In this document: positions 1 through 64,000 of the stretch, piece by piece
Layout of the letters: the number at the start of each line of letters is the position of its first letter
Position numbering within the stretch: position 1 is the stretch's first letter
DNA from: Hypanus sabinus
Taxonomy: Eukaryota
Direction: 5' to 3'
Length of the DNA stretch: 64,000 bases
NCBI RefSeq assembly: GCF_030144855.1
Contig: NC_082713.1
Span: 142,476,001 to 142,540,000, forward strand
Position numbers and translations under genes: made by a program
The notes under the pieces: generated by a model
The model's input: the letters and a program-made list of their open reading frames with translations, nothing else
What the model was told of the DNA's origin: nothing
Databases searched by the model: none

Positions 1-242
1 ATTACTCTGGAAATTTGAACAGGCATCTCTGGCAATATGGTCTCAGCATCAGAGCTATGTACATTGAATCATGTCAATCCTCATGCACTGCCACTTTAGA
101 GTACTTCTAGCAAAAATTAGATGACATTAGCCCAAAGCACAGTCTTAATCAAATTTTCTTAACGCTACTTGTCACCACAATAAAAGTTCAAATTTCCATC
201 ATCTACTACAGAACTGCTCAAACTAGACACTATTCAAATTGG

Positions 243-600
243 CACACACAAAATGCTGGAGGAGCTCAGCAGGCCAGGAAGTATTTATAGAAAAGAGTAA
301 ACAATTGACGTTTCGGGCTGAGACCCTTCATCAGGACTGGAAAGGAAGGGGAGAAGTCAGAATAAGAAGGTGATGGGGGGGGGGGGAGGAAGAAGTACGA
401 GGTGGTGGGAGATCCTGCTTTTTGTGGTGGATGGAGCGAAGATGCTCGACGAAGCAGCATCCCAATCCATGCTGGGTCCCACTGATATACAGGAGGCCAC
501 ACTGGGAGCAATTATATATAATAGTGACCCCAAAAGGCTCACAAGTGAGGTGTCACCTCACCTGGAAGGACTGTTTGGAGCCCTGAATGGTGGTGAGTGT
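243..600 (-). mobile_element. Penelope-like element (PLE) fragment: GIY-YIG endonuclease remnant plus terminal repeat
   Basis: Minus strand reads a degenerate IQGSKQSFQVR..TCE...CSQCGLLYI (GIY-YIG start). The terminus cacacaaaatgctggaggagctcagcaggccagg...gacgtttcgggctgagacccttcatcaggactg recurs across the window. Confidence 0.8.
302..339 (-). ncRNA. Minimal type-I hammerhead ribozyme motif (PLE terminus), core intact
   Basis: Minus strand: CAGTC CTGATGA AGGG-TCTCAG-CCC GAAA CG TC AATTG, i.e. CUGAUGA core, stem II, GAAA, palindromic ACGU stem III and a UC cleavage site. Confidence 0.7.
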
Positions 601-639
601 TCACAGAGCATGACCAACATTTCAGCATTTGAAAAATAA

Positions 640-2075
640 CCATATTGGGTATTTTAGAGAAAAAAAATGCTTCCTATGACTATGCTCTCAGAGTGGGAGT
701 TTCAGGGCTGACATTGCAGGCAAGTTCATGGATCTTAAGGGAGATATAATCTCATTTGAAGTCCCCATTGCCATAGTCTATAGGGACACCTACTCCTATC
801 TTGACATCTCTAAGGGGCAGTTATCATAGAGATTTGGGATCCTCTGCAGCCACATCCCAAGTTCCCATACTCATACCTAGACTGATATATCTTTACAGAT
901 TAACATCTTGCTTTCTTGCACCACATCATTCACATAGTCACATCTGATGCATGTCCTATCTCACAATTTGACAATCATTTCAATTCTGGAGAGGTCACTG
1001 ATGTTCCACTCTGCCAGAAAAAAAAAACCCACCACTTTTTCTTAAAGAAGATGAAACTGAACGAGTAAATAGATTTGCCAGCAATGCTGGCTAACCTGAA
1101 ACTCAGAATATGGACCACTAGACTGCCCTCATGGGGTATTTTATGCTCCCTTCAAAACATGGAGCTCCTCACAAATCTTGAAAGTTCAATTCACCATAGA
1201 TCATCAAAGTTATTTTCTCATGGTCACTGTTTAAGCATTCATGGGAAACTTCAACTTGCCAGATATCTTTTAGGATAGTGCTGCTCTGAGGTCTGAACCT
1301 TGGGACCTATCCAACCTTCTCACACCTGTCTCTGATCCATAAATTCTGGTTGTGCATCATTACAATAAAAGTTATGGATCCTATTGAGAAATGCCATTGA
1401 CTTACTCAGTCTGAGATGCCACCATCCACACCAGTCCAGGACACAGTTCAAACATCGCTTCTAACATTGCTTTTATCTATTGCATCCAACATAATTAGCA
1501 GGAAACCTCAGCATTGCCAGGGGGACTACACTACAAGGTGGATAAAGAAGAGGGCACTGCAAACATTGGTGCAAAAGGATTATATCATCCAGCATTGTGG
1601 GCACACCCTCTCTAGACATGAATGACTTAGTAGCCTGGAAAAACTTGAGCACTCCATTTTCACTCACCACACTATTGCATACACTTCAATGTGAAACTGA
1701 TTTGCTGCCCAGAACACTGGAGCAATTCATTCCCAATGAGCAGAGTACAAGGGCGAAGGATACAGTGCAATGGCCAATATTTACTTCTTTGAAATTGAAC
1801 CTTTCAAAGTGAGGGGAAATGAAATACTGCATTATTGCATCACCCAAGACTCCAGAAGGTTGGTGGGGAATGAGTAGCCTTGCAATTAGTATTCTCACAA
1901 TCTCAGACAAAGTTTCCAGTTGAAGTGACCAGATACATTTTACTGTCCAAAGAACGTGTCTGATGGTTCTTTTAAGAGAATTTTGACAAGACACGTCATC
2001 ATATTTGACTCTCAGCTTCTGTAATTATTCATACCTCTCATTAAGGAAGGAGCATTGTCATGTAGGAATAAATAG
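640..2075 (+). mobile_element. Highly decayed LTR-retrotransposon-like remnant (possible Gypsy 3' region)
   Basis: Purine tract ttaaggaaggagca followed by TGTCA at about 2056 resembles PPT plus LTR start. No intact domain is readable. Confidence 0.25.
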
Positions 2076-2714
2076 TAGTTATCATCGATTTCTTACCATT
2101 TAAATCCATATAATTCACGCCAATTGGCTTTGGAGGCAGCTTTACAAATAAATGTCTTATCTTGGAGCAAAAATCTATATTATGCTTTTTCTAATTAAGA
2201 TGGTTTGACAAGATTTCCTTAATGTAATTGTTAAGGGTTAATGCCAGTTATAAACAGTAAACAGCAATTGATCCAGTTAAATACCAAAAGAACAATTGTA
2301 CAGTGCACTAATTGTTTCAGTTCTCTGTGAACTAATTTCAAAGTTTAGTTTAAGTTAATTGCTAGTGAAACAATTCTGAATCTAAGTTACTTAACATCAA
2401 ATGATAATTAAAGAATGCATGTTATTTAATTATATACATTAATTTATCTTTCCCTCGTAAATATTTTCCATCTAGGTTTGGATAGTCCAGTGTAATGACA
2501 AAGTGCCCCCACTGAGCTGTAGCCAAGCTGTTGGAAGCTGCTCCCTTTCACTAGACGGGTAAGCAGATGTCAATGATAAGCCTGACATTGCACATCTGGG
2601 GCCAGAGCAGAGATAGAAATAGATGAAATGTATTTTACTAGTGCATATATTTTTCTAGTAATTGTTGGTTCATTGTTACCTGCACTCTGCAGGCCTATTA
2701 TTAAGCCTTGCCAA

Positions 2715-3320
2715 TTAAAGAAGGCAAGACAGCAGCTATATGTAATTAGAAGTTTGAGGAGATTTTGTTTGTCGACTAAAACACTTGAAAACTTCTACAA
2801 GAGTATAGTGGAGAGCATTATGACTGGCTGCATCACTGTCTGGTATGGTGGGGTGGCTACTGCACAAACTGTAAGTTGCAGAAAGTTACGGGAAGTTACA
2901 GACTAGTCAGCTCCAACGTGGGTACTAGCCTCTGTGGTATCCAAGACATTTTCAAGGAGCGGTGCCTGGGTGGTGGCAGTTATTCAGGACCCCCACCATT
3001 TTGGACATGCCCTCTTCTCATTGTTACCTTTGGGAAGGAGGTACTGAAGCCTGAAGTCACACACTCAGCAATTCAGGATCAGTTTCTTCCCCTCTGCCAT
3101 CTGATTTCTAAATGGACATTGAACCCATGAACTCTATCTCACTACTTCTTTTTGCACTATTTTAACAACTATTTAATAGACATTTACAGTATATACTTAC
3201 TGTAATTCAGTTTCTTTTTCTCTATATTTATCCATCATGTATTTCATTGTACTGCTGTCATAAAGTTAACAGATTTCATGACATATGCCAATGATAGTAA
3301 ATCTGATTCTGATTCTGCTG
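2715..3320 (+). mobile_element. Rex1/Babar-type LINE 3' fragment
   Basis: KKARQQLYVIRSLRRF...FYKSIVESIMTGCITVWYG is the post-RT domain of Rex1/Babar; tail is taaatctgattctgattctg. Confidence 0.85.
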
Positions 3321-4169
3321 CATCTGAGCAGCATTCAGAGGGTTAAAGGTATGTTGGTTCTCTTCCATTCTGATCACTAGAGGTGGATTAATGCTGCTTT
3401 AGCAGCTGATGCAGGCAGAGATAGTACACCCAGTGGGAGCAGAAACTGCCAACCTGAAGTGAAAAGTATTGTCAGAAATCAGTCACTAAGCTATATATTG
3501 CAAAAGCAGTCCCCATATTCTTTAAGACTGTTCTGTGGAGGTACCTGACCCAATAGTCAGCACCCTTACTCTCTGTGGCCATTTTGAAACAATTATTGAA
3601 CAGCAGGAGTTAATGGGCCTCAATGCCCTGTTGAAACTCAAGTCAGTACAAAAAGCCTCTGGTCAGGGCTTTCACATGATCAATATGGACATAGTTAACT
3701 TTTAGTATAGCACCTTTAGAATAAGTACTCTGTGGTGCACTTAAAGAACAGCAGCAACTCTGTAGATCTCTCAAGAAGGACTTGATCTTCTCATCTCCTG
3801 TTCACTCCAACCTGACAAGGTAATTTATGGTCTGTGACTATTCAAATGCATGCCAACCAGGAACTTACAGAATTAATATTTCAAAAATAGTTGCTGAATC
3901 TTCTTCCAAACATCCACAATTTTTTTTTCTTACTGAGATGAAGGTGTGAGGAAGGAGTAAAACTTAATAACCTCAGTCAGCTCTTTTGCATCCAACAACG
4001 CCATCTCTAGCTCCCAGACTATACCCACTCTTATAAATCCTGAACATCAGGTAGACTTCTTCAGACCTCATGACTGCACTCTTGATCTATTTTAGCTGGA
4101 CTTTGTGCTCTGTAACCTGCTAAGTACCTATCCCAATACCTTTAATTCCTCTTCAGTGATATTAATAGA

Positions 4170-4758
4170 TTGAGGTGTACAAGCTCCTTGCCCCCGTTCT
4201 AAAGGCTGTATAGCTCTCTACAGGAGCACTATCGAGAGTGTCCTCTTCAGCTGCATCATTATGTGGTACGGAAGCTGTAAAGCATTGGACCGTAAGACCC
4301 TACAGAAGACAGTAAGAACTGCTGAGGAGATCATCGGGATTTTTATCCTCTCTATTTGTGACATTTAGCAGAAGCATTTGCAGATGAAAGGCCCAAATCA
4401 TTGTTGAATCCCACAATCTCTTTGACCCACTACCATTAGGAAGGAGGTTCAGGAGCATCAGGACTAGGAGTGCCAGACTGGATAACAGTTTCTTCCCTCA
4501 GTCTGTGAGACTAATGAATACCCTGTCACCACTGAGGTCTCGTCACTAGAACAGTGAGCTGTTTACTGTTTATCTGTGCTGTGCTTTACTACATGCATTT
4601 TGAATTATATTTTATTAACCCGTTTGTGGTATAATATTTTGGTTTATGTGCTGTTTGTGATATATGTTTTGTGGACGCACTATGGTCTGGGGGAATGTTA
4701 TTTGGTTGTATCTACTGTATGTGCATTCAGTTGACAATAAATTTGAACTTGAGCTTGA
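4170..4758 (+). mobile_element. Rex1/Babar-type LINE 3' fragment
   Basis: Degenerate YRSTIESVL..CIIMWYG coding remnant; tail is aataaatttgaacttgagcttga. Confidence 0.75.
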
Positions 4759-5366
4759 TCATTTTGATTACATGAACAACTCGATGATATCTTGCAGCAT
4801 TTTGTTTAGTATTAACTTAAATTGTTTTGGTTTGATTGGTAATTTGGTGTAGGCATACAAACATTGTCAAGTAGTTTTGATCCCTGGGTCCAAGTTCAAA
4901 GGTGTTCAAACGTGAGGAAACTTGCCAAAGTATCAAGTCCCTGATACTTTAGTCAAAATTACAACTGTAGTCAAACACGGAGCTTTCAATCATGCTGAAG
5001 ATAGATGCCTGTGCTTCTAACTGCCCACGCCATCAAAGGAGTCACCATTTAACTCCATAATAGTGAGGAGAATTTGAGTAAATATGATCGTGCTGGGGAA
5101 AAGGAGTGAAAGGCATTGGAGTCAGGGGAGCGATGTAATGAAAAAAGCAGATGCATATTTATTAATAAAATTAATGCATTTCATTGCTAAAAGTAAATCA
5201 GATCCCATTTCAGCACAATCTTTCACATTTGAAAGTCTTGATCTGATCAAGCTTTCAATCTCCTCACCCTTGACAAATTGAGGCTGTTTCCCCCCCCCCA
5301 CTATTTTGTAGCAGCTATCTTGCAAATCTCCATTCTGATTATGCAAGAAATGACTGTCATCTCTTA

Positions 5367-7795
5367 ACCAGAGAACATTACAGCACAGAAACAGGCCTTT
5401 TGGCCCTTCTTGGCAGTGCCAAACCATTTTTCTGCCTAGTCCCACTGACCTGCACCTGGGCCATATCCCTCCATACACCTTTCATCCATATACCTGTCCA
5501 AGTTTTTCTTAAATGTTAAAAGTGAGCCCACATTCACCATTTCATCTGGCAGCTCATTCCACACTCCCACCACTCTCTGTATGAAGGAGCCCCCCCCAAT
5601 GTTCCCTTTAAACTTTTCCTCCTTCATCCTTAACCCATGACCTCTGGTTTTTTTCTCCCCTGATCTCAGTGGAAAAAGCCTGCTTGCATTCACTCTATCT
5701 ATACCCATCATAATTTTATACACCTCTATCAAACCACCCCTCATTCTCCTATATGCCAGGGAATAAAGTCCTAACCTATTCAACCTTCCTCTGTAACTCA
5801 GTTTCTCAAGTCCTGGCAACATCCTTGTAAACTTTCTCTGCACTCTTTCAACCTTATTAATATCCTTCCTGTAATTCGGTGACCAAAACTGCACACAATA
5901 CTCCAAATTCGGCCTCACCAATGTCTTATACAACCTCACTATTACATTCCAACTCCTATACTCAATACTTTGATTTATAAAGGCCAATGTACCAACAGCT
6001 CTCTTTATGACCCTATCTACCTGTGACGCCACTTTTAGGGAATTATGTATCTGTACTCCCAAATCCCTCTGTTCTACTGCACTCCTCAGTGTCCTACCAT
6101 TTACCTTGTATGTTCTACCTTGGTTTTCCCTTCTAAAGTGCAATACCTCACACTTGTCTGTATTCAACTCCAACTGCCATTTTTCTGCCCATTCCTCCAA
6201 CTGATCCAAATCCCTCTGCAAGCTTTGAAAACCTTCCTCTCTGTCCACTACACCTCCAATCTTTGTATCATCAGCAAATTTGCTGATCCAATTTGCCACA
6301 TTATCATCCAGATCATTGATATAGATGACAAATAACAATGGACCCAGCACTGATCCCTGTGGCACACCACTAGTCACAGGCCTCCACTACCACTCTCTGA
6401 CTTCTTCCATTGAGCCAATGTTTAATCCAATTTACTACCTCTCCATGTATACCTAGCGACTGAATCTTCCTAACTAACCTCCCATGCGGGACCTTGTCAA
6501 AGGCCTTTCTGAAGTCCATGTATACAACATTCACTGCCTTCCCTTCATCCACTTTCCTGGTAACTTCCTCAAAAAACTCTAATAGATTGGTCAAACATGA
6601 CCTACCATGCACAAAGCCATGCTGACTGTTTCTAATAAGTCCCTGTCTATCCAAATACTTGTAGATCTTATCTCTTAGTATTCCTTCCAATAACTTACCT
6701 ACTACCGATGTCAAACTTACCAGCCTATAATTTCCCGGCTTACTTTTTGAGCCTTTTTTAAATAACGGAACTACATGAGCTATCCTCCAATCATCCGGCA
6801 CCTGACCCATGGATATTGACATTTTAAATATTTCTGCCAGGGCCCCTGCAATTTCAACACTAGTCTCCCTCAAAGTCCGAGGGAATACCCTGTCAGGTCC
6901 TGGGGACTTATCTACTCTGATTTGCCTCAAGACAGCAATCACCTCTTCCTCTTCAATCTGTATAAGTTCCATGACCTCCCTACTTGTTTGCCTTGTTTCC
7001 ATAGACTCCATTCCAGTTTCCTTAGTAAATACAGATGCAAAAAACCCATTTAATATCTCTCCCATTTCTTTTGGTTCCATACATAGCTGACCACTCTGAC
7101 CTTCAAGAGGACCAATTTTATCCCTTACTATCCTTTTGCTCTTAACATACCTGTAGAAGCTCTTAGGATTATCCTTCACCTTGACTGCCAAAGCAACCTC
7201 ATGTCTTCTTTTAGCCCTCCTGATTTCTTTCTTAAGTATTTTCTTACTCTTTTTATACTCCTCAAGCATCTTATTTCCTCCTTGTTGCCTATACATGTTA
7301 TACATCTCTTTCTTCTTCTTTATCAGAGTTCCAATATCCCTCAAGAACCAAGGTTCCTAATTCTTATTCGTTTTGTCTTTAACCCTCACAGGAACATACG
7401 AACTCTGCACTCTCAAAATTTCTCCTTTGAAGGCCTCCCACTTACCAATCACATCCTTGCCAGAGAACAACCTGTCCCAATCTACGCTTTTTCGATCCTT
7501 TCTCATTCCTTCAAATTTGGCCTTTTTCCAGTTTAGAACTTCAACCCAAGGACAAGATCTATCTTTATCCATGACCAAGTTGAAACTAATGACGTTATGA
7601 TCACTGGAACCAAAGTGTTCCCCTACACACACTTCCGTCACATGCCCTAACTCATTTCCTAATAGGAGATCTAATATTGCATCCTCCCTAGTTGGAACAA
7701 CTATATATTGATTTAGAAAACTTTCCTGAATACACTTCACAAACTCTAACCAATCTAGACCCTTAACAGTATGGGAGTCCCAATCAATTTCCAAT
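5367..7795 (-). mobile_element. Relatively young, 5'-truncated CR1 LINE (end of endonuclease, RT, 3' UTR), split by frameshifts
   Basis: ORFs 7357-7812, 6370-7344 and 5436-6377 contain PTREDAILDLLL, GSSDHN, KSPGPD, QHGF, VYMDFRKAFDKVPH, GVPQGSVLGP, KFADDTK; typical CR1 3' end near 5370. Confidence 0.95.
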
Positions 7796-9101
7796 TTGGT
7801 TAAAATACTCAATTATGTTGCAGTCCACACTAAAACACATCTAGAAATGTTCTTTGGTGAGATATTTTTCACATTTCATCATTAACCATTCTTAAAAATA
7901 AATACAATTTGTAAATTCAAAACATTGCTGAATTTTGTATGACTCAATTTTTTGAGCAACTGGCACTATAAATTGTAAAGCAGTTGGATATACAAAATAA
8001 AGTGTAGGCAGCAAAGAGATTGGTCTTATAAGTAATGTTATTCATATAATCTCTGTTCTATAGCATTTCTTATGGTCCCATTCAAAATTCTTGAGTGGAG
8101 AAGTGTTATGTAATGGTCTCTGGACCAGTTTTAAGGCAGTAATTAGTACATTTAAGAAAATATGTTCACCAATATATAACAAAGATAACTTGTTTCAAGT
8201 TTTACCAATTTCAGTGATTAAATGGTATGAATAGTAAAATTATAAAACTAGATTTAACAGTACTCATGGAAAAGTCATTGCTGAAGGATGAACTTGCTTA
8301 ATGCAAAAATCAGGAACCTGCAGAAAATTCAAAATAATTAAGCCTGTTAGTTATTCCTCTGGTAATAGGAATGCCATATTGCAACCAATTTGTATGAATG
8401 CATGAACACAAGAAAATAAAATGGGGTAACACTTTAATCTGTGAAATTTGGATCAAGTTCAATAACCTGAAACTGCAAATATAATTGAAGATGCTGTGGC
8501 TGTTGAGCTGATTGAAGGGTTTGTGATAATAGGTGAGGGAGAGGAAAGTAATTGGGTTTATGAACTCTTCCTTGACCAGGTTAATTACATAGATTCAAGT
8601 TTCAAAGTCATTTTTTAAATATAGTTTGAGCTTCTATAATCCAGCACCATTGGGACCTGAGGAGTGCCGGATTAGTGAAAATGCCGAATTACAGAAGGAT
8701 CACATTAAACAATAGCTAACCGCCTCAAATATAATTTTAAATACCTTTAAAATATCATGTAAATCAATACAAGTTAGATAATAATGAAAGAGAAATATTA
8801 AATGAGTAGCAAGTGAAATTTTAATAAAGTAATATACTGTACAAGCACAGATAAAATAAAGGGTACAGGTAAATGTACAGGAATTATACAGAACAGTTGA
8901 GCACTTCCACTTCTTAAGTGAGATGTTTAATATACCTTCAGGCAAAGTTACTTGTCTGCACATGTGGGGTTGTCAGGATCATCAACATCTTCGTCTTGAA
9001 GAATGAGTGAAGCATCAGGAACTGGAGCTGAAACTGGCACAACATTTTCTTCAAAAACTGTTGATGTTGGTGGCAGCACATCTGGGTGAGCAGAAGCAGA
9101 A

Positions 9102-9280
9102 GTCGGAGAAAGGAGGTCTTCTATACGCCACATTGCATGCGACTGCCAGGCCACCAGTGATTCAGCGCTGGGCTCTTCCCTCTTCACCCGCAGTTACTGA
9201 GTGAATCCTCGTTAGTTTCTTTTCCTCTGCTTAGTAACATGCTTAAATTCAGCAGGTTGCCACATCTGATCTGAGGTCGT
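9102..9280 (-). rRNA. 28S rRNA 5'-end fragment (non-functional, CpG-decayed copy)
   Basis: Minus strand: CGACCTCAGATCAGATGTGGCAACCTGCTGAATTTAAGCATGTTACTAAGCAGAGGAAAAGAAACTAACGAGGATTCACTCAGTAACTGCGGGTGAAGAGGGAAGAGCCCAGCGCTGAATC, matching the conserved 5' end of vertebrate 28S. Confidence 0.93.
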
Positions 9281-9425
9281 AGGCAGAAGAGAATGAAATG
9301 CCGGCCAAGTGATGCCGGAGGGCAGTGCGTGACTGCTGGCAGGTAGGCGAGAAGGCAGACTGGTCCAACATGTGCCAGCTCCCCTGCCGCTGGCGGGCGA
9401 GATGGGCAGGTGCTGGGTGCCCTTG
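9281..9425 (-). other. Putative ITS2 3' segment contiguous with the 28S fragment
   Basis: GC-rich block immediately 5' of the 28S start on the minus strand, sharply different from the AT-rich flanks. Confidence 0.65.
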
Positions 9426-10129
9426 CCTCACACAATGATATTAATAAATGCAGGAAAACAAGCAGGAATCACCTGTCTGTGCTTACAAGAGCACACCAAC
9501 ATGTGAACAGATCTAGTGCAACCAAAATAACGTACAGCAGATTGGTAAGGTGGGCTGGAAAATTTGAAATTACAGTTGCACGGAAAATTTGAAATCAGTG
9601 CCAGATTATTGAAGGAACCAGTTTACAGGTAGTCAGATTAGTGAAGGTAGACGTGTATATAAATTCCAGGGCTGCTTTGAAAGGAATTATAGTATGACCA
9701 TTCATTGCTATTTGCTGGTAAGATATTCTATTCAGGAAGTGAAGTAATTCCAGATCAACTCAATATAGACACTCTGGCACCAAAATATTTTTCTTGACAC
9801 TCAAAATGGGAGTCACAGATTCAAGTGTATATGAGAAAAGCAGTAATTCCTTCACTCGATGTGCAGGAACTATGCAGAAAAGCTTCAATCTCACCATTTG
9901 ATTTTATCATGTTCACAGTGAATAACTATGTTATAAATGTAAGCAAGATTCCAAATTCAGCCTCCAAATTGTGTGAAATATGCTGGAGTCCATTAGGTCA
10001 GTAATAGGGTTTACGTAGTCTCTGTTGCCAGTGGCCATCAGTAAAGAAACAGTATGAGTGTGAAATACAAACATGAGAAAATCTGTAGATGTTGGAACAC
10101 ACAGAAAATGTAATGTAAAAGGCAAACAA

Positions 10130-11100
10130 AATTGAAAAGAGTGATATGAATAAGGGCTGAAGGTGTTATATTTGAATGCACAGTATATGGAATAAGATAG
10201 ATGAACTTGTAACACAGTTGCAGATCGGCAGGTATGATGTTGTCGGCATCACTGAATCATGGCTGAAAGAAGTTTATACCTAGGATCTTAATGTCCAAGG
10301 ATACACATTGTATCTAAAGGACAGGCAGGAAGGCAGAGGGAACAGTGTTCTGTTGGCAAAAAAATGAAATCAAATCATTAGAAAGAAGTGACATAGGCTT
10401 GGAAGCTGTAGAATCATTATGTAACTGCAAGAGTAAACAGACTCTGGTGGGAGTTGTATACAGCTACCCCCACCCCCTCAAAAAACAGAAGTAAGGAAGT
10501 ATTCCACAATTTACAACGGGAGAAAGAAAATGCATGCCAAAAGGGAAAGGTTACACTAGTCATGGGGGATCTCAATATGCAGGTAGATTGGGAAAACCAG
10601 TTTGGTGCTGGATTCCAAGAGGGGGAATTTCTAGAATGTCCACAAGATGTCTTTTTAGAGCAGTTCACTAGGGGATAAGCTATTCTGGGTTGGGAGTTGT
10701 GCAATGAACCAGAATTGATTAGAGAGCTGAAGGTAAAAGAACCCTGAGGGGAAAGTAATCATAATATAATTAAATTCACCCTGAAATTTGAGGAAAAGTC
10801 TATCAGTTGGCCAGAATTGATTGGAAAAGAACACTGGCAGGTATGACGGCAGAGCAACAATGGCTGGAATTTCTGGAAGCAATTCAGAAGGCACAGGATA
10901 TATACACCTGAAAGAGGAACAAGTATTCTGCAGGCAAGATGACACAAACACGGCTAACAAGAGAAGTCAAAGCCAACATAAAAGCCAAAGAGAGGGCATA
11001 CAATACAGCAAAAATCAGTGGGAAGTTAGGGGATCGGGAGCCTTTAAAAACCAACAGAAGGCAACTAAAAAGCCATAAAAAGGTAAAGATGGAATTCAAA
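10130..11100 (+). mobile_element. Decayed CR1 LINE, endonuclease region
   Basis: Remnant motifs KVLYLNA, GITESWL, VMGDLNMQVDW. Confidence 0.8.
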
Positions 11101-11103
11101 AGT

Positions 11104-11243
11104 AGAACATAGAAAACCTACAACACAATACAGGCCCTTTGGCCCACAATGCTGTGCCAAACATGTACTTACTTTAGAAATTACCTCGTGTTACCCATAG
11201 CCTCTATTTTTCTAAGCTCCATGTACCTATCCAGGAGCCTCTT
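11104..11243 (-). mobile_element. CR1 3'-end fragment
   Basis: agaacatagaaaacctacaacacaatacaggccctttggccc is the reverse complement of the CR1 tail, also seen at about 23865 and 28620. Confidence 0.75.
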
Positions 11244-11249
11244 TTTGGT

Positions 11250-11512
11250 TATTTAGAGATACAGCATGGAACAGGCCCTTCTGGCCCAATGAGTTATGCC
11301 ACCCAACTACCCACCCATTTAACACTAGCCTAATCACAAGGACAATCTACAGTGACCAATTAACCTACTAACTGGTATATCTTTGGACTGTGGGAGAAAT
11401 CTGGAGCACCCTGAGGAAACCCACGTGGTCATGGGGAGAAGATACAAACTCATTACAGACAACACTGGAAATGAACACCAACCTGCAATAGCATCGCACT
11501 ATTTAGCTGTGG
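11250..11512 (-). mobile_element. HE1-like V-SINE (tRNA head, V domain, CR1-like tail)
   Basis: Reverse complement contains gagtttgtatcttctccccatgaccacgtgggtttcctcagggtgctccagatttctcccacagtccaaag (V-domain core). Confidence 0.75.
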
Positions 11513-12285
11513 GCTAAATCTGATTAAAAGATGCATTACAAAGACTATCCTCACGGCAGGACGTGTATGAATGCAATGAACAATGGAATGTGTGGTACTG
11601 TTTCTATAGCTGTCTAAGCTTTTCCTACTGGTTTCATTCCCTTGAACTGACTCACGGCTACTCACAATGGCGGGTATTGATACTGTTAATCAGAAAGGTT
11701 GGTTTCTATTTTGAAGCTATCTGCCCCCTTCATTTTCCTTTCTCCATCCAAAATATCAGACATTTGTTTAGCATCCAAAGTTCTCTCTGAATGAACATAT
11801 CCCGCTTCCTTCAATTCATAGGTTGGGTCTGAACACAAACACCATTCTAAAGCTGTACATTGCTTCCAAATAACCCAACAGTATTTTCAATGGATCACTC
11901 TGTATTCCATATACTTTGCTTCCTGATTAAATAATGCCCTGATACCTCCAGCATGTTACAAAAGAAGATTGATCCATGGCCATGAAAAAAAAATCAGATT
12001 CTAACAGTAACACCACTAAGGTTAAAAGACAGAAGTTAACCTGACTGTAAAGAAACACTAGCCATCCAACCTGAACACCCATCATCTTGATAATAATAAC
12101 ACAGACGAAATACAGGAACAGGTCAGAATTTCTCCACTATTCCTGATCCACCCACCTCTGTTAAATTTGAATCAGGAAGAAAGATTTTAGATCCTTGTTA
12201 CGTCTAGAGAACCAGGACAGGCAACCATGACATCAGTGGTTGACGACAAGTGTACTGGAAAAATCAGCACCCTATTGTATCCCCT

Positions 12286-13625
12286 AAGTAAGCTAGCTAA
12301 TAATATTAAAGAGGATACCAGAAGGTTCTTCAGATACATACAGTGCAAAAGAGAGGCAAGAGTGGATAACGGACAGTTGGAAAGTGATGCTGGAAAACAA
12401 ATCTGTTGGAATTCATGGAAAAAATAACAAGCAGGATTGACAAAGGAAAATTGGCTCAAGTTTTCAGAAGGCCTTTGACAAGGTGCCACACATGAGGCTG
12501 CTTAACAAGCTATGAACCCATGGGGTTACAGGAAAGATTCTCGCATGGATAAAGCGTGGCTGATTGGCAGGAAGCAAAGAGTGGGAATAAAGGGAGCCTT
12601 TTCTGGCTGGCTGCCAGTAACTAATGATGTTCCCCAGGGATCTATGTTGGGACTGAATCTTTTGACTGTACATTATATGTCAATGAGTTGGATGATGGAA
12701 CTGATGACTTTGTTGGAAAGTTTGCAGATGATATGAATAGTTGGAGAGGAAGTAGAGAGACTACAGAAGGACTTAGGCTGATTAGAAGAATGGGCAAAGA
12801 AGTGGAAGATGGAAATCAGAGTTAGCAAGTGTATGGCCATGCATTCTGATGGAAGAAATGAAAGTGCTGACTATTTTCTAAATGGTTAGAAAATACTAAA
12901 AGCTGAGGCATAAAAGGACTTGGGAATCCTTGTGCAGGATTCTCTGAAGGTGAATTTGCAGATTAAGTTTGTGGTGAGGAATGCAAATGTGATGTTATCG
13001 TTCAATTCAAGAAGGCTGGAATATAAAAGCAAGAATGTAATGTTGAAACTTTAGAAAGCATTGGTGAAGCCTCACTTGGAGTATTGTGAGCAGCTTTGGG
13101 CCCCTTACCTTAGAAAGGATGTGCAGAAACTGGAGAGGGTTCAAAGGAGATTCACAAAAATGATTCTAGGATTGACTGGCTTGTCATATGAAGAACAATT
13201 GATGACTCTGGGCCTGTATTCACTGGAATTCAGAAGAATGAAGGGTGACCTCATTGAAATCTCTCAAATGGTGAAAGGCCTTTATGGAGTGGGTGTTTCC
13301 TATGGTGGGAGAGTCTAAGACCAGAGAACACAGCCTCAGAATAGAAGAACGTCCTTTTAGAATGGAGACGAGAGGAAATCTCTTTAACCAGAGAGTGGCG
13401 AATCTGTGGAATTCTTTGCCACAGGCAGCTGTGGAGGCCGAGTTTTTGTGTATATTTAAGGCAGAGGTTGATAGATTCTTGATTCATCAGGCCATGAGAA
13501 GATATGGGGAGAAGGCAGGAGATTGGGGCTGAGAGGAAAATGGGATCAGCCATGATCAAATGGTGGAGCAGATTTGATGGACCAAATGGCCTAATTCTAC
13601 TGCCATATCTTATGGTTTCATGGTC
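12286..13625 (+). mobile_element. Decayed CR1 LINE (RT to 3' end)
   Basis: FQKAFDKVPH, VPQGSMLG, HLEYCEQLWAPYLRKD remnants; tail is tcttatggtttcatggtct. Confidence 0.9.
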
Positions 13626-14659
13626 TAGAATTCTGGTTGTGGGAGAGGCAATATTGGGCAACAATTCTACATTATGTTTTGGCATAGCAAGTGGAATTGC
13701 TCCTTGCATTTTTCATCAATGGAAGGGAAAAAGATGAAAGAATTATAGAAACTTACAACATAGAAGAAGCATTTGTGACCCACAGTGTGTCTACGCCAGA
13801 AAAGATATGGTAATGGCCATAGGGTGTGCTCGGACTAAACTTACCTAACTTTATGTAGCTTGATCAAATCTCCCCTCCATTCCAAAGTAAATAACTCTAA
13901 TATAGCCAGTCTATCTCTATAAATAAAATTTTGAGCCTGGCAACAAATTTATGAAACACTTATTAAATAACGCTTGTCCACACATATTAGTATGATATTT
14001 TATTGGCAAAGTTATGAAAGTATCAATGGAGCCATTCTCTGACTTCTAACTACCATCAGACTAGCCTATGTGTTAAAAAAAAATCAGAAACTCCAATATT
14101 CATTAGACGCTAATTTGCAATTATTAAGTAAAGTGTATGGAACAGTGTGCTCTGCATGTTGCTTGACTTCCAGTGTACACTTTCTTGGCAAAGTTCTTAG
14201 CTGAATATACCATCTCTGGTGTTATTACTTTCCCCTGTAACGTGACAACAGTATTTTTACATTGTGATCTTACTTATGTTTTATACAGTCCCAGTTCAAT
14301 CATCCATCTCGGTGTTCAATTCCAAATGCCACTTTATTAGCCATTAGCAGTTTATAAATTTCTTCCTTTTTATATACAACACTATTGTGGAAACATTTGT
14401 TGGTTTCTTGAATATGACCTCTTCATTTAAGTCCAAATCATTGATATTTACCATAAGAAGAAAAAGACCTAGTGTTGGGTTGTGTATTTAAAATTTCTGT
14501 AATATTTGGGTAATATAGGAACTATATTGTTTGATTAAGCATTCTTTGTTATTTACATAATGCATTGCAGAATATATGTAAGGATACGCAAATGGCATAT
14601 ATCATTGTGCTGCTTAAGGGTTTGCTTAGGCCCGCATTTCTGGCTCTCTTGTTTTCCTG

Positions 14660-15822
14660 GAATTAGGCCATCAACCCATTGAGTCCACTCCGCCATTTCA
14701 TCATGGCTGATCCCGGATCCCATTCAACTCTATAAGCTTCTCTCTCGTCATATCCCTTGATGCCTTGACCAATCAGGAGTCTATCAACTTCCACTTTAAA
14801 TATACTCATGGACCCGGCCTCAACTATAGTCCTCAGAGCATTCCACAGATTCACCACTCTTCGGCTAAAAAAATTCCTCCTTACTTCTGTTCCAAAAGGT
14901 TGCCCCTCAATTTTGAGGTTGTGCCCTCTAGTTCCGAATACCCCTACCAGAGGAAACATCCTCTCCACATTCACCTTATCTAGTCCTTTCGACATTCGGT
15001 GGGTTTCAATGAGATCCCCAGCATTCTTCAAAACTCCAGTGCGTACAGGCCCGAAGCTGCCAAAGGCTCCTCATACGTTAACCCTTCAATCCTAGAATCA
15101 TCCTTGTGAGCCTCCTCTGGACTCTCTCCAATGGTAATACAGCCTTTCTGAGATATGGGACTCAAAACTGTTGACAATACTCCATGTGCAGCCCAGTATC
15201 TTATAAAGCTTCAGCATTATCTCCTTGTTTTTATATTCTATTCCCTTGAAATAAATGTCAACATTGCATTTGCTTTCTTTACCACAGACTCAATCTGTGA
15301 ATTAACTTTCTGGGAGACTTAAATGAGGACTCTTAAAGAGTCCCTTTGCACCTCTGACTTTTGAATTTTTCTCCCCAATTAGATAATAGTCTACTCTATT
15401 GCTCCTTTTACCAAAATGCATCATCATACATTTCCCAGCACTGTATTCCATCTGCCACTTCTTTGCCTACTCTTCCAATTTGTCTAAGCCCTACTGCAAT
15501 CACATTGCTTCCTCAGCACTACCTACCCCTCCACCTATCTTTGTATCATCTGCAAACTTTGCCACAAAGCCATGAATTCCACTATCTAAATCATTGACAA
15601 ACAATGTGAAAAGTAGCAGTCCCTATACTGACCTTTGAGGAACACCACTAGTCACTGGCAGCCATCCAGAAAAGATCCCCAGTATTTCCACTAGCTGCCA
15701 TTCCTCTATCCATGCCAGTATCTTTCCTGTAACACCATAGGATTTTATCTTGTTAAGCAGACTCATGTGTGGCACCTTGTCAAATACCTTCTGAAAATCC
15801 AAGTAAATGGACATCCACTGCC
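14660..15822 (-). mobile_element. CR1 LINE fragment nested in the LTR element
   Basis: IYLDFQKVFDKVPH, SGVPQ, GDLIETHRM...GHNLKI...RRNFFSRRVVNLWNAL. Confidence 0.9.
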
Positions 15823-15830
15823 TAAGAAAG

Positions 15831-16382
15831 GTATTGGATGATGCCACAACTGTCTCTATACTGTACACCATGAACTGTTGCCCAACAGAATGGAAAACAT
15901 ATTTTACCAAAGAAGAACCATTCCGCTCAGAGGAATTGTGAAAGTGACAAAAGCAGTGGTCAACCTACAACAGTTGTTGTAGGTAAATTATCTGACAAAG
16001 CCTCTGATAAGTTAATCAAGCAGTTGCCTGTGAAATGTTGCTTGGATTTAAGAGAAAAGAAAGTTCAAGGAGCTTCAGGAAAGTTGCAAGCATTCGGGGT
16101 TTGTCAGTATAAAGAACCAGAAGCTTGGATTCAAAAAGCTTTTGGTAAAAGTAGGTGCAAAGACCAAAGGCCAGCTGAATGAATGGAAGGCCAAAGAGAA
16201 AGGAGTCAATGGAGATATGAAAACAGAGGATTCGTCAGATGATGATGGGGATGAGGAAACCAAGAGGAGAGATCAGACCATAAAGGGAGTGACTGAAGGA
16301 TTAATAAGAGGATACTCCAGTGAACTAAACGGATCTTCCTAAGATCAAGATGCACAAACTAGGAAAAGGACAGAGAGGAAGG
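15831..16382 (+). pseudogene. RBM25: Intron-less RBM25 coding fragment (RRM and following region), disabled by a frameshifting deletion and a stop
   Basis: Frame from 15892: GKHILPKKNHSAQRNCESDKSSGQPTTVVVGKLSDKASDKLIKQLPVKCCLDLREKKVQGASGKLQAFGVCQYKEPE. Next frame: GFKKLLVKVGAKTKGQLNEWKAKEK...DEETKRRDQTIKGVTEGLIRGYSSELNGSS*. These match recalled RBM25 segments TTVFVGNISEKASDMLIRQLL, VQGASGKLQAFGFCEYKEPE, KKLLVKVDAKTKAQLDEWKAK and DEETKRRDQMIKGAIEVLIREYSSELN. Confidence 0.9.
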
Positions 16383-16522
16383 CGTCCAGAGCTGTTAGAG
16401 CCATTTCCTGCAGTCTCAGTCAATTCCTATAACCACTGTGAAGGAAGCTCCAGAAACCAAGATTGTTTTCGCAGCCACAAGTCTCATCTGCCAAGCAGCA
16501 CAACCTCCCTTGTCAGGAAAGA

Positions 16523-16925
16523 CTCTCAAAGGATTCGAAGTACATTTATTATCAAAGTATCTATGCAGTATACAACCCTGAAGCTCATCTTCTCCACAGA
16601 CAGCCACAAAAGCAAAATCATGGAAGCCATTCAAAAAGAAAGTCAATTCCCCCTCCCCCATGTGCAAAAAGAGATTGTGCAAACAGCAACAAAGAACAAC
16701 AAGCAAAAAACACAGAATATAAAACACAAAATCAAATTTTCAGCTCAGCGTTCATTGTCTGTAGGCTGCCCTGGTGGAAATTGCCCAAAATACAATGAAG
16801 AAAAGAGGTGACCACAAAAACGTATTGTCCGTGAAGAGACCAATCCACAAACCTCCACAAACCAAAATGGTTAAACCTTGATCCAGCACCATCCTCCAAA
16901 GGTATCGAAGGGAGAGAGATCATTC
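16523..16925 (-). mobile_element. Unclassified retroelement 3' fragment inserted in the LTR element
   Basis: Minus strand ends with an aataaatgtacttcgaatcctttgaga tail and interrupts the element's 3' internal region. Confidence 0.5.
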
Positions 16926-18204
16926 ATTCATTATCCCACAAAAGTAAGAAAACCTGTACAGCAATTAAATCTTTAGGCCTGAACTGGACAATTTATAATT
17001 TACTATGCTGGAAGTGTTTATATAATAGTTGAATTATACAGTGTACTATATATGTTGAGGTGCATTCTGTATTGAATTGCAGTATATAGCTAAGCATGGA
17101 GTGTTGTGCATTTAGTATTTCAGTAATAAGTGATATTGTAAGTATACTGTTTGATAAAGTATTCTTTGTTGTTTATATAATGTTTACATAATAGTTATAT
17201 GTAAAAATATGTAAATAGCACATGTTATTATGTCGCCACGTCATATGTGTTTGCCTCACAAAGTAAAAACAAAGTTTGACTCGCATTCCTGCCTCCCTTG
17301 TTTTCCTTTCAATTAGTTTTTATGTTTTGGAGTGACAAAACATAACATGCTGAGTAATGGGAAACCTCACTGCACACTATCTTCCAGTCACTAAAACTAC
17401 TGATAACCATTACCCTTTGTTTTGTGCCACTAAGATGATGTTTTGAGATTAAATGTCTTTTTTTTGGTTTTCCAAATCTGAGGTTTACTGGTTTACCTCC
17501 TTCCAGCTCATTTCCTTTAAAAGCAGCCTCATCAATCCTATTTGCTCCATTTAGTCATTTCAATGGCTCTGGATACAATGGATGATTTTCTTTTTAACTT
17601 CAACAAACAATCCAGCATTTAAAAAACAGGGAAAAGGTGGAGTATTTGACCAGTCAAGTCCGTAAGCCTGTGAAAACATGGCTGATCCAGTCTTAGCTAC
17701 AACATTATTTTCCAGCTTTCTCCTTTGCAGTTTAACTATCAACGTCTGTGTTGAATATATGCAATACTTATGCCAACATTGCTGACATCCGAGGAAAGAA
17801 GTTCCTCTTTTCCATCTAAAATGTGTAACAACTTATTTCTAGTTCCAGATGCTTCACCAATATTGATTACCAATCTGAAAATAAACCATTCTTCCTGACT
17901 ATCTGTTTTACATTAGTTAGACAATCCGCTATCCAAGCCAATATAATTTCCCCAACCCTCTTATCTTATGCAGTTACCTTTTATAAGCATAATCAAATAT
18001 TCACACAGAGGTAGTGATTAAATGGAACGAGCTGCCAGATACAGCAGAGGAGACAGGTACAATTACAATGTTTAAAAGACATTTAGATATGTTCACACGG
18101 AGGAAATGCCGAGAAGTATATGGATCAAATAGAGAGAAATGAAACTAGTTCAGGAAAGTACCTGAGTTACACTAGGAAACCAGGAAAGCACACTACCAGT
18201 AAAG

Positions 18205-19032
18205 TACAACACTGCACTGATTGGCCTAATCTCAAATAATAATGAGGTGGCCTACAGAGAAGAAGTCATCACCCTGAAACAGTGGCGTCAAGAAAACAAC
18301 CTCTCCCTCAATGTCTCAAAAACAAAGGAGCTGGTTGTGGACTATGGGAGGAATGGAGACAGGCTAGCCCCGATTGACTTCAATGGATCTGGCGTTGGGA
18401 GGGTGAACAGCTTTAAGTTCCTTGGCATAAACATCACTGAGGATCTCACGTGGTTTGTACATACTGGCTGTGTGGTGGAAAAGGCACAACAGCGCCTCTT
18501 TCACCTCAGACTGTTGAAGAGGTTTAGTATGAGCCCCCAAATCCCAAGAACTTTCTATAGGGGCACAATTGAGAGCATCCTGACTGGCTGCATCACTGCC
18601 TGGTATGGGAACTGTACTTCCCTCAATCGCAGGACTCTGCAGAGGGTTTTGCAGACAGCCCAGTGCATCTGCAGATATGAACTTCCCACTGTTCAGGATA
18701 TTTACAAAGGGATGTAAAAAGGGCCCAAAGGATCATTGGAGACCCGAGTCACCCCAGCCACAAACTGTTCCAGTTGCTACCATCTGGGAAATGGTACCGC
18801 AGCATAAAAGCCAGGAGCAACAGGCTTTGGGACAACTTCTTTCACCAGACCATCAGACTACTTAATTCATGCTGACGCTACTGTATTTCTATGTTATACT
18901 GACTATCCATTGAGCATACTATTTATTATAAATTACTATAAATTGCACATTGCACATTTAGATGGAGACGTAACAAAGATTTTTACTCCTCACGTATATG
19001 AAGGATGTAAATAATAATTCAGTTCAATTCAA
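18205..19032 (+). mobile_element. Rex1/Babar-type LINE (RT C-terminus to 3' tail)
   Basis: NNLSLNVSKTKELVVDY...FKFLGINITEDLTW...FYRGTIESILTGCITAWYG; tail is aataattcagttcaattcaat. Confidence 0.9.
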
Positions 19033-20394
19033 TAGTCATTATGGATGATTTGGACTAGTCTGCTTTTATGTTTTATCTTCTTTTATAAGGGCAGCAACTC
19101 AAATAAGGAAATGATGGGAAAATGACCAAAAGTTTTATTCAAAATAAGAATTAAATTTAGGGACATAGAAGGAGGTAGACAGAAAAAGGGCCTAGGGAAG
19201 GGCTTCTGTAAGTATCACTTCCAATGGTGGATCAATTAAAGTCAGATGTATAAAAGACCACCAGTATTTAAGGAGTACAGAGATTGGTATGTTATAAGCC
19301 TGTACAAGGTTACATAAACTGAGAGGAATAAGGATATGAAAACAAAATGAGACTGGCAAGCATGTAGGGCAATGAGCTTCCAACGTGCTGGTTCTAACGT
19401 GTCTTGTGTACAGGATGAAATAAGTAAAATAAGCTTTGAAGCATTCATTGCATTGAATCATAGTTCTCTAGCAGCAGTAAAAGTTTGAAGCAGTTTCAAT
19501 TATATCACTCAGGTAGAAACAAACCAGAGGAAGTTATCAGAAGATCTACAGGGAATTGCTGTGCTGGAAAAGTATGAGCCTGATGTGCAACTGTTTGTCT
19601 TATATTTCCATTTTAATATAAAGAGTTCAAATAGTAAAATACTGTCAAGCGATAATGACCTATATATGTTTATTCCCAATAAACAAATGAGATTTTTGCA
19701 AACAGCAGCAACTGAGAGCAATCCTACCACAGAATATCAATAATATTGGTCTGATACAAAGCTCCTTCTGCATAGGCCCGACACTGACATTTTTAAAATT
19801 TATTCCCAAATATAGTCATTTTATCTTTAGTTTAATTGAATGGTAAGTATACCATTCCAGAATTAAAGTGGACCATACTCTGAACTTATTATATGTAGAA
19901 TTTTATAATTGTCTCAAAATACATAATTCTCATCAATGTTTAGTTGAATTTAAAAGTAGATTCCACACAAACCTGCACATTGTGTTCCTCAAACAATTTA
20001 AAAGATCTTCTGAGTTGAACACTTATAGCCATGTGTGTTTTGTATGTGGATTTACTTTGTAATATAGAAAAAAAGTGCTTAGTAGGTCCTTCACCTCCTC
20101 CGGGCTCCATCCACCTACTTCTCACACAGGTTTACCCATCCCTTCCCTGTCAGGTTCCAACAGTTACTCACATTAACCTTCTCTGATGATTCACATTTTC
20201 ACTTCCTTTTCTCACTCCAGTTTTGGTAGCACTTTGTTTTCCAGCTTATCTCCCTCCACAACTCCCATTTTTACACTCTCTGCTCCCCAGTTTTTCTTCC
20301 TTCTCTCTCTGTGTCATCTTCTCAGTTTACTATTCACTTTGGAATCCTTTCTTGCTGCTTTCTTTCTTCTCTCCTTGCTGGCCATCTGACTTCT

Positions 20395-20650
20395 CCACTC
20401 TCAGTCTTGATAGACAATAGACAATAGGTACAGAAGTAGACCATTCGGCCCTTCGAGCCTGCACAGCCATTCTGAGATCATGGCTGATCATCTACTGTCA
20501 ATACCTGGTTCCTGCCTTGTCCCCATATCCCTTGAATCCCCTATCCATAAGATACCTATCTAGCCCCTTCTTACATCCTTGAAAGCTTAAAACATCAATG
20601 ATTTCTTTCCTCCCACAGATGCTGCTTGACCTGCTGAGTTCCAGCAGATG
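20395..20650 (+). mobile_element. PLE terminus interrupted by a minus-strand CR1 3' end (about 20411-20577)
   Basis: cagtcttga | tagacaatagacaatagg...CR1 tail | cttgaaagc...acagatgctgcttgacctgctgagttccagcag, with cttga duplicated at both junctions. Confidence 0.65.
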
Positions 20651-21723
20651 TAACCATTCCCTTTAAATTACAATTTCTTATTTTTCCTTCATTCTGTTTA
20701 ATATCTATATTTTTCAATTAAATATTCCTTTTAAATACCACAACCAATTTTGTTTATAGCTATGTGAAATATAATCCAAGTACAATTCTCAGTTTTTTTA
20801 GACACCTCTTTAACAGGCTTAATTAGTACATTAAGTTTGTATCTAGTTGTTCCAGATTTCATAAGGAGAAGAGTAACTCCTTATTAACAATGCCACTTCT
20901 TCTAGTTATTTTAAAGTTTATCCATATTACCATTATCCTTCCAGTATTCAAGATGTAATCTTCTTCAAATCCTTGCATAACTTAGAGCTTTTACACCCCA
21001 AAATGTCAGGCTTTCTCCAAAAGTATGTTTGTTGTGTGTAGGTATTCAGAACTGAATAGTCTCAACTTACGGCAATTCTCATTTAGGTATTATTTGTATA
21101 TTTCATTTCTCTGCCAAAGATGTATCAACTCATCCTTTCTTCTATAAAATTACAGAATAGATTATTAGATTAATCTTTGTCCTTTTGCAATTTCAAGTAA
21201 ACATTCTTCACAATCCATTGTTCTTTGTAATGTGAGATAATTTCTCATTAGGAAATACAGCCCTGATCTGCCAAATTTTTAACATTTACATCTTAAGTAA
21301 AAGCTTGAAGATATTTTACATGTATGGGTTTTAATAAAGATTTTTGTTTTTGACATTGTTTCTTACACAGTCCACTATAAATAATAACAGTAGGCAATAG
21401 TATTTGGTGTCATTTTGCAGTCATACATAATTGAAAATTATACACTTCTTAAAATACTGCAATTCATGCATCCTGACAACATTTTTGTATTTATTATTTA
21501 TAACTAAAATCTCATGCCATTTTCAATAAGCAGTAATGAAGTGGAGTCAAAGGTTTACTTATTGGTTACGTGGTAAATGAGCTAAGACAATTTCCTCCAC
21601 TGTGTTTTGTTTGCATTTTCCTCCACAAATTACACTTTGTGGGTTTTGAGTCACCCAGTCTTCATACAATCTATTCAATATCCTAATCTCACTGACTAAT
21701 ATTAATAGGTCAGAATGAGGTAT

Positions 21724-22649
21724 TGTCATAAGGGGGGCGATGGGAGCGGACCCAAAAACAAGACACAGACACTGAAGTACCAGGAACAGGACTGGGCATG
21801 AGGAGGAAGCAAGGAAAATGGGAAAGAAAGGACTGGACATGAAACAAGCCCCGGACAAGACAAGGATTCTGGGCCTGGACTAGGACTTGACAAGGACAGC
21901 GGAACCAGGACATGGAACTGGGAACTAGAAGCCTGGGCTTGGACTCCAAGCCAGAGACTGGACAAGGACCCAGAAGCTGGGTCTTGACTTGGGCTCGGAC
22001 TCCAGAACCAGGCGAGGACAAGACGAGGCTACAGGATGAGGAGAGGCACAGGATGGGATGAGAGACTCCTGGACAAGGGAACCCCAGCACTGGGCTGGGC
22101 AAGGTACTCCTGTGCTGGGTGAGGCACATGGACATGACGAGAACCCAGAGCCTTGGTCGAGGGAGAGACATGAACATGGACCACTGAGCCGGGACCCCTC
22201 CTTGGGTACAGAACGTAGGGCCGGGACTCATAACACAGAATGCTGAACGCGACGAGACAGTTCCCAATGCTAGATAACAGCAAAACAGCTAGACCTACCA
22301 AGTGAAGGCGTGGACACAGAGAGGCAGTTCCCAACACTAGGTAGTGGTAAAATGGCCAGACCTACCTAGCAAAGGTGTGGACACAGACAGACAGTTCCAA
22401 ACAGGGTGAGGCTCCAGACACAGCCAAGGCGAGGCAGGGCTCCAGGCAGAGGTGAGGTGAGGCAGGGCTCCAGGCAGGAAGGTGAAGGGAAGGGATACAG
22501 ACAGGAGGTTTGGACGGGAACAATCCAGCCACCAGAGGCTGAATCCTGAAGCTATTTATGAAGCCAGCCCAAACGAGAATCAGCTGCCTCGACAGAAACT
22601 TGGGAAACCCAGAAAGCCTGGAATAAGGAGTACGGACCAGACCGTGACA
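21724..22649 (-). mobile_element. Solo LTR (Gypsy/Sushi-like), 926 bp, with internal tandem repeats
   Basis: TGTCA...TGACA inverted ends; 5-bp TSD GGTAT/GTTAT; GC-rich internal repeats; gacccaaaa motif shared with the LTR starting at 49686. Confidence 0.75.
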
Positions 22650-22764
22650 GTTATAAAATCAAAAAATACAATTACATGAAGAATATAAATTGATCCACTT
22701 TCTCTAATTAATCTCGTGATAACTTACACTTTAACCATGTAACAGCAAACTATTTTCATTTCAT

Positions 22765-23595
22765 TGATAGAATCATAGAGTTAAACAGCATGGAAATAGG
22801 TCCTTTGTCCCCTCTTGTCCATGCTGACCAAGTCACTTACCTGAACTCATCCCACTTGTTTGTCCCATGTCCCTCTGAATCTTTCTTTTCCATGTACTGT
22901 CTAAATACCTTTTAAACAATGTATTTATAATCTCCTCTACTACTTCCTCTGGCAGTTTATTCCATTTACCCGCCATACTCTGTATGAAAAATTGTCCCTA
23001 ATGTCCCCTTTAAATCTTTCCCCTGTTTCCTTAAATATATGTCCTCTAGTTTTAGACTCCCTAATTCTGGGAAAAAGACTACTACTGTTGCCCTTATCTA
23101 TGCCCCTCATAATTTTATATACTTTGATAAGATGACCCTCATCCTTCAAATCTTCAGGGATAGATGACTTAGCTTATCCAGGCTCTACTTAAACCCAAGT
23201 TCTCCAGTCCTGGCAAAATCTTTGTGAATCTTTGCTATACCCTTTCCAATTCAATAGCATCATTCTTATAGCTAGAGGCAACCAAAACTGTAAACAATAC
23301 TCCAAGTATGTTCTCACCAATACTTTGTACATTTGCAAAATGATGTCCCAATCCCTTATTGATGAAGGCAAGCATATGAATCACCTTTTTCACCACCTGG
23401 TCTATTTGCATCATAACTTTCAGGGAACTATGTATCTGTATCCCCAGGTCTTTCTATTCAACAACACCCTCCAGGGCTCTATCATTTACTGTGTCAGTCT
23501 TGCTCTGGCTTAACTTAACAGAGTGAACGACCTCACACTTGTCCATGTTAACTTCCATCTACTATTCTTCAGCACACTTGCCCAGTTGGTCATAA
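22765..23595 (-). mobile_element. Decayed CR1 LINE 3' part
   Basis: LIKVYKIMRGIDK...KTRGH; YKVLVRTYLEYCLQFW. Confidence 0.85.
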
Positions 23596-23695
23596 TGCCC
23601 TAGTTCCATGCACCAATCTTCTGAGCACCTCTGCTTTAACCATCAGGCTTCCTGCATTAAAACAAATGCATTTTGTCTATCATACCTTACTTGCT

Positions 23696-23840
23696 AACAA
23701 AAGAAAATCTACAGATGCTGGAAATCCAAGAAACACACACAAAATGCTGGAGGAACTCAGCAGGCCAGGCAGCATCTATGGAAAAGAGTACAGTTGACGT
23801 TTTGGCCCAAAACGTTGACTGTACTCTTTTCCATAGAAGA
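23696..23840. mobile_element. PLE terminus with an inverted duplication (63-nt hairpin)
   Basis: tctatggaaaagagtacagttgacgttttgg c ccaaaacgttgactgtactcttttccataga. Confidence 0.75.
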
Positions 23841-23860
23841 TACCTTACTTGCTCCCTATC

Positions 23861-24245
23861 TAGAAACATAGAAACAGAGAAAACCTACAGCACAACACAG
23901 ACCCTTTGGCCCACAAAGCTGTGCGGAACATGTCCTTACCTTAGAAATTACCTAGGGTTACCTATAGCCCTCTATTTTACTGAGCTCCATGTACCTGCTC
24001 AGGAGTCTCTTAAAAGACCCTATCATATCCACCTCCACCAACGCTGCTGGCAGCCCATTCCATGCATTCACTATTCTGCATAAAAAACTTACCCCTGACA
24101 TCTCCTTTGTACCTACTTCCAAGCACCTTAAAACTTTGCCCTCTCATGCTAGCCATTGGGAAAAAGCCTCTGACTGTCCACACGATCAATGCCTCTCATC
24201 ATCTTATACACCTCTGTCAGGTCACCTCTCATCCTCCGTCGCTCT
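23861..24245 (-). mobile_element. CR1 3' fragment
   Basis: Tail agaaacatagaaac...cacaacacagaccctttggccc followed by reverse-complement ORF2 end. Confidence 0.8.
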
Positions 24246-24379
24246 GTCTGTTCTGTCTACTAAACTTGCTCACTTTTAACTCTTAACTTTAGTCTCAACT
24301 TTCCTATCTGTCACACCACTACTTTGGTTTCCAGTCCTCTGAGACTGTTTAAACCCTCCCTATTGCACTGCAAGCCTCT

Positions 24380-24900
24380 TTGCCATGAAATTAGTTCCTC
24401 TTAATTTCAGGTGCAACCAGATCTTGTACAGATCGTACTTACTCTGGAAGCGAGTGCAATGATCCATATAGCCAAAGCTCTCCCTCTTGCACCAGCTCCT
24501 TAGTCACATATTTAACTATTCCTTGTCTTGCTAGTTTGTAACATGGGAACTAATCCTGAAAATGCAATCTTGTGTGCTCCATTTTAACTTACTACTTAGC
24601 TCCTAAATTCTTTTGGCAGCAGATCTTCTATGCCCTCTGGCTGCTCACCCTCACCCTTCAGAATGTCTTGTGCCTGCTTAGAGACATCCTTATCCCTGAC
24701 ACCAGGGAACCAGCACACAATCCTGGAGTCGCATAAATGCTTGTCAATTCCTCTTTCTAAAGAGTTCTCTGTCACTATTGTTCACCACTTCTTTGCCCTA
24801 CAGCAGAGCTATTGATGGTGTTATTGATCTGGTTGCTGGTGCTGTCTTTCTCCCCAGCGAGGGAGGATATGCAACAGTGTACAAAGTTTGAGAGGGGTTA
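24380..24900 (-). mobile_element. Decayed CR1 ORF1 (SGNH esterase region)
   Basis: Minus strand resembles IVIGDS..RGID...DSRIVC.FPG.R of CR1 ORF1. Confidence 0.55.
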
Positions 24901-27882
24901 GCCATTAGAGACTCCTCTGACACTCTTACATATATCCCTATCCCTCTATTTTCTGAATATTCATGTATCTATCCAGGAGCCTATGTACTTTTTAAGTTAT
25001 CATGTAGAAATATTGAATTTGCTAGACATGGAAAATTCAAGTTCTAAACTTCTCACCAAGCAAACATGAGGCTAAGAAAGGTACAGTAGAATCTGTTTGG
25101 GAACAGATGACCTGAAGTTATTAGTTGCTTTCATTATGCTACACTAACCATACATTGGGGTTAAAACCTGGTCTTGACGGATTAAGTTAAACATATTGTG
25201 CAGCAGAGGTTGCACTTGGTACTGTGTTTCTGAAATATTGTTTTACTGAAGTAAATGGAAGGAATTTTGGAATTGGAACACATTAAGCAATAGTTAATAT
25301 ATTGCTTGTTTTGAACAATCAATCAAGGGTGACTTTCTACCAGGTTTATGTAGTTGTGCTTCAAAGTATGCATTTGTTGTGGCTCCAAAACAATATTTTC
25401 AAGAATTGCATTTTAATGAATTGTTATCTACTTTTATCACCCCACACCCAGTGCCATAGTACTGTAAATTAGTTTTGGTTTTGGTCTCTTTTCAAAGAGT
25501 TGACTTTATCCCATGGTTCTACTACTGAGGGTCTGGTTAGACAAGGCTCATCAAGATTCCTGGGGTTCCCCTTAGTTGTTGACTTTCACCTTTGAAAATT
25601 CAAAGTTTATTAAATAAATAAATGATCTGATTCTAAGAATTCATCTTCATTATTTATATATTTACCTTATATCTCAGTAATTAAAATTTAGCGCAATGTA
25701 ACTGTGATAAGATTTTCTGTTAATCCATTTCTCAAAATAATTCACTTTTCAAGAGATTTGTTTTCCAACAAAATTGCAAGAACTGCTACACCTACCCTTT
25801 TATTTCTGCCAAAACACCCTTTCTAGATGGAAGAAGTTATTTTATTATGTCAGCTAGTTTCTTCTACAATAAGGAATGGAAATAGTGCAATTACTTCGCA
25901 GGAGGCTTCCTCAGGTGCAAGTATAAGCCCGAGTTTCTGGTTTACTGATATTTAGATTCTCCATCATATGCCCACTCTTTTTTTTCATCCTCAACTTCCC
26001 ACATTGTTCTAATGAAGCAAAATGGTAATTTGAGGAACAGTATTTCATCTTTCAATATGTTACCCATCAGCCTCTCGCTTCAGCATTCAACTTGACCAGT
26101 TCAGATTAGAACCATTGGTCTCAATATTTCATACTCCAGCTGTTGTTAATGATTGCACAATTGCATTTGGCACTTCAAAATTCATCATGTCCTTTAGCTC
26201 ATTACATATTTGCTTTGCCTCATAGCACGATCCATTTTGATTTTCAGTATCTTCTGATTGCACTTTATGAAAGATTTCCCCTGTTCTCTCCTCTTGTCTT
26301 CCTTCCTTAACTTTGTACTAGTGTTATAAGTGGCTGAATCTCTTTTTTCATTCCTTGTTTTAAGTTGTCTCTCTACTCTGTTTCCCTCTCCACTGATGTT
26401 CTCAGATATTTAAAAAAAATCATAGTTCAAAGTTCTTATATTTGAAATCTGTTTGCTTTGTTGGTTTCTGTTTCACTATTACCTGGACATGTTAAATATT
26501 TCCATGTAATTACTGTACCTTACATCTCTTTCAATATTATTACTTCAGGGCCCTTTATGTCAATTTATCTCCCTTCCTGAAATCTGATTCGATAAGTGAG
26601 TAGCCATTGTACCATCTGGTCAATGAGTTTGAAAGAAAACCAAATGAGCCCTGGGCCAAGCAAGGAACTTGAGAAATACAAAACATAACTTTGGACTAAA
26701 TTCAAATCTCTTTTTTTTCCTGTTGATGTTAATGTGACTTATTCTAATTTGCTAACATTTGGTTTGGATCTCTGATTTGCTATCACATGGCTTTATATAT
26801 TTCATGTTCTAAATGTTCCCTTCTTTGACATTAAGAATATAAGAAATCTAAACAGAAATAGGTCATTCAGCCACCATACCACCCTTCCCACAAGCCTGCT
26901 TTGGCATTCAACAAGATAATGACTGATCTTCTATCTCATCGTTTCTTGACCCTTGATTTCCTTAATATTTAAGTAGATATTACCCTAATATCTAATTTCA
27001 AAGGGTAGTGGTTACTTTGAAACAAACCAAAACCACTTAGAGACTAAGCATGGGGTGTTGACACCTTATGATGCACCATCCATCCAACAACAAAGTTCCA
27101 AAGTCAAAGAATACATTCGACCTTTTATTAAGAAACTTGAAAAAAAACAATGAAATGATAAAAACTTGAAACAATAAACACTGCCTACTGAAATTAAAAC
27201 TAGTGATATAATGAAATAAACGGCCTCAGCATATTAAATGTACTTAAGTCAAGCATTCTTAAATGCATTCAAATATTTTTAAAAGAATTTAAGCAATTTT
27301 AAGCGATCAACAAAAAACTTATCATCCCTGACCCTCTCTTTAGCTCTACCCAAACTAGATTGACTAAAACAGAAAGAATGAATATGTAACTAAACTCTTC
27401 ACTTCTACCACACTCCAACCCACGTGATTTACTACCCACGATAAAATAATACAGCACAGATAGAAAATAGATACATGGCTCCTACACAAAGTATACCAAA
27501 CAACAGATCCTCCACAGCCTGTAGATTTTGAACATTTATTCCCCTATGTGTTGTTTTTGCCACATGGTTCATTATTGATCTAGTACAGCTTCTCTCAAAT
27601 GCAAATAATAAACAAGGATTTTCTTTTGTGTTTTTGTAACCTGTGCCAACATGAATTTGAGTTTCATCAACAGACGGTTTCTCTAAAGTCTTGCTCAGTT
27701 TAATATTTTCTGTTGCATTTGCCTGAACAGCAAGTAATGATAGCATAGTTTGTTGCAGAATGGGGAAGAGTATTAGCACCACAAGCTTCACAGAGAAATA
27801 TAGCCATGCAATAATCACTTGCTCATCAATTAAAACTAAAATCTAAGTCTTCATCTTCTAGTCCACCATTCTGGTCACCTTG

Positions 27883-30485
27883 GAACATAGAAAAATACAG
27901 CACAGTACTGGCCCTTCAGCCCATGATGTTATGCTGACCTACATAAACATACTCCATGATCAATCTAACCCCTCCCTCCTACACAGCCCACATCTCCAGT
28001 TTTCCTACATCCATATATGTGTTTATCTAAGATTCTTTTAGAGGTTTCTATTGTATCAGCTCCATCTCCACTCTCTGCAATGGGTTCCAGGCACTCACCA
28101 CTCTTTGTGTAAAAAGTACCACCTCTGACATTACCTACAAACTTTCTTCCACTCACCTTAAACAGCTATCCTCTGCTATTGGTCATTGCTATCCTGGGAA
28201 AAAGATGTTGGCTCTCCACTCTATCTATACCTCTCATAATCTTATACACTTCGATTAAGTCATCACTCATCCATCATTCAAAAGAGAAAAGCCCAACATC
28301 ACTCAATCTTTCCTTATAAAATATGCTCTTTAATCCTGGCAGCATCCTGGTAAATCTCCTCTGAAACCTCTATAAAGCTTCCACATCCTTCCTATAATGA
28401 TGCAACCAGAACTGAACACTAAGTGTGCTCTGACCCGAGTTTAATATGGCTCTTGACTAATATTCCCCTGACTAATAAAGGCCAGCACACCATAGTCCTT
28501 CTTAACTGCCCTATCAACACACGTAACTTTGAGGGATCTATGCACTTAGATCGCAAGAATCCTCAGCTTTTCCCTGCTGCTAAGGAACCTGCCATTGATC
28601 TTGAACTAGCAACGTGGAAACATAGGAAACCTACAGCACAATACAGGCCCTTTAGCCTGCAAAGTTGTGCCGAACATGTCTTTACCTTAGAACTACCTGG
28701 GCTTACACATAGCCCTCTGTTTTTCTAAGCTCCCTGTACCCATCCAGGCGTCTCTTAAAAGACCCTATCGTTTCCACCTCCTCCATTGCCGCCGGCAGCT
28801 CATTCCACGCACTCACCACTCTCTGAATAAAAAACTTTTCCCTGACATCTCCTCTGTAACTACTTCCAAGCACCGTAAAACTATGCCCTCTCGTACCAGT
28901 CATTTCAGCCCTGGGAAAAAGTCACATGATCAAAGTCTCATTATCTTGTACACCTCTATCAGGTCACCTCTCATCCTCTGTCTCTCCAAGGAAAAAAAGC
29001 TGAGTTCACTCAAACTATTCTCATAAGGTATGCTCCCCAATCCAGGCAACATCCTTGTAAATCTCCTCTGCACCCTTTCTGTGGTTTCCACATCCTTCCT
29101 GTAGTGAGGCGACCAGAACTGAGCACAGTACTCCAAGTGGGGTCTGACCAGTCCTATATAGCTGCAACATTATCTCTCGGTTCTTAAACTCAAACCCAGG
29201 ATTGATGAAGACCAGTACACTGTATGCCTTCTTAACCACAGAGTCAACCTGCGCAGTAACTTTAAGTGTCCTATTGATTCAGACCCGAAGATCCCTCTGA
29301 TCTTCCACACTGCCAAGAGTCTTGCCATTAATGCTATATTCTGCCATCATATTTGACCTACCAAAATGAACCACCTCACACTTATCTGGGTTGAACTCCA
29401 TTTGCCACTTCTCAGCCCAGGTTTGCATCCTATCTAGGTCTCACTGTTACCTCCGAGAGCCCTCCACACTATCCACAACACCCCCAACCTTTTTGTCATC
29501 AACAAATTTACTAACCCATCCCTCCACTTCTTCATCCAGGTCATTTATGAAAATCACGAAGAGTAGGGGTCCCAGAACAGATCCCTGAAGCACACCACTG
29601 GTCGCCCGCCTCCATGCAGAATATGCCCATCTTCAGCCACTTTTGCATTCTGTGGGCAAGCCAGTTCTGGATCAATAAAGCAATGTTTTCTTGGATCCCA
29701 TGCCTCCATACTTTTCCAATAAGTATGCATGGGGTACCTTATCAAATGCCTTGCTGAAATCCATATACATTGCATCTACAGCTCTACCTTCATTAACGTG
29801 TTTAGTCACATCCTCAAAAAATTCAATCAGGCTCATAAGGCATGATCTGCCTTTGACAAAGCCATGCTGACTATTCCTAATCATATTATGCCTCTCCAAA
29901 TGATCATAAATCCTGCCTTCAAGTTTGATCTTTCAAAGTGTATCAGCTTGTATTGAACGCCACCTGCCACTTCTCTGCCCATCTCTGCACCTTGTCTATA
30001 TATTGTTGTAAAGTGTATTCTGTCTGGAGAGCTAACTATATTCTACCTATATCAACCTTCTATGCTATCCACAATGTCTCCAACTTTTGTGTCATCTCCA
30101 AATTTACTAACTCACAGTCCACTTCCTCATCCAAGTCACTGATGTCCAGGCAGAATACTCTATATCTACTACCACTCTTTGCCTTCTGTCAATTCCAAAT
30201 CCACGCAGATAAGTCATCATGTATCCCATGCCTAGTGACTCTCTGGAGAGGCATACCACAGGGAACCTTGTCAAACACCTTATCAAAATCCATATACTGT
30301 ACACCACTCTCTACCTTCATCAATTTGTTTTGTCATCTTCTCGAAAAACTTAGTTGATCTTGTGAGGCATGACTTGCCCTTCACAAAGCCATGTTGACTA
30401 TCCCAAATAAGACCATGCTTCTTCAAAAGCTCATAAATCCTGTACCTAAGAACTCTCCCTAGTAGTTTTTCCACCACTGACATAA
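27883..30485 (-). mobile_element. Older CR1 with a younger CR1 (about 28603-29924) nested inside
   Basis: Two sets of CR1 RT motifs (SQHGFVKG, MDFSKAFDKVPH, EYCAQFWSPHYRKD); ttgatctt flanks the inner copy at 28595-28602 and 29925-29932. Confidence 0.85.
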
Positions 30486-31941
30486 AAATTACAATATGAA
30501 ACTAGTAAAGCTCCTCAGGAGCCAAATCTGAAATATTCTGGTCTGTACAAATAGTGATGTGTACCAAGCAATATGAAAAGCATGCATGACCTCATAGTGA
30601 TTTGAAATATGTTTCTGCTTTAAAATGTAAATCTTTCATATCCCTCATATTGATGTATTTAATACATGTAAACTTTCCTTGTTTGATCCAGTGTCAACTT
30701 AAACCAGCTTCTCTATCATTAGAACTTAAGCAAATCTATTTTGAGTGCTAATTCTTTCTACAAATGCTGCTTGAGCTGCTAAATGTTTGCAACACTTCTT
30801 GTTTTCATTTCATATTTCCAACATCTGCAGTACTTGTGGATTGAAATTCACTGTCTTTATTTAGTTAACAATATAATCTATCTTTTTCAACTAAGTAGAT
30901 ATTCCAAAGCAAACTTTTTTGGCTCTATTGAAAATCATTGCCATTTATTAAATCATTTACAGCTTTGCCACTTATTATTTGCCTCTATCTTCTTTTGATA
31001 CCATTTCAACACTAAGTGCACCATACTGCGTCATAGGTCTTACTTCTATATAACCTACAGCTACTTATGGGAATTTCATTTATAGTGGAATAAAACATAC
31101 ACAAAGGGGAAATTCAATTTTCTGAACAAAAGGTGAAATGCAGGCTTTACCTCATGGGACATTTCACTTATGCATGTATTGATACCCCAGTTGTAATAAC
31201 AAAAAAAATCTGAAAATTCCACTGAAAAATAAGTATTTTTTACAGAAGGCAACTCTAATGAATGAGCATGCAGGAACATTCTCATACTTTGGCTAAGAAA
31301 CAAACAGTTTGACAAAATGCAGTTTCCATAGTTACTCTGAAGTAACCATGGAAACTGCATTTCCTGTGTTGAGGATGCTGGGTTTTACAAATAGGCTTGA
31401 TTCTCTATAGTCCTGTCTAGTTTAGCATTCTTGAACAGCAAGTAGTGGTAGAAATGTAACAGAAACTGGAGGTCTGAGAGAAAAATAGAAAATGCAGGAA
31501 ACATCGGATGACCCTGCTTCTGTGGTGAGAGAAACAGAGTTAACTAAGGAAAGTTATGATGGGAGACCTGTTTCTTTTTCTTTGCTGTGTGGTTCTGGCA
31601 TATTCTGTTTTTAATTCCATTTGCTTTCTTTGGTTTCATAATATTGCTAAAAAAAAAACAGCACTGAATATGGAGGCTGTCTGGCCCATACAGTGAAAAT
31701 GCATTAAGAAGGATTTAAGTTAAATTGTTTGTAATACTAGAAGTGCAGCTCTTTATATCAGTTTATAGAATAAGCATAAAGTTTCCAAAAACATTCCATT
31801 TTATTTAACCCATTAAGTCAATTATGAAAATACCTAAATAAAGCCTGTTCTTCATTTCACCTTTACAGCAGCCAGTAATATTACATGTAGTTTTTTCAAT
31901 AGAAGTAAGATCTGGATATCCAGTTATAAACAAGATAGTGT

Positions 31942-32725
31942 CACACACAGAATGCTGCAGGAACTCAGTAGGTCAAGCAGCATCTATGGAGAGGAATAAG
32001 GAGTCAAATTTCAGGCCAAGACCCTTGATCAGGATGGGAGAGGAAGGGAGAAAATCCCAGATGGGGGTAGGGGAAGGAGTACAAGCTGGAAGGTAATAGG
32101 TGAAGTCAGGTGAGGAGGAAGGAAGGTGAATAGTGGGAGGGGTGGGGGAGATGGGATGAGAAATTGGGAGATGGTAGGTGGATAAGGTAAAAGGCTGAAA
32201 AAGAATGATAGGAGAGGAGAGTGGACCATGGGAGAAGAGGAAGGAGGAAGGGCACAAGAGGGAGGTGATAGGTAGGTGAGGAGAAGAGAAGGGGTAAGAG
32301 GAGAGCCAGCATGGGAGATATTAAAGCAGAGACGAGGAAGAAGTTAGTGGGAGTCGGAGAAATTGATGCTCATGCTCTTAGTTTGGACACAATATGAGGT
32401 ATGATTTCTCCAAATGGAGAAGGGCTTCATTGTGGTAGCAGGAGGCCCAGAACTAACATGTTAGAATGGGAATAGGGAGAGCAATTAAAATGGTTGGGTA
32501 CTGGGAAATTCTACTTTTGGCTCATAGAGTGGAGGTGCTGAAGGCCGTTCCTCCAGTTTACTTCGGGTTTCACCCATGTAAAGGAGGACACAGCAGGAAC
32601 ACTGGGTGCAGTAATTGATCCCAACAGACCTGCAGGTGAAGTGCTGCCTTACTTGGAAGGACTGTTTGGGGCTCTGAATGTGGTGATCTACGAGGTGAAT
32701 GGGCAGATGTAACACTTGTGGTGCT
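31942..32725 (-). mobile_element. PLE 3' part (GIY-YIG, pyrimidine-rich UTR, decayed hammerhead terminus)
   Basis: ORF 32485-32715 IQSPKQSFQVRQHFTCRSVGINYCTQCSCCVLLYMGETRSKL. Confidence 0.85.
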
Positions 32726-33384
32726 TATAAATCCCTCCTGTATTTAAAAGGATTATAGATTAGTTTAGTAAGTTCGGTTTTAAGTAATTTTATCTGCAGA
32801 AAACCCATGTAAATCTGTGAGCTAGGAGGACTACATTCTTTCTGGTAACAGCTTCACCTTATAGAAGTTTAATTTCACTGAAGCCATAACTGAACTCATT
32901 ATGCCTTACGATTCAGCCCATGGAAATTTTTCCTCTAAAAGTACCAAACTCTGCACAGATACAGTTTCCTTCATGTATTTCCCCGCCTTTTTGCATATTT
33001 TATGGCCTAGGATTAGGATTAAGTTAATTATGTGATAGCACCTAAACGCACAGAAACTGCAATGCATACATAAAGTCAAAACATAATGTAAGAGATGATA
33101 TTGAAATATGAAACACAGTTGTTGAATTCTTGAAGCCACAGAAGTATTAGCTTCAGGATGCAACTGAGCAAAGCTGAATAATGTAGGATGCAAAGTTAGA
33201 TGGCTGATACAGAGTTTTGCTAGAATTGTTTTGTAAGAAACTGCTGAGAAGATAAGTATCGGTTTAACTGTATCTAAGAGTCAGAAACCTATTAGTTTCT
33301 ATTACCCAGAAAAAATGGATGCTGTGCCCAGGATCAACCAGCTCAGCTGAGCTCAGATTGTTCTACTCACACACCTGATCTTAT

Positions 33385-33700
33385 GGTCCAATTTAACTTG
33401 ACGTACAAGAGCAATTTTAAGGAGGTGTTACATTGTTGAAGGTCTTGTCACTTACATCAGATGTTTCCCCTGTTGCCACTTCAGGGGCTCAAGGTAACAT
33501 TAAAATCTCAAGCCACACTTGAAGAAGAGAAGAGAGCTCCCCTTGTTTCCAAAAAAGAATGTTTCTTCATTTAACAGCATTAAAAATAAATAAGTGCAGC
33601 ATTATATTTCATTGTGGGTGTGATATTTTGTGCTACACTTCATTACAGGTGACCTTGAAATGTCTGACAGCAGTGAAAATGGAAACTTATATATGGAAAA
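33385..33700 (+). mobile_element. Ancient Deu-domain SINE (SacSINE1/AmnSINE1-like), degenerate
   Basis: ggaggtgttacattgttgaagg...ttgaagaagagaagagagctcccc...cattatatttcattg...ctacacttca resembles the recalled Deu-domain consensus. Confidence 0.5.
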
Positions 33701-33762
33701 CTATACACTGTATACTTTTATTCCTCATTCATTCATTCTTGAAATTAATGCATACATGTTAA

Positions 33763-33801
33763 GTGTCCTGAAGAAGGGTTCTCAGCCTGAAACGTTGATG
33801 A
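33763..33801 (+). ncRNA. Minimal hammerhead ribozyme motif in a PLE terminus (terminus extends to about 33905)
   Basis: GTGTC CTGAAGA AGGG-TTCTCAG-CCT GAAA CG TT GATGA: core CUGANGA, GAAA and UH retained. Confidence 0.6.
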
Positions 33802-34059
33802 TCTATTCATTCATTTCCATAGATGTTGCCTGACTTGCTAAGTTCCTTCAGCATTTGTGTGTGTTGCTTTGGATTCCCAGCATCTGCAGACTTTCTTGCG
33901 TTCATGTTAAATGGTGCCTGCTTCTGGGATCCAAAATGTAAATTGTTTGATATATGGAAATATTTCAAACCGATTGGATTTGCAAACAATAGTGAAGGCA
34001 CTTGTTACAAATGCAAGCAAAAGGAAATTAAGTACCTCTGTCACTAAAATATGAGCACT

Positions 34060-34306
34060 GGCCAATTGCTCTGTACAGTCTCAGGTTTGTCAGCTGATCA
34101 GCAGTAAGTAGAGCAGTAGCTCTCAAGTTACTATCTATAACACAGCAGCAGCAGAGGAACTGCACAGTGGTTCTAACATCAGAGCTGGGTATGTGCCATA
34201 GGATTCATTACACTACAGCTAGCACCTTAAACTCTGGTAACACCAAACAGCAACCAGAGCATTTAGAATGACTTGAGAAACTGAGACATCAAGGTGCCAC
34301 GTAAGT
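34060..34306 (+). promoter_or_regulatory. Candidate promoter and non-coding first exon (possibly LRTM2)
   Basis: CCAAT at about 34062, CAGCTG E-box, CTATAA at about 34135, then unique sequence ending in donor CAC|GTAAGT at 34300/34301. Purely motif-based. Confidence 0.2.
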
Positions 34307-35349
34307 GCATTAAAAAAGTTTTGTTGAAATTTGAATGGTTCAGAGACTAAACACTGTAACAGGGTCTGTGCCTCTTCGTATTTTATACAGAATTCCTAAA
34401 GTGGTAGCATTCTTGCCTTGCACCATTAAATTAAATTTGTTGATTAAGCATGAAGATGTAATGCAGGAGAGAGTGACAAGATTTAACTATTCCTTGCTAG
34501 GTCTTTTTTTTTGTTTTCCACTAGGTTCTGCATGTTTGAGATATTTCTGTGGAAATGATACTGTCTTTCGATGCTACATGCTTCTGTCATTTCACCTGTT
34601 TTTAAAAAATCTGTAAATATATTTCTCCCACAAAGAGATGTGTATTATATATTGTTTCCTTAGAGTCTCTGTACATCTTCTATGTACTCATGACTTTCTT
34701 TATTGCATTTATATATTATGTATTTTTGGCATCCAGAATGTAAATAGTTAGATATATAAAATTAATTTGAACAAATTGGACTGAGGAAGAATGGTGAAGG
34801 TGCTCATTTAAAAAATAAGCAAAATGAATACAAGTATTCTATTCCTTCTACTTCCTTAACTCTTTGCACACATGAATCTGGTTTATTATCACTGGATTAT
34901 GCAGTGCTGCCAAAAAAACAATAAATGTCATAACATATGGAGTGATAATAAACCTGATTCTGATTCTGACATGAAGCAGAGATTCTATTGACAAATATAT
35001 AAACAACCAGAGATTTAGCTAAATTATGATAAAACCAAACAAATTTGCTTCTATGATAAATCTATCCTTTATTCATTTATTCACAGCATTTTATTTCATC
35101 TTAACAGTCAGTTCTGCTCAAGTCATAAATTGATATTCTGGGCCCATATTTGTTTGCAGTATATCCACTTGTTTGCTAATCCATCTATACCTACAGGGTC
35201 CTCTGTACCTCTTGTATTACTGTTTGTCACTCAGTCTATTTTTAGCTAACCACTTGTTCATTTACTTACCTGTCCAGATAGTCTGTCAGGTATCTATATC
35301 TGCCTATAGCTAATCATTTGTCAGTCTGTCCATATCTGTTACATTTATT

Positions 35350-37080
35350 GAACGTAGAATGATGCAGCACAGGAACAGGCCCTTTAGCCCACAATGTTTA
35401 TGTCAACTATGATGCCAATCCAAATTATTTTTTACTTCCTGCTTATGGTCTGTATTCCCAAATTCCCTGCATGGGTTTGTGCTTGTCTAAACTTTGTTGA
35501 ATTTCTTCTGCCGCTTACCTTTCCAGTCCAGATGAAGGCTCTTGGCCTGAAACTTCAATTGTTTATTCCTATCCATAGATGCTGTCTGACTTGCTGAGTT
35601 CCTCCAGGATCTTGTGTGTGTTGCTCAAGATTTCCAGCATCTGCAGAACCTCTTGTGTTTATTCTATTTTATTTGCTTCCACCAGTACCTCTGGCTGTAC
35701 ATTCCAGTTAACTACAACTCCCTGCATAACCCCCCTATCAACTTCAAGATTTGCCCCCATAGTATTTGACATTTCCACCCAGGGAAAAAAAGTTTCTACG
35801 TACCCTTTCATAATTTATATACTTCTATCAAGTTGCCCACAACCTCCAACATTCCAGAGAAAACAATCCTAGTTCATCTAATCTCTCTTTACAGCTAATA
35901 CTCCAATCCAGACAATATCCTGGTGAGCCTCTTCTGCACTCTTTTCAAAGCCTCCACATGCTTCCTATACAATGTTCATAACTACACATAATTCTCCATG
36001 TGAAGTCAAACCAAAGATGTCTACAACTGCAACATGACTTATTGGCTTTTATACTCAACATCATGACCAGTGAAGGTAAATATGCCGTTTTTTACCACAC
36101 AATCTACATGGTCATTTTCAGGGAGTGGCCACATAAGTAGATAGTGCGGTAGTTTCCCTAAGGATCTTACTGTTTACTGTATGATTTCCTGCGGCATTTT
36201 ACCTTCCAAAGTGCATTGCCTCACACTTGTCCTAATTAAATTCCATCTGCTATTTCTATGCCTACATTTCCAGCTGGTCTATATCCTGCTGAATCCATCG
36301 ACAAACATCCTCACTATCCACAACTCAACCAATTTTAGTGTAGTCTACAAACTTGCTATCAGCCCATTCTGGATTTCATCCAGTTCATTTATATGTGTCA
36401 CAAACAACAGAGATCCACTGGCCGCAGACCTCAGCCAGAATAATGCCAAATCACCACTACTTTCTGTTAACTATGGCTAAGGCAACTTTGAATCCAATCT
36501 AACAAACCTCCATGTGCCCTTATCTTCTGAGTCAGCCTACTATGAAGACTATTAAAGTCCATGTATACAAAACTATTACCCTGCCCTCATCAATCACCTT
36601 CATAAAAATTCAATCAAGTTTTTAAGGCATGTCCTCCTTCACATAAAGCCATATTGACTATCTCTAATAAATCTCTGCTTTTCCAGATGTGAGTAGATCT
36701 TATCCCTAAGAATATTCTTCAATAATTTGCCTACCACTGATGTAAGGCTCACCAACCAATAATTTCCAGGTTTGTTCCTATTGACTTTCTTAAACAGAAG
36801 AAAAACACTGGATATTCTTCAGTCCTCTGGGATCTTGCCTGTAGCAAAGGAGTCACAAAACTCTTTGACAAGCTTCCAGCAATCTTCTCTCTTGCCTCTC
36901 TCAATAACCTTGGGAATTATCTGCCTTAAAGTTCTTCAAGAGACCCAACATGTCCACTTTCTTAATATCAGCATATCCTAGAATATTGGCATAACTCTCG
37001 TTGATCTCACTATCCTCCATGTTGTTTTCTTTGATAATTACCAATACTACATATTCATTTAAGTAACTTGCTCCAGGCAC
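35350..37080 (-). mobile_element. Decayed CR1 LINE with a PLE terminus inserted at about 35520-35660
   Basis: CR1 tail at about 35350 and reverse RT remnants; PLE terminus with mutated core CAGATGA. Confidence 0.7.
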
Positions 37081-37949
37081 AGGAATCTCTCAAAATATTT
37101 CCTTATACCTTTGCTTCTTTTCTGTAATTACTATTTTAGTTACTGTCATTGTTTACTCTATCTAGCTGCATTTATGTCTACCATTAATGCTCCTGCCAAA
37201 TTACCCCTATCTTTAGCTGTATCAATGCCAATTAGCATTTAAGTTTATGTCTACCCTTTGAGCTCTGACCACTGATTGCAGTTATCCCTAAGTCCTCCAT
37301 CTATCTGTTCATTTCTATCTGTCTGCAGAATCTAATTGCTTGGATCCTTTAGATGAAAGTTTGATGATGGATTGTCTCATAATTTGTAGTTACAGTGATA
37401 ACTAATCTATAACAAATATTTTAAATAATTTATGATAGAGAAGAAGTAAATGCATGTTGTATGAACATGTTTTAATGATAATTGGCAGACAATCCATATT
37501 CCAGTAATATGGGAGATTAAGGCAGGGAGAGCTACTTGTGTAATTTCTCATTTTGAATGGAAGCACAAAACACCCTTCTGGGGTAAATACATAATTTAGT
37601 TTAAATTGTGGCTACATGACAATATACAGTATTTGCATTTATTCTGTTAAATACACTTCAAAATTAAACTACTGTATATATCAGGAATCTTTCAAATTCA
37701 CCATGAATATAGAGTGGGAGGACTAATGGCTGCATTAATGAGTATCTTAGCGAGTACTGATGAACAGAAGAACCCTGGAGTCTGTAGATCTTTGGAAGTG
37801 GCGATGCAGGCAGATAACGTAGTTATTTAGGAAGGTTTAGGGGATACTCGCCTTCTTTAGTGCTGGCACTAAATACTGTACAGAGTATGGAGTTTTTGTT
37901 CCAACTATATAGAAAGTTGTTCAGATCTCAGCTGTGTGTAATTCTCACA

Positions 37950-40900
37950 GTTGAAAGTCAAAGTCGAATTTATTGTTACATGCACAAGTGCCATAAAAAT
38001 CTTAATTGCTGCGACATCATAGGTACAGCATCATATAAGCAACATTCACAAGAAAAAAATAAACATAAACTATACACATTTTTGACAAGAAAGCGCAGTA
38101 AGTACAAAAAAAAATCTTTCCATTTTAGTGCAGTGATCACGATGGACATAGTGTTGCTAAACTGCAGTGATCAGAGATGTGCCAGTTGGTTCAAGAACAG
38201 AATGGTTAAAGGAAAGTAGTTGTTCTTGACCCTGGTGGTGAGAAACTTCAGGCTTTTATACCGCCTGCCAATTGGAAGCTGCAAGAATATGCATGGCTCG
38301 GTTGGTAGGAATCTTTGATGATAGGCATTGCCTTCTTGGGGCAACTCATCCTGTAAGTATACCCGACGATGAGGAGGGATGTCCCTATGATGTACTGGGC
38401 AGAGGCCACTACTCTGGAGCTTCTTGAAATCCTGCACCTTTGAATTTCTGTATCAGACCTTGATGCAATCATTCAAACTAATTTCAACAAATATCTTAGA
38501 AGTTTAGTGGAATGTTCAATGACAAGCTGAACCTCTTTAACCTCCCAAGAAAGTAAAGATTCTGGTGTGTCTTCCTTGAGATTGCATCCATGTGCTAGGC
38601 CCAGACAGGTCATCTGTTAATGCCCAGGAATTTAAAGCTGCTGACTCTTTCCATTGTCAAACCTCCAAAGTACACCGGCAGATTTTCACCCTCCTTTCCT
38701 TTCGTGAAGTCAGATTTCTGTTGCAGCACCACCCAACCAGGTGACTTACCTCACTTCGATAAATTGATTCATCACTGGCTGTGATTTGTCCAACGATGGT
38801 ATCATCTGTGAATTTGTGTAAGACATTGTAGCTGTGCTTAGCCCACAATCATGTATGTATAAAGAGCAGAGCAGCAGGTTAAGCATTCAACCTTGAGTGA
38901 CACCCGTGTTGATGGACAGTGAGAAAACGGTGTTACCAATCCTCACTGACAGAGGTCTGCCAATGAGAAATGGTCCCAGAACACATCCCACTCAGTCAAG
39001 AAAGCTCAGCAAAGTCTCTTCTTTCTGAGGAGGCTGAGAAGAGCCGGACTTTGCATATCTATACTCATCCGATGCATCCTGACACTCTACAGAGAGCATC
39101 CTGAGAAGCTGCGTCACTGCTTGGTATGAAAACTGTACTGGAAGGCTCTACAACAGGTAGTCAAACCTCCCTAATGCATCATTGGAACCAGCCTCCCTGC
39201 CATCAAGGACAGTGCCAGAAAAGAGTCATGAAGGATCCCACACATCCCGCTCCCATCAGGGAGGACGCTACATAGCATCCACACCATGACCACCAGACTC
39301 AAAAACAAGAGAAAATCTGCAGATGCTGGAAATCCACGCAACAAACTGAAGGAACTCAGCAGGATAGGTACCATCTATGGAAAAGAGTACACTGGACATT
39401 TCAGGCCAAAACCCTTCAGAAGGACTGAAGAAAAAGAGATGAGGAGTCAGAGTTAGAAGCTGGGGTGAAAGGAGGAAAAACACAATGTGATAGGTGAAAC
39501 TGGGAGGGGGGAGTAAAGAGTTGGGAAGTTGATTGGTGAAAGAGATATAGGGCTGGAGAAGGGAGAATCTCATAGGAGATGGCAGAAGGCCATGTAGAAA
39601 TAAAAGGGGGAGGAGCACCAGAGGAAGGTGATGAGCAGATAAAGAGATAAGGTGAAAGAGAAATGGGAATGGGGAATAGAGAAGGTGTGGAGGACATTAT
39701 TGGAAGTTCAAGAAATTGATGTTCTCCAGGTTGGAGGCTACCCAGATGGAATATAAGTTGTTGCTCTTCCAACTTGACTCAAGAACAGTTTCTCTCCCGA
39801 AGCAGGAAGACTGATCAGCACCTCCACCAACTAACTCCTACACTATTTTATTATTTCCTGTCATCACTTTATAGACATATAATCAATCTATGTATATAAA
39901 CCACCTTATTCATTGTGTGTTTGTGTAGTATTATTATTGTGTTCTTTATCCTTTGTGTTTTTTTGTGCTGCATCGGATCGGAGTAGACATTATTATGTTT
40001 GTCTTTGCACTTGTTCACTGGAAATGACATTAAACAATCTTGAATATTAAACAATTTTGAATTATGGTTGATGTAAGCACAACCGGGCAGTAGTCATTGA
40101 AGCAGATCACTGCTCTCTTCTTGGAGATGCCTTTATGAAGCAGGTGGAAACCTCAGACAGCAGAAGTGATAAGCTGAATATACTCATGAATACTCCACCC
40201 AGTTTGTCCTTACAGATCTTGTAGCAATCAACCAAATAAGCTACCTGGATCAGATGCCATTGTGTGATTCATCCCCTCAAAGGATGTCTGGACATCAGCC
40301 TCAGATAAATAGATTGCAGGGTCATCTGGAGAAGTGGGGGATTGTCTTGGTGTGTCATAGTTTACCCTATCAAAGCATGCATCAAAGGCATTGAGCTCAT
40401 CTGGGAGCAATGAGACATTGCCATTTTTGTTAATTAACCTTGCCCTGTAGGAAGTAATATTATGCAAGCATTGCCACGGCTATCGAGCATTCATTTGTGA
40501 TTCCAGCTCAATTCAAGTAGCCTCATTGCACTTGCAATGTCTTTCCGCAGGCTTGACCTGGATTTCCTATATAACTCTGAATTGCCAGCTCTAAACACCA
40601 CAGATCGAGCCCTCAGCAGTTACAAATCTCTTAGTTCATCTAGGGCTCCTGACTAAGGAAGGCTGAAAATATTTTTGTGGGTTCACTTTAGTCCACATGT
40701 GTCCTTATAAAGTCGGTGACAAGAGCAGTGTTTTCATTTAGATCTACTGAGGAATTCTTCAATGTGGGGTAACCCACTGACTTGTTGCAATCCCAAATTT
40801 GGTTCTTTGTAGTCCTCTTCACTGGTGCTATGTTCTTCAATTTCTGTCTGTCCTCTGGTTGAATTTATCAAAGTGCAGGCAAGGGATGGAGTGGTAGGTG

Positions 40901-41220
40901 TTCTTTATGGTGGTATAATGACGGTCCAGTGTTTTGAGTTCTTGGAGATTGCAGGTGATGTGTTGATAGTAGTTAGGAGACACAAACTGGTCTGTTTAAA
41001 GTCTCTTGCCACAATGTGACAGGTGTAGGGGCACGCCACTTTGGTCTTGTTGATTAGAGCACTTTGTTCCTCAAGTAATAGTTTGATGTCTGCCTGAGGC
41101 AAGGTGTAGTCTGCAGTCAGAATAACAATGGTGAACTCTCATAGTAGGTAGAACGGTCAGCTCTTCACTGGCAGATGTTCAGGGGAGCAGGGACAAGACC
41201 ACCACATCTGTGCATCATGA
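37950..41220 (-). mobile_element. Decayed Rex1/Babar LINE, interrupted by a plus-strand Rex fragment (about 38980-40050) that itself holds a PLE piece (39308-39775)
   Basis: KFTDDTIVGQI..DESIYRSEV; LLPDELNAF; 12-bp duplication gactcaaaaaca/gactcaagaaca around the PLE piece. Confidence 0.75.
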
Positions 41221-41259
41221 TGAGTTTGCCATAAAGCAGCCAACAGCAGTACTGTTCAC

Positions 41260-42780
41260 CAAGGTACAGCAGGAATGTGATAGCACTGGAGAGAGTGCAG
41301 AGATTCACCAGATGCGTTGGAGCAGTTCAGCTATGAGGAGAGACTGGTGAAGCTAGGTCTGTAATCCCTCATGCAGAAGACAAAGAGGGCACATGACTGA
41401 GGTATATACAATTACAAGGGGCATAAATAGAGTAAGCTGCAAAGAGCTTTTTCCCACATCAGAGGTGGATAAAATTAGATGATATGGACTTTGGTAAGGG
41501 GACGTTCTTCACCTAGAGAATGTTAAGTACCTGAGAGAGCAGTAGAAGCTGAGTCACTAACAGTATTTAACAAATTCTTGGGAAGCACTTCAATTGTTTT
41601 AGGAATAGAGGACTGCTGGATGATGGAATTAATTCAGAAGGGTGCCGAGTCACCAGTGTATGTTGGGCTGAATGGCCTATTTCTGTGCTTGACATTTCTC
41701 TTGTCATAGTATGACTTCTCTGAAGCCACTATTTGGCAGCATATCAATGCAAAAGGAAATTACACTAATTTCTCTCCTCTTCATGTTAATTATCTCAAAG
41801 CAATGTATCTGATTACTAGATCTCCTGTGAGCAATAATGGTTTCCCCACTCTACTCCACCAAAACCTTTCATGCCTGAAATCACCCGTGCAGCTTCCTTA
41901 CTCAAAGGAGACCAATTCTAGGCTTTCAAGTCTTTCCACTTAAGCAAAATTCCCTATCATCATTACCTTTCCAGTAAACGTTTCTGCATTCTCTGTAGAC
42001 CTTAATGTCCTTTCTATAATGTGCTAATCAGGTTGGACAGATTTCTGTACCTGAGTCTTACAACATAATTGAAGCTTTAGCATACCTTCCATGCTTTTGT
42101 ACTATAAGCCTCCATTTATGACACTGATTCTTGAACTTCAAAAGCCTTTATCAATCTCTTGCTCACTATGTAAATGAATCCATAGGCCAGATTGACTGGA
42201 AGTAAAAGAATGGATCTTGCAGTGTTGATTAGACCTGGAGTAATGTGTACAGTTCTGGTTGCTGCACTTCAGTGCAATTGCACTGGAGAGGATGCAGAGC
42301 AGAAATATCAGGATATTGTCTGGATTGGAGTGTTTCAGTTAAAACAAAAGACTGAATAGCTGAGTTTATTTCCCCTGGAACAGGGAAGCTAAAGGGTGAC
42401 ATGACAGTGACATGTAAAATTATGAGAAGGATAGTTAAGCAGATAGAAAAATTGTCTTTTTTCTATGGATGTACATATCTCCCTGGGGCATAGGATTTAA
42501 GGTGAGAATTCGAAGGTTTAGAGAGGATCACAGATGGGGGGGGGGGGGGGGTTATTTTTCCACACAGAGGGTGAATGGAATCTGGAATGTGTAGTTATAA
42601 GATGTGGTAAAGTCAGAGACTCTTGTGGTGCATAAGACTCTTAAGAAGCATCAAGACTAATATTTGAATTGTCAAGGCATAGAAGACTGTGGACTTAATA
42701 TAGAGTATTGATGCAGATAGTACCTGATGGGCTAAAGGGCCTGTTTCTGTGTTGTACAACTCTGTGACTCTATGATTCTG
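41260..42780. mobile_element. Cluster of decayed CR1 3' fragments in both orientations
   Basis: Remnant CR1 ORF2 C-terminal and 3'-UTR motifs (gggcctgtttctgtgttgtacaactctgtgactctatg). Confidence 0.65.
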
Positions 42781-43439
42781 TGATAGGTATGAAGGCTGCT
42801 TTGAGAGTAACCAAAGTGCACTTTGTTAATGGCGCATCGTGCAGCCATTATGCGCTGCTGCTGGAGGGATCAAATGGCCAGAGTGGTAAACTTGGTGCTG
42901 AAGAACCTGCTACTTAGCTCAAGATGGTATCAAGTTTGCTGAGTGCTGTTTGATCCAAGCGTGTATTCCATGGCACTCCTAATCTGTGCCTTGCATTGAT
43001 GGAAAGGTTTTGTGGTGATAGGAGCTGTGTCACTTATGGCAGGATACAAAGCCTCTGAACTGCTCCTGAAGCCACAGTTGTCATCAATCATCACTGACTG
43101 CCAGGACATTGATGGTGGGCACAGATCAATGGTATATCAAAGGAATATGAAGGGTGTGTGGTTCGAGTTCTTCTTGTTGGAGGTGGTCATTGTTGTCATA
43201 TGGCTGGGATGGTTTATCTCAAACAAACACAAGTACATTCCTTCATGCAACATGAAACTACAACCATTGAAGTGTTTTCCTTTTGATCCCCATTGACTTC
43301 AGTTTTTAGCAGGGCTCCTCAATGACAAACTCAAATGCTACCTTTATGTCACTCTCATCTCACCTATGGAATTCACCTTTTTGGTCAATATTTTTGACAA
43401 AATATATTGGAATCTGTGTATGGTTACCCAGCAAATAAT

Positions 43440-44935
43440 TTTTCCTTCGGTCCTTACCCTCAATAATTTTTCCTTCAGCTCCTGCTACTTTCTCCAGACT
43501 CAAGGGGTAGCCAGGGACAGTCTCAAGGACTCCAACTATGACTCTTTTCATTGGCTACATGGCACTGTCAATGTTCCAAGCCTCCCCGGTAACTCTTCCT
43601 CCTCTACATTGACGACTGCATTGGTGCTGCTTCATGTTCCCAAGCTAAGCTTGTCAACTTCATCAACTTTGTCTCCAAATTCCACCCTGCCCTTAAATTC
43701 ACTTGGTCTGTTTCTGACACCTCCCTCCCATTTCCCAATCTCTCTGGAGACAAAATGTTGACTGGTATCTTTTATAACCCTTATGATTCTGATGGTTGTC
43801 TTAAGTATACCTCTTCCCATCCTGTCTCCTGTAAAAATGTTTTTTCCTTTTTCTCAGTTCCTTCGACTCCGTCGTATCTATTCCCAGGGTGTAGCTTTCC
43901 TTTCCAGGACATCAGGAGGGTTTCCCTTCTTTCACTGGTGATGCTGCCCTCACCTGTATCTCTTCCATTTCCTCAGCATCCACACTCAGCCCATCTCCCC
44001 GCTACATTAACCATAAGACTTCCTCTCGTCCTTATCTACCAGCCCATGAGTGTCCACATTCAATACATCATTCTCCATAACTTTCGCCATCTCCAAAGGG
44101 ATTCTACCACCAAACACATCTTTACCTCCCCTCTCTTTCCACTTCCCACAGGGATTTTTCCCTCCATGATTCCGTTGTCCATTCATCCCTCTCCACTAAT
44201 CTCCCTCCCGCCACTTAACCCTGCAAGCGGCCAAAGTTCTACACCTGTCCATTCACCTCCTCCCTCACCCCCATTCAGGACCCCAAACAGTCCTTCCAGA
44301 TGAGGCAAAACTTCATCTGCCAGGGTCCTCTATTGGGCCTGATTTGGTCTCCTCTGCAAATGTGAGACCTGTTGTAAATTGGGGGATCACTTTGTAGAGC
44401 ACCTAGGCTCCATCCGCCAAAAGTGGAATTTCCTGGGGACCAATCATTTTAATTCTGACCCCCATTCACGATAATGAGGCCACCCTCAGGGTGGAGGAGC
44501 AACACCTTATATTCCGTCTGGGTAACCTCCAGCCTGGTGGCATGAACATTGATTTCTCCTTATGGTAAAAAAAAATGTTTACCTCCTCTTCCCCTCTTCT
44601 TCTGTTCCCCACTATGGCCTCCTACCTCTTCTCACCTGCCTATCACCTCCCCTGAGTCCACTCCTCCTTCCCTTTCTCCTGTGGTTTACTCTCCGCTCCT
44701 ATCAGATTCCTCTCTCCAATCGTTTAATTTTTCCATCCACCTGGCTTCGACCATCACCTTCCAGCTATCCTCTTTCCCCTCACACCACCTTTTTATTTTG
44801 GCATCTTCCCTGTTCTTCTCTAGTGCTGAAGAAGGGACTCAGCCTGAAACCTTGACTACTTTAATCATTTCTATAGATGCTGCCTGTCCTGCTGAGTTCC
44901 TCCAGCAATTTGTGTGTGTTGCTTTAGATTCTAAA
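43440..44935 (+). mobile_element. Penelope-like element: decayed RT C-terminus, GIY-YIG, 3' UTR and hammerhead-type terminus (44822-44858)
   Basis: FLQTQGVA (PLE RT QxxGVAMG), YTSSHP, LPLVLIYQP, ccattcaggaccccaaacagtccttccag; terminal ctgaagaagggactcagcctgaaacc. Confidence 0.85.
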
Positions 44936-45315
44936 GATCCATTGGTTAGGAATACTATCCACATATGTTGATGAATACAGCCCCAGTTTCACTCACAATA
45001 CAGCCCCAATTACCTATCCACCATTCCAAACGTTCATCTCTTAGACTGCCAATGTACTATGGTTGCACTGTGTACTATCTATAAAAGGTAATTTTGTTAC
45101 TCACCTCTTCTACTGTTACAGCATTTCCCTAACCCACAACTTCTACATATTACCAAGGAATACGAGGGTAGCAGATGCATGAGAACACTACCAATATCAG
45201 GAACTCTTTCAATTCACACAGCATCTGATAGGAGATCTATGTATCATCAACTTTTCATTGTTGTTAGCTCCGAATATTGGAGCTCACTATCCTGTGGGAC
45301 CACTTTCTCCTACAG

Positions 45316-45464
45316 GACTACACAGTTTCCAGAAGGAAGAGCATCAACATTTTCCCAAGAGCAGTTATGGCTAGTAAGTGTTTGGCTTGCCATCCTGTAA
45401 AAAAGCGTAAACTTAAAATAAGACACAAATTCAAAATCTCAGCCAGTTTCTTCGCTGCTACAAG
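45316..45464 (+). other. LRTM2: Candidate LRTM2 5'-UTR exon (5' boundary uncertain)
   Basis: Consensus donor CAAG|GTAAGT at 45464/45465, 334 nt upstream of the first coding exon; candidate acceptor ctttctcctacag at 45315; several retained CpGs at 45400-45750. Confidence 0.4.
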
Positions 45465-45860
45465 GTAAGTGTGAACAGACTGTATATAGGATGGATTTTC
45501 CACACAGTGTGAGCCCCATTGCAGCACTCCTGTGATCAATCATTTCATGTATAGCGCTCGCTGCCTGATGGTTCAGCATATCATAAATAGCATGCATTCA
45601 GAGATAGCGCAGATTTTCATTGTTACTTTGACCCTACACCAGAGTCTTAAGTACTGGGTAAAGGCTATAAAAATCTGACTGATTTCATTACATGACTGCT
45701 TATACGTAACAAAGATAATTTACACCTGGTTTGGAAGACCCAAGCGATTTTATCACTGAGCTGTGACCTTGGACATTACTGCAATTCCTATTCTGCAGAA
45801 CACCAGACCCAAGAAAAGAACCAACAGTTCTAAGAGTGAAACCAGCATATCATACAAATT

Positions 45861-45924
45861 ATGTTAAGGATGGAGGCTGTGAGAAGTACAATTGTTATGG
45901 AGGGAAGGAAGGTCTCCTGGACAA
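45861..45924 (+). CDS. LRTM2: LRTM2 first coding exon (exon 45799-45924)
   Basis: Acceptor ttcctattctgcag at 45798; ATG 45861; MLRMEAVRSTIVMEGRKVSWT plus 1 nt; donor CAA|GTGAGT. Phase 1 matches the next exon, and RKVSWT resembles recalled human RQVSWIT. Confidence 0.7.
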
Positions 45925-46054
45925 GTGAGTATTAATTATCCTTAAAATTTACCCTGTTGCATGTATTTCTCAATGTTGGCTGCAATTATCATGAATAATG
46001 ATGAGAGAGGATGAGAGAATGAAAGAAGACTCCATATGAACATAGAGGATCTAT

Positions 46055-47610
46055 TGGACCACAAGACAAAGGTGCAGAATTAGACCATTCAGTCCATTAA
46101 GTCTGCTCTGCCTTTCCATCATGGCTGATCCTAGATCCCATTCAACCCCATACACCTGCCTTCTCACCATATCCTTTGATGCTCTGATCAATCACCAAAC
46201 TATTAGCTTCCGCCTTAAATATACCCATGAAGTTGGCCTCCACCACAGTCTGTGGCAGAGCATTCCACAGATTCACTATTCTCTGACTAAAAATGAATCC
46301 TCATTACCTCTGTTCTAAAAGGTTGCCCCTCAGTTTTGAGTTTGTGCCCTCTAGTTCTGGATACCTCCACCATAGGAAATATCCTCTCTACATCCACTCT
46401 ATCTAATCATTTCAGTATTCGGTAGGTTTCAATGAGATCCCCCAGCATTCTTCTAAGTTCCAGTGAGTACAGACCTAGAGCTGCCAAATGCTCCTCACTT
46501 GTTAACTTCTTTATTCCCAGAATCACCCTCGTGAACCTCCTCTGGACTCTCTCCAAAGACAAAATGTCCTTTCTGAGAAATGGGGCCCAAAACTGTTGAC
46601 AGTACTCCAAGTGCAGACTGACTAGTGTCTAATGAAGCCTCAGCATTATCTCATTGCTTTTATATTCTATTCCTCTTGAAATAAATGCCAACATTACATT
46701 TGCCTTCTTTACCACAGACTTAACCTGTAAATTAACCTTCTGGGTGTCTTGCAAGAGGACTCCCAAGTTCTTCTACATCTCTGATGTTTGAACTTTCTCC
46801 CCACTTAGATAATAGTCCGTACTATTGTTCCTTTCACCAAAATGCATTATCGTACATTTCCCAACACTGTATTCCATCTGCCATATTTTTGACCATTTGT
46901 CTAAGTCCTGCTGCAATCGCATTGCTTCCTGAGCATTACCTACCCCTCCAGCTATCTTAGTATCATCCTAAAACTTTGCCACAGAGCCATCAATTCTATC
47001 TACCAAATCTTTGACAAACAATGTGAAAAGTAGCAGTTCCGATACTGACCCCTGAAGAACACCACTAGTTACTGGTATCCAACCAGAAAAAGGCCCCCTT
47101 TATTTTCACTTGCTGCCTCCTGCCTGTCAGACATTCTTCTATCTAAGCCAGTATCTTTCCTGTAACACTATAGGATTTTATTTTGTTAAGCAGCCCCGTG
47201 TAGTACCTTATCAAATGCCTTCTGAAAATCCAAGTAAATGACATCTACTGCTTCTCTTTTGTCTACCTTCTTTGTTTCTTCCTCGAAGAACTCTAACTGA
47301 TTTGTCAGGCAAGATTTCCTGTTACTGAAATCAGGCTGACTTCGACTTATTTTATCATTAGTTTCCAAGTACCCTGAAACTTCATCCTTAATAATGGACA
47401 ATTTCTTAACCACTGAATTTAGTGGTCTATAACTTTCCTATAACTTAACAATTTCTTAACCACTGAATTTAGTGGCCTATAATTTTCTTTCTTTTGCCTT
47501 CCTCCCTTCTTAAAGAGTGGAGTGACATTTGCAATCTACCAGTCTTCCAGGACCATCCTAGCATCAAGTGATTCTTGAAAGATCATGACCAATGCATTAG
47601 TCATCTTCCT
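46055..47610 (-). mobile_element. CR1 LINE fragment in LRTM2 intron
   Basis: KSCLTNQLEFFEE, DVIYLDFQKAFDKV, EYCQQFWAPFLRKD. Confidence 0.9.
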
Positions 47611-48352
47611 GCTATGCCTGTATAACAGTAGCTTGATATTGGCCTTATCTATAGCATTTTTTTGCTTATTTCCTGCAGATATCATTTCCCTCCTCAAACT
47701 CTCTGTTGAAGGTATGAGTAACTAAACCTTAAGAGCATATTATCTAAAACATTACATATTAAAATTTTATGAAAACATCCTTTCAACTCCCTATGTACAC
47801 TTTTAGCATTAATTCTAAATTTTACTGGCTGTCCATGGATCAGTAGAAACATATTATTAACTCATAATTTTCATTATAGGTGACATCTTTTCTACATTTC
47901 TTTTCATTTTCTTTGCTCCAACGTACTCCTAAATTTTAAAGTCTAATAAAAATGATAAAAGGCAATCAAGTGGACATGGTACTGTGAAATATGTGAGACA
48001 TGGAGGGTAAAAGGTTATAAAAATGTAGGACTAGTAACATTGTTCTAATATTCTCCATAGCCATAGTCCTCTGTTATGAATATTTATTGACAAAATTCAC
48101 TGCATCATTTTTCATGACAAAACATTTAATACTTCAAGTATCATCTGTGAAGATTTTATACTTCTCCATTCATTCTCTTAGAGGTGACAGATTCTTCACT
48201 GCTGACTTCCAACCCCAGGAAATAGACTTCTTCCTTTTATGTGAAAACTTTATAATTTTAAAACCTTTTAGCATGAGAAGAAATTTCTCTGAAAGAATCG
48301 AGAGAATTAAATGAGAGATATGGAAAATAAATGTTGAAGTACAAGGAAGGGA

Positions 48353-48472
48353 TAGAGAGAGAGTGAGTGTGAGAATGAGTGAGTGTGAGAACATGAGAGT
48401 GTGAGAGCGTGAGAGCGTGAGAGTGAGAGAATGAGAGCGTGAGTGAGAGTGAGAGCATGAGAGAGTGAGTGG
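48353..48472. repeat. Compound (GA/GT)-rich microsatellite
   Basis: gagagagagtgagtgtgagaatgagtgagtgtgaga... repeats. Confidence 0.9.
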
Positions 48473-49454
48473 GATAGATAATCACACGTGGCCATGGACC
48501 AACATCAACTATATTTATACAGTTCATTAGCTGGTCAACGTTGAGGTGGAGAGAGAAGCATCTAATAGGAGGGCAAATTATTTCCAGTTGGCACATTAAA
48601 CAATCAAGATCATTGAAGGATGCTAAGCACTAGAATGTCAGAGAACACAGTCTTTTCAATACTAAATTACAAATGCACAATTGAAAGCAAACCAGACATT
48701 GAATTTTCTTTAAATAAAATGATGATCATTTCCCAAAGGAACTAATTCTCTACTCTTTTGACAGCAAAGTAGGTGTCAGCTATTTTCCTCAAGATGCATG
48801 ACTCTTTCATTTCACTCAATGACTCACACAATATTCGAGTGGAAATAAAATACTTGAATAGCGTCTACAGAAATCACAAAGCCTTTGGTATTTTGGAAAT
48901 CTCTGCATCATTTCAAATTTTAATTTTTTAGGATAGCAAAGAATGATCTATTTTGCCAATTCATCTAAATATAAATACCGAAAGAATCAGACCCATTCAA
49001 GTAGTTATCTCTCAATTCTTCAGCCTGTTTTTGCACCCTTATACAAAAGACGACAAATTGTATTGTAGATGGAAGCACTAGGTACTAAGGCCTGCTTTAA
49101 TACTAAAGATTTCTATTATAAATACAGTACTCTTTGATGAAAATCTTCTCCCAATATCTATCTCTTTGTGAATTTCAATCATGACTTCTCCATTACTGAC
49201 CCCAATTTCCCTCTCTTTGTATCATAAAACCTTCATAATTTTAAAATCTCTTTTAAATCTCCTCTAGTCTTTTTTACTACAGTTGATACGACTTCAGTTC
49301 TCTCTTCAGGTAAAAGTGGGTAAGTTCCTTTTAACGCCCCCTTTTCTACATTCCTCAGCAGTTCTACAACTGTAATTTAAGCACCAGTAATTGGATAATA
49401 ATAAGTATTTAGAAATATATTGTATTAAAACAGAATATAACTAAATAAAGAGAA

Positions 49455-49640
49455 ATGCAGGGCCAGACAATGTGTTGTAACTGCATGATGTTGGAGTAGG
49501 TGGACTCCACTGTATTTCCTAGTGACCACATCGGTAGAAGTGTTGGTTGCTTGAAGATTTCCAGCTGAAAGTCAGTATGAGCTGGAATCTGAGCTTCAAA
49601 CACTAAACTAAGTGAACCATATGTCAGACTATCAGGATTT
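49455..49640 (+). mobile_element. Decayed CR1 ORF1 N-terminus (zinc-finger region)
   Basis: MQGQTMCCNCMMLE..DSTVFPSDHI resembles the CxxCxMWE...P.DH.C motif of chondrichthyan CR1 ORF1. Confidence 0.5.
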
Positions 49641-49685
49641 TCAAACAATGCAGTCAATGGTTTACTGGAGTTTTACTGTACAGAT

Positions 49686-52600
49686 TGTCAGGAAATGTAG
49701 AAGAAGCTTGACCCAAAACCAAAGCAGTGGAGATGATTTAGCAGTGAAAGATAACTTTAATAATCAACTGCAAAAGAACAAGCCATAGGGGGCTACAAAG
49801 TAAGAGAGAACAGAAACTAAACATACAGGAAACAAAGTAACTGAAGCCTAGGAACATTGGTTAAAACTGGCTGGTTCATATGAGTGAACAACTATTGTGA
49901 ACGAGAGCTGGGTTTAAATAGGCTGCAGGAGATGAGTTGGGAATGAGTGGCAGATGACTCATGTTTTCATGACAAGATCCCCTCCTCCCCCACCATGGTT
50001 GGCCCCTGGTGCCCTTGGATGACCTGTATGGGTCCGGTGGAACTCCTCAATAAGTGATGGATCCAAGATGTAACCAGACAGCATTCTCTAAGTTGTACTC
50101 TTCGAGCAGGTACTACACACCCCATCCACATCAATGTGAGTCCATCAACTGGCAAACTGTGTACACTGGACCACCTTCCAGTATTCTAAATTCTGGAGGT
50201 GTAGAGTCATGTGGGTTCAGAGACAACGGGCCTGAGGCAGGACACATGGAAGGTAGGTATGATCCTGAGGAACAGCAACAGCTGGAGATGGTAAGTGGCT
50301 AGACTGATGCGATGGGTAATCTTGAGTGGACCAATCACGTGGTGTGAAAGCTTGCAGGAGTCAGTGTGCAAGTGGTAGAAGTGAGGTGAGCTTGGCCCAG
50401 AGCAGATACTTCTTTCATGTAGAAGAATTAGAGGTGGTGAAGCATTGGAGAAGAATTCGAGGTGGCATGATTGACTCTTTCTTCCTGTCCATTGGTCTGC
50501 GAATGATAGCCTGAGGACAATCTCACTGAGGTGTGCTGGAGGGAGCAGAAGGCCCTCTAGAACTGGGAGATGAATTCTAGGCCCCGGTCTGACACAATGT
50601 CCTGGAGGAAGCTGTGGAAGCAAGCTACGTTTTGGAGAACCAGGTCTGCTGTCTCAGTGGCTGATGGAAACAATGAAGTAGGCCACCTTGGAGAACTGGT
50701 CCACCATTGGCCCTATTGAAAGATGACAAACCAATGATGAAATCCATGACGATGTGGGGCCATGGACTTTGAGGGATCATCAGAGGGTTGCTGATTGGAG
50801 GAATTGGACTGGGCACATTGAGGGCAGGCAGTGATGAACTGAAATACATCTGTGATCATGGTAGGCCTCCAGAACTGACAAGACAGAGTCAGTCATGTGC
50901 CTGGATGGCCAGAGAGGGGTGAGGAGTGGGCTCAGTGGAGTGCCTCAGAGTGCACAGCCACCAGCACATACATGCAGTTGTCAGATATGTCCACTGGAGT
51001 AAGATTGAACTGAGTGCCTGGAAGATCTGGTTCTCAAGGTCCCAGACAATTGGGACAAGGATCTGGGAGGATGAAATAATAGGCTGAAGGCCTCCGGTTC
51101 AGCTGGGTTGAACTGCCACACAGGGGATCCGCTTTAGTGTACTTGGAGCTGGGTTGGTAGGAGATGGTGAAGTGGAATTGCTTGAAGAACAGGGCCCAGT
51201 GAGCTGACATGCGTTGAATTGATGGGTCTTTTGAATGGATATGAGGCTTTTGGTGGTCAGAAAGGGCTCAGTGTTTCCCACCAGCTAATGTCTCTATTCC
51301 TCCAAGGTGCATTTGATGGTGAGTAGCTCCCTGTCTCCTACTCCATAACGACATGGTGTAGAGTTGAAGTTGTGTAAGAAGATGGCATAAGGGCATGTCC
51401 TACAATCTGGTCTGCACTGGGAGAGGATGGCCCAGGTGCCCATGTCAGATGCTTCCAGCTCTACCACAAAAGACCAGGAGGGGTTTGGATGGCAGAGAAT
51501 GGGAGTGGTGGTGAAGCGTCTCGGAAGTGAGATCCAAGACAGCAGACCAGGTTATCCATTAGTGACTTGGTGAGGGAGGTGAGAGGAGCGATGATTTGAT
51601 TGTAGATTCTAATAAGCTGGTGGTAGAAGTTGGAGAAGCCCAAGAAGCGCTGTGGCCACTTGAGGGAGAATGGTCACAGCCAAACAACAGGTGTACTTTC
51701 TAGGCTTACATCTTGGAGTGAAAGGTCATAGCCTAGGAAGGAAATGAATAGGGTGTGGAACTAACATTTTCCTACTTTGCAGTACAGTTGGTTTTCAAGG
51801 AGATGCTGAAGGACTGATAGGACATCAGAGCCATGTTATTGGGCTCATTGGAGATGAGGATGTTGTCTGGGAGGATCTCATTGATGAAGGCTTGGAAAAC
51901 AGCTGGGCTGCTGGAAAGTCCAAAAGGCTCCACCAAGTATTTGTTGTATTCAGTGGATGTTAAGAAGGCTAACTTCCACCCATCCAGCTGGCAGTTTGTA
52001 AGTGGTCTGTAGATCCAGTTTGAAGACCTAGGCGCTGTGGAGTGTTTCGAAGGCACTAACCAGCAAGGGGAGTGGAGAGTGGTTCTTAATGGTGATTTTG
52101 TTGAGTCCACAGTAGACATTGCAAGGATGAACACCCACATTTCTTCTTGACAAAGAAAAATCCTGCACTGGCTGGGGACTGGGATGTTTGAATGAAGCCA
52201 CGCTTTAGTGCTTTGGTGGTGGCTTGGGTCTCAGGAGGAGAAAGAGAACAGACAACCTCAGGGAGGGGTGATGCCTGGAAGGAAGTCGATCACACAGTTG
52301 TGTGGTTTATGAGGTGCTAGGGTGCTGGTCTCCCTTTTACTGAAAGCAATGGCTAAGTCATGATATTCCTCTGGAGTTTGGTGGCGTTAAAGGTTTCCTC
52401 CATCTCCATGGATTTATGGGGTGAGGTCAACTGAGGTTGCAGGCAAGTGGGTTCCCAGCTCAACAGTGAACCAGATAACCAGGCGAAGTAAGGGCCATGA
52501 TTGGACATCCAGTGGTAACCCAAGGTGAGTGAGTGTTGGGAAAAACATGAGGAAATCTGCAGATGCTGAAAATTCAAGCAACACATACATTTTGTGAATG

Positions 52601-54083
52601 TTGGGTAAGTTGATCAAGAGGAACTGGATGGAATTGCAGTGTTCTCCAATGCTTATGTGCGTAGACCATGTGTGTAGTCTGACCATTCCAGATCCTAAGG
52701 GACATCTGTCAATGGCTGTGATGCCGAAGGGGTAAGAGATGGGCTCAGTGGAGAGTCCAAGCTGCACGTACAGAACCCGGTCCAGAAAGTTGCATGTTGC
52801 ACTAGAAACCACCAGAGCCTCTTGTGTGCAAAGAGCCAGCAGGTGTGGTGGAGGCCAGAGAGAGACTAAGGTGCTAGAGCAAAGGGCTGGGGAGAGCTTA
52901 CCAGATAGGAGGTCCCTCAGCCTGGTGGTGCCTTTTCCCAGGTGCAGTGGCCATTTGATGCGTGGGTGATTGGTGGTTCTGCAGAAAGCACACAAGTTGT
53001 TTATCCACCAAGCCTTCTATGCTCATGCTCTTGTGGAGGTTAATGGTGCTCTCCCTAAATGCATGGGTCTTGAAGGTGTTGATGATAAGGATCCTGTAGT
53101 CTGGGAATGGAATTGGGATTCTGGCTGATGGTCTGGAGTGTTGTTCCATTAGAAGCTTGTCAATGTGGAGGCCTGCATGATGAGGTTTCTGAGATCTGTG
53201 GGCATCTCCTAGGTAGACAACTAATTTTTCAAGTACTCCAAGAAGCCATGATAATAATAGGCCAATAGCACTTCCACAATCAGCTGCTCTCCACTGGAGA
53301 GGGTCCTGAATTCCACAGGGTACTCCGGCACAGAGCAGGTGAAGTATCCGATCTGCTCGCCCCCCGCCCCCCCCACCATTCCACTACCCAGATGGTCAAA
53401 ACCCTGAAGCATTTCAGTGGTGATTTACTCAGATTTATTGGAAATGGTGGTTTTATTGCCCTAGTTATTTGTGGCCCAGGTCAGAGCTTGTTCAGTCAAG
53501 AAAGACATGATGCAGACTTTCTTGTCAAGGTCCATAGAATACAGAGATGGCTGGACTGGGACAGGAAGCTGCAGCATTGGGTTGGAGATCTGTCAAAGTG
53601 TTTGGGAATTGTAATCCAGGGCTCAGAGGGAGGGTGAATGTTGCAAGATGGAGAATTGGAAGAGAATGGTAGGCAGATGGTCAATGGTTTCCTACTACTT
53701 CTGGATTGTGTGTTCATTCGATGGACGAGTTCCTTTAGATGGGCATACTCTGCTGGGTCATTGATGGTTACTCACTCTGTCAGGAAATGCAGAGGAGACA
53801 TGGCCCAGAGCAGAGCAATGGAGATGATTTAGCAGCGAAAAACTGCAAAATGATAAGCCATGAGGGGGCCACAAAGCAGAAAGAACCGATACCAAACTCC
53901 CAGGAAACAAAGTAACTAAATGCTAAGAGCAACTGGTTGAGGCTGGCTAGTTTGTATAAGTGAACGGATTGTGGATGAGAGCTCGGTTCAAATAGGCTGC
54001 AGGTGATGCATTGGAAACAAGTGCTAGATGACTCCTACTAGCTGGGTGGAGACTGGGAGGAGCTTGCATGTGCAGGGCTGATT
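49686..54083 (-). mobile_element. Full-structure but decayed Gypsy chromovirus (Sushi-like) LTR retrotransposon
   Basis: LTRs 49686-49974 and 53778-54083; 5-bp TSD CAGAT (49681-85, 54084-88); PPT next to 49975. Gag PKHFDRSPTQCCSFLSQ; RT PFGLSSSPAVFQAFINEIL; integrase PWPHIVMDFI and GPLKI...PTFHVSCLRP; chromodomain remnant at about 50040-50180. Confidence 0.9.
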
Positions 54084-55136
54084 CAGATATTATTTAGTAT
54101 TCCTATTACTCAGTTGTCAGAGGTTCACCTCAAATCACAGTGTGAATCCTGCCCATCCAGAGACCCAAAAGATATGATCTTCTCCCTTTGTCAACAACAC
54201 AAACAAAAGTGCAGAAGGCAGCACCAGTTAATATGCATAACCTCCCTAACCTCAGTTAAGCTACTGAGACCATGAATTGAGAGGGATTGTGCAACATCCT
54301 CTTTATATTGAATTGCAGACAAATTTGCTTTCATCATTTGTTGCTCCATGATATTAACCAGCAAGCTTCCAGATAAAAAAAAGTCACAGTGAAGTCCAAT
54401 GTTAAGAATTGCCCCAATGCTTTTTGCAGTCTGTTTTTTTTTGTCATAAGATTGCCCTAATCTTCAGCTTTTTCTAGGAGTGGAACTAATCTCCAGAACG
54501 AATAGGAAAGACTTCAACCTACACTCCAAAACTAAAATTAAGTGAATCTCCGCAGTTGAACTGCAATATGCAACAAAACTTATTTTTGTACTCACACTGA
54601 AAGCTGAGCTGCAAGATTTTGTTGATTTGTTCACTCAAGCATACAAGTGAATGTTTGATGCTTTCATTTGGAAAGTAAATTAAGGGTTAGTATTGTTCAA
54701 AATGCCAATTGGAAACTTGCACATGAGTTCTCCGTGAGGAGGCTGTTGGAGGACATGAGTGAAATTCATCATCAATGTAGGTCATATTTGTTCTGCTAAC
54801 CGTTTACTTTCAGCCAGTAATGATCCGTTTTTACAGCTAAGGAAAAGTCCCAGTTAGGTTAATGAAGCAGCAGCAAACCTCAAGGTTCAAATTTTCTCTC
54901 ATTGTCTGGTATGTTCTGATCAAATTTTAGGTGAGATCTCAGAGGACAAATTCTCCACCCACCTGATCTTTCTGTAATTTCTATCTGTTTTATGTAATCA
55001 CAAGGTGGTTGAAAATGATCCCAAACCATAAGCCCTTTGATTTCAATAGCTAAGGGTTGAATTTTTAACCCTCTTTTTTATCTTTCCACAGTAGTATTTT
55101 TATGCGAGTAAACTTTTTGTGAAAGATACTCACTGT

Positions 55137-55470
55137 AGGTGGCAAAGTGGCACAACTGAAAGAGCTGCTACCCCACAATTGTAATGAGCAGGGTCCAGTC
55201 CTGACCTCTGATACTGCCTGTGTGGAGATTGCACCTCCTCCCTGCGACTACATGGATTTCCTTTGGGTACTTCAGCTTCCCAAATCCCAAACACATTTCT
55301 GTTGGTAACTGAAATGGCCATTGTAAATTGCCCCTACAAGTTGAATGGTGGAATAAGGAAGGAATTGATGGGAACCTGAGGAGAAGGAATTAGTGCGGAA
55401 TTTGTGTAAATCAATGCTTGAAGGTCAGCACAGACTCTGAAGGGGCTACTTTTGTGCTACAAGACTCACG
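55137..55470 (+). mobile_element. HE1-like V-SINE
   Basis: tRNA-like head followed by tgtgtggagattgcacctcctccctgcgactacatggatttcc and ggccattgtaaattgcccc. Confidence 0.7.
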
Positions 55471-55730
55471 AGGAATCAATGTAGACTTCCTTAAATTTAC
55501 TAACTTTTCTGAGAAAAGAACACAATCCTCAATCCTGAACTTAGCTAATGAAAAAGAGAAGGGTATACCCACTGTGATTGTCTGTTGACCTAGTTCATGT
55601 TGCTTTTGTTTCTGACTGCTTCAGTGATCTATGTCCAGGGAAATGCATGTGACCTTTCCATTATGAGACAGTATACCATTCATTTGTAACCACTGAAATT
55701 TCTGATTTCTATGTCTCTGCTCCTCCACAG

Positions 55731-56321
55731 GTCCACCATTGTTGCTCTTTGCAATGCTTACTATTATTAACACTTTGTCGGCGTGTCCCACACACTGCTC
55801 TTGTAAAACTTACGAAGTGGATTGCAGCAATCTTGGCTTGGTGACTATCCCAACAGACATTCCATCAGACATTAAATTTCTCTCGCTCAGTAACAATAAA
55901 CTCAGAACCTTCCAGGCTCTCACATTCACTAATTTTACCACATTGGAGAAGCTGGACCTGTCCAACAACTACCTGGACCAACTACCATCGGATGCATTTG
56001 ATTACATCAGGAACCTGATTGACCTCAATTTGCGAAACAACAGCATTCGAAGCCTGGATAAAAATATCTTCTATAAAACCACCAACCTGCAGAGGTTAGA
56101 CCTTTCTGTTAATGGCCTCTCTCAGATTCCACTACTTTTATTTGATGAAATGCAGAACTTGACCTGGTTGAATTTGGAAGAGAATAGGATGCCAAATCTC
56201 GAAAGAGAGGTCTTTGAGCCACTTGAAGTTCTCCAGCAATTGCTGCTTGGCGGGAACCCCTGGGAGTGTGACTGCAGTCTGAGGGAGTTCAAACACTGGA
56301 TGGAATGGTTCCAGTACAAAG
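55731..56321 (+). CDS. LRTM2: LRTM2 exon: signal peptide, LRRNT, LRRs, start of LRRCT
   Basis: Acceptor tcctccacag at 55730; CPTHCSC..EVDCS, LDLSNN, LRNNSIR, NPWECDCSLREFKHWMEWF; donor AAG|GTGAGT; phase 1 at both ends (591 nt). Confidence 0.95.
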
Positions 56322-57628
56322 GTGAGTGGAACAAATCAATACAACTACAAATATACCTGCTACCCTGAGCTGAATTTTAATTTCTCCAAGATCACTTGGA
56401 ATAAAATTGAGTTCAAGCATATATGTATTAATGAGCCTAAATGGGAAAATAACAAGCTTTATTTCTATCTTTTGTAATGGATGATCACAATCAGTATAGC
56501 AGTGAGGCAAAGTGACTTGAACAATTGGATGTCAATGAATATTCATTGTTGTGATTACTTTATAAATATTAGGAAGACCAAGACCGGCTCTTTCCCAAAA
56601 TCCAGATTCTAGACACCACCACTACTTGCTTCTGTAAATATCTAAACAAAAATGTTTAGTCTTGGAGACCAGTTTCTAATTATTTCATCAAAGCGATATG
56701 CATCTTCTCCCTAACATGCCTTAGTTCATCTGTTGCTAAACTCTCATCCCTGCCTATGTTAGCTTTAGAAATTCAGAAATACTATCTTAATGAAATCTCT
56801 GTGCACTAATTTAACACTGTGCAACACCGTACCACCTTCTATTCACATAACCAAAAATTTGCCATGATTACATTACTCCTAATATGGCAAAGCCTCAATT
56901 TTAATGTGTTCACCTTTGTTCTCCTATGACCCTACTCTTTCCATCCTTGACCCATCCTTTAACCCATCTCTTTGAGCTAAAAGTGCTTCCCTAATTCTTG
57001 AATTTCCACAATCCCTTTTGCCAACCCTTGGTTGACCAAACATTGAACTACCTTTGTCATAAATCTGGAATTCACTTTTGTAAAATTTGCCCTTTCTCTA
57101 CTACTTTATATCCTTTAAAATGTTATATAAAGTGCACTTTTTTAAACACCTATGCTAATATATCACTTCATGATGTATAGTTTTAGTTTTTTGATAACAG
57201 CTCCATCGAAAAGTGAAATAAAGTACATAACTCTGTCAAAGGTGATATAGAAATGTAACTTATTTTTGTCTTATGCCTCCTATTGAAAGGGTATTTCAAT
57301 GAGTCAGTAAATGATTTTGTTATGAATCGGTGTTTCCAGTGGAGAATAGCACATAAATTAATTGCAGCAACTTAATAATTTCTCTTCTTCCATTTAAAAT
57401 ATGAAAAATACTGAACTATGTTCCTGGGATTTCACATGTTGCATACCTACAGGTACAAAATTAACCAGGTGTCACTTCCCAATTTGAAATCAAATGCGAT
57501 ATGGCTGAGTGAAAAGGAAAGAGAAAATTCATTGCTAATAATTTGTGAAAAAGTGTAAAGCTAAACTAATTTTTAAGCAGATGATAATTTTGTAAAGTTA
57601 TTATTGTGTAGTGACTTAAATTCTTTAA

Positions 57629-58093
<465 letters not shown>

Positions 58094-58874
58094 AAAACAA
58101 GGATAGCTATGCTTTGGATGGGAATAAAAGCTACCATCTTCAGTTTTCTCCAGTTTAGGCCTCTGTGTGCTTATTGCAGTGCTAATACAAGTGTTGATGT
58201 TAAATTCTCACTGAAGTACAGGGAAAAAAATCAATGTCATCTAATCAAATGCATCTATAGGCTTAAGTCCTGCTGTGTTTTGTTTCTGGAACTTCAGGGA
58301 ATATGGAAGTCACTGATATATGGACTTCCGTAGAAAGAAAGAAGATGATCTTCAGAACTTTATTGCATGCCTTTTATTTGAGAGATATTTAGAGATCAAG
58401 GCAGAATTGTTATTTCAATCCTTGAATGAAAACAACCCTTTTTAATTGAGAGATCAAGAATTGAGCCTTTAGCTTCCTTTTAAGCATTTTTATATCTTGT
58501 TTGTTTCATTGTCTGGATAGTTTTAATGTACGATCTAAAAATATATTGTCTGAAAAGAAGACACCCAATGGATACGATTAGGATTAAGGTAGTTGTACCA
58601 ATGCATGTAGCAACAAAGTTGATTACTTTGCAAGGCTGTTAACCAAAAATATTAAAACCAAAATTGGAAACTTATTCTTTGTAAGGTGAATTTATTTTAA
58701 ATATATATATTTTCTAAATACACAATGTCTGCATGAATATAAAAATGATCAGATATTTAAAAAAGAAATTAGTAACCATCTGAAATGCAAAAAAAAGCAA
58801 AACTCATGGTCTTCATTAGCTAGTTTATCAGGTGCATTCATTTTATCTTGCCAATGGCGCCAACATAGTGAAGC

Positions 58875-59330
58875 AAGATTCAAGATTGTTTAATGTACAC
58901 AAGTGTAAAGGAGAATCAACTAATTGTTACTTCAGTCTGATGCAGCACACAAAAAAACCCCAAAAAAAGATAAACAGCACAATATTATAAATGTGAATAC
59001 ATAAGATAGCTTATATACATAGATTGATTGTATATCCATAAAGTGATATTAGGCTGTAGATAAGATGACTGACAGAAATAATAAAATAGTGATGGAGTTA
59101 ATGGGTGGAGCTGTTGATCAGCCTCACTGCTTGGGGTAAGTAACTGTTTTTGAGTTTGATCATCTTGGAGCAGATGCTATGTAGCCTCCTCCCTGATAGG
59201 AGTGGAACAAACAGTCCATTAGCAGGATGTGGGATGATGTTACTGGCCCTTTTCTGGCACCTTTGGTATATATGTCCTTGATGGCGGGTAGGCTGGTGCC
59301 GATGATGTGGTTAGAATTTGCATTTTGATA
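58875..59330 (-). mobile_element. Rex1/Babar 3' fragment
   Basis: IIGTSLPAIKDIY remnant; tail caagattcaagattgtttaatg, the same family as the copy ending near 40050. Confidence 0.75.
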
Positions 59331-61399
59331 ATTGGCAGTTCCTAAATAATGATGATTCACTGGAAAAACTGAATTCTAAATTTCAAACAACTATTACTCA
59401 TGCATACAGTATATGGTAAATTTATGTTATAATAAAGTCATGAATCTTAATAGAATGAGCTGTAAAAAATGTGATTATAAGGCCATCGACCTGTGAGAAA
59501 TTGAAAGAGATCCTTGTTTTCAGCCAGGAATACTTTCTGTATTATTGGAAGTCTTCTGGAAATTGAGAATTCTTGCAATAGACTGTGTTAACCTCTTTTT
59601 CTTTAATATTTTCTGAAGTATAGTAGTGTAAAAGTACAAATCTGAGGGTGTTGAGGGGAATGTGGGGTGAATAAAATGGGGTTAGAGTAAATGGGTCCTT
59701 AACAGTTGGCACAGACTCAATGGGTTACAAGTGTTTTATGACTCTATGACTCCTCTGTTAATGAAATATAGAAACAGATTACTTACTTACTGCCAGTTAT
59801 GGCCAGCTGTGATTCAGGGTCCTCAGACGCACACAAATATAGAAGGATTTTTCACTGGTATTTCCGTAAGTTGTCCAGTCAGGGTTGTTGTCCCTGAGTT
59901 GAACCCCTGAACCTGGAGGACTACAGGACCACTCTCAGTCTGGCCTCTACTCTTTGACCTTATCATAAGCCACAGCACAAACCCTTGACTCCAGCCAACA
60001 TGGCTCTCTGGGTCATTGAGGTATGCAAGCCTCCAAACCCTATGACAAGGTTGTGGTCTTCTTGGAGGTTAGAGACAGATTTGGCAGATGGAATCGAATA
60101 TTGAATATATCAAATATAAAATTACCAATACCAATGTTGCAACTGTAATGGAACATCTTGACTACATTAATGCCTAGTTCTGTAGCACTGATCTTCAGTG
60201 ATATGTTTGGGATATTGTCCTGTCCCTAACTTTTGCAGTGTTCAGTGCACTTTGCCATTTTTTGATATCACATTGGAGTGAGAAGAGTGGTTTCTTTAAT
60301 GGAGGGAATCCCAAGAGAAAGTTAAATGGTAGCTTGAAGTATAATAGTGTAAAAGTACAAACCTGAGGGAGTTGAGGGGAATGTGGGGCAAATAAAATGG
60401 GATTAGAGTTAACGATGTCTCAGCATTGTCACTAGAAATCATATCCTCGGTGCATCCAGTGTTGACCATATTCTTGGAGATATGTCTCTCAAGAGTTGTC
60501 TAATTACCTGCCACCACTTGCATCAAGGTGCAGCAGATCTGTGAAGCTTTGATCTGATTTACTGGTTGTGTGGTTGCTTATCCACTGCATGTTATTTTTT
60601 TCTTTGGTATACAGCACTGCCATGCTGATCCCTCATTTTTAGGTTTGCTTCATGTTGCTTTCAGCATGCCCTTCTGAACTTCTCACTGAACCTGGCATTG
60701 ACCACTATAGTGACAGAAAGGATCTTACAGATTGCAGTGGAATATCATTCTGCTGCTTCAGGTAGCTCCTGAATGTCTTATTTTGAGCTGCAGGTGTGTT
60801 CTAAGGTTATCCCATTTAGCATGATGATACAACAAGGTGAAAGTCGATTCATGTGGAAATACAGTTTATTTGTTGATGAATCTACTGATAATGATTAGCC
60901 TTCACACATTGGTATCAATTTTATGAATACTGTATTTGCTACCCATGTCCATGCAAGGCTGATTAATCTTCATTTTAGTCCAAAAGTGAATGGGCATTAT
61001 GAGTATCATCGATGCTGTAAGACCTATAGGAGAGCTTTCTTTTGTGTCCAAACTTAATTTTTTTTAACAATACTTACTGAGGTTCTGAAATTCCTTCGCT
61101 ATCCTTATGCAACGCACTCCCCCCAACCACCACTATCAATACCAGGTTCTATAATGATGGCTGAGTAATTTGGATATTCATGAATGTCTTGAAAATCAAT
61201 TAAAAGTCAAATAAAATTGGCATAAGTTATAGGGCCAAGGGAATAATTGACAGAATTCAGACAAGGGAAAGTGATTCATTTTGAGAAATTAATTCAGGAC
61301 AGTGAATGGCCTGGCCCTGGGAAATGTTACAGAATTACAACATCTTGAGATACAAGTACATATTCCCTGAAAGTTGCAACACAGTATTGCGAAGAAACC

Positions 61400-62515
61400 A
61401 TATCAGAATCTGAATCAGGATTAATATTACCAGCACATGTTGTGAAATCTGTTGTTTTACAGCAGCAGTGTATTGCAATACATAATAATAAAAAATATAA
61501 ATTACAATTCCAAGTATATATTAAAAAATAAATTTAACAAGTGCAAAAAATGAGTGAAAAATTACTATAGAAACATTTGTGGGTTCATTATCCATTCAGA
61601 AATCTGATGGCAGAGGGGAAGAAGCTGTTACTGAAATGCTGAGTATGTGTCTTCAGGCTCCTTTACTTTCTTCTTGATGGTAGCAATAAAAGTGCATGTT
61701 CTGGGTGATGGTGGTCCTTGGTGATGGATGCCACCTTTTGAAGGTGTCCTTGATGAGGGGGAGGTTAGTGCCTATGGTAGAGCTGGCAGAGTGTACAACT
61801 TTCTGCAGCTTTTTCTGATCCTGTGCAGTGGCCCCTCCATACTTGACAATGATGCAACGGATTGGAACACCTTTAGAAATCTATGACTACCTTTGGTGAC
61901 CTACCAAATCTCCTCAAACTCCCAATAAAATATAGCTACTATCATGACTTCTTTGTAATTGTATCAATAAGTTGGGCCAGAATAGATCTCCTCAGAGATG
62001 TTGACACCCAGAAACTTGAAACTGCTCACCCTTTCCACTTCTGATCCCTCAATCAGGGCTGGTGTGTGTTCCTCTATTTCCCCTTCCTGAAGTCCACAAT
62101 CAATTCCTTGGTCATACTGACGGTGAGTGCAAGGCACCACTCAACCAGCTGATCTATCTCACTCCTATACCCCTCTTCTTCACCATCTGAAATTCTGTCA
62201 AAAACAGTTGTGTCATTGGCAAACCTAGATGGTGTTTGAGCTGTGCCTAGCCACACTGTCATGGGTGTAGAGAGAGTAGAGCAGTGGGTTAATCACACTT
62301 TCTTGTTAATTGATTGTCAATGAGGAAGAGATGCTATTTCCAGTCTGCACAGATTGTGGTCTCCCAGTGAGGAAGTCAAGGATCCAGTTGCAAAGCGAGG
62401 TGCAAGAGGCCAAGATTTTGGAGCTTTTTGATTAGAACTGAGAGTATGATTGCGTTGAACATTGAGCCATAGTCAACAAACAGAAGCCTAATGTAGGTAT
62501 TACTACTGTCCAGGT
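61400..62515 (-). mobile_element. Rex1/Babar LINE fragment inserted into a plus-strand CR1 (about 61240-63300)
   Basis: FANDTTVFDRISDGEEEGYRSEIDQLVEWC...TKELIVDFRK; tail atcagaatctgaatcagg. Confidence 0.8.
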
Positions 62516-62864
62516 GTTACTTAAGTCACGCTGCTGTTTATAGACTACAGCTCAGCGTATGCTTCTTTCATTGGCCAAGGCACTGCACTGAATGAATGAG
62601 TTAGAATGCCATATTACAGTTGTGCAAATTATTGGTTAAAATGCATTTGGAGTACTATCTGCAGTTCAGGTCACCACACAATATGTAAAGAGTTATTAAG
62701 CAAGAGAGAGGACAGAAAAAGAATGTTGCCTGCACTGTTTTAAGAAAAACCTTGACAAGTTTCATTACTTACCTTGGAGTAAAGGATTCTGAGGGGTGGC
62801 ATCACAAAGGTTTAGAAAATTATGAGTGGCCTAGATAGCTACTGCCATTTCTCAGGTTAGGGTT

Positions 62865-63059
62865 AGTTGCTGTTCCTTTCTGCACCTTGTGGCATATCAA
62901 ATGGCATTTTATTTTTGCCGTTCCATAGCAATTGACTGTTTTTTTACAAGGCCAAGTTGCCTGCTTGATCCTCAACCCAGCATAGGTGGAAAGTGGGATT
63001 TGAACTCAGGACCATTCACTTCAACGTCCGGTGCTGATGCCACTACACTAACAGCTGGC
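62865..63059 (-). mobile_element. tRNA-derived SINE
   Basis: Minus strand gccagctgttagtgtagtggcatcagcaccggacgttgaagtgaatggtcctgagttcaaatcccac has A-box and B-box-like motifs. Confidence 0.6.
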
Positions 63060-63589
63060 TATTAAGATTAGTGGAGAAAACTTAAAAAGAGATTTGAGGG
63101 GCAAGATTTTGGCAGGTGTATTTAACATGCTGCCGGTCGAGAAGCAGTTACAAACACAATGTTTGAAAGACATTTGGACAGATACAAAGATAGAAAATAT
63201 TTAGAGGGAGATGGGCCAAAATGTAGGCAAATGGAATTAGTACCAATAGGCATCTAGGGTGGCATGGACTAGTTGGCCTGAAGGTCATGCTTCTGTACTA
63301 TAAAATGATGAATTTAATATCTAAGTTGGCTTGGTAGAGGATTTTGAAGATAATAACATGATAAGGAGGGAACTGTTCTGGGAAAGTACAACAGGCAGCA
63401 GGAATAAGATCATTTACATATAATGCAATGAAAATATGGCAGCATTGCTGCCTGGAATATAATCTAAAAGTATGTTTCACTTCCTGGACTGGATTACAAC
63501 CATGACTTAATTCTGTATTCAGGTTTCTAATTTTACAGATGTTTGTGTTTCTTTACATGGTTTAATATCTGTTGTTCTGTCTACACTAT

Positions 63590-64000
63590 CCAGTAAGCAA
63601 AACAGACATGAAATGATAAGCCAACTGGGAGGAATGGAAGGCTAAAATGCACCTATTTTAATGCAAGGTAAGGCAGATTAACTTAGAACATTGATCATCA
63701 CATGTGAAAATCATACTGTTGCAATTAGGGAAGATCTAGCAACTCAACATTCCAGGATCTAGGAGTTTCAGATATTTTGACCAGCAATGCATTATTGATC
63801 ATATAGACCATCACTACACTAATGAGGGAAGATAGCTGAAAACCTCTTCAAATTATGCCATTGGTGTAGAGTTTAGAAATAAAAAGGCAGTGATTATTTT
63901 GTTGCCATTGCATTGCAAATCTCCCAACAGTCACAGGGAGCTAGATCAGCAGATAGGTAAGCAAATCACAGACAAGTATGAGGAATAAGATTATAGATGC
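63590..64000 (+). mobile_element. Decayed CR1 endonuclease region
   Basis: Remnants of YFNA, LNIPG.R and VEFRNKK. Confidence 0.55.

What the first reader, a model, noticed from the sequence alone, without database searches (positions are those of the whole stretch)
8622..9655. Tigger/pogo-like DNA transposon carrying an ITS2-28S rDNA fragment in place of its transposase
Seen: TA-flanked element with degenerate TIRs and subterminal repeats. On the minus strand it contains about 145 nt of GC-rich sequence running into the exact 5' end of 28S rRNA (about 180 nt), then an acidic transposase-like tail ending DEDVDDPDNPTCADK*. The 28S copy shows CpG-to-TpG/CpA decay (GACGTGGCGACCCG to GATGTGGCAACCTG; AAGCGGAGG to AAGCAGAGG). 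Inference: because spacer sequence is included, the donor was rDNA or pre-rRNA rather than mature 28S, probably acquired by gap-repair template switching (Pack-TIR-like). If amplified, this is an rDNA-carrying MITE family that would scatter 28S/ITS2 pseudo-copies and could confound ITS2-based ray identification.
Basis: partly seen in the sequence, partly recalled or inferred. Interest (0 to 1): 0.75.

Follow-up and report, generated by a model that had tools for sequence, protein, structure and literature searches.

The report
Transposon family carrying a 28S rDNA piece
This is one old, decayed copy of a roughly 1-kb cut-and-paste transposon family, found at hundreds or more sites in this genome and its relatives, whose interior holds the first ~170 bases of the 28S ribosomal RNA gene and probably the spacer just before it; it is a tidy curiosity that this scan has met before, not a new mechanism.

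Summary
Window 8622-9655 is a TA-flanked element. Its decayed ends match a family terminal repeat (CAGGTCGACCTTCACTAATC), which I recovered from contigs of three other organisms. On the minus strand, the Rfam eukaryotic LSU model aligns from model position 1 at 9279 to about 9105-9117 (91.5 bits, E 2e-22). A 154-nt GC-rich stretch (9281-9434) lies directly upstream of it.

The element is a high-copy family. Contig depth rises from 4-15 in the flanks to thousands inside it. Other copies' contigs bridge both rDNA junctions, so one rDNA piece was captured once and then amplified. Related organisms carry this same insertion at the same site.

The ends resemble published Tigger terminal repeats (CAG...TAATCCGG, with a TA duplication).

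Two points were not shown. No host rDNA could be reached, so ITS2 identity of 9281-9434 is probable only. The "transposase-like tail" has no detectable relative. The worry about ITS2 barcoding is overstated, because the element has no 5.8S.

This scan has already flagged the same family at four other places in this genome, and two of those were followed up. It also found a hAT family carrying the 28S 3' end. Verdict: real, but a new member of a known kind (cargo-carrying non-autonomous transposons).

The parts
8620..8621 (.). TA target-site duplication, left
   Evidence: Loose-end consensus of other copies shows TA before CAGG.
8622..8648 (+). Terminal inverted repeat (decayed). In the sense of the rDNA and ORF this is the 3' end of the element.
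   Evidence: 16/22 match to the family consensus TACAGGTCGACCTTCACTAATC. Contains the motif CTTCtaTAATCCaGCAC.
8665..8682 (-). Internal copy of the TIR motif (reads TTTTCACTAATCCGGCAC on the minus strand). With the terminal copy it forms an inverted pair at this end.
8649..8947 (-). AT-rich non-coding 3' part of the transposon backbone
   Evidence: 32% GC. High family depth. No Pfam hit.
8948..9105 (-). Backbone segment holding the non-rDNA part of the 79-aa ORF (acidic end DEDVDDPDNPTCADK*). A transposase origin is not shown.
   Evidence: ORF. It stays open in the family-majority letters. No relatives found. Not 28S: the LSU model finds nothing beyond about model position 178.
9106..9280 (-). 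5' end of 28S rRNA (model positions 1 to about 170, including the D1 hairpin), decayed
   Evidence: Rfam LSU_rRNA_eukarya 91.5 bits, E 2.3e-22, model position 1 at 9279; 74.3 bits. X22 rDNA reads lie on 9159-9280.
9281..9434 (-). GC-rich segment contiguous with the 28S 5' end; probable 3' end of ITS2 (not verified)
   Evidence: 64% GC. Loose-end consensus of other copies is about 87% GC with about 6 CpG per 30 nt. Depth here is 20-50 times lower than in the rest of the element, as expected from independent CpG decay. Alignment to other copies resumes sharply at 9434.
9435..9631 (-). 5' subterminal backbone with repeats (GGAAAATTTGAAAT twice at 9557 and 9582; internal TIR motif at 9598-9615)
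   Evidence: High family depth.
9632..9655 (-). Terminal inverted repeat. In the sense of the rDNA and ORF this is the 5' end of the element.
   Evidence: 20/22 match to the family consensus. It is the only match in the window with up to 3 mismatches, where 0 are expected.
9656..9657 (.). TA target-site duplication, right
   Evidence: Loose ends of other copies read ...CTG TA and then unrelated sequence.

Best explanation
Window 8622-9655 is a dead copy of a non-autonomous, roughly 1-kb cut-and-paste DNA transposon of the TA-targeting Tc1/mariner-pogo group. Its terminal repeats are Tigger-like.

Read on the minus strand, the layout is:
- terminal repeat plus about 220 nt of backbone;
- about 154 nt of once very CpG-rich sequence, most likely the 3' end of ITS2;
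- the first ~170 nt of 28S rRNA;
- about 155 nt holding the end of an ORF;
- about 300 nt of AT-rich backbone and the other terminal repeat.

Shown: one contiguous rDNA piece was already inside the founder element. It was then copied to hundreds or more sites in several related species by a transposase supplied in trans. This copy inserted at a TA before those species split, and it has since decayed, largely at CpG sites.

Inferred, not shown: the rDNA piece replaced the transposase gene during repair of an excision gap by template switching onto the rDNA array. It is passive cargo with no function.
For: Boundaries, TA duplication and terminal repeats.

28S identity and its exact 5' end: plus X22 rDNA reads ending at 9280.

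Family status: summed contig depth rises from 3.7-15 in the flanks to about 1,500-11,500 inside 8604-9674 in three organisms, with 2281, 1022 and 1336 contigs laid.

Shared junctions (table 8):
- X1 records 2-6 bridge the backbone/28S junction (for example 8967-9293 and 9027-9366).
- X6 record 21 covers 9165-9343.
- X5 record 14 covers 9248-9460, which spans the whole GC-rich part and the far junction.

Ancestral 28S was nearer to the real gene: the family-majority letters at 9188, 9202, 9228, 9238, 9254 and 9264 equal those of genuine rDNA reads and the Rfam consensus.

Orthologous insertion: X5 contigs span both element/flank junctions (8400-8660 and 9604-9900). An X1 flank contig about 5% diverged from the window runs on to about 8675.

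Tigger likeness: published Tigger terminal repeats are 18-23 nt in Chondrichthyes, with a TA duplication. Several share CAG...GAC...TAATCCGG with this family, for example CAGTGGACCCCCGATAATCCGGC. Leucoraja erinacea has CAGTAAAACTCAGATAATCTGG (PMC9219625).

Other copies in the same genome were flagged independently by this scan.
Against: No transposase, and no autonomous partner was found, so the superfamily assignment rests on the TA duplication and a 20-odd-nt terminal repeat only. The left terminus of this copy matches the consensus at only 16/22.

ITS2 identity was never compared with a real ITS2. The stretch shows no excess RNA structure (z = +0.46), which is uninformative after decay. It is unlike the ITS2 end of organism X22, whose relatedness to the host is unknown.

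The depth figures are sums over contigs, and the tool warns that they are not copy numbers.

The host's own rDNA contigs may have been filtered out as human-like, so nothing can be said about them.

The capture mechanism is inference.
Confidence: 0.85

Rival explanations
1. The 28S piece is real cargo, but the GC-rich 154 nt upstream is not ITS2. The capture would have started at the mature 28S 5' end (for example from mature rRNA), and the GC-rich stretch is unrelated host or transposon sequence.
For: Similarity to genuine rDNA of X22 stops exactly at the mature 5' end. The LSU model starts at position 1. No ITS2 comparison was possible. There is no structural signal.
Against: ITS2 is not conserved between distant taxa, so the break at 9280 is expected under the ITS2 reading too. 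The ancestral state of the stretch was about 87% GC and very CpG-dense (loose ends). That is typical of vertebrate rDNA spacers and unusual for transposon backbone in a CpG-depleted genome (window CpG o/e 0.18). One contiguous donor is simpler than two.
Confidence: 0.15
2. A one-off event: an rDNA fragment (orphon-like) inserted into this single transposon copy, so there is no rDNA-bearing family.
For: No second copy exists in the 64-kb window.
Against: Many contigs from three other organisms bridge the same backbone/28S and GC-rich/backbone junctions. The rDNA part has family-level depth. Four other copies in this genome were flagged with the same cargo.
Confidence: 0.01
3. The capture went through RNA. 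Ends of abundant pre-rRNA species (a 5'-extended 28S precursor cut within ITS2) were copied into a transposon break by RNA-templated repair or reverse transcription, rather than copied from the rDNA array.
For: According to earlier scan notes, which I did not check, a second and unrelated (hAT) family of the same genome carries the other end of 28S plus the 3' ETS. Both cargoes therefore straddle an end of 28S and include spacer, as precursor ends would.
Against: Ascertainment bias applies: only fragments with conserved rRNA get recognised. Two cases are too few. DNA-templated gap repair explains filler DNA in many transposons. The ITS2 cleavage site of this host is unknown.
Confidence: 0.06
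4. The rDNA piece is foreign. The family arrived by horizontal transfer and carries the donor species' ITS2-28S, not the host's.
For: Tigger elements are reported to transfer horizontally, with Chondrichthyes involved (PMC9219625). The host's rDNA was not available for comparison.
Against: The family is shared by several related organisms and includes an orthologous insertion, so it is old in this lineage. Nothing in the 28S core distinguishes a donor.
Confidence: 0.04

Closest known systems
Non-autonomous Tigger/pogo derivatives (Tigger-type MITEs; Tigger family as surveyed in PMC9219625)
   Same: TA target-site duplication. Terminal repeat of about 22 nt starting with CAG and containing TAATCCGG, as in several published Tigger terminal repeats. 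About 1 kb, no transposase, high copy number.
   Different: The interior is not just a deletion derivative: about 330 nt is host rDNA. No autonomous partner with these ends was identified. The internal copies of the terminal-repeat motif are arranged asymmetrically at the two ends.
Pack-MULE / Pack-type 'transduplicating' DNA transposons (Jiang et al. 2004, cited in PMC10946416)
   Same: A non-autonomous TIR element that picked up a host DNA fragment between its ends and amplified it.
   Different: Different superfamily (TA-targeting Tc1/mariner-pogo group rather than Mutator or CACTA), and an animal host. The cargo is non-coding rDNA (spacer plus the start of 28S), not exons.
Pokey / mPok of Daphnia (piggyBac), which carry repeats derived from the rDNA intergenic spacer
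   Same: A DNA transposon and its MITEs holding rDNA-derived sequence (PMC10946416, Table 2).
   Different: Pokey inserts site-specifically into 28S, and its cargo is IGS repeats. Here insertion is at generic TA sites outside rDNA, and the cargo is ITS2(?)-28S.
SINE28 (mammalian SINE with a 28S-derived body)
   Same: It scatters 28S fragments through the genome (PMC10946416).
   Different: SINE28 is a retroposon. The present family has terminal inverted repeats and a TA duplication, and no poly(A) tail.
hAT family of the same genome carrying the 28S 3' end plus 3' ETS (scan notes s1-213484, s1-203383, s1-187821, s1-223200)
   Same: Same host and same kind of event: a cut-and-paste family with a piece spanning a 28S boundary and adjoining spacer, amplified to many copies.
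   Different: Unrelated superfamily, the other end of 28S, and an independent capture. Known to me only from earlier notes, which I did not check here.

Membership tests
Tc1/mariner-pogo group (IS630-Tc1-mariner), Tigger family | TA target-site duplication | tested here: met
   TA at 8620-21 and 9656-57. TA also flanks the consensus ends of other copies (loose ends).
Tc1/mariner-pogo group (IS630-Tc1-mariner), Tigger family | Short terminal inverted repeats (Tigger: about 18-25 nt, usually starting with CAG) | tested here: met
   Family consensus is CAGGTCGACCTTCACTAATC at both ends. This copy matches 16/22 on the left and 20/22 on the right. The length range comes from PMC9219625.
Tc1/mariner-pogo group (IS630-Tc1-mariner), Tigger family | Terminal-repeat sequence similar to known Tigger terminal repeats | tested here: inconclusive
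   The family shares CAG, GAC and TAATCCGG at like positions with TIRs listed in PMC9219625 supplementary file 6 (Ceratitis, Coccinella). It matches only about 13/23 of the Leucoraja erinacea Tigger TIR. Suggestive, but too short for proof.
Tc1/mariner-pogo group (IS630-Tc1-mariner), Tigger family | pogo-type DDE transposase with CENP-B/HTH DNA-binding domains (in the element or in an autonomous partner with the same ends) | tested here: not met
   No Pfam domain in any ORF of the element. The tail ORF has no relatives. No pogo ORF in the window. A missing transposase is expected for a non-autonomous copy. The partner could not be searched for because no eukaryotic genome collection was available.
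Amplified non-autonomous (MITE-like) family | Many copies sharing ends and interior, in different flanks | tested here: met
   Depth is 100 to over 1,000 times that of the flanks in three organisms. Thousands of contig pieces were laid. Loose ends run into unrelated AT-rich flanks. Four more copies were noted in this genome.
Pack-type (host-fragment-carrying) transposon | Host-derived fragment lies between the ends and is shared by the family with fixed junctions | tested here: met
   LSU model 91.5 bits. Junction-bridging contigs from other copies (table 8).
Eukaryotic LSU (28S) rRNA, 5' end | Match to the Rfam RF02543 model above its gathering score, starting at model position 1 | tested here: met
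   91.5 bits against a gathering score of 50. Model positions 1-178 on 9279-9099, with the D1 hairpin recognisable.
ITS2 (3' end) | Sequence identity with the host's spacer directly upstream of 28S | not testable with these tools
   No host rDNA could be reached. Metagenome scans gave 0 hits. The ORF word search gave nothing. rDNA contigs may be filtered out by read laying. Only indirect support exists: contiguity with 28S position 1 and a CpG-dense ancestral state.

The most novel reading that the evidence does not exclude
Two unrelated cut-and-paste families of this genome carry the two ends of 28S together with adjoining spacer. This Tigger-like family holds the ITS2 end plus the 28S 5' end. 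According to earlier scan notes that I did not check, a hAT family holds the 28S 3' end plus the 3' ETS. If that is not chance or ascertainment, the cargo may have been copied from pre-rRNA processing intermediates (RNA-templated repair of transposon excision breaks), or it may reflect a nucleolar break hot spot. Either would make these families a natural record of RNA-templated or nucleolus-biased DNA repair in a vertebrate germ line.
Probability: 0.06. Interest if true: 0.75.

Novelty: new member of a known kind. Interest (0 to 1): 0.35.

Why it matters
A TA-targeting, Tigger-like family that spreads an rDNA fragment is not among the cases of rDNA inside transposons tabulated in a 2024 review (PMC10946416). 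It therefore adds a vertebrate example of cargo capture by this transposon group.

There are practical consequences. Hundreds or more dispersed 28S/ITS2-like pseudo-copies will inflate or blur several analyses in these species:
- rDNA copy-number estimates;
- calls of intragenomic rDNA variants;
- shotgun or k-mer based barcoding;
- repeat-masker "LSU-rRNA" annotation.

Standard 5.8S-to-28S PCR should not be affected, because the element has no 5.8S.

The shared orthologous insertion and the family's distribution can serve as phylogenetic markers among the related species that hold it.

Tried and rejected
- Whole-window Rfam scans (gathering; E-value mode) returned nothing. Only short-stretch scans found the 28S piece, so the blanks reflect the speed filters and not the sequence.
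- Self-BLAST of the window found no second copy.
- Pfam on the ORFs of the element found nothing.
- Word-based protein searches with the ITS2/28S ORF and with the tail ORF found nothing. I had hoped to reach rDNA ORFs or other copies this way.
- The full HMMER search with the tail ORF gave two hits, an AAA_12 repeat protein and a PAS histidine kinase. I reject both as low-complexity chance matches.
- Metagenome scans for the terminal repeat and for the spacer/28S junction gave 0 hits.
- RNA folding of the GC-rich part showed no signal (z = +0.46).
- Literature searches found no description of this family.
- I considered and rejected that the tail region is a continuation of 28S. The LSU model finds no conserved core beyond about position 178, and rDNA reads of X22 do not lie there.
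- I considered and rejected a retroposon origin. The element has terminal inverted repeats and a TA duplication, and no poly(A) tail.

Full report
**What is there.** The stretch 8622-9655 is bounded by TA on both sides (8620-8621 and 9656-9657). The window holds no second copy, so I laid contigs of three public runs (organisms A, B, C) and raw reads of a fourth (organism J) on 8400-9900.

Summed contig depth is 3.7-15 in both flanks. It jumps to roughly 1,500-11,500 between 8604 and 9674, and 2281, 1022 and 1336 contig pieces were laid from the three runs. The tool warns that these sums are not copy numbers. They do show a repeat present at the order of hundreds or more sites in each organism.

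Where other copies leave this one, their loose ends give the family's termini. On the left they read ...TA CAGGTCGACCTTCAC running into 8637. On the right they read ...CTG TA, followed by unrelated AT-rich sequence. This copy matches the 22-nt consensus TACAGGTCGACCTTCACTAATC at 16/22 on the left and 20/22 on the right. With up to three mismatches, the 20-nt consensus occurs only at the right end of the element in 64 kb, where none is expected.

**The rDNA piece.** A short-stretch Rfam scan aligns the eukaryotic LSU model to the minus strand at 91.5 bits (E 2.3e-22). Model position 1 falls at window 9279. The alignment runs through the conserved 5' core and the D1 hairpin to about 9117 with good posterior probability, and fades by about 9099 (74.3 bits). 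Whole-window scans missed this hit, which is a filter effect.

Organism J gives independent support. It lacks the family altogether, and its reads lie only on 9159-9280. Eighty-three of them diverge exactly behind 9280 into J's own spacer.

At the six places in the conserved core where nearly all family contigs differ from this copy (9188, 9202, 9228, 9238, 9254, 9264), J's genuine rDNA carries the family letter. The founder's 28S was thus closer to the real gene, and this copy has decayed since. Three of the six changes are CpG to TpG/CpA, and there is another CpG change at 9153.

Beyond about model position 178 there is no LSU similarity. The following ORF-bearing segment is therefore not 28S.

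**The GC-rich part.** 9281-9434 is 64% GC in a 40% GC window whose CpG o/e is 0.18. Family depth here drops 20-50 fold. Many contigs "skip" 9293-9434 with a similar number of unalignable letters in between, and alignment resumes sharply at 9434.

Loose-end consensus letters from other copies, for example GGCGGGTGCCGGGCGGCCGCGCCTCACGCA, show an ancestral state of about 87% GC with about 6 CpG per 30 nt. Independent CpG decay of such a sequence pushes copies beyond the 80% likeness cut-off, which explains the dip.

A CpG-dense segment contiguous with 28S position 1 is most simply the 3' end of ITS2. I could not compare it with any host ITS2, for these reasons:
- Protein-word searches with the spanning ORF found nothing.
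- Two metagenome scans found nothing.
- Read laying may silently drop rDNA contigs as human-like.
- RNA folding gave no signal.

I rate ITS2 identity at about 0.7-0.8. It is not shown.

**Family-wide junctions and age.** Contigs from other copies bridge the backbone/28S junction: X1 records 2-6, for example 8967-9293 and 9027-9366. They also bridge the 28S/GC-rich boundary (X6 record 21, 9165-9343) and the whole GC-rich part into the far backbone (X5 record 14, 9248-9460). So the rDNA piece was in the founder and was amplified with it. A one-off insertion is excluded.

Organism B has contigs spanning both element/flank junctions of this very locus (8400-8660 and 9604-9900). Organism A has a flank contig about 5% diverged from the window that continues to about 8675. 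This insertion therefore predates the split of these organisms.

Nine coded organisms hold words of the element.

**Which transposon.** No ORF of the element has a Pfam domain. The window's large ORFs include a LINE reverse transcriptase next door but no pogo transposase.

The 79-aa ORF ending DEDVDDPDNPTCADK* is real, and it stays open with the family-majority letters. But it has no relatives in the word search or among 1.84 billion representatives, apart from two spurious repetitive proteins. Three ORFs of about 80 aa or more in 1 kb is also about what chance gives. "Transposase-like tail" is thus unsupported, though not refuted.

The superfamily call rests on the ends. A published survey gives Tigger a TA duplication and terminal repeats of 18-23 nt in Chondrichthyes (PMC9219625). 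Its supplementary table lists Tigger terminal repeats such as CAGTGGACCCCCGATAATCCGGC, CAGTAGAGACTCGATAATCCGGA and, for the little skate, CAGTAAAACTCAGATAATCTGG. These share CAG, GAC and TAATCCGG at like positions with this family's CAGGTCGACCTTCACTAATCCGG. In this copy the intact TAATCCGG survives in the internal motif copy at 8665-8682. This is suggestive of Tigger, but short.

**Mechanism.**
- Shown: a non-autonomous TA/TIR element with a fixed rDNA insert was amplified in trans.
- Inferred from established knowledge of how internally deleted and "filler"-bearing DNA transposons arise: the insert replaced the transposase region during repair of an excision gap, by template switching onto the multi-copy rDNA.
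- Nothing suggests that the cargo has a function.

**Comparison with what is known.** A 2024 review of rDNA-transposon interplay tabulates rDNA-derived sequences in transposons: Pokey/mPok with IGS repeats, SINE28, and 5S-derived SINEs and Cassandra/Ajax. It lists no Tc1/mariner-pogo element with ITS2-28S (PMC10946416). My other literature searches found no description either. Repbase and Dfam could not be consulted.

The principle, cargo capture by non-autonomous DNA transposons, is well known from Pack-MULEs and similar elements. I therefore class this as a new member of a known kind.

**Earlier notes of this scan.** The same family was flagged at four other places in this genome. Two of these were followed up, with the same conclusion. 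A second, hAT family of the same genome is reported to carry the 28S 3' end plus the 3' ETS. I did not check those notes.

That both families hold an end of 28S with adjoining spacer is curious. It may be ascertainment, since only pieces with conserved rRNA are recognised. I record the RNA-templated or nucleolar hot-spot idea as the novel case, at low probability.

The element has no 5.8S and at most the last ~150 nt of ITS2, so 5.8S-to-28S amplicons cannot arise from it (inference). Shotgun, mapping and k-mer analyses of rDNA would be affected.

The window has no N.

Noticed in passing
window 5436-7812 (minus): Three consecutive ORFs (313, 324 and 151 aa). The first two match reverse transcriptase RVT_1 (E 3e-14 and 9e-17). 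This is a LINE-like retrotransposon remnant about 0.8 kb upstream of the element.
   Followed up: partly
window 55739-56368 (plus): A 209-aa ORF with LRRNT plus leucine-rich repeats (LRR_8, E 1.5e-38). Probably an exon of a host LRR protein gene.
   Followed up: no
window 18247-18717 (plus): A 156-aa ORF with a match to ALKBH8_N (E 8.6e-10).
   Followed up: no
window 8631-8682 and 9598-9647: The internal copies of the terminal-repeat motif CTTCACTAATCCGGCAC all point the same way on the + strand. The left end is therefore an inverted (hairpin-like) pair and the right end a direct pair, which makes the two ends asymmetric.
   Followed up: partly
same genome, other pieces (scan notes s1-213484, s1-203383, s1-187821, s1-223200): An unrelated hAT family is reported to carry the 3' end of 28S plus the 3' ETS. 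Two transposon families of one genome would then hold the two ends of 28S with adjoining spacer.
   Followed up: no
window 9159-9280 (run X22, organism J): Organism J has normal rDNA depth on the 28S core but no read anywhere else on the element. The family is therefore absent there, or over 20% diverged. J's 28S reads T at 9262 where the family has A.
   Followed up: partly
whole window (Rfam scans): Whole-window Rfam scans, both at the gathering threshold and in E-value mode, miss the 28S fragment that scores 74-91 bits when 0.5-1.3 kb is scanned. Blank whole-window scans should not be read as absence of rRNA fragments.
   Followed up: yes
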